NCBI GenBank assembly: GCA_035573595.1
Contig: DATMZP010000605.1
Location: forward strand, 1-27,475
DNA from: Hyphomicrobiaceae bacterium
Lineage (GTDB): Bacteria; Pseudomonadota; Alphaproteobacteria; Rhizobiales; Hyphomicrobiaceae
Direction: 5' to 3'
Length of the DNA: 27,475 nt
The notes under the pieces were generated by a model, which worked only from the letters and a program-made list of their open reading frames with translations, ran no database searches and was not told where the DNA came from. Positions 1 through 27,475 of this stretch are shown piece after piece. The position numbers and the translations under genes are program-made. The first letter of the stretch is position 1. The number at the start of each line of letters is the position of its first letter.

Positions 1-180
1 ACGCCCACGCCCGGCGGCCTCAGCTATGGCGCGGCGCTGGAGATCGTGCGGCGCGCGTGCAGGACGGGCAACGTGGTGGGGGCGGACCTGGTAGAGCTGG
101 CCCCCATCGAGGGCCTCCACGCCTGCGACTACACGGCCGCCGCCATCGCCTACAAGATGCTGTCCTGCGCGCTGGCCTGA
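1..180 (+). CDS. Agmatinase/arginase (ureohydrolase) family protein, C-terminal fragment (5'-truncated by the window edge)
   Basis: Frame 1 reads TPTPGGLSYGAALEIVRRACRTGNVVGADLVELAPIEGLHACDYTAAAIAYKMLSCALA* (TGA 178-180). TP.PGGL and G.D.VEL.P are typical ureohydrolase C-terminal motifs. Not in the ORF track. Confidence 0.8.
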   Translation, partial: TPTPGGLSYGAALEIVRRACRTGNVVGADLVELAPIEGLHACDYTAAAIAYKMLSCALA

Positions 181-192
181 GCGGTGCCCACC

Positions 193-219
193 GGTGTCAG
201 ACCCTCCGGGTCTGACACC
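193..219. repeat. REP-like palindrome, copy 1
   Basis: GGTGTCAGACCC-TCC-GGGTCTGACACC, a perfect 12-bp stem, between convergent genes. Confidence 0.85.
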
Positions 220-244
220 ATAGCTCCAGCGCCCGATGCGTAGT

Positions 245-271
245 GGTGTCAGACCCGGAGGGTCTGACACC
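245..271. repeat. REP-like palindrome, copy 2, inverted relative to copy 1 (BIME/REPIN-like doublet)
   Basis: GGTGTCAGACCC-GGA-GGGTCTGACACC, the exact reverse complement of 193-219. On the minus strand it is preceded by GTAGCCAC. Confidence 0.85.
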
Positions 272-275
272 GTGG

Positions 276-1523
276 CTACAGCGTCTTCTCCGCCAGCCGG
301 CGGAAGGCGTCGGGGACGGAGCGGGGCGCGCCCATCAGGGCGGCACCGTAGCCGACCGCCTCGCGGCCGAAGCGCCGGCGGATGGCGTCGACGGCGCAGT
401 CGGCCTTGAGGCGTGCGGCGCCCGTCGTGGAGCCGGGGCGGCGGGCCTCATCGGCAAGGCCCAGCGGCAGCTCCAGCTGTACGGTGGCGCGCTCGCCGAG
501 GTCCGACACCGAGATGGCCAGGAGCGAGATCGTCCTCTCCTCCGGATTGCTGGCGAGCGCATCACGCACCAGCTGCTCGGCGATCTCGGCGAGGCTCGAG
601 GTGGCGGCAACCGGCGCCGGCAGCGTGCGCGAGCGGGTGACCGAGCGCAGGTCGGCGAAGCGCACCCGCACCGTCACCGTGCGCCCGGGGCGGGACTTGG
701 CCCTGAGCCTGGCGCCCACCCTGTCGGCGAGGTCGCGCAGAGTGGGCTGGAAGACGCGCGCATCGGCCGGCTTGCGGCCCAGTGCCGACTGGGCGCCGGC
801 CGAGCGCGCCCGCCGCTGCGTCTCGATCTTGCGCGGGTCGCGGTTCCAGGCCAGCGCCATCAGCTTGCAGGCCAGCGCGCGGCCCAGCAGCCCCTCCAGC
901 CGGTGCGGCGGGGTCTCGGCCAGCTGCCCGACGGTGCGCACGCCGATCCCGGCCAGCCGCGCGCCGGCCACCGGGCCCACGCCCCACATCAGCCCCACCG
1001 GTTGCCTGTGCAGGAAAGCCAGCTCGCGCGCGGGATCGACGGCGACGAGGCCGTCCGGCTTGGCGGCCTGCGAGGCGATCTTGGCCAAGTGCTTGGTGCG
1101 GGCCACGCCCACCGAGATGGCGAGCCCTAGCTCCGTCCGCACGCGGCGGCGGACGGCCTCAGCGATCTCCGTCGGGGAGCCGAACAGGCGGGTGCAGCCT
1201 CTCACGTCCGCGAAGGCCTCGTCGATGGAGAGGCGCTCCACCAGCGGGGTGAAATCGGCCAGCACCTGCATGGCGGCGTCGCCGAGCCGCTGGTATTCGT
1301 CGAACCGGCCGGCGACGAAGCGCAGCCGAGGACACAGCTCGCGTGCCCGCCGCGCCGGCATGCCGCCGTGCACGCCGAAGGCCTTGGCCTCATAGGAGGC
1401 CGCCAGCACCACGCCTCCCCCGACGGCGATGGGCTTGCCGCGCAGCGATGGGTCGAGCAGCTGCTCGACCGAGGCATAGAAGGCGTCGAGGTCGGCGTGC
1501 AGGATGGTGGCCGCCGCTGCCAT
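276..1523 (-). CDS. dinB: DNA polymerase IV (Y-family)
   Basis: ILHADLDAFYASVEQ, AASYEAK.FGV, SIDEAF, KHLAKIAS..AKPDG and a C-terminal little-finger domain (TVTVRVRFAD). Start placed at ATG 1523 because GAGGAG lies 8 nt upstream; the ORF-track start is 1607. Confidence 0.95.
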   Translation of the reverse strand: MAAAATILHADLDAFYASVEQLLDPSLRGKPIAVGGGVVLAASYEAKAFGVHGGMPARRARELCPRLRFVAGRFDEYQRLGDAAMQVLADFTPLVERLSIDEAFADVRGCTRLFGSPTEIAEAVRRRVRTELGLAISVGVARTKHLAKIASQAAKPDGLVAVDPARELAFLHRQPVGLMWGVGPVAGARLAGIGVRTVGQLAETPPHRLEGLLGRALACKLMALAWNRDPRKIETQRRARSAGAQSALGRKPADARVFQPTLRDLADRVGARLRAKSRPGRTVTVRVRFADLRSVTRSRTLPAPVAATSSLAEIAEQLVRDALASNPEERTISLLAISVSDLGERATVQLELPLGLADEARRPGSTTGAARLKADCAVDAIRRRFGREAVGYGAALMGAPRSVPDAFRRLAEKTL

Positions 1524-1590
1524 GCCCGATGCTCCTCGAGCTTTCCGCGTTTCCGTCAAGAGCGCCCCCACGACTCGATGCGGCGGACTG

Positions 1591-1605
1591 GGACATAAAG
1601 AGAAC
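1591..1605 (-). promoter_or_regulatory. Probable alphaproteobacterial LexA (SOS) box upstream of dinB
   Basis: Minus strand reads GTTC-TCTTTAT-GTCC, one mismatch to GTTC-N7-GTTC. It lies about 70 nt upstream of the dinB start, just downstream of a TTGACA hexamer (1625-1620). Confidence 0.7.
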
Positions 1606-1796
1606 AAAACTCAGGCTTCTGTCAATGAGGTCCTGGCGGCACTGCCGGCCCTGCGCGGCAAGAACCTGGCGTGTCGCCTCCCCAGGCCCGGCAGCCCGAC
1701 AATTGCCACGCGCGTTGCTGCTGGAGCTGGCCAACGCAGAGTAGTGGGCGCCGCCGATGGGCTGGCGCTACGATGATGGCAAACCGGCCCGGCCGC

Positions 1797-1823
1797 GGTG
1801 TGAGACCCGGGGTGTCTGATACC
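1797..1823. repeat. Degenerate REP-like palindrome, copy 3
   Basis: GGTGTGAGACCC-GGG-GTGTCTGATACC, 4 mismatches to copy 2. Confidence 0.6.
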
Positions 1824-1872
1824 ACCGGGAACGCCTTCCACCGACGTTGCGTTGACCGAACAGGAGGAGCGA

Positions 1873-2271
1873 ATGCCCGCTGGAGCAATCGCAGCCGCGT
1901 GGCTGATCGCCCTGATCGGGGTCCTCGAATGGGCGCTCGCTCAGGGCAAGCCTGCGGATACGGATGATGGCCTGCTCGCCTTCAACAACGCGTGCCGCAC
2001 CTGCCACACGCTGAGGGAAGGCGACAATCGACTGGGGCCGAATCTCTACAAGATCGTCGGCCGCAGGGCCGGATCGGAGCCCAACTACGGCTATTCGAGC
2101 GCCATGAAAGGCGCCGACCTGGTGTGGGACAAAGCCACGCTCGACCGTTTCATCGCCGACCCCGACCAGGTCGTGCGCGGCCACAACATGAAGCCCTACG
2201 GCGGCATCGCCAAGGCCGAGGAGCGGGCGAAGATCATCGCCTACCTGGAGGCCGGCGGCGCAGGCAAATGA
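1873..2271 (+). CDS. Class I c-type cytochrome (cytochrome c2-like), periplasmic
   Basis: Signal peptide, heme motif CRTCH, GPNL..IVGR.AGS, YS.AM, W....LD.FI.DP and distal Met (HNMKPY). GGAGGAG RBS before ATG 1873. Confidence 0.92.
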   Translation: MPAGAIAAAWLIALIGVLEWALAQGKPADTDDGLLAFNNACRTCHTLREGDNRLGPNLYKIVGRRAGSEPNYGYSSAMKGADLVWDKATLDRFIADPDQVVRGHNMKPYGGIAKAEERAKIIAYLEAGGAGK

Positions 2272-2274
2272 GCC

Positions 2275-2301
2275 GGTGTCGGACCTGAAGGCTCTGACAC
2301 G
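2275..2301. repeat. Degenerate REP-like palindrome, copy 4
   Basis: GGTGTCGGACCT-GAA-GGCTCTGACACG between convergent cytochrome c and RND stops. Followed by CCCGCTAC (GTAG on the minus strand), as in copy 2. Confidence 0.65.
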
Positions 2302-2305
2302 CCCG

Positions 2306-5300
2306 CTACTCCGCCGCCGCCGGCAACGACCGCGCCTCCGCTCGCACCATGGCCATCGCTGGTGCCGCACCGGCAGCCGGCTCGACATCTTCCTCCGTCG
2401 GCCCCACGAAACGGCTGAACACGTGCCAGACCAGGCGGCCGATGTCGTCCATCACCGCGAACACTGCCGGCACGAACACCAGTGACAGCAGTGTCGAGGA
2501 TAGCAGGCCGCCGATCACGGCGATCGACATGGGGGCGCGGAACTCGCCGCCCGAATCGAGGCCGACGGCGGCGGGCAGCATGCCGGCGACCATGGCGATG
2601 GTGGTCATGACGATGGGCCGGGCGCGCTTGCGACCGGCATCGACGATGGCCTCGGTGCGGGGCGTGCCGCGGTGCATCGACTCGATGGCGAAATCGACCA
2701 GCATGATGGCGTTCTTGGTGACGATGCCCATCAGCATCAGGATGCCGATCACCACCGGCAGGCTGATCGACTGGCCGGCCACCGCCAGTGCCACGATGGC
2801 CCCGCCGATGGAGAGCGGGAGAGAGAACAGGATGGTTACGGGCTGCAGGAAGCTGCCGAACAGGAGCACCAGCACGGCGTAGACCATCATGATGCCGGCA
2901 CTCATGGCGGCGGCAAAGCCGGCGAACACCTCGCCCATGATCTCGGCGTCGCCGAACTGCTTGAGCTCCACGCCGGCGGGCAGGCTCTTGGCGGCGGGCA
3001 GCGCCAGCATGGCTCCCACCGCCTTGCCCAGCGGGGCGTTGCCGACCAGGTCGGCGCCCACCAGCACGCGGCGCGTGCGGTCGTAGCGGTCGATGGCGGT
3101 GGGCCCCTGGGCCAGCTCGAAGCGCGCGATGGCAGAGAGCGGCACCGTGGCGCCGGAGGTGGTCGCCACCTTGAGGGACTCCAGCACCTGCCGCTCAGCG
3201 CGGGCGCGCTCGTCGAGCTGCACCCGGATCGGAACCTGCCGGTCGCCCACGTCGAACTTGGCAAGATTGGCGCCCACGTCGCCGATGGTGGCGATGCGGA
3301 CGGCCTCGGCGATCGCCTCGGTGGAGACGCCGACGTCAGCGGCCACGTCGCCGACGGGCACCACGCGCAGCTCGGGCCGGTCGAGCTCGGCGGAGGACAC
3401 CACGTTGGCGATCAGCGGGATGCGCTTGGCCTGGCTCGTCATCTCGGCGGCCACGCGGTTGACCGCGGCGGCGTCGCGGCCCGAGACCACCAGCTGGATC
3501 TGCTGGCGGCCGTTGTCGAGCAGGAACCAGAAGCGGATGTCGGGCACCCGGGCCAGGCTCCTGCTGACCTCCTCCTTGATGGCGGCCTGCCCGAGCTTGC
3601 GCTCGGCCCTGGGCACCAGGTTGATGACGAGCGTGGCCTTGCGCACCTCGCCGCTGGCGCCCACGACGCCGCCCATCACGCGCCCGCCGTTCACGTAGAC
3701 GCTCTTCACGTCGGGGCGGGCGCCGATCTCGCGGGCGATGGCGCCGGTGACGGCCTGCGTGTCGTCCAGCCGCGAGCCCGGCGGCAGCTCGATGGCGAGC
3801 AGGGTGCGGCCGGTGTCCTCGGTCGGCAGGAAGCCCGAGGGCAGCAGGAAGAAGCTGCCGATGGAGGCCGCAAAGATGCCAAGCCCCAGCGCCACGGCGA
3901 TGTACTGGTGCCGCACCGACCAGCCTACGAGGCGGGTATAGGCCCGGAGCAGCCAGCCCTCCTTGTCGTGGTGGCCCTTGCTGCGCATGAAGTAGGCGGC
4001 CAGCAGCGGCGTGATCAGCCGGGCCACCAGCAGCGAGAAGAACACGGCAAAGGCCACCACCAGCCCGAACTGCTTGAAGTACTGTCCGGCGATGCCGCCC
4101 ATGAAGCTGACCGGCACGAATACGGCGATGATGGTGAGGGTGATGGCGATGACGGCGAGGCCGATCTCGTCGGCGGCCTCCAGCGCCGCGCGGTAGGCGC
4201 TCTTGCCCATCCCCATGTGCCGGACGATGTTCTCGATCTCGACGATGGCGTCATCGACCAGGATGCCGGTGACGATGGTGATGGCCAGCAGGCTGACGAG
4301 GTTCAGCGAGAACCCCGCCGCGTCGATGGCCCAGAACGCCGGGACGATCGACAAGGGCAGCGCGATGGCCGCGATCACAGTGGCGCGCAGATCGCGCAGG
4401 AACAGGAACACCACGATGATGGCGAGGACGGCGCCCTCGATCAGCGTCCGCATGGTCGCGTGGTAGGCATTCTGCGTGTAGCTCACCATCGTGTCGATCT
4501 CTTTGATCTCGACATCGGGGTGCGCCCGCCGCAGCTCCTCGACTTTTTTGGCCACGTCGGCGGCCACCACCACGTCGCTCGCACCCTTGGCGCGCGAGAT
4601 GGCGAATGCCACCACCGGCCGGCCAGCGAGCATCGCGAAGGTGCGCTGCTCGGCCGTGCTGTCGGCGACGCCGCCGAGCTGGTCGAGCCGCACTTTGCGA
4701 CCCCTGGGGAGAGTGATCGTGGTGGCGGCGAGGTCGGCCACCGACTGCTTGCCCGCGAGCGTGCGGATCGCCTGCTCCCGGCCGCCGATGTCGCCGCGCC
4801 CGCCGGCGAGGTCCACATACGTGGCCCTCAGCTGGCGGTTCACGTCGCCCGCCGTGATGCCGTAGGCCTGCAGGCGGTCCGGATCGAGCGCAATGCGGAT
4901 CTCGCGGTCCACGCCGCCCTGGCGCTCGATCTGCGACACGCCCTTCACCCCGCGCAGCGCCCGCATCACCACGTCGTCCACGAACCAGGACAGCTCCTCG
5001 GGCGTCATACCCGGTGCGCGGGCGGCGTAGGTGAGGATGGGCAGGCCCTCGACCTCCACCCGCGTGACGACAGGCTCGTCGATGGTACGCGGCAGCTCGG
5101 AGCGGACGCGGCCGATGGCGTCCTTCACGTCGTTGAGGGCGCGGTCCTGGTTCACCTCCAGGTGGAACTCCACGGTGGTGACCGACGAGCCCTCGGTGAT
5201 AGCCGAGGTCTGGTGCTTGACCCCGTTCACCCCGGCGATGGCGTCTTCGACCTTCTTAGTGATCTGCACCTCCAGCTCCGAGGGCGCCGCGCCGGCTTGG

Positions 5301-5455
5301 CTGACACGCACCTGCACGATTGGCACATCGACGTTGGGGAAGCGGGTGACGGCCAAATCGCCGAAGCTGAACCAGCCGAGCGCGATCAGCACCAGGAAAA
5401 GCACGAGCGACGGTACGGGCCGGCGAATCGACCAGGCGGAGATGTTCCAGTTCAT
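2306..5455 (-). CDS. RND efflux permease (AcrB/AcrD/AcrF family)
   Basis: About 1050 aa: MNWNISAWSIRRP, FPNVDVP, GILVDDAIVEIENI, GIVTKNAIMLVDF, RARPIVMTT, GGLLSSTLLSL. ATG 5455 overlaps the upstream stop (TGATG); GTG 5458 is an alternative start. Confidence 0.96.
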   Translation of the reverse strand: MNWNISAWSIRRPVPSLVLFLVLIALGWFSFGDLAVTRFPNVDVPIVQVRVSQAGAAPSELEVQITKKVEDAIAGVNGVKHQTSAITEGSSVTTVEFHLEVNQDRALNDVKDAIGRVRSELPRTIDEPVVTRVEVEGLPILTYAARAPGMTPEELSWFVDDVVMRALRGVKGVSQIERQGGVDREIRIALDPDRLQAYGITAGDVNRQLRATYVDLAGGRGDIGGREQAIRTLAGKQSVADLAATTITLPRGRKVRLDQLGGVADSTAEQRTFAMLAGRPVVAFAISRAKGASDVVVAADVAKKVEELRRAHPDVEIKEIDTMVSYTQNAYHATMRTLIEGAVLAIIVVFLFLRDLRATVIAAIALPLSIVPAFWAIDAAGFSLNLVSLLAITIVTGILVDDAIVEIENIVRHMGMGKSAYRAALEAADEIGLAVIAITLTIIAVFVPVSFMGGIAGQYFKQFGLVVAFAVFFSLLVARLITPLLAAYFMRSKGHHDKEGWLLRAYTRLVGWSVRHQYIAVALGLGIFAASIGSFFLLPSGFLPTEDTGRTLLAIELPPGSRLDDTQAVTGAIAREIGARPDVKSVYVNGGRVMGGVVGASGEVRKATLVINLVPRAERKLGQAAIKEEVSRSLARVPDIRFWFLLDNGRQQIQLVVSGRDAAAVNRVAAEMTSQAKRIPLIANVVSSAELDRPELRVVPVGDVAADVGVSTEAIAEAVRIATIGDVGANLAKFDVGDRQVPIRVQLDERARAERQVLESLKVATTSGATVPLSAIARFELAQGPTAIDRYDRTRRVLVGADLVGNAPLGKAVGAMLALPAAKSLPAGVELKQFGDAEIMGEVFAGFAAAMSAGIMMVYAVLVLLFGSFLQPVTILFSLPLSIGGAIVALAVAGQSISLPVVIGILMLMGIVTKNAIMLVDFAIESMHRGTPRTEAIVDAGRKRARPIVMTTIAMVAGMLPAAVGLDSGGEFRAPMSIAVIGGLLSSTLLSLVFVPAVFAVMDDIGRLVWHVFSRFVGPTEEDVEPAAGAAPAMAMVRAEARSLPAAAE

Positions 5456-6681
5456 CACTGCGTCTCCGTCTTGGCCGCAGTCGCGGCCGGCACCGGCCGG
5501 ACCGTATCGCCATCGCGCAGGAAGGTGCCGGCGCGGGCCACCACGAGGTCGCCGTCGGCGAGCCCGTCCCGCACCTCGACCAGGGCGCCGGCGGCGAGTC
5601 CTACCTTGATGGCACGGGTCTCCACGCGATTGCCGCGCACCACCTGCACCGTCGGCCCGCCGGGGCCGTAGAGGACGGCCGCCGCCGGCACGGCAAGGCC
5701 ACTCGATGTGGCGGTCTCGATATTGGCCCGGCCGAAGGCGCCCACCCGCAGGCCGGGGTTGTCGCCCAGGAAGATGCGGACGCGTCCGAGGCGGGTGCTC
5801 TTGTCCACCTCGGGGGAGACGAGGCGCACCGTGCCCGTCACCTCGCCGAGGCCGGCGACCTGCACCCGCGCCTTCTGGCCGATGCCGATGGCCGCGAGCC
5901 GGGTCTCCACCACCTCGGCGTCGAGCTCCACCTCGGCCTTGGCGACGATGCGGAACATCGGCTCGGCGGCGCCCGCGGCATAGCCGCCGACGCGGGCCAT
6001 GCGCCGGCTGACGATGCCGTCGGCCGGGGCCTTCACCTCCACGCGCCCGCGCCGCCAGGTCAGCTCGCGGCGCTGCGCTTCCACCTGCGCCCGATCGGCC
6101 TCGGCGACGCGCAGGCCGTCCTGGGCGGCGGCAAGCTGCGCGTCGGCGGTGCGGGCGGCCTGCTCGCGCTGGTCGAACACCGCCTCCGTCATATGGCCGG
6201 CCTCGCGCAGCGGCTTGGCCCGCTCGTAGGCGTTGCGGCTCTCGGCGAGGCGCGCCTCCGCCTGCACGATGGCCGATCTGGCCTGCGCGATGGCGGCCGT
6301 GGTGCGGGCGAGCGCGGCATCGTTCTGGGCCACCTGGGCGTCCAGGGTGTCGGCCACCAGCCGCGCCAGCACGTCGCCCTTGCTCACGCGCTGGCTCTCA
6401 TCGGCCAGCACCTCGGTAATGCGCAGGCCCTCCACCTCCGGCCCCACCAGGATCTCCTCGCGGGCCACGAGCGAGCCGGTCGCCAGCACCGTCTCGGTGA
6501 ACTCCGCCGGGGCGACGCGGGCAACCGTCACAACCGCCGCGAACAGGTCGACCCTGGCCAGCTCCTTGGCGGCCTCGCTGTCGGCGGGCCCCGTCGGCCG
6601 TGGCAGCGATCGCCCGACCATGGTGAGCGAGATCATTGCAAAAGCGAGCGCCAGAACGACGCCGATCAATATCCGTCTCAT
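5455..6681 (-). CDS. RND efflux periplasmic adaptor (membrane fusion protein)
   Basis: N-terminal TM, lipoyl half-motifs (V.KGDVLARL, VKAPADGIVSRR), coiled hairpin, VSPEVDKSTRLGRVRI. Translationally coupled to the permease. Confidence 0.94.
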   Translation of the reverse strand: MRRILIGVVLALAFAMISLTMVGRSLPRPTGPADSEAAKELARVDLFAAVVTVARVAPAEFTETVLATGSLVAREEILVGPEVEGLRITEVLADESQRVSKGDVLARLVADTLDAQVAQNDAALARTTAAIAQARSAIVQAEARLAESRNAYERAKPLREAGHMTEAVFDQREQAARTADAQLAAAQDGLRVAEADRAQVEAQRRELTWRRGRVEVKAPADGIVSRRMARVGGYAAGAAEPMFRIVAKAEVELDAEVVETRLAAIGIGQKARVQVAGLGEVTGTVRLVSPEVDKSTRLGRVRIFLGDNPGLRVGAFGRANIETATSSGLAVPAAAVLYGPGGPTVQVVRGNRVETRAIKVGLAAGALVEVRDGLADGDLVVARAGTFLRDGDTVRPVPAATAAKTETQ

Positions 6682-6715
6682 AATCGATCCCCACTTGACC
6701 TGCTTGTTGTCGCGC

Positions 6716-7324
6716 CTATCGGCTGGCCGGCAGCACCGGCTTGAGAAGCCCCTTCATCAGCTCCAGGGTGGCCGGCACCAGCGCCGTGCCGTCGAAAGCG
6801 GGGTCCACCGCGCGCCGCCAGAACATGCCGTCGGCGATGACGGAGAACAGCCGCACCACCACCGGAATCGGCAGGTCGGGGGCAATCCGCCCTTCGTCCT
6901 TCATGCGCTGGAAGAGCGTCTCGAAGCTCGACGAGATGAACTCGTCCACGCCCTGGTGGATCTCGGCGATGCGCGGGTTGCGCGTGGATTCGAGGCCGAT
7001 CTCGATGCACATCAGGTGGCTGGCCTTCGGCTCGCGCACGAAGTAGTGCTCGCCCAGCTCCCCGAGGGCCGCCAGGAAGTCCGGCGCCTCGGCGAGGCCC
7101 GCCAGGCGCTCGGCAAACTCGGCGCGGTCGCGCTCGCAGATGCCGGCGATCAGCGCCTCCTTGCTGTCGAAGTAGACGTAGAGCGCGCCGGGGCTTACCG
7201 CGGCCTCCCGGCAGATGTCCTGCATGGTGGTGCGGTGGAACCCAGTCCGGGCGAAGCACCGCTCCGCGGCGTTGAGGATGTGATCCTGCCTGGCCTGGTG
7301 GATGGCCGGCTTGAGCTTGGGCAT
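6716..7324 (-). CDS. TetR/AcrR family transcriptional regulator
   Basis: ILNAAERCFARTGFHRTTMQDICREAAVSPGALYVYFDSKEALI is a TetR HTH. First gene of the efflux operon. Confidence 0.95.
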   Translation of the reverse strand: MPKLKPAIHQARQDHILNAAERCFARTGFHRTTMQDICREAAVSPGALYVYFDSKEALIAGICERDRAEFAERLAGLAEAPDFLAALGELGEHYFVREPKASHLMCIEIGLESTRNPRIAEIHQGVDEFISSSFETLFQRMKDEGRIAPDLPIPVVVRLFSVIADGMFWRRAVDPAFDGTALVPATLELMKGLLKPVLPASR

Positions 7325-7547
7325 TCTGCTTCCTTCCGGCTCTTCCTGTTAGGCGCCCGTCGGATTTCCCTCTCGGCCGCCCTCGTCACCCCCTACGAGG
7401 GCGCGTCGGCCCCTCTGCCTTGCGGGCAGCCGCCGCTTCCCATCTTCTGCGGCCTACCGCCGGCCGGCCACGACGCGCTCCCCCGGACTCCCGACACTCC
7501 CAGGGAAACCCTGCCGAGGCATTCAGAACACCGCATCGCAGCAAAAA

Positions 7548-7568
7548 AAACGAACAACCGTTTTGTTT
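7548..7568. promoter_or_regulatory. Candidate TetR operator upstream of the efflux operon
   Basis: AT-rich imperfect inverted repeat AAACGAAC-AACC-GTTTTGTTT in a GC-rich background, just downstream of a minus-strand CATAAT near 7592-7587. Confidence 0.35.
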
Positions 7569-8102
7569 GAAGAGGGCGTGGCCAAATTATGGCGCCCCTA
7601 TGAAGCCCTATGTGAAAGGTGGCCTGCCCCTTGTCGTAGTTGCACCGCAACATCTCACAGTCCTCACGGGCCAGGTGCCGGCTCGATGCGCCCGGGACCC
7701 GGCGGGGCCCGGCGGGGGCTGCCGTCGCGGTCGGATAGCTGCCACACGAAGCTGACGCCAACCAACCGCGCGCCGCGTCGCGCCCCCCTCCGATGTGCAC
7801 CGCCCCCGGTTTCCGCCGCATCTCCCCAATGTAAAGTTTCGCAAAGCTGACGCTTCAGCGGGCGCCGATGAGGTGCAAGGCCGAGCCCGTTGGGGCAATT
7901 CGCAATGGCGATGAGGGTCAGCCTCACGGATGATGGCGGGCGAAGCGAGATGGAAGCCCGGAAGCCCATCGAGGCTTGCTGCACGGCGGGCGTCGCAATA
8001 GCCGTTCGCGATCTGAGGGCAGCCCTGCAAAGGCGGCCGGCTTCGCGTCGAGCCGCTTGGCGGCGGCCTTCTCTGCCACATTTGGCCGGCCGTTGTCTCA
8101 CC

Positions 8103-8321
8103 CTATCCGCCGGAGCCTCGGCTGCGCCGCTCGGTGGCATATGGCAGCACGAACATGTAGAGGCCGGTGAACAGGAGCAGGAAGAGCGGGAGCAGCGGCG
8201 AGTAGACGACCCAGGCGGGAGGCTCCCCCAGTCCCATGGCGACGAAGTTGGCGACGACGGCCGCCGTGAAGGCGATGGACAGCCAGCGGTGGATTTGCCG
8301 AACCCATGCGTTCCAGTGCAA
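8103..8321 (-). CDS. Small two-helix membrane protein, third gene of the ArsR-SRPBCC operon
   Basis: (M)HWNAWVRQIHRWLSIAFTAAVVANFVAMG...PLLPLFLLLFTGLYMFVLPY. TTG start at 8321 follows GAGGAGG. I recall similar small proteins after ArsR-SRPBCC pairs. Confidence 0.75.
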   Translation of the reverse strand: MHWNAWVRQIHRWLSIAFTAAVVANFVAMGLGEPPAWVVYSPLLPLFLLLFTGLYMFVLPYATERRSRGSGG

Positions 8322-8358
8322 CGGGACCTCCTCTGAAGACGAGCGAACGTGGCAGACT

Positions 8359-8790
8359 TCACTCTGTCCGCACCAGCACTTGCTCCAGGTTTGCAAAGAA
8401 CTGCCGCCACCCCGCGTTGGCTCCGCCGTAGGCCTGCTTCTGATCCGGCCGGAAGCCCGACTGCTCCATGCGCAGGTGGGTCCCCGTGCTCGTTGGGGTG
8501 AGAGTAAAGGTCACCACGCTCCTCAGATTGAAGGCCGCGTCGTCGTGCGTGAAATTCCAGGTGTAAGACAGCGTTTTGCTCGGCTCGACGGCGAGGACCT
8601 CGCAGTCCACCACGCCGCCCCAGTCACCGCGAAGATTGAAACGGTGCCCGACGACTGGCTCGAAGTTGTTCTTCATCAGCCACTCCTCGATCAGGTGCGG
8701 TTGCGTGAGCGCACGCCAGAGCTTTTCCGGCGGATGGGGCATCTCACGCTCGACAACGACGGAGCGCGTTTCGGTCGATGGTTGGTTCAT
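8359..8790 (-). CDS. SRPBCC/AHSA1 domain protein
   Basis: ERE.PHPPEKLWRALT.PHLIEEW, CEVLAVEP...LSYTW, VTFTLTPT..GTHLRMEQSGF, GW..F..NL. Confidence 0.92.
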   Translation of the reverse strand: MNQPSTETRSVVVEREMPHPPEKLWRALTQPHLIEEWLMKNNFEPVVGHRFNLRGDWGGVVDCEVLAVEPSKTLSYTWNFTHDDAAFNLRSVVTFTLTPTSTGTHLRMEQSGFRPDQKQAYGGANAGWRQFFANLEQVLVRTE

Positions 8791-9110
8791 TGGTCCATCC
8801 TCTTGAGCAGGTCTTCGAGGTCGTCGAACCGACTCTGCCAGAACCCGGCCATTTGCCTTGTCCAGTCGATCAGCGGGGCCAAGGCGCCGAGCTGTGCGCT
8901 ATAGTGCGTCTGCCGGCCCTGGTGGCGGTCGCGCACCAGGCCGGCCTGCTTCAGCACGCCCAGATGTTTTGAGACGGCCGGCTGTGAGATCCCGGCCCGG
9001 GCTGTCAGAGCCCCGACGGTCTGTTCTCCTTCGCGACACAACCGCTCGAAGATGGTCCGCCGGGTCGGGTCGGCGAGCGCTCTGAACAGCACATCGTGAG
9101 CATTCGGCAT
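8787..9110 (-). CDS. ArsR/SmtB family transcriptional regulator
   Basis: LFRALADPTRRTIFERL, ISQPAVSKHLGVLKQAGLV...GR. 4-bp overlap with the SRPBCC gene. Confidence 0.94.
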   Translation of the reverse strand: MPNAHDVLFRALADPTRRTIFERLCREGEQTVGALTARAGISQPAVSKHLGVLKQAGLVRDRHQGRQTHYSAQLGALAPLIDWTRQMAGFWQSRFDDLEDLLKRMDQ

Positions 9111-9119
9111 CGGGGATCG

Positions 9120-9172
9120 ATAACTCTCTGGTCATTGGCTGACGTATAACCATAGAGATATGAGTCAGTCAA
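9120..9172 (-). promoter_or_regulatory. Sigma70-type promoter with two candidate ArsR operators
   Basis: TTGACT (9172-9167), 18 nt, TATACG (9148-9143). Two imperfect ATAACC-N4-GGTTAT palindromes: ATAACTCTCTGGTCAT (9120-9135) and ATAACCATAGAGATAT (9146-9161). Confidence 0.6.
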
Positions 9173-9255
9173 GCGCGGCCGCAGACGCGGCGCTGCCCTT
9201 GGCGACTCTCCTGGGCAACTTGACTCGATGATCGTGCCGGGACTAGCGTCGCCTC

Positions 9256-9379
9256 AGGTCGATTGGGCGACCCACGGACCGCGTAAAGGGTATAACCCGC
9301 CTCTTCAGTCGCGAGCCCACCTCGCCTTCTTTCTTGCCCGAGAGTTGCGGTCGCCGGGCGCAGGGAAAGAAGGTGTCCC
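9256..9379 (+). ncRNA. Candidate structured cis-regulatory leader of the ankyrin gene
   Basis: Visible pairings: GGCGACC 9266-9272 with GGTCGCC 9349-9355; CCTTCTTTC 9325-9333 with GAAAGAAGG 9365-9373 (covers the RBS); CGCGA 9310-9314 with TTGCG 9345-9349. No named Rfam family recognised. Confidence 0.35.
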
Positions 9380-10894
9380 ATGCCGACCGATTCTCGTCGC
9401 GCTGTTCCTCGTCGGGCTGCCCCTCGTCAGGCGCTGCCCGCGAACCCCGATCTCGACTGGCTCAGGAAAGCCGCCAAGAAACGGCTCGCCGAGCTGCGTG
9501 CCCGCGATCCCGAGGCCAGGCTGCACCAGGCCCAGCTTGCCGTCGCCCGCGACTACGGGTTCGCGAGCTGGCGCGCCCTCAAGGCGCACGTCGATGCCAT
9601 CGACCCGGCCCGGCGCACACATGCCTCCGCGTTCGCGGCGGCCCGCGCGGGCGATGCGGAGGCCGTCCGCCGCGCGCTCGCAGCGGGGTTCGATCCGGCC
9701 ACCCGCGATGCCGACGGCCGCACGATCCACCAGATCGCCAAGGAGTTGCGACACGAGGCCGTCGAGCTGCTCGCCCGCGACGCCCAAGGGGGCAGCGTCG
9801 CCCGCCCAGAGCATGAGACACAGGCCATCCGCGACCTCCTCGGCGCCGCGCAATCCGGCGATGTGGAGGCGCTCGCCGCCGGCCTCGACGCGCATCCCGA
9901 GCTGATCGATGCGCTGGGCGGCCGCGGCTTCCAGAAGGCCACGGCCCTGCACCTGGCGGTGCTGCGCAATCGCCATGCCGCGATCCGCCTCCTGATCGAG
10001 CGCAGCGCCGATCTCGACCGCCGCGACTTCCCCGACAACGCCGCGCCGCTGCATTTCGCTGCGGTGCACGGCGATATCGAGACCGTCAGGCTGCTGGTGG
10101 AGGCGGGCGCCGACGTGGAGGGCAAGGGCGACGATTATGCGGTCGGCGTGCTCGGCTGGGCCACGTGCTTCGGCCAGGTGCGGGAGGATATCGCCGCCTA
10201 TCTCCTGAGCCACGGGGCGACGCTCAATGTGTGGACGGCGATCGCCCTCGATCGGCCGGATGAGCTACGGACCTTGATTGCCCGTGACCCTGCTCTGCCC
10301 GGCGCGCGCATGACGCGCAACCAGCATCGCCGCACGCCGCTGCATCACGCCGCGGCGAAGGGCCGACTGCGGATGGTCGAGCTGCTGCTGGGGCTCGGCG
10401 TCGATCCGAATGCGACCGACGCGACCGGCGCCACCGCGCTGACGACCGCCTCCCAGGAGCGGGCCGATGCGCAAATCGTCGCGGCGCTGCTGGCCGCCGG
10501 CGCGCGGCTCGACCTGCTGGCGGTCGTCAACGCCGGGCGCCATGCCGAGGCGGAGGCGATGGTGCGCGACGACCCGGCGCGCATCGGCCCCGACGGCGCT
10601 GATACGATTGCGCTCCACCTTGCGGTGAGCAAGCGGAACCTCACGACCCTGCGGTGGCTGCTGGCGCACGGCGTCGCCGTCAATGCCAAGCGGCCCCTGT
10701 GGGACTGCAACCACACCGCCCTGCACATGACGGTGGAGAGCGGCGCCATCGAGATCGCGCGGCTGCTGCTGGACGCCGGCGCCGACCCCAACATCCGCGA
10801 CGACAAGTATCACGCCACCGCCCTGGGCTGGGCCGACTTCTTCGGCCGCAGCGACTTCGCCGATCTCATCCGCGAGAAGGGCGGCGCCAAGTGA
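9380..10894 (+). CDS. Ankyrin-repeat protein with a conserved N-terminal helical domain
   Basis: Several ANK motifs (TALHLAV, APLHFAA, TPLHHAA, TALHMTV, GADPNIRD). The N-terminal LPANPDLDWLRKAAK...QAQLAVARDYGFASWRALKAHV segment resembles a domain I recall fused to ankyrin and glyoxalase proteins. Confidence 0.9.
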   Translation: MPTDSRRAVPRRAAPRQALPANPDLDWLRKAAKKRLAELRARDPEARLHQAQLAVARDYGFASWRALKAHVDAIDPARRTHASAFAAARAGDAEAVRRALAAGFDPATRDADGRTIHQIAKELRHEAVELLARDAQGGSVARPEHETQAIRDLLGAAQSGDVEALAAGLDAHPELIDALGGRGFQKATALHLAVLRNRHAAIRLLIERSADLDRRDFPDNAAPLHFAAVHGDIETVRLLVEAGADVEGKGDDYAVGVLGWATCFGQVREDIAAYLLSHGATLNVWTAIALDRPDELRTLIARDPALPGARMTRNQHRRTPLHHAAAKGRLRMVELLLGLGVDPNATDATGATALTTASQERADAQIVAALLAAGARLDLLAVVNAGRHAEAEAMVRDDPARIGPDGADTIALHLAVSKRNLTTLRWLLAHGVAVNAKRPLWDCNHTALHMTVESGAIEIARLLLDAGADPNIRDDKYHATALGWADFFGRSDFADLIREKGGAK

Positions 10895-10895
10895 A

Positions 10896-10927
10896 GGTGT
10901 CAGACCCTCCGGCCTCCGGGTCTGACA
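10896..10927. repeat. REP-like palindrome, copy 5, with a 7-bp loop duplication and a clipped right arm
   Basis: GGTGTCAGACCC-TCCGGCCTCC-GGGTCTGACA. CCTCCGG is duplicated. It starts 1 nt after the ankyrin stop. Confidence 0.8.
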
Positions 10928-11055
10928 GCCCACGTGCATGCGGCCGAGCGCATCCACGTCGACGACACCATCGTGCCGGTTCTGGTGAAGGGGCAGTGCC
11001 GGACGGGCCGGCTGTGGGCGCAACGTGCCGGCGCAAGCCCTACGAGCTGGCGCGC
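10928..11055 (+). mobile_element. IS66-family transposase (TnpC) remnant, internally deleted and frameshifted
   Basis: AHVHAAERIHVDDTIVPVLVKGQCRTGRLW resembles the IS66 DDE motif (AERLH.DDT.VPVLAKG..TGRLW). A frameshifted RRKPYELAR follows and resembles CWAH.RRK..ELA. No terminal inverted repeats seen. Confidence 0.75.
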
Positions 11056-11298
11056 CGAGGCGGCTCTCGACGTTGGCCGCGCGCCCGGCGTTTTCCTGCT
11101 GCAGCCGTCTCCCTGGTCAGCCATCCGGTGGCCAACCTGCCTGTTTCAGGATTTGCCCGGATGCGCAGGATCGGAATGTCCGTGCATTCTCAAGGTCCTG
11201 GTTGCCGAGAACCGCGGCGGGCTGTCGTCGGCATTCGGCTCGTCCGGGACGACGCGAGCTGGAGCCGAGCCATCAAATCAGCGAGGCAGAACCATACA

Positions 11299-11424
11299 AT
11301 GCGCAGCTTTCTCGTCGCGTGTCTCGTGGCTGCCCTCGTTGCCGTGGGGGCCGCCTATCTGCTCGACACTTTCGTGCAGGAAACGGCATCGGCCGCATTC
11401 TCCACAGAAGCGACGCGCATCTGA
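11299..11424 (+). CDS. 41-aa small protein with an N-terminal TM/signal segment
   Basis: MRSFLVACLVAALVAVGAAYLLDTFVQETASAAFSTEATRI, with GAGG 12 nt upstream and host-like codons. It is the C-terminal end of the 10654-11424 track ORF. Confidence 0.6.
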   Translation: MRSFLVACLVAALVAVGAAYLLDTFVQETASAAFSTEATRI

Positions 11425-11490
11425 GACGGGCGGCTCCGGGTTTCTTCACCCTGGCGTTCGGGTGTTTTCCCGATTGATCGCTCTAGTCTG

Positions 11491-11505
11491 ATAGCCTCTG
11501 GCTAT
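11491..11505. promoter_or_regulatory. Candidate operator upstream of the fdh operon
   Basis: Perfect inverted repeat ATAGCC-TCT-GGCTAT, 85 nt before the first fdh-operon start. Confidence 0.3.
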
Positions 11506-11589
11506 GTGTTGCGACGCCGGTGCGGCCACCTTGTGCGGGCCGCCTTGGCCGCGGCGGCGCCGCACTTGTGCTCGGCAAGGCAGGGCAAC

Positions 11590-11799
11590 ATGCGCCAACA
11601 GATCGATACGCCGATCGGTCGCCGGGACGCGGTTCGCGCACTGATGGCGATGGCACTTGCCACGGCTGCAAGCACCGCACCGTCGGCGCCAGCCGCCGCA
11701 GACGGCGAGACCAATAGCGAAAAGCGCAGAGCGCGCTACCAGGCGGCTTCGCCGGAGGTGCAGACTTTCTACCGGGTCAACCGCTACCCAGCGAGGTGA
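11590..11799 (+). CDS. Small Tat-signal protein of formate dehydrogenase operons
   Basis: MRQQIDTPIGRRDAVRAL...EKRRARYQAASPEVQTFYRVNRYP. Twin-arginine signal and the Y.....V..FYRVNRY tail typical of the small FDH-region Tat target. Confidence 0.85.
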   Translation: MRQQIDTPIGRRDAVRALMAMALATAASTAPSAPAAADGETNSEKRRARYQAASPEVQTFYRVNRYPAR

Positions 11800-11803
11800 G
11801 CCC

Positions 11804-14704
11804 ATGCTGGTGAAGAGGGCCGAAGGCCAAGCTCGACGCCGGGCATCCGTCTCGGCGCTCGCGGCAGGCTCCGCTGCAGAGCTCGATCGCCGCGGCTTCC
11901 TGCGTCGCTCAGGCCTCGCCGTAGGCGGGCTTGCTGCCCTGGGTGTCCTGCCGCTCACCGCTATCCGCAAGAGCGCTGCCGGTCCCCCGCCCCCTCCCGG
12001 CGCGCAGGTGATAGTCCGCAAGAACGTTTGCACCCATTGCTCTGTAGGTTGCACCGTCATGGCCGAGGTGGCCAACGGCGTCTGGCTCGGCCAGGAGCCG
12101 GGCTGGGACAGCCCGATCAACCGCGGCTCGCACTGCGCCAAGGGCGCGGCGGTCCGCGACGATGTGCACAGCGACCGCCGGCTGCGCTATCCGATGAAGC
12201 TGGTGAACGGCAACTGGAACCGCGTCTCGTGGGACCAGGCGATCGATGAGATCGGCGACAAGCTCATGGAGATCCGCGCCAAGTCCGGACCGGATTCGGT
12301 CTACTGGCTGGGCTCGGCCAAGTTCACCAACGAGGCCGCCTACCTCAACCGCAAGCTCGCCGCCTTCTGGGGCACGAACAACTCGGACCATCAGGCGCGC
12401 ATCTGCCACTCCACCACGGTCGCCGGCGTAGCCAACACCTGGGGCTACGGGGCCATGACCAACAGCTACAACGACATCCGCAATTCCAAGACCATCATGG
12501 TCATGGGCGGCAATCCCGCCGTGGCGCACCCGGTTTCGCTGCAGCATGTGCTGGAGGGCAAGGAGCTCAACCGCGCCAACATGATCGTCATAGACCCGCG
12601 CATGACGCGCACTGCGGCGCACGCCACCGAGTACGTGCGCGTGCGCCCCGGCACGCACATCCCCACGATCTACGGCATGCTCTGGCACATCTTCCGCAAC
12701 GGCTGGGAGGACAAGGAGTTCATCCGCCAGCGCGTCTACGGGCTCGACGACGTCAAGAAGGAGGTCGAGAAGTGGCCGCCCGACGAGGTCGAGCGGGTCA
12801 CCGGCCTGCCCGAGGCGCAGGTCAGGCGCATCGCCGAGACGTTCGCTAAGCAGCGTCCCTCGACCCTGATCTGGGCTATGGGACAAACTCAGTTCACTGT
12901 CGGGACAGCAAACGTGCGCGCCAGCTGCATCCTGGTGCTGGCCACCGGCAATGTCGGCCGTTTGGGCGGCGGCGCGAATATTTTCCGAGGCCACGACAAC
13001 GTCCAGGGCGCCACCGACCTGGGGCTCGATATCGTGACGCTGCCGCTCTACTACGGGCTCGAGGAGGGCGCGTGGCGGCACTGGTGCCGCGTATGGGAGG
13101 TCGACTACGACTGGATGGCCTCCCGCTTCGCCGACAAGAAGCTGATGGGGACGCCAGGCATCCCGTCGACGCGCTGGTTCGATGCCACGCTGCTGCCGAA
13201 GGACCAGGTTAGCCAGCCCGACAACGTCAAGGCCATGTTCGTCATGGGTCATGGCGGCAACACCATCACGCGCATGCCAGAAGCGGCCAAGGGGATCGAA
13301 AACCTGGCCCTGCTGGTCGTGTGCGATCCTTATCCGACAACCTGGGCCGTGCTCTCGCAGCGCAAGGACGGCACCTATCTTCTGCCGGCCTGCACCAGCT
13401 TCGAGATGAGCGGCTCACGCACCGCGTCCAACCGCTCGCTGCAATGGGGTGAGCAGGTCGTCAAGCCGATCTTCGAATGCAAGAACGACTACGACACCAT
13501 GTACCTGCTCGCGCGCAAGCTCGGCTTCGCGGATCGGATGTTCAAGAGCATCAAGGTCGAGAACGGCGCCGTCTCGGCCGAGGACATCCTGCGCGAGATC
13601 AATCGCGGCGGATGGTCCACAGGCTACTGCGGCCAGTCGCCGGAGCGGCTGAAGCTGCATATGGCCAATCAGAAGGACTTCGACATCAAGACGCTGAGGG
13701 CCACCGACGGGCCTTGCAAGGGCGACATCTACGGCCTGCCGTGGCCATGTTGGGGCACACCGGAATTCAGGCATCCAGGCACGCCCGTGCTCTACAACAC
13801 CGAGCTGCCGATCAAGGAGGGCGGCGGCACGTTCCGCCCGCGCTTCGGCGTCGAGCGCAACGGCGTCAGCCTGCTGGCCGACGGCTCCTATTCCAAGAAC
13901 TCGGCGATCCAGGACGGCTATCCCGAGTTCACCCTGGCCGTGCTCAAGAAGCTCGGATGGGACAAGGACCTCAGCGCGGCGGAGATGGCGGCCATCGAGC
14001 GAGTGAATCCCGCAAATCCCGACGCGGTGTCGTGGTCCACCGATCTCTCCGGCGGCATCCAACGCGTCGCCATCGAGCACGGCTGCTCGCCCTATGGCAA
14101 CGGCAAGGCGCGCATGATCGCCTGGAACCTGCCCGACCCCGTTCCGGTGCATCGCGAGCCGATCTACACCCCGAGGCCCGACCTTGTCGCCAAATATCCG
14201 ACGCGGCCTGACGCCCGCGAGTTCAGGGTGCCCAATATCGGCTTCACGGTGCAGAAGTCGGCCGTCGACAGGGCAGTCTCCAAGGAGTTCCCGCTGATCC
14301 TTTCCTCCGGGCGGCTCGTCGAGCACGAGGGCGGCGGCGAGGAGACGCGCTCCAACAAGTGGCTGGCGGAGCTGCGCCAGGAAATGTTCGTCGAGATCAA
14401 CCCCGCCGATGCAGCCGAGCGCGGCATCACGGACGGCGCCTGGGTATGGGTCACAGGCCCCGAGAGCAACTCCAAGGCGCGGATGAAGGCGCTGGTGACA
14501 CAGCGTGTCGGCAAGGGGCTGGTGTGGTCGCCGTTCCACTTCGCCGGCTGGTTCGAGGGCGTCGACCAGCGCAGCAAGTACCCCAAGGGCAACGACCCCA
14601 TCGTGCTGGGTGAGAGCGTCAACACGCTCACCACTTACGGCTTCGATCCGGTGACGGGCATGCAGGAGCCGAAAGCCACCCTCTGTCAGGTCCGCGCAGC
14701 GTGA
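11804..14704 (+). CDS. fdhA: Formate dehydrogenase alpha (Mo/W-bisPGD catalytic) subunit, Tat-exported, Cys ligand
   Basis: Tat motif DRRGFLRRS, CTHCSVGC...C 4Fe-4S motif, DHQARICHSTT (Cys, TGC codon), RGHDNVQGA.D, C-terminal SGRLVEH...VEINP.DA. GAGG RBS before ATG 11804. Confidence 0.95.
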   Translation: MLVKRAEGQARRRASVSALAAGSAAELDRRGFLRRSGLAVGGLAALGVLPLTAIRKSAAGPPPPPGAQVIVRKNVCTHCSVGCTVMAEVANGVWLGQEPGWDSPINRGSHCAKGAAVRDDVHSDRRLRYPMKLVNGNWNRVSWDQAIDEIGDKLMEIRAKSGPDSVYWLGSAKFTNEAAYLNRKLAAFWGTNNSDHQARICHSTTVAGVANTWGYGAMTNSYNDIRNSKTIMVMGGNPAVAHPVSLQHVLEGKELNRANMIVIDPRMTRTAAHATEYVRVRPGTHIPTIYGMLWHIFRNGWEDKEFIRQRVYGLDDVKKEVEKWPPDEVERVTGLPEAQVRRIAETFAKQRPSTLIWAMGQTQFTVGTANVRASCILVLATGNVGRLGGGANIFRGHDNVQGATDLGLDIVTLPLYYGLEEGAWRHWCRVWEVDYDWMASRFADKKLMGTPGIPSTRWFDATLLPKDQVSQPDNVKAMFVMGHGGNTITRMPEAAKGIENLALLVVCDPYPTTWAVLSQRKDGTYLLPACTSFEMSGSRTASNRSLQWGEQVVKPIFECKNDYDTMYLLARKLGFADRMFKSIKVENGAVSAEDILREINRGGWSTGYCGQSPERLKLHMANQKDFDIKTLRATDGPCKGDIYGLPWPCWGTPEFRHPGTPVLYNTELPIKEGGGTFRPRFGVERNGVSLLADGSYSKNSAIQDGYPEFTLAVLKKLGWDKDLSAAEMAAIERVNPANPDAVSWSTDLSGGIQRVAIEHGCSPYGNGKARMIAWNLPDPVPVHREPIYTPRPDLVAKYPTRPDAREFRVPNIGFTVQKSAVDRAVSKEFPLILSSGRLVEHEGGGEETRSNKWLAELRQEMFVEINPADAAERGITDGAWVWVTGPESNSKARMKALVTQRVGKGLVWSPFHFAGWFEGVDQRSKYPKGNDPIVLGESVNTLTTYGFDPVTGMQEPKATLCQVRAA

Positions 14705-14729
14705 AGAGGCTCAAGCGAGGAGATGGGCC

Positions 14730-15326
14730 ATGGCGCGCATGAAGTTCCTCTGCGATGCCGAGCGCTGCATCGAGTGCAACGCTTGCGTCACCGCCTGCAA
14801 GAACGAGAACGAGGTACCCTGGGGCATCAACCGCCGGCGCGTCGTCACCATCAACGACGGCAAGCCCGGCGAGCGCTCGGTCTCGATGGCCTGCATGCAC
14901 TGCACCGACCCGCCCTGCGCCGCCGTGTGTCCCGTCGACTGCTTCTACGTGACGGCGGATTCCGTGGTTCTGCACTCCAAGGATCTGTGCATCGGCTGCG
15001 GCTACTGCTTCTACGCCTGTCCGTTCGGGGCCCCACAATATCCCATGGTGGGTAACTTCGGCTCGCGCGGCAAGATGGACAAGTGCACCTACTGCGCCGG
15101 TGGCCCGGAGGCGGACGGGACCATGGCGGAGTTCGAGAAATACGGCGCCAACCGTCTGGCCGAGGGCAAGCTGCCGCTGTGCGCCGAGATATGCTCCACC
15201 AAGTCGCTGCTGGCCGGCGACGGGGAGATCATCGCCCAGATCTACAAGGAGCGCGTCGTCAAGCGCGGCTACGGCTCCGGTGCGTGGGGCTGGATGACAG
15301 CCTACCGCGCGGAGATCGACGTGTAA
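14730..15326 (+). CDS. fdhB: Formate dehydrogenase iron-sulfur (beta) subunit
   Basis: CIECNACVTAC, CMHCTDPPCAAVCP, CIGCGYCFYACP and KCTYC...C 4Fe-4S motifs. Confidence 0.95.
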   Translation: MARMKFLCDAERCIECNACVTACKNENEVPWGINRRRVVTINDGKPGERSVSMACMHCTDPPCAAVCPVDCFYVTADSVVLHSKDLCIGCGYCFYACPFGAPQYPMVGNFGSRGKMDKCTYCAGGPEADGTMAEFEKYGANRLAEGKLPLCAEICSTKSLLAGDGEIIAQIYKERVVKRGYGSGAWGWMTAYRAEIDV

Positions 15327-15382
15327 GGCAGCACGGCGGCGCTGAACCCGATGGATCGTTCACCACTGCGGAGCATGAGCCG

Positions 15383-16411
15383 ATGGCACCCGGGGAAGCG
15401 ACTCGCCTGTCGAGATACATTCGCCTGGCCGCCTATGGGGTCCTGATCCTCGCGATCTTCGCCGTCTCCCCCCCAGTCCGCGCGCAGCAAGACCGGATCA
15501 TCGACCCTGCCGCCAGCGCCGTGAACGAGCAGATGCTGCTCAAGCAGGCACCGCGCATCGAAGGGCGCACCGTGCTCGTCAGCGAGCGGGCCGGTGTCTT
15601 GATGCAGCCTGCAGGAAGGACCTGGCGCTACTTTCACGAGGTGGTTCTGCGCTGGACGGGTGCGATCGTCATTCTCGGCACGGCCCTCGGCCTATGGCTC
15701 GCCTACGCCCTGATCGGACGGCTGCGCATGACCGCGGGGCGATCGGGGATCATGGTTCCCCGCTTCGACGCATTCGAGCGCTTCACCCACTGGATGACCG
15801 CCGCGTCCTTCGTCCTGCTGGCGCTCACCGGGCTCAACGTCACGTTCGGGAAGGTCCTGCTGCTGCCCTTGATCGGTCCAGAGGCGTTCACTGCGCTTTC
15901 AGAGGCAGCCAAGTATGTTCACAACTTCGTCAGTTTCCCGTTCGTGCTCGGGCTCATTCTCATGGCAGCGCTCTGGCTGAGAGACAACGTTCCGCGCCGG
16001 GTGGACATCGACTGGCTGAAGCAGGGCGGCGGCTTCATCAAGTCTCGGCATCCGGCGGCCGGCCGCTTCAATGCCGGCGAGAAGCTGGTGTTCTGGCTGG
16101 CTCTCGCCGCCGGCGCGGCCGTCGCGATCTCCGGCTATATTTTGATGTTCCCCTTCTACGTGACGAACATCCTCGGCATGCAAGGTGCCCAGGTCGTGCA
16201 CAGCGTCATTGCGATGCTGTTCATCGCTCTCATCCTGGGGCACATCTACATTGGCACGCTGGGGACGGAGGGTGCCTTCGAGGCCATGGGAACGGGCAGC
16301 GTCGATCTCAACTGGGCCAGGGACCATCACGCGCTCTGGCTCCAGGAGGAGATTGCCAAGGGGCACGTGACGGGCCCGACCCCAGGGTCGTCGGCAAGAC
16401 CGGCTGAGTGA
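15383..16411 (+). CDS. fdhC: Formate dehydrogenase gamma subunit (cytochrome b)
   Basis: RF..FERFTHW, HNF, GRFNAGEKL.FW, HS...GHIYIGT.G.EGA..AM.TG.VD.NWA..HH..W. Start set at ATG 15383 after GGAG. Confidence 0.92.
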   Translation: MAPGEATRLSRYIRLAAYGVLILAIFAVSPPVRAQQDRIIDPAASAVNEQMLLKQAPRIEGRTVLVSERAGVLMQPAGRTWRYFHEVVLRWTGAIVILGTALGLWLAYALIGRLRMTAGRSGIMVPRFDAFERFTHWMTAASFVLLALTGLNVTFGKVLLLPLIGPEAFTALSEAAKYVHNFVSFPFVLGLILMAALWLRDNVPRRVDIDWLKQGGGFIKSRHPAAGRFNAGEKLVFWLALAAGAAVAISGYILMFPFYVTNILGMQGAQVVHSVIAMLFIALILGHIYIGTLGTEGAFEAMGTGSVDLNWARDHHALWLQEEIAKGHVTGPTPGSSARPAE

Positions 16412-16849
16412 GATCGACCACCCTCTGCGGGCGGAGGCGGCTGCCGATATATGAGCCGCCAGCCCGCCGCCCAGCACCGTAGCGATGACGAGGAGTGTGC
16501 GCGTATCGTGCGGGATGCTACGCGCTCGCGTTGCAGCTCTCGCCGCGGCGGCGGCGATCGGGGCGAAGGCACGGGGGGACTTTCTCAGTCTGGCCCTGGC
16601 TTGCGGCAAACCTGAAGGCTGAAGGCCGGCGGCTGCCGCTGCTGACCGCCCCCGCTGAGGTATGACATCCCGGCAGGCCTCCACGCTGCGCCCTGGAGCG
16701 CCGGATCGCACGATAAACCAAACTTCCATGTTAGCCGCCGCCGGGTCGCCGAGCCCGCCACACTCATATGGCCATTGTGCCTGCAACAGTCGGGCACGCG
16801 TCAGCCAGCGCGTCGCCGCACTGCTCGCACCGCCGCATCGACGTGTATC

Positions 16850-19054
16850 ATGCAGCTTAAGCTCAAGCCCCATCCCTACGGCTTTTCCACCTCCCAGATC
16901 CTGCCTCTGATCGCAGGCGCCATCGGCGTCGGCATCTTCCTGGTCGATACTTTCACCACGCTCGATTTCGCGATCGCGGTTTTGTACGTCGTGGTCATCC
17001 TCGCGGCCGCCAACTTCCTGCGACGGCGCGGCATCCTCATGGTTGGCGCTCTCTGCGCTGCTCTGACCGTGTTCGGCTATCTGGTGTCGCATGGCCTCAG
17101 TTTCGATACGGCCCTGTTGCGTTGCCTGGTGAGCCTGCTCGCCATCGCCATTGCCACCCTCCTGGCCCTACGCAACCAGGAGGCCACAGCGGCGCTCGTC
17201 GGTCAGGCCCGCCTCCTCGAACTCACCCACGACGCGATCTTCGTGCGCAACATGGACGACGTCGTCACCTACTGGAACCGCGGCGCGGAGGAGCTGTACG
17301 GCTGGGAGGCGGACGAGGCGCTCGGCAAGGTCTCTCACCAGCTGCTGCAAACGAACTCTGCGGAGCCCCTCGATCAGATCCTTGCGACGGTTACCAGCAC
17401 GGGCCGTTGGGAAGGGGAGTTCGTCCAATTGAGGCGCGATGGCACGCAGGTGACCGTTGCAAGCAGGTGGTCCTTGCAGACCGGCGAGCGGGGGCAGCCT
17501 GTTGCCGTCTTGGAGAGCAACACCGACATCACGGAGCAGCAACGGGCACAGCAGGAGATCCGCCGTGCAGGCCGCAATCTCCAGGCGACCATCGATACCA
17601 TTCCGGCCGTTGTCGCGAGCTATCTGCCCGACGGAACGCGCGACTTCGCCAATCGCACCTGGCAGGAATACGCCGGCACCTCCCGCGAAGACGCAAGACA
17701 CATCGATTGGCCCACGATCGTCCATCCGGACGATGTCGAAGCGGCGCAGAATATGTGGTCCGACTGCCTCGCTTCCGGTCGGCCGTTCCAGATGGAGGTC
17801 CGATTTCTGCGCGCCGACGGCGAATACCGCTGGCACCTCGTCCGGCGCGTGCCGCTGCGCGACGAGCAAGGCGAGGTGGTCAAATGGTACAGTGCAGGCT
17901 TCGACATCGAGGATCAGAAACGCGCCGAAGCCGCGCTTCGGCGTACCGAGGCGCATTCAGCCGAGGCTCAGCGGCTGAGCCAGACAGGCAGCTTCGGCTG
18001 GAGGATCGACGATGGGAAGACGATATGGTCGAAGCAGACCTATCGGATCCTCGGCTACGACCAGACGGTGAAGCCGTCGGTGGCATTGGTCCTCGCTCGC
18101 GTTCACCCCGACGACCTGCCGATTGTGCAACGCCACCTCGACCGCATGAAGCAAGGCGAGCGGACCTTCGACTTCGAGTACCGCTTGCTGATGCCGGACG
18201 GGCGGGTCAAGGAGCTGCACGTTCGCGCCCACCGCGTGACGCTTGGTACCGGCGCAGGTGCAGAGGAGGTTGTCGGCGCCGTGATGGACATCACCGAAGC
18301 CAAGCGTGCACAGGAGGCGCTGGAGACGGCTCAGACCGAGCTTGCGCACGCGACCCGCGTGACGACGCTGGGAGAAATGACGGCTTCGATCGCGCACGAG
18401 GTGAACCAGCCGCTCGCGGGCATTGTCACCAATGGGGAAGTGGGCCTGCGCTGGCTCGCCCGCAGCGTCCCGCAAGTCGAGGTCGAGGAGGCGAGCCGGG
18501 CCATCGAGCGCATCCTCCGCGATGCGGATCGGGCCAGCGGCGTCGTCCGCCGAATTCGCGCTCTGGCCAAGAAGGCCGCCCCGGAGATGACGCGGCTCGA
18601 CATCAACGACGTCATCAACGACGCCATGCTGCTGGTGCAGCGCGAGGTGCTCGGCCATCGGGTTGCACTGCGGCTGGAGCTGGCGTCCGGGCTTCCCGCG
18701 GTTGTGGGAGATCGAGTCCAGCTCCAGCAGGTCATCATCAACCTGGTGATGAACGGCATCGAAGCCATGGCCGGGGTGAGCGAGCAGCGGCGACGGCTCG
18801 CGGTCCGTTCCCAGCTCGGCGAGGGCCAGGTGCTCGTTGCCGTGCAGGATGCCGGCACTGGGATCGACCCGCAGAATGCCAACCGTCTCTTCAGCGCGTT
18901 CTACACCACGAAATCCAACGGCATGGGCATGGGATTGTCGATCTCCCGCTCCATCGTCGAGGCGCACGGGGGCCGCATCCGAGCCACCAACAACGACGGC
19001 CCCGGCGCTACCATCGAGTTCACCGTGCCGTTCGCGGAGGACAGCCGGGCGTAG
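16850..19054 (+). CDS. Membrane-bound multi-PAS sensor histidine kinase (NodV/FixL-like)
   Basis: N-terminal TM bundle, three PAS/PAC repeats, intact H-box SIAHEVNQPL, N-box QVIINLVMNGIEAM, G1 DAGTG, F-box LFSAFYTTK, G2 GMGMGL. Start approximate (ATG 16850). Confidence 0.93.
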   Translation: MQLKLKPHPYGFSTSQILPLIAGAIGVGIFLVDTFTTLDFAIAVLYVVVILAAANFLRRRGILMVGALCAALTVFGYLVSHGLSFDTALLRCLVSLLAIAIATLLALRNQEATAALVGQARLLELTHDAIFVRNMDDVVTYWNRGAEELYGWEADEALGKVSHQLLQTNSAEPLDQILATVTSTGRWEGEFVQLRRDGTQVTVASRWSLQTGERGQPVAVLESNTDITEQQRAQQEIRRAGRNLQATIDTIPAVVASYLPDGTRDFANRTWQEYAGTSREDARHIDWPTIVHPDDVEAAQNMWSDCLASGRPFQMEVRFLRADGEYRWHLVRRVPLRDEQGEVVKWYSAGFDIEDQKRAEAALRRTEAHSAEAQRLSQTGSFGWRIDDGKTIWSKQTYRILGYDQTVKPSVALVLARVHPDDLPIVQRHLDRMKQGERTFDFEYRLLMPDGRVKELHVRAHRVTLGTGAGAEEVVGAVMDITEAKRAQEALETAQTELAHATRVTTLGEMTASIAHEVNQPLAGIVTNGEVGLRWLARSVPQVEVEEASRAIERILRDADRASGVVRRIRALAKKAAPEMTRLDINDVINDAMLLVQREVLGHRVALRLELASGLPAVVGDRVQLQQVIINLVMNGIEAMAGVSEQRRRLAVRSQLGEGQVLVAVQDAGTGIDPQNANRLFSAFYTTKSNGMGMGLSISRSIVEAHGGRIRATNNDGPGATIEFTVPFAEDSRA

Positions 19055-19276
19055 GGTCTCCGATTGCCTTGGTGCTGCCATTCGCAAAAGGGGGCTCCGG
19101 CCAACCCAAGGCGCAAGCCTGGCCCGAAGCGCGTACTCGGTCGCAATCCTGACGGTTTGGCGCAAGATCGCGTCAGCCGGAGCAATTGCACCCAAGCGTG
19201 GCCGCACGGAGAGCCCCATATGAGCCGGGCCTGGACGCAAGAGCCCGGGCATCAAGCACAACCAAGGACAATGATC

Positions 19277-19504
19277 ATGACAACCATCATCAAGGCCATC
19301 ATGTCCGGAATGACGGCCGCCACCGTTTTTGCCGTTATTGGCACGTCCGCCAGCGCGGCCTTCAGCCCCAAGGACCTCGGGAATCTGACGCCGACCGTTC
19401 AGGCGGCGCAACAGCTCGACAAGTCCCAGGCGGTACAGCCGGCGGTCTGGAGCGACCAGGATCAACAGAAGTTCTGGGCGGAGGAAGGGGATCGCGGAGG
19501 CTGA
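19277..19504 (+). CDS. Small secreted protein (about 75 aa)
   Basis: MTTIIKAIMSGMTAATVFAVIGTSASA|AFSPKDL...WSDQDQQKFWAEEGDRGG. AAGGA RBS and an A-x-A signal peptidase site. ATG 19271 is an alternative start. Confidence 0.6.
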   Translation: MTTIIKAIMSGMTAATVFAVIGTSASAAFSPKDLGNLTPTVQAAQQLDKSQAVQPAVWSDQDQQKFWAEEGDRGG

Positions 19505-19509
19505 AGGCC

Positions 19510-19698
19510 ATGACGTAATGGGACAACACGAGGCTCGGTTGGCTGGTCCTGGCGGCTCTTGCCGCCTTGACGACCGCGATGGCTCCGCCCGCCGCGCAGG
19601 CTGATCCGGTGCAGGCCCCAATGGCGGCGGGGGTCGGCCTGGCGGCCCCCGCCACGCAGCGGGGCTTCGGCCGGACCGGCAGCATTGGGCGGCCTTGA
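19510..19698 (+). pseudogene. Second small secreted-protein gene, interrupted by TAA at codon 3
   Basis: ATG ACG TAA TGG... reads MT*WDNTRLGWLVLAALAALTTAMAPPAAQA|DPVQAPMAAG...GRP*. GGAGG lies 9 nt upstream, and the frame after the stop is a clean signal peptide. Confidence 0.5.
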
Positions 19699-19738
19699 CC
19701 GGGAACGGCCGACTGAGACCGGGAACGGCCGACTGAGA
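19697..19738. repeat. 20-bp perfect tandem duplication
   Basis: GACCGGGAACGGCCGACTGA twice, plus GA. Confidence 0.9.
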
Positions 19739-19946
19739 GGCCAGCGCAGCTTGCGCTGCGGACGGCACAGGGCCTTACAAATCACGATCGCTCGGCGGCG
19801 CGGCGTTCGCGCGCGCCGCGTTCCCGCATTTCCCTCGGGGTTTTACCCGATGGCGATCTCTTCTCTTGCCGACAACATTCCACCCCATTGGGGCTTCTCC
19901 CGGAAGATGGGCGACCGGGGCCAGCAAAGCCCTCCGGGGATTGCCA

Positions 19947-20624
19947 GTGAGCAGCGGCATTCGACGAGCACACGCAAGCCGCACCTCGTCTCAAGCGACG
20001 GATCTGCAACCCGTCGTTTACGTTGTCGACGATGATCCCTCCATTCGCGAGGCCCTGGCGGGTCTTCTCCGCTCGGTCGGGCTTGAGGTGAGGGCTTTCT
20101 CCTCGACGCAGGAGTTTCTGGAGAATCCGAGGCCGGATGCGCCGGGCTGCCTTGTGCTCGATGTCAGGCTGCCGGGCGCTGGTGGACTAGAGCTTCAGAG
20201 CCAACTTCTCAAATCCGACATCCACCTGCCAATCATATTCATCACCGGCCACGGCGACATACCGATGAGCGTGCAGGCCATGAAGGCTGGAGCCATCGAG
20301 TTCCTGACCAAGCCGTTCCGCGACCAGGAATTGCTGGAAGCCATCCAGCTGGGGATCCAGCGCGACCGCGCGCGGTGGCGCGAGGCAGGAGTCGTCGGCC
20401 ATTTGCGGGAGCGCTTTCAGTCTCTGACCGCCCGCGAGCGAGAGATCATGGCGCACGTGGTCACCGGCCGGATGAACAAGCAAACTGCCAGCGACCTCCA
20501 CGTGAGCGAGATCACCGTGAAGATCCACCGCGGCCATGTCATGCGTAAGATGGGTGCCAAGTCGCTGGCGGAGCTGGTGCGGATGGCCGACAAGCTCGAC
20601 CTCTCCAGGACAAAGCCGTCGTAG
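19947..20624 (+). CDS. FixJ/NodW/StyR-type response regulator (REC + LuxR HTH)
   Basis: VYVVDDD, CLVLDVRLPG, IFITGHGD, FLTKPF, LTAREREIM..VVTG.MNKQ.A..L..SEITVK.HRG.VMRKM. Phosphorylation residues intact. GTG 19947 chosen as start. Confidence 0.93.
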   Translation: MSSGIRRAHASRTSSQATDLQPVVYVVDDDPSIREALAGLLRSVGLEVRAFSSTQEFLENPRPDAPGCLVLDVRLPGAGGLELQSQLLKSDIHLPIIFITGHGDIPMSVQAMKAGAIEFLTKPFRDQELLEAIQLGIQRDRARWREAGVVGHLRERFQSLTAREREIMAHVVTGRMNKQTASDLHVSEITVKIHRGHVMRKMGAKSLAELVRMADKLDLSRTKPS

Positions 20625-20727
20625 GCAGCCACCCGCGGAAGAAGGCAGGCAACCCGCACCGAGGGCTTATGCGGTGCTCATTCTGCGCGCCGGAGAGCTT
20701 GCGCGAGCTTCGCAGCCCGGATGCGTG

Positions 20728-20745
20728 CTAAAACCTAGGTATTAG
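20728..20745. promoter_or_regulatory. Candidate response-regulator binding palindrome upstream of the AraC gene
   Basis: CTAAAACCTAGGTATTAG is palindromic at 16 of 18 positions and AT-rich in GC-rich context. Similar in layout to StyR/TodT boxes (ATAAAC-N4-GTTTAT). Confidence 0.4.
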
Positions 20746-20850
20746 ACCAGCCCCACCAATATCGCAGGTGCGGCAACCTCCGTTGGATAGAGCGGCTCGC
20801 CCGCGCCCGGCTAAGACGGTCTCGATCTCACGAGACGAGGAGGTTAGGCC

Positions 20851-21879
20851 GTGCTGAGGAACACAAGCACTCTTCCGGAGAGCGCTGGCGCCCTTGCATC
20901 CTTCGATGACATTGCGCTGCTCGCATCGCCCCCTGACGCGATTGAGCAGACAATCGGTCCACCGCGCCTTTGCGGCAGCTCAGGCAAGCGGAGCCCGACG
21001 CACGTTGAAATCTCTCCATCGGGAGCCGTTCAGCGTCAACGGGTGACAGGGCGCGGAATGACCGTGGAGCTCGTGGCATGGACGAGCGGTGGCCGCGTCG
21101 AGTTTCGCTATCGTGGCGGTTCCCACCTGCTGGTGGCGCATGAGCAAGGGGTGCGTCGGGACGGCGAGATCTTCGTCGACGGCATGCCTCCCTCGTCTCC
21201 GCGAGACCTCACACCAAAGCTCACGCCAAAGCTCACGCTTGTGCCTGCGGGACACGACTACTTCGAGTGGCATGAGCTGCACGGCCCGGCACGTCTCCTG
21301 TACGTCTACCTCGATCCGGCCGAGCTGCGATCCACGCTCAACCCTGCGAGCAACCTCCTCAAACCGCGCCGGCTCTTCGAGGACGCCACGCTATGGAGCA
21401 CGATCACGAAACTGAGAGGCCTGCTGCAGAGCCCCCTGCCCGATAGCCTGCGCTACTTCGAAGCGTTGGGCGCCGTGCTCATGCACGAGCTCGTGCGATT
21501 GAACAGCGGCCCGAGCCGCGGCGACATCCCTGCCAGGGGAGGGCTGGCGACATGGCAGCAACGGCTCGTCGTTTCGTACATCGAGGAGCATGTGTCCGAG
21601 CCCATATCGCTTGCAACGCTGGCTCACCTGGCGCGGTTGAGCCCCTACCACTTCAGCCGCGCGTTCAAGCAATCGTTCGGTGTGCCCCCGCATCGGTATC
21701 ATACGAACCGTCGTATCGAGCTCGCCAAAACCCTGCTGGAGAAGCGCGCGTTCTCGGTGACCGATATCGGGACGAGGTTGGGCTTCAGCGAGACCAGCTC
21801 CTTCAGTGCGGCATTTCGCAAGACCACCGGGCTTACGCCGAGCCGCTATCATCGGAGCATCACGCACGGCCCGACTTAG
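20851..21879 (+). CDS. AraC/XylS family transcriptional regulator
   Basis: C-terminal double HTH (ISLATLAHLARLSPYHFSRAFKQSFG...VTDIGTRLGFSETSSFSAAFRKTTGLTPSRY). GAGGAGG RBS before GTG 20851. Confidence 0.93.
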   Translation: MLRNTSTLPESAGALASFDDIALLASPPDAIEQTIGPPRLCGSSGKRSPTHVEISPSGAVQRQRVTGRGMTVELVAWTSGGRVEFRYRGGSHLLVAHEQGVRRDGEIFVDGMPPSSPRDLTPKLTPKLTLVPAGHDYFEWHELHGPARLLYVYLDPAELRSTLNPASNLLKPRRLFEDATLWSTITKLRGLLQSPLPDSLRYFEALGAVLMHELVRLNSGPSRGDIPARGGLATWQQRLVVSYIEEHVSEPISLATLAHLARLSPYHFSRAFKQSFGVPPHRYHTNRRIELAKTLLEKRAFSVTDIGTRLGFSETSSFSAAFRKTTGLTPSRYHRSITHGPT

Positions 21880-21880
21880 A

Positions 21881-23056
21881 TTAGAGCAACTGGGCGGCTG
21901 CAGAGGCTTCCGCCTCGGCGTCGTAGCTCCAGATCCAGGCGCGTTGCTGGGGCTGGGCGGCAAGCTGACCGTCGCGGGCGCTCAGGTTTCCGCTGGCGGC
22001 CTCATAGAGGGCGCCGTTGAAACGCGACATGCGCTGTACGCCGGCGGTACGCTCGCGCCGCAGCCGCTCGTAGACGAGCAGCGCCCGCGGCGCCGAGGCC
22101 CGATCGGCGCGGCTCAATATCGCGGCAATGGCGACCGCATCCTCGATGGCCTGATTTGCGCCTTGTCCGGCGTGCGGCAGCATAGGGTGGGCGGCGTCTC
22201 CCAGCAGGGTCAAGCGCCCACGTGTCCAGGTGGACAAAGGCTCGCGATCGAAGAGGCCCCACCGGAAGGTTGTCTTCACCTGGGCGATGATGGCCTCAAC
22301 GAGCGGGTCCCAGCCGGCGAACTCGCGGGCGAGAGCGGCAGGATCGCCGACGGCAGACCAGGACTCCTTCAGCGGCTCGTCGCTCGTGACGAAGCCCACG
22401 TAGTTGATGAGCTCGTTGGCACGTACAGGAAAGACGAGAAAATGCTTGCCGGCGCCCAGCCAGTTGCGCATGGCGCCATCGGGCCACGCGACGCTCTCCG
22501 CCCGGATCACGCCGCGGCAGGCGATGGACCCCGAATAGAGCGGCGCGGACGGGGTCGTGACGTACCGCTGCAGGGTTGAATGGATGCCGTCCGCCCCGAT
22601 TACGACATCGGCCGTCGCCTGTACTCCGTTGGCGAAAGTGAGCCTTGCCCCCGTCTCGTCCTGCTCGAAGCCCACGCATTTGTGGCCGGTGCTGATGATT
22701 TCAGGCGCAAGCCGATTGACGAACATGGCGAGCAGGTCTGCCCGGTGCATGCCGTAGAACTCGATCTTGCTGGCGAGCGCGGGCGGCCACATGGCTGCCG
22801 CGTAGCTTCCATCGGAGCGGCGGAACTGCGGATCGACCCACCTGGCACCAAAATGGAGGAGCTCGTCGCCCAGACCAAGCCGCTGCAACGCGCGCACGCC
22901 GTTGGGCTGGATGGCGACGCCGGCGCCAACCTCGGCGAGTGCCGGAGCCTGCTCGTAGAGGCGGACGTCCAAGCCGCGCTGAAGGAGAGCGGCGGCAGCA
23001 GCAGCACCGCCGATGCCGCCACCGACAACCGCGATGCGAAGCGGCTGCATGGCCAT
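21881..23056 (-). CDS. FAD-dependent monooxygenase (salicylate hydroxylase / 6-hydroxynicotinate 3-monooxygenase-like, group A)
   Basis: GGGIGG Rossmann motif, HRADL, IGADGIHS and LLGDAAHPM.P..GQGANQAIED fingerprints. Start ambiguous among 23068, 23056 and 23050. Confidence 0.9.
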   Translation of the reverse strand: MAMQPLRIAVVGGGIGGAAAAAALLQRGLDVRLYEQAPALAEVGAGVAIQPNGVRALQRLGLGDELLHFGARWVDPQFRRSDGSYAAAMWPPALASKIEFYGMHRADLLAMFVNRLAPEIISTGHKCVGFEQDETGARLTFANGVQATADVVIGADGIHSTLQRYVTTPSAPLYSGSIACRGVIRAESVAWPDGAMRNWLGAGKHFLVFPVRANELINYVGFVTSDEPLKESWSAVGDPAALAREFAGWDPLVEAIIAQVKTTFRWGLFDREPLSTWTRGRLTLLGDAAHPMLPHAGQGANQAIEDAVAIAAILSRADRASAPRALLVYERLRRERTAGVQRMSRFNGALYEAASGNLSARDGQLAAQPQQRAWIWSYDAEAEASAAAQLL

Positions 23057-23089
23057 GGCAACTCTCATCCCCTTGTGGCAGCGCGCCGC

Positions 23090-24103
23090 CTATTCCGCAG
23101 CCTTGAGACTGGCCTTCTCGATGACGCCACCCCACAGCGCGCGCTCGCGTTCCAGGAAGGACGCCATTTCCTGGGGTGTGTTGCCGACGGGCTCGGCGCC
23201 CTGGGCCAGAAATTTCCTGCGCAGCTCCTCGGTCTTGAGCGCGGCGACCACGTCCTTGTTGATCTTCGCAACGATGTCGTCCGGCGTCTCGGGAGGCGCC
23301 ACCAGTCCGAACCACGCGAACGAGGTGAAGCCTCGCAGGCCCGCCTCCGACATGGTCGGCACATCGGGCAGGTGGGGCGAGCGCTCGGGCGTGCACACGG
23401 CGATGATCCTGAGCGCACCGGACTGGTGCTGCGGGAGCGAGGACGAGAGATTGTCGAACATGAAGAGAATGTGCCCGCCAAGCAGGTCGTTCATGGCGGG
23501 GGCGGTACCGCGATAAGGCACATGGTTGAACTTCACACCGGCCATGGTCTCGAACAGCGCGGTGGTCAGGTGGGAGGTGGCGCCGATCCCCTGCGAACCG
23601 TAGGCAATGCCCCCGGGATTGGCCTTGGCCTTCTCGATCAGCTCCTTGACGGTGGATACCCCCAGCTTCGGGCTGACAATCAGCACATTGGGCGAGCTGG
23701 CGAGAATCGTGATCGCCTTGAATTTGGTTGGGTCGTAATTCAGCTTCTTGTAGAGTGACTGGTTGATCGCCAGCGTGGTGGGTGGCGATGCCAGGAGCGT
23801 GTAGCCGTCCGGCTGAGCGCGCGAGAAGGATTCCGCGCCCACGTTGCCGGCCGCTCCGGCCCTGTTCTCGACGACGACCGATTGCTTCCACATGCCCGTC
23901 AGCGCGTCGGCAACGATGCGCGGCAGGGCGTCGGCCGTGCCGCCGGCGGGATTGGGGACGATGATCTTGACGGTCTGAGATGGATACCGATCGGCAGCGC
24001 CGGCCCTGCCGACCGCGGGCAGCGCGGTCGCAAGCACCGCAAGCAACAGGCACAGGTGCATTCGCCGGGGCACCTGCGCCCCCCGTCCAATCTTCGTCAA
24101 CAC
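23090..24103 (-). CDS. Bug/TctC tripartite tricarboxylate transporter substrate-binding protein
   Basis: YPSQTVKIIVPNPAGGTAD, VENRAGAAG, PDGYTLL, YGSQGIGATSHL, HVPYRGTAPA..DLLGG, PDVPTMSEAG. Confidence 0.94.
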   Translation of the reverse strand: MLTKIGRGAQVPRRMHLCLLLAVLATALPAVGRAGAADRYPSQTVKIIVPNPAGGTADALPRIVADALTGMWKQSVVVENRAGAAGNVGAESFSRAQPDGYTLLASPPTTLAINQSLYKKLNYDPTKFKAITILASSPNVLIVSPKLGVSTVKELIEKAKANPGGIAYGSQGIGATSHLTTALFETMAGVKFNHVPYRGTAPAMNDLLGGHILFMFDNLSSSLPQHQSGALRIIAVCTPERSPHLPDVPTMSEAGLRGFTSFAWFGLVAPPETPDDIVAKINKDVVAALKTEELRRKFLAQGAEPVGNTPQEMASFLERERALWGGVIEKASLKAAE

Positions 24104-24201
24104 ACTCGCCTCTCCAGCTCCCCGCCCTCGCTGCGGCTTCGGAGCATAAGGGGTCAGCCCGCTCGCCCCTGGCCTCGATTTTCAGCTCAACGTCTGAGGC
24201 G

Positions 24202-24216
24202 AGGGGTCTGACCCCT
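24202..24216. repeat. Short palindrome sharing the core of the REP-like family
   Basis: AGGGGTC-T-GACCCCT contains the GGGTCTGAC core of the larger repeats. Confidence 0.5.
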
Positions 24217-24254
24217 TCTGGGGAGCGTAGTGCTGGCGCATGTGGACGGCAAGC

Positions 24255-24280
24255 GGCCCGTGGAAGGCCCGTGGAAGGCC
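24255..24280. repeat. 11-bp tandem duplication
   Basis: GGCCCGTGGAA twice, plus GGCC. Confidence 0.85.
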
Positions 24281-24368
24281 GGAGCTCCGGCTTTCAGCTT
24301 CCTCCGGGCGCAGCAGCGACGGCGTCCTCGCGAGGGGTCCTGCAGAGCGGCATCCGTCGATCGGCTAG

Positions 24369-24998
24369 TCAGCTCTTCGCTTTGGAGATTTGTCCGTCTG
24401 CGAAAATCGTGGCCTCCAATCGATTGCGAACGCCGAGCTTCCGAAACGCGAGGGACTTGTAGTGTTTGATCGTGCTAACAGTCAGACCCAGCAAGCTCGC
24501 AATCTCCTTGTTGGTCAGCCCCCTTGACGTGTGGTCCATGACCTGGCGCTCGCGAAGGCTCAACTGCTCGCTGCTCCTGGGCGGTTCCGACCTGGTGATC
24601 AAGCGGCATGCCAGCTCCGAGGTGATAGAGCGCTTGCCATTGTGGACCGCCACGATCGCCCTGATCAGCTCGGCCGCGCTGACACCCTTCATAAGGTAGC
24701 CCTGAGCGCCGTCGCGCAATGCCTGAGTGGCATGCACCTCATCCTCCACCGACGCAAGGAACACAATCTTCACGCGCTTGCGCGTTGCCAAGATCGACCT
24801 GACGGCTCGCAGGCTATCACGCACGGCAGCTTCGATGAGCAGGACGTCCAGCTGGCCGCCGGCCACTCGCTCCGCGTCTTCTACCGTGGTACCCTCTCCA
24901 ACGACGAGACAACGCTTGTCCCGACGCAGCGCTTGCGCCACCCCTTCGCGGAAAATGGGGTAAATGTCCACAATTGCGACCCGAATCTTGTCAGTCAC
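24369..24998 (-). CDS. NarL/LuxR-family response regulator with an atypical receiver (phospho-Asp replaced by Glu)
   Basis: REC: VAIVDIYPIFREGV, LDVLLIEAA, IVFLASV, GYLMKGVS. HTH: LSLRERQVMDHTSRGLTNKEIASLLGLTVSTIKHYKSLAFRKLGVRNRLEA. GTG start overlaps the kinase stop. Confidence 0.9.
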   Translation of the reverse strand: MTDKIRVAIVDIYPIFREGVAQALRRDKRCLVVGEGTTVEDAERVAGGQLDVLLIEAAVRDSLRAVRSILATRKRVKIVFLASVEDEVHATQALRDGAQGYLMKGVSAAELIRAIVAVHNGKRSITSELACRLITRSEPPRSSEQLSLRERQVMDHTSRGLTNKEIASLLGLTVSTIKHYKSLAFRKLGVRNRLEATIFADGQISKAKS

Positions 24999-26409
24999 GA
25001 GCCAGCTCCACGTCGGCCAAATTGAGCTCGGCGACGATCGTCATTCCGCCATCGTGCGTCGGCGCGAGCTCCAGCGCCCCACCCAGGGCTTCTATCCGGT
25101 TACGCAGGCCTTCGAGCGCGGGGCAGCTGAAGAGCCGTTGGGCATCTGGGTGCAAGGTACCGCGCCCACCGGCGATCCTCAAGGTCAGGGACTGATCCTC
25201 TGCGGACGCGCTTACGCTTTGCACCAACGCCGGGTAGGTGCTGCCGAGCCCCTCTAGCGTGAAGCGATAGAGCGCCGTCTTCAGCGGGAACGGTAGCTGG
25301 TCCGGCAGTCCATGGCTCTCCAGCTTGACGTTCACGCCCGTCAGACGCTCATGATGCGCCGCGGCTCTGTCGAGAGTGTCCCGCAGAGAAAGGCATTCGA
25401 TATCAGTCGGGGGAAAGCCGCCGTAAATGCCACGGATGTGCTGGAGGGTCGCGTTCAATGCCTCTCGGATTGTCGTCAAGTCCTCTTTGTAGCCGTCGAC
25501 GGAAATGGGGGCAACCGAGTTGGCCCTGGTAGCGAGTTCCTCCAGCGCCTCGAATTTCAACAATGCCAGCGCAATGTACTGCCCTGGCCCTTCGTTCAAT
25601 CCGGTTCCCATGCTCCGCAAACATCGCTCGTTCATCGCACAGACTTGGAGGTTCGCTTCACTGACCCTCTTGCGGCGTCGTTCGCTCTCCCCCATGCGGT
25701 CGAGAAGAAAGCTGCGTTCGACCTCGCCCGAGCCGACCAGGATGAACAACAGTATGACGATCGTCAGGGTAGTGGCCAGAACGGCTAACCAAGCAGAGAG
25801 CTGATGGACCAAGACCTCATGCTTCAACTCGACTCCGATCTCGTAGGTTTCGGCCAAAGCGATGATGCGATTGGTGCCCCCTTGGCGTACCGGTGCGTAC
25901 ACTTCGAGCACCGGCACCTTTAGCGACCGCACCTGTTCATCGTCATCGCCGTCCGGCTGCTCGAATTCAAGGGCAACCTGACCCCGCAGCGCAAGCTCAC
26001 GCGCAGCGGTGCGCGCAAACGTCCGGCCAATAAGGTCGCGCTCGTTGCTGAAGACCACGGTATCGCCCTTCCAGATGCGAAAAGCGATAACCGGCCTATG
26101 CATGGAGGCTGGCGACAAAAGCCCATCGAGGGCCAACCGGTTCTCGTCGGAAATGGTGGACTTGCTCTCAAGCTCCTGTACGTGCCGTTCGACAAAATTG
26201 CTCATGTAAAGAGCCGCTGCCGACGCATGCTTTTGCAGCACGTTTTCCCTGGCGTGCCCGGCTACGACCATACCGAGATACGTCATGGCGGCAACGACCA
26301 ACCCCGACGCGCCGACCGCGGCCTTCAATGGAAGGGGCAGCCCCCGCCACCAGGTCGCAAGCTGCGAGGCGTTCAGCACGGAAGCTCGGTAAAACCAGGT
26401 CAGGGCCAT
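24991..26409 (-). CDS. Two-TM sensor histidine kinase homolog (HisKA_3/HATPase layout) with a degenerate catalytic core
   Basis: TM-periplasmic domain-TM architecture, then GLNEGPGQ where LHDG is expected, YRFTLEGLGS where N-box QE.LNN is expected, and a C-terminal GLRNRIEALGG.L...GG.TI. Full-length open frame. Confidence 0.85.
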   Translation of the reverse strand: MALTWFYRASVLNASQLATWWRGLPLPLKAAVGASGLVVAAMTYLGMVVAGHARENVLQKHASAAALYMSNFVERHVQELESKSTISDENRLALDGLLSPASMHRPVIAFRIWKGDTVVFSNERDLIGRTFARTAARELALRGQVALEFEQPDGDDDEQVRSLKVPVLEVYAPVRQGGTNRIIALAETYEIGVELKHEVLVHQLSAWLAVLATTLTIVILLFILVGSGEVERSFLLDRMGESERRRKRVSEANLQVCAMNERCLRSMGTGLNEGPGQYIALALLKFEALEELATRANSVAPISVDGYKEDLTTIREALNATLQHIRGIYGGFPPTDIECLSLRDTLDRAAAHHERLTGVNVKLESHGLPDQLPFPLKTALYRFTLEGLGSTYPALVQSVSASAEDQSLTLRIAGGRGTLHPDAQRLFSCPALEGLRNRIEALGGALELAPTHDGGMTIVAELNLADVELARD

Positions 26410-26647
26410 GGCTATTGTTTACTCGGTTCTCCGCCGGCGCCTATACAGAGCAAGGTCGCACAGATGATTGGGACCAACGCACAATAGAGTACGAAACGGA
26501 CCGATAGACCAAGAGACGACCGATTGTCGTGCCCCGGTCTCTCGCTTGCATGCGGACCCCCGCTCTAGGATCGGCTCCGGCAAATCGTGTTGCTGCACAC
26601 GCCAGCTTTGCCTCTCGGGGCACTGGTTGGAGCGAACGGGGGATGAA

Positions 26648-27475
26648 ATGGTCACCTTCATTAGATCCGATCTCGAGTTCATTCTCAACCAGATCCTGAT
26701 CGCCGAGAGCGGCGGTATCGACGGCTCCAATCTTGTAAACGTCCTGCCCAACGTGCAAGTGCCTTGGGGGCTGCGCACGGTCGACGGGTCGTACAATAAC
26801 CTGGTCTTCATCGACAATTCCACGGTGAGCATCGACCAGACCCAGTTCGGAGCGGCCGACACGGTCTTCCCGCGCCTCTTGACCCCGGTATTCCGCCCGG
26901 CGGACCTCGGTACGTCCTACGCGCAGACCTCGGGAACGGTCGTCGACGCGCAACCGCGCATCATCTCGAACCTGATTGTCGATCAGACAGCGAATAATCC
27001 AGCGGCGGTGGCGGCTGCGGCGGGGAACGACGGGGCTGCGACGGTTTTCAGTCCGGGGCTCGACGGCGTTTTCGGAACGGCCGACGACAGCCCGGTCTTC
27101 TACATCCCCAACGTGAAACCCGACTTCGGCCTGACCGTGCCGTTCAACGCCTGGTTCACGTTCTTCGGGCAGTTCTTCGATCACGGACTCGATCTTGTCA
27201 CCAAAGGTGGGCAGGACATCATCTTCGTTCCGCTGCAGCCCGACGATCCGCTGTTCGAGCCGGGCTCGCCGACCAATTTCATGGTCGAGACGCGCGCGAC
27301 CAACATTGCCGTTCATCCCGGGCCCGACGGCGTGCTCGGCACGGCCGACGACATCCACGACAACGAGAACACCACCACGCCGTTCGTGGACCAGAACCAG
27401 ACGTACACATCTCACCCCTCGCACCAGGTGTTCCTGCGCGCCTACCAGCTGATGCTGGTGGACCCGGACGGGATC
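26648..27475 (+). CDS. Bacterial heme peroxidase (peroxidase-cyclooxygenase / animal heme peroxidase family), N-terminal part, runs off the window end
   Basis: Open frame from ATG 26648 to the window end: MVTFIRSDLEFILNQILIAE...VPWGLRTVDGSYNNL...FGAADTVFPRL...QPRIISNLIVDQ...FTFFGQFFDHGLDL...TPFVDQNQTYTSHPSHQVFLRAY. GQ..DH is the distal motif of this superfamily. Missing from the ORF track because no stop falls in the window. Confidence 0.88.
   Translation, partial: MVTFIRSDLEFILNQILIAESGGIDGSNLVNVLPNVQVPWGLRTVDGSYNNLVFIDNSTVSIDQTQFGAADTVFPRLLTPVFRPADLGTSYAQTSGTVVDAQPRIISNLIVDQTANNPAAVAAAAGNDGAATVFSPGLDGVFGTADDSPVFYIPNVKPDFGLTVPFNAWFTFFGQFFDHGLDLVTKGGQDIIFVPLQPDDPLFEPGSPTNFMVETRATNIAVHPGPDGVLGTADDIHDNENTTTPFVDQNQTYTSHPSHQVFLRAYQLMLVDPDGI

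Follow-up and report, generated by a model that had tools for sequence, protein, structure and literature searches.

A histidine-kinase-like sensor and its NarL-type partner have both lost phosphotransfer residues in Hyphomicrobiaceae and may signal without phosphate

Two overlapping genes near the end of a 27,475-nucleotide contig from a Hyphomicrobiaceae bacterium (GenBank assembly GCA_035573595.1, contig DATMZP010000605.1; hereafter the window) derive from a HisKA_3/NarL two-component system in which both partners have lost residues needed for phosphotransfer. We consider it probable that they still form a working sensor-regulator pair, which would signal by allostery or sequestration, with a glutamate in the regulator serving as a fixed charge and control exerted at a shared promoter. 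The pseudo-histidine kinase gene (472 amino acids; 24991..26409) encodes a transmembrane helix, a periplasmic PDC/PAS-like sensor, a second transmembrane helix, a DHp hairpin and a degenerate CA domain. Its neighbour (209 amino acids; 24369..24998) encodes a NarL/FixJ-type pseudo-response regulator, in which a pseudo-receiver is followed by a GerE/LuxR helix-turn-helix (HTH). Both genes, and all features inside them given below, lie on the minus strand, and both open reading frames are intact and full length, as a preliminary description of this DNA had reported. The end of the kinase gene overlaps the start of the regulator gene by 8 nt (GTGACTGA; 24991..24998), which suggests translational coupling, and the same overlap is present in loci L055-L063. 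On the other side, the 5' part of a giant heme peroxidase gene of the peroxidase-cyclooxygenase superfamily starts with an ATG at 26648 and runs off the contig (26648..27475, plus strand), leaving an intergenic region (26410..26647) that is common to both sides.

The preliminary description had read an asparagine where HisKA_3 kinases carry the phospho-accepting histidine. The H-box is indeed G-L-N-E-G-P-G-Q (GGA TTG AAC GAA GGG CCA GGG CAG), and a profile built from 77 family members places Asn272 (codon AAC, 25594..25596) on His188 of DesK (LHDTLGQ), followed by Glu273 and by Gln277, the invariant glutamine of the DxxxQ motif. The same position is histidine in all 38 canonical relatives, which have LHDGP there, and the LHDGxxQ H-box with its acceptor histidine, a feature of HisKA_3 kinases (PF07730 and PF02518), is absent from the window protein. 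Its Pfam match to HisKA_3 is below threshold (13.8 bits, where 24 are required; residues 276-335). From this weak match and the profile alignment to DesK, the HisKA_3-derived DHp hairpin was assigned to approximately residues 255-335 (25405..25647), a stretch that holds the regulator-docking helix (QYIALALLKFEAL). The description had allowed that another residue might align in the catalytic position; in comparisons with the clade and with canonical kinases, no substitute histidine or aspartate did. The only conserved histidines elsewhere in the protein are H353, which is conserved in canonical kinases too, and H324.

The ATP-binding boxes, which had also been described as eroded, are all gone when aligned with canonical relatives. 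In the N-box, EGLGSTYP aligns with EGLxNAFRHAxG, so that the asparagine is replaced by Ser390 and four residues are deleted. The G1 box has IAGGRGT in place of xxDxGPG, with Gly414 at the aspartate position and Arg416 and Thr418 also in the motif, and the G2 box has CPALEGL in place of GxGLxGL, with PALE for GxGL. The protein therefore has none of the ATP-binding features of HisKA_3 kinases (N-box Asn, G1 DxGxG, G2 GxGL), and a Pfam search of it found no HATPase_c domain. On these alignments, neither autophosphorylation nor phosphotransfer by the kinase-like protein is predicted. The fold itself is kept. An AlphaFold model (pLDDT 83.8) contains the DHp hairpin and the alpha/beta fold of the HATPase_c-derived CA domain (25021..25386), and its Foldseek matches include DesKC, the VraS CA domain (TM 0.75) and the RetS-GacS complex. 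HisKA_3 descent is also indicated by a family profile search, which matches DesK and VraS, and by the nesting of the protein in the kinase tree. Between the two transmembrane helices lies a single PDC/sCache-like extracytoplasmic sensor (approximately residues 55-192; 25834..26247), the domain model of which (pLDDT 86.5) matches the sensor domains of WalK, CitA and DcuS (TM 0.6-0.68). Collins and Childers, as quoted in PMC12632262, define a pseudo-histidine kinase as a histidine kinase homologue that lacks at least one kinase function and is kept in signalling; for the window protein, residue loss and purifying selection are observed and retention in signalling is what we infer.

In the regulator, alignment to the solved structures of VraR, DevR and ChrA places D11-I12 on the DD pair, Glu56 (codon GAA, 24831..24833, within LLIEAAV) on the phospho-acceptor aspartate, Ala82 on the switch threonine and Lys104 on the lysine, each as previously assigned. 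D11 and Lys104 are thus what is kept of the NarL/FixJ catalytic set (DD, D, T/S, K), with Ile12, Glu56 and Ala82 replacing the rest, and with three of five catalytic residues missing the protein falls within the definition of a pseudo-receiver or atypical regulator in PMC12632262. The NarL/FixJ architecture of a receiver and a C-terminal GerE/LuxR HTH is retained, with full-length alignments to VraR and DevR, a Response_reg match of 36.1 bits and a full-length GerE match (E 4.8e-15). Among the 29 closest regulator clusters (at least 46% identity), the acceptor position is glutamate in 27 and glycine in two. The same minireview gives glutamate at the aspartate position and alanine at the threonine position as the commonest replacements in pseudo-receivers, and states that glutamate is not a phosphomimic in every regulator; in the window regulator, the switch threonine that is the normal partner of a phosphomimic glutamate is alanine.

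A search with the kinase gave 141 homologues. The window protein belongs to one clade of approximately 110 sequence clusters, mostly from Hyphomicrobiaceae, nested in canonical HisKA_3 kinases. All 113 tips without ATP motifs sit under one node (support 0.73), and the node joining this degenerate clade to the nearest canonical clade has a support of 1.0. This tree shows a single-clade origin with one loss of the ATP-site motifs. The histidine position has been far more labile, with at least 23 changes and at least 11 switches between histidine and other residues inside the clade by parsimony, while Gln277 and the docking helix have hardly varied. Approximately a quarter of the clade keeps histidine, and R, Q, Y, N, C, S, V, D and G are also found, tyrosine in 18 tips and glutamine among the commonest replacements. 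According to PMC12632262, HisKA_3 domains without the histidine are rare (56 of 16,025). Read along the tree, loss of the ATP site is the first step, and the histidine, the aspartate and the threonine then go stepwise in an old radiation.

The losses are matched between partners. The preliminary description had noted this for the window, and it holds locus by locus: all 26 distinct degenerate kinases adjoin a regulator lacking the second acidic-pocket aspartate (acceptor position Glu in 17, Gly in one and Asp in eight), and all 24 canonical relatives are paired with DD-D-T-K regulators. We see an even chance that the clade as a whole is a natural ATP-free 'two-component' system, in which a transmembrane pseudokinase would act on a Glu-bearing pseudo-regulator by conformational coupling or sequestration. 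The intermediates would all survive in living relatives: the canonical pair, pairs that have lost the ATP site and one pocket aspartate, pairs that have also lost the histidine and the acceptor aspartate, and pairs that have lost the threonine.

For the window pair, the mechanism that we favour would start from a pseudokinase that keeps its periplasmic PDC-type sensor, its regulator-docking hairpin and the fold of its ATP-binding domain and would neither bind nor use ATP. It would bind directly to the receiver domain of a regulator that keeps the receiver fold, the lysine and the LuxR-type DNA-binding domain, and in which three of the five catalytic residues have given way to Ile, Glu and Ala. 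A periplasmic signal would decide whether the regulator is held at the membrane or is shifted by allostery towards or away from the form that binds DNA, with Glu56 acting as a fixed phosphate-like charge. From the common promoter region, where 26454-26475 is the candidate site, the regulator would then control its own operon and probably also the RTX heme peroxidase gene on the other side. A predicted complex of a dimer of kinase residues 245-472 with regulator residues 1-128 scored 0.48, against 0.00 for the best of three controls, a pass that may reflect likeness rather than binding because the DesK-DesR complex has already been solved. The mark was passed by 58 of 80 solved complexes and by two of 110 mismatched pairs, but only seven of those 80 complexes passed with scores of 0.60 or below, as did both of the passing mismatches. 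The runs agreed in at least 91% of contacts, with partner pLDDT of at least 83. The prediction is a weak indication that the kinase and the regulator bind.

The closest parallel is DesK/DesR of Bacillus subtilis, in which DesK H188Q, although unphosphorylated, still activates DesR-dependent expression in vivo by allosteric coupling activation (HK-ACAM; PMC12033271). The two pairs come from the same HisKA_3 and NarL families, Asn272 falls on the histidine mutated in DesK, and glutamine is a common natural replacement in the clade. DesK, however, is a genuine kinase whose ATP site is intact, DesR has its acceptor aspartate, and the phosphate-free route is a laboratory side-path, whereas the window pair has lost the chemistry naturally and permanently in both partners and carries a periplasmic PDC sensor in place of a membrane-thickness sensor. 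Conservation of the docking helix, matching of partners and the complex score of 0.48 against 0.00 point indirectly to phosphorylation-independent coupling of the HK-ACAM kind in the window pair.

It is possible, though we think it unlikely, that the regulator is constitutively active, owing to Glu56 or its sequence context, and is set by its expression level. The pseudokinase would then be uncoupled from it and might, for example, modulate canonical paralogous kinases by heterodimerisation, as RetS does with GacS and DivL with CckA. Genomes of the window's genus contain up to six kinase paralogues, canonical ones included, which makes heterodimers conceivable, the RetS-GacS complex is among the Foldseek matches, and 18 of 20 characterised bacterial atypical regulators are orphans according to the Bourret minireview (PMC12632262). 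Had the two proteins stopped interacting, however, one would not expect the gene pair to be unbroken in 50 of 50 distinct loci with the 8-nt overlap kept, nor the states of loss to match partner by partner. Nor would one expect the degenerate clade to conserve the docking helix more strictly than canonical relatives do, as is the case: among the 110 clade members, 102-109 have L281, A282, L284 and K285.

A cryptic phosphoryl chemistry appears less probable again. Another residue might carry the phosphoryl group, or it might come from elsewhere (a canonical paralogous kinase, a Ser/Thr kinase or a small-molecule donor), with the DHp hairpin acting as a phosphatase or scaffold through E/D-x-x-x-Q. 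Of the 110 clade members, 108 have Gln277 of the DxxxQ phosphatase motif (His+5) and 59 have Asp or Glu at His+1, and PMC12632262, summarising the literature, gives the HisKA_3 histidine as dispensable for the phosphatase reaction. Regulators of the basal subclades keep Asp, Thr and Lys and, because approximately a quarter of the clade retains the histidine and eight of the 26 regulators retain the aspartate, such members could still engage in phosphoryl chemistry with other kinases or small donors. In the window's crown clade, however, the regulators lack the acceptor aspartate, the second aspartate of the acidic pocket and the switch threonine, which leaves no substrate for a phosphatase. 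The clade-specific H324, which lies in DHp helix 2 and is present in 49% of the clade, might be considered as a substitute, but it is not enriched where H272 has been lost, and no ATP-binding motif is left to load any histidine.

Both genes are under purifying selection: Nei-Gojobori dN/dS is 0.17-0.26 in the kinase gene and 0.12-0.30 in the regulator gene. In the comparison with an 85% orthologue, the values are 0.13 for the sensor, 0.16 for DHp, 0.14 for CA, 0.20 for REC and 0.16 for the HTH; across comparisons, the CA domain gives 0.14-0.25, and the sensor, the most conserved part of the kinase protein, 0.13-0.14. The preliminary description had pointed to intact sensor and DNA-binding domains in this one pair; these are the best conserved parts, and the window is one member of a radiation and not a one-off. 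The substitutions recur across this large clade at dN/dS of approximately 0.2: the same residues are seen in orthologues that are 72-85% identical, and the degenerate state extends to relatives of approximately 36-40% identity. The window kinase's own protein cluster has 36 member sequences, and an independent 3043-nt soil-metagenome contig spans the whole stretch under study with six differences, none of them in either key codon. Early neutral decay, which does happen in this kinase family, as shown by copies split into two or three frames in L011, L016, L021, L033, L047 and L054, and sequencing or assembly error at the key codons, conceivable in a fragmented metagenome-assembled genome of 789 contigs, are both rejected as highly improbable, since dN/dS is low in every domain, the degenerate state is clade-wide and the codons are the same in independent contigs. 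Comparative tests thus favour a maintained pseudokinase and atypical regulator over decay, as first proposed.

The pair probably controls the divergent peroxidase gene, an inference from one observation, a conserved palindrome in the common intergenic region. This candidate operator, proposed from conservation among crown-clade loci, is an inverted repeat, GGTCGCACAGATGATTGGGACC (GGTC-N14-GACC; 26454..26475), which lies 45-66 nt before the kinase ATG and 173 nt before that of the peroxidase. A GGTC-N13/14-GACC palindrome precedes the kinase start by 45-103 nt in six of 11 crown-clade loci (window, L055, L056, L058, L059 and L002), compared with 2.2% per sequence in shuffled sequences and one of 52 other family loci, and the loci conserving it have saturated synonymous sites. 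It is absent from the other five crown-clade loci, including an Arg-type subclade that has the peroxidase. Compared with its orthologue in L055, the intergenic region shows 87% identity and is best conserved in the kinase-proximal half; dS between these two loci is 0.36-0.45.

The peroxidase fragment in the window matches An_peroxidase (E 1.8e-07), and its 3149-residue orthologue in L055 combines An_peroxidase (E 1e-114) with RTX repeats (HemolysinCabind). The animal heme peroxidase and RTX features of MopA-type proteins are therefore both present, the RTX repeats being read in the L055 orthologue. The association with a peroxidase suggested by the preliminary description extends to some homologous pairs: a divergent RTX heme peroxidase is present at 10 of 26 degenerate loci and at four of 24 canonical loci. 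Because it is missing from 16 of the 26 and other neighbours are seen (an RND pump beside one 80% orthologue, nitrate-assimilation genes beside another relative), the target of the pair may be elsewhere. Hyphomicrobiaceae include classical manganese-depositing bacteria, and the locus may point to how giant RTX heme peroxidases, a type implicated in bacterial Mn(II) oxidation, are regulated in this family. The window gene, itself known from sequence alone, can be likened to the MopA-type enzymes of Aurantimonas, Erythrobacter and Pseudomonas putida GB-1; MopA is described as a secreted Mn(II)-oxidising enzyme, and regulation of Pseudomonas mopA as involving FleQ and possibly MnxS1S2R (PMC13689576), which differ from the HisKA_3/NarL-type pair beside the window peroxidase.

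Other known systems resemble one partner or the other. DivL of Caulobacter crescentus uses its DHp/CA module to bind, and not to phosphorylate, a receiver protein (PMC4211667). Like the window pseudokinase, it is a histidine-kinase descendant kept under selection, and its tyrosine in place of the histidine also recurs in the clade. However, DivL is a HisKA-type cytoplasmic PAS protein that binds the canonical phosphorylated single-domain DivK and controls the kinase CckA, whereas the window protein is of HisKA_3 type, has lost all ATP motifs and is paired in an operon with a DNA-binding pseudo-regulator. Among LuxR-output regulators, BldM/WhiI, VpsT and CsgD have pseudo-receivers or lack the aspartate. 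The window regulator shares with the regulators of this kind treated in PMC12632262 and PMC4395418 a receiver fold without catalysis joined to a GerE/LuxR HTH but, unlike the mostly orphan examples, has a dedicated, co-evolving and coupled pseudoenzyme sensor. The 2025 minireview (PMC12632262) calls the on/off switching of pseudo-receivers a mystery, as almost all studied examples are orphans whose input is not known; the locus described here offers an operon-encoded cognate sensor for one. If the clade does signal in this ATP-free way, it would parallel in nature what DesK H188Q shows in the laboratory, and a pseudo-receiver regulator would for the first time have a sensor of its own upstream. 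Secreted RTX heme peroxidases of soil Hyphomicrobiaceae might then be under its control.

The locus and its relatives also form a natural series, graded by the catalytic residues retained, of paralogues and orthologues that in some cases share a genome. This series allows tests of whether, as has been claimed on the basis of DesK and EnvZ mutants, a histidine kinase scaffold can signal to its partner with neither ATP nor phosphate, of which surfaces carry the signal, and of the order in which catalytic residues are freed from selection after phosphotransfer has ceased. Contigs from metatranscriptome libraries span parts of the kinase and regulator genes and the intergenic region, which is only a hint of expression.

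The kinase-like gene (472 aa, window 24991-26409, minus strand) and the regulator gene (209 aa, GTG start, 24369-24998, minus strand) are open frames, and the stop of the first overlaps the start of the second by 8 nt (24991-24998, minus strand; GTGACTGA). Divergent from them, a heme peroxidase frame with an An_peroxidase match (Pfam) starts at an ATG at 26648 on the plus strand and runs off the contig. Reading the codons directly, we found AAC (Asn272) in the kinase H-box within G-L-N-E-G-P-G-Q and GAA (Glu56) in the regulator within L-L-I-E-A-A-V, as the preliminary description had claimed. Alignment of a 77-member family profile with DesK (LHDTLGQ) placed Asn272 at DesK His188; the profile was required to reach DesK, as a phmmer search of PDB sequences with the kinase alone gave no meaningful match (NifU only, E 0.8). 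The ATP-binding boxes, described as eroded, are indeed so when aligned with canonical relatives, whose motifs are intact: the N-box Asn is lost (Ser390 and a 4-residue deletion), G-G-R-G-T stands in place of G1 DxGxG and P-A-L-E in place of G2 GxGL. In Pfam, the HisKA_3 match of the kinase is sub-threshold (13.8 bits, cut-off 24) and HATPase_c gives no match; in NCBIfam, MctS lies far below threshold (28.5 bits against a cut-off of 700) and no named equivalog fits. The AlphaFold model (pLDDT 83.8) nevertheless predicts that the full kinase architecture is retained, with TM1, a periplasmic PDC/PAS-like domain, TM2, a DHp hairpin and an alpha/beta CA domain. This model resembles DesKC, its CA domain matches that of VraS (TM 0.75), and the sensor domain folded alone (pLDDT 86.5) is similar to the WalK, CitA and DcuS sensors.

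No other histidine qualifies as an alternative phospho-acceptor in the kinase, where the only other conserved ones are H353 and H324. H353 was rejected because it is common to canonical kinases. H324, in DHp helix 2 (codon 25438-25440, minus strand), was also rejected: it is clade-specific, but is present in 49% of members and has no association with loss of H272. Residue 324 is Glu in 36 of 38 canonical relatives (E-I-R motif); in the degenerate clade (n = 113) it is His in 55, Gln in 24, Asp in 14 and Glu in 12, and the window has His. Alignment of the regulator with VraR, DevR and ChrA, whose structures are solved, bore out the altered pocket that had been described, with D11-I12 at the DD position, Glu56 in place of the acceptor Asp, Ala82 in place of the switch Thr and Lys104 kept. 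The LuxR-type HTH is intact (GerE full length, E 4.8e-15) and Response_reg scores 36.1 bits, while the NarL/MadR matches in NCBIfam are sub-threshold (about 90 bits against cut-offs of 250-300). Among the 29 closest regulator clusters (at least 46% identity), the acceptor position is Glu in 27 and Gly in two. ATP binding, autophosphorylation and phosphotransfer depend on the residues eroded in the two proteins.

The losses in the two partners are matched locus by locus. A NarL-type regulator adjoins every family kinase downstream across 50 distinct loci. Canonical kinases have a DD-D-T-K regulator as partner in 24 of 24 cases, whereas all 26 degenerate kinases (those without ATP-site motifs) are paired with a regulator lacking the second pocket Asp, a loss seen at none of the 24 canonical loci. 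At the degenerate loci, 17 regulators have Glu at the acceptor position, one has Gly and eight have Asp, and the switch Thr is changed to Ala or Ser only within the crown clade, the subclade that includes the window pair.

We found 141 kinase homologues at E ≤0.001 as 90% clusters; as 50% representatives, there were 1786 at E ≤0.001 and 329 at E ≤1e-30, with about 20 degenerate kinases among the 133 best full-length ones. On related contigs the family occurs mostly in Hyphomicrobiaceae and other Alphaproteobacteria, with up to six copies per genome. The window's own genome holds a second peroxidase/kinase/regulator module (L002, contig C21, 1-3066), in which the kinase is 51% identical and has lost all ATP motifs but kept the H-box His, the regulator reads DK/Glu/Ala, and an upstream palindrome is of the same type as in the window. 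We built a maximum-likelihood tree of 152 sequences, in which a single node (support 0.73) gathers all 113 tips that lack the ATP motifs; a loose N-box pattern flagged three of these tips, yet they have neither G1 nor G2. A node with support 1.0 joins this group to the nearest canonical clade, whose motifs are intact. The His position within this clade is occupied by H, R, Q, Y, N, C, S, V, D or G, and parsimony requires at least 23 changes there and at least 11 switches between His and non-His. Gln at His+5 is retained in 108 of 110 clade members, the Gly-Pro of the H-box region in about 90 of 110, and L281, A282, L284 and K285 of the docking helix in 102-109 of 110, more tightly than in canonical relatives. 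By the tree, the variability at the His position and the fixed DHp residues, the ATP site was lost once and the acceptor was then freed from selection. Unlike the phospho-acceptor, the regulator-facing surface was not freed.

Selection has preserved the sensor, docking helix and CA fold of the kinase-like protein, the receiver fold, Lys and HTH of the regulator, and the translational coupling. Contact-based control of the regulator by the sensor protein is the simplest reading and the probable one: the sensor protein would still bind its regulator, and control could be exerted through retention at the membrane or a shift of conformational equilibrium. DesK H188Q, from the same two protein families, provides an experimental precedent for phosphate-free activation, as it cannot be phosphorylated, yet the Des pathway is activated in vivo (PMC12033271). 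Complex prediction for kinase and regulator scored 0.48, against 0.00 for the best of three controls, and passed the mark. Of 80 solved complexes, 58 pass this mark, as do 2 of 110 mismatched pairs; only 7 of the 80 do so at scores of 0.60 or below, the range that also holds both passing mismatches. Contact agreement across runs was at least 91% and partner pLDDT at least 83. The prediction lends weak support to kinase-regulator binding and, because a solved DesK-DesR complex already exists, the pass could stem from likeness instead of binding. A constitutively active regulator beside an uncoupled pseudokinase would fit the literature on orphan atypical regulators, but would leave the unbroken pairing, the matched losses and the conserved docking helix unexplained. 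Basal members that still have His and Asp could conceivably carry out some residual phosphoryl chemistry, and the retained E/D-x-x-x-Q recalls the HisKA_3 phosphatase motif. The window pair is without any acceptor.

Proteins of both kinds, pseudo-histidine kinases (DivL) and pseudo-receiver regulators, are already known. According to a 2025 minireview, only 0.3% of HisKA_3 domains lack the His, orphans make up 18 of the 20 atypical regulators characterised, and the control of atypical regulators is unknown (PMC12632262). In a searchable library with few subscription journals, which gives no proof of absence, we came across no account of a HisKA_3/NarL pair that shares an operon and is degenerate in both partners, nor of this clade. 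The locus makes phosphate-free signalling from kinase to regulator testable in a natural system.

The window derives from a metagenome-assembled genome (4.07 Mb, 789 contigs, 73% complete). We compared orthologous pairs as DNA and calculated dN/dS by the Nei-Gojobori method, which gave 0.17-0.26 for the kinase and 0.12-0.30 for the regulator; the substitutions recur in a clade and dN/dS is well below 1 in both genes. Against the 85% orthologue, dN/dS was 0.13 for the sensor domain, 0.16 for DHp, 0.14 for the degenerate CA, 0.20 for the pseudo-receiver and 0.16 for the HTH. An independent 3043-nt soil-metagenome contig covers 24300-26700 with six differences, none in the two key codons, where read errors had been raised as a concern. 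Neutral decay of the pair, or a sequencing artefact at the key codons, is thus excluded by purifying dN/dS in both genes and every domain measured, by the single clade formed by kinases without ATP motifs, and by the unchanged codons in the soil contig. Elsewhere in the family the kinase homologue is broken into two or three frames at six loci (L011, L016, L021, L033, L047 and L054), which are either truly decaying genes or frameshift errors of long-read assemblies; the window copy is intact.

The suggested link to the peroxidase held in part: a heme peroxidase is the divergent neighbour at 10 of 26 degenerate and 4 of 24 canonical loci, Alsobacter and Devosia among them, so that the association is old but neither obligatory nor universal. 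The divergent gene's orthologue codes for a 3149-aa protein that carries both heme-peroxidase domains and RTX repeats. Other family copies adjoin an RND pump, nitrate-assimilation genes, or RTX proteins with a type I secretion pair; at L025 (3864-13342), a Tyr-type member lies between RTX calcium-binding proteins and an HlyB/HlyD-like pair. This suggests that the family is generally tied to RTX/type I secreted cargo rather than to peroxidases alone.

Identity to the orthologue is 87% over the 238-bp intergenic region and is higher toward the kinase gene. Cross-locus comparison, the only approach that detected it, revealed an inverted repeat, GGTC-N13/14-GACC, that 6 of 11 crown-clade loci carry upstream of the kinase gene, 45-103 nt from its start (26454-26475 in the window). 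Synonymous sites at three of these six loci are saturated relative to the window, and the background is 2.2% per shuffled sequence and 1 in 52 other family loci. On this sequence evidence the palindrome is a candidate operator and nothing beyond that. As a family-wide operator it was rejected, being absent upstream of the Arg-type, Tyr-type and DP-type subclades and of canonical relatives, apart from the one chance-level match in 52. Two distant short inverted repeats from a generic repeat search of the intergenic region were judged to be chance, and scans of 24200-26700 found no consensus sigma-70 promoter or intrinsic terminator.

At least 14 metagenome runs from rhizosphere or soil contain DNA near-identical to 24300-26700. 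In metatranscriptome libraries, contigs span 24944-25176, 25474-25713, 26298-26507 and 26478-26700, a partial cover that, with DNA carry-over possible, only hints at expression of the locus; in three entries of the run search (X1, X15 and X17), the uncovered parts are uninformative. Other long frames, including one on the minus strand at 26441-27475, run antisense over the peroxidase and neighbouring genes without a family match; they are shadow ORFs typical of high-G+C DNA and are not required to account for the locus. G+C is 0.60-0.61 at 25000-27475, against 0.65-0.75 across most of the window, and several family loci (L058, L062 and L064) have transposase or recombinase genes at their flanks; the kinase/regulator module may be mobile between genomes. 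Elsewhere in the window, at 11909-19768, Pfam gave no match at E 1e-5 for four long minus-strand ORFs (447, 374, 397 and 603 aa); an ankyrin-repeat protein and an RND pump are among their neighbours.
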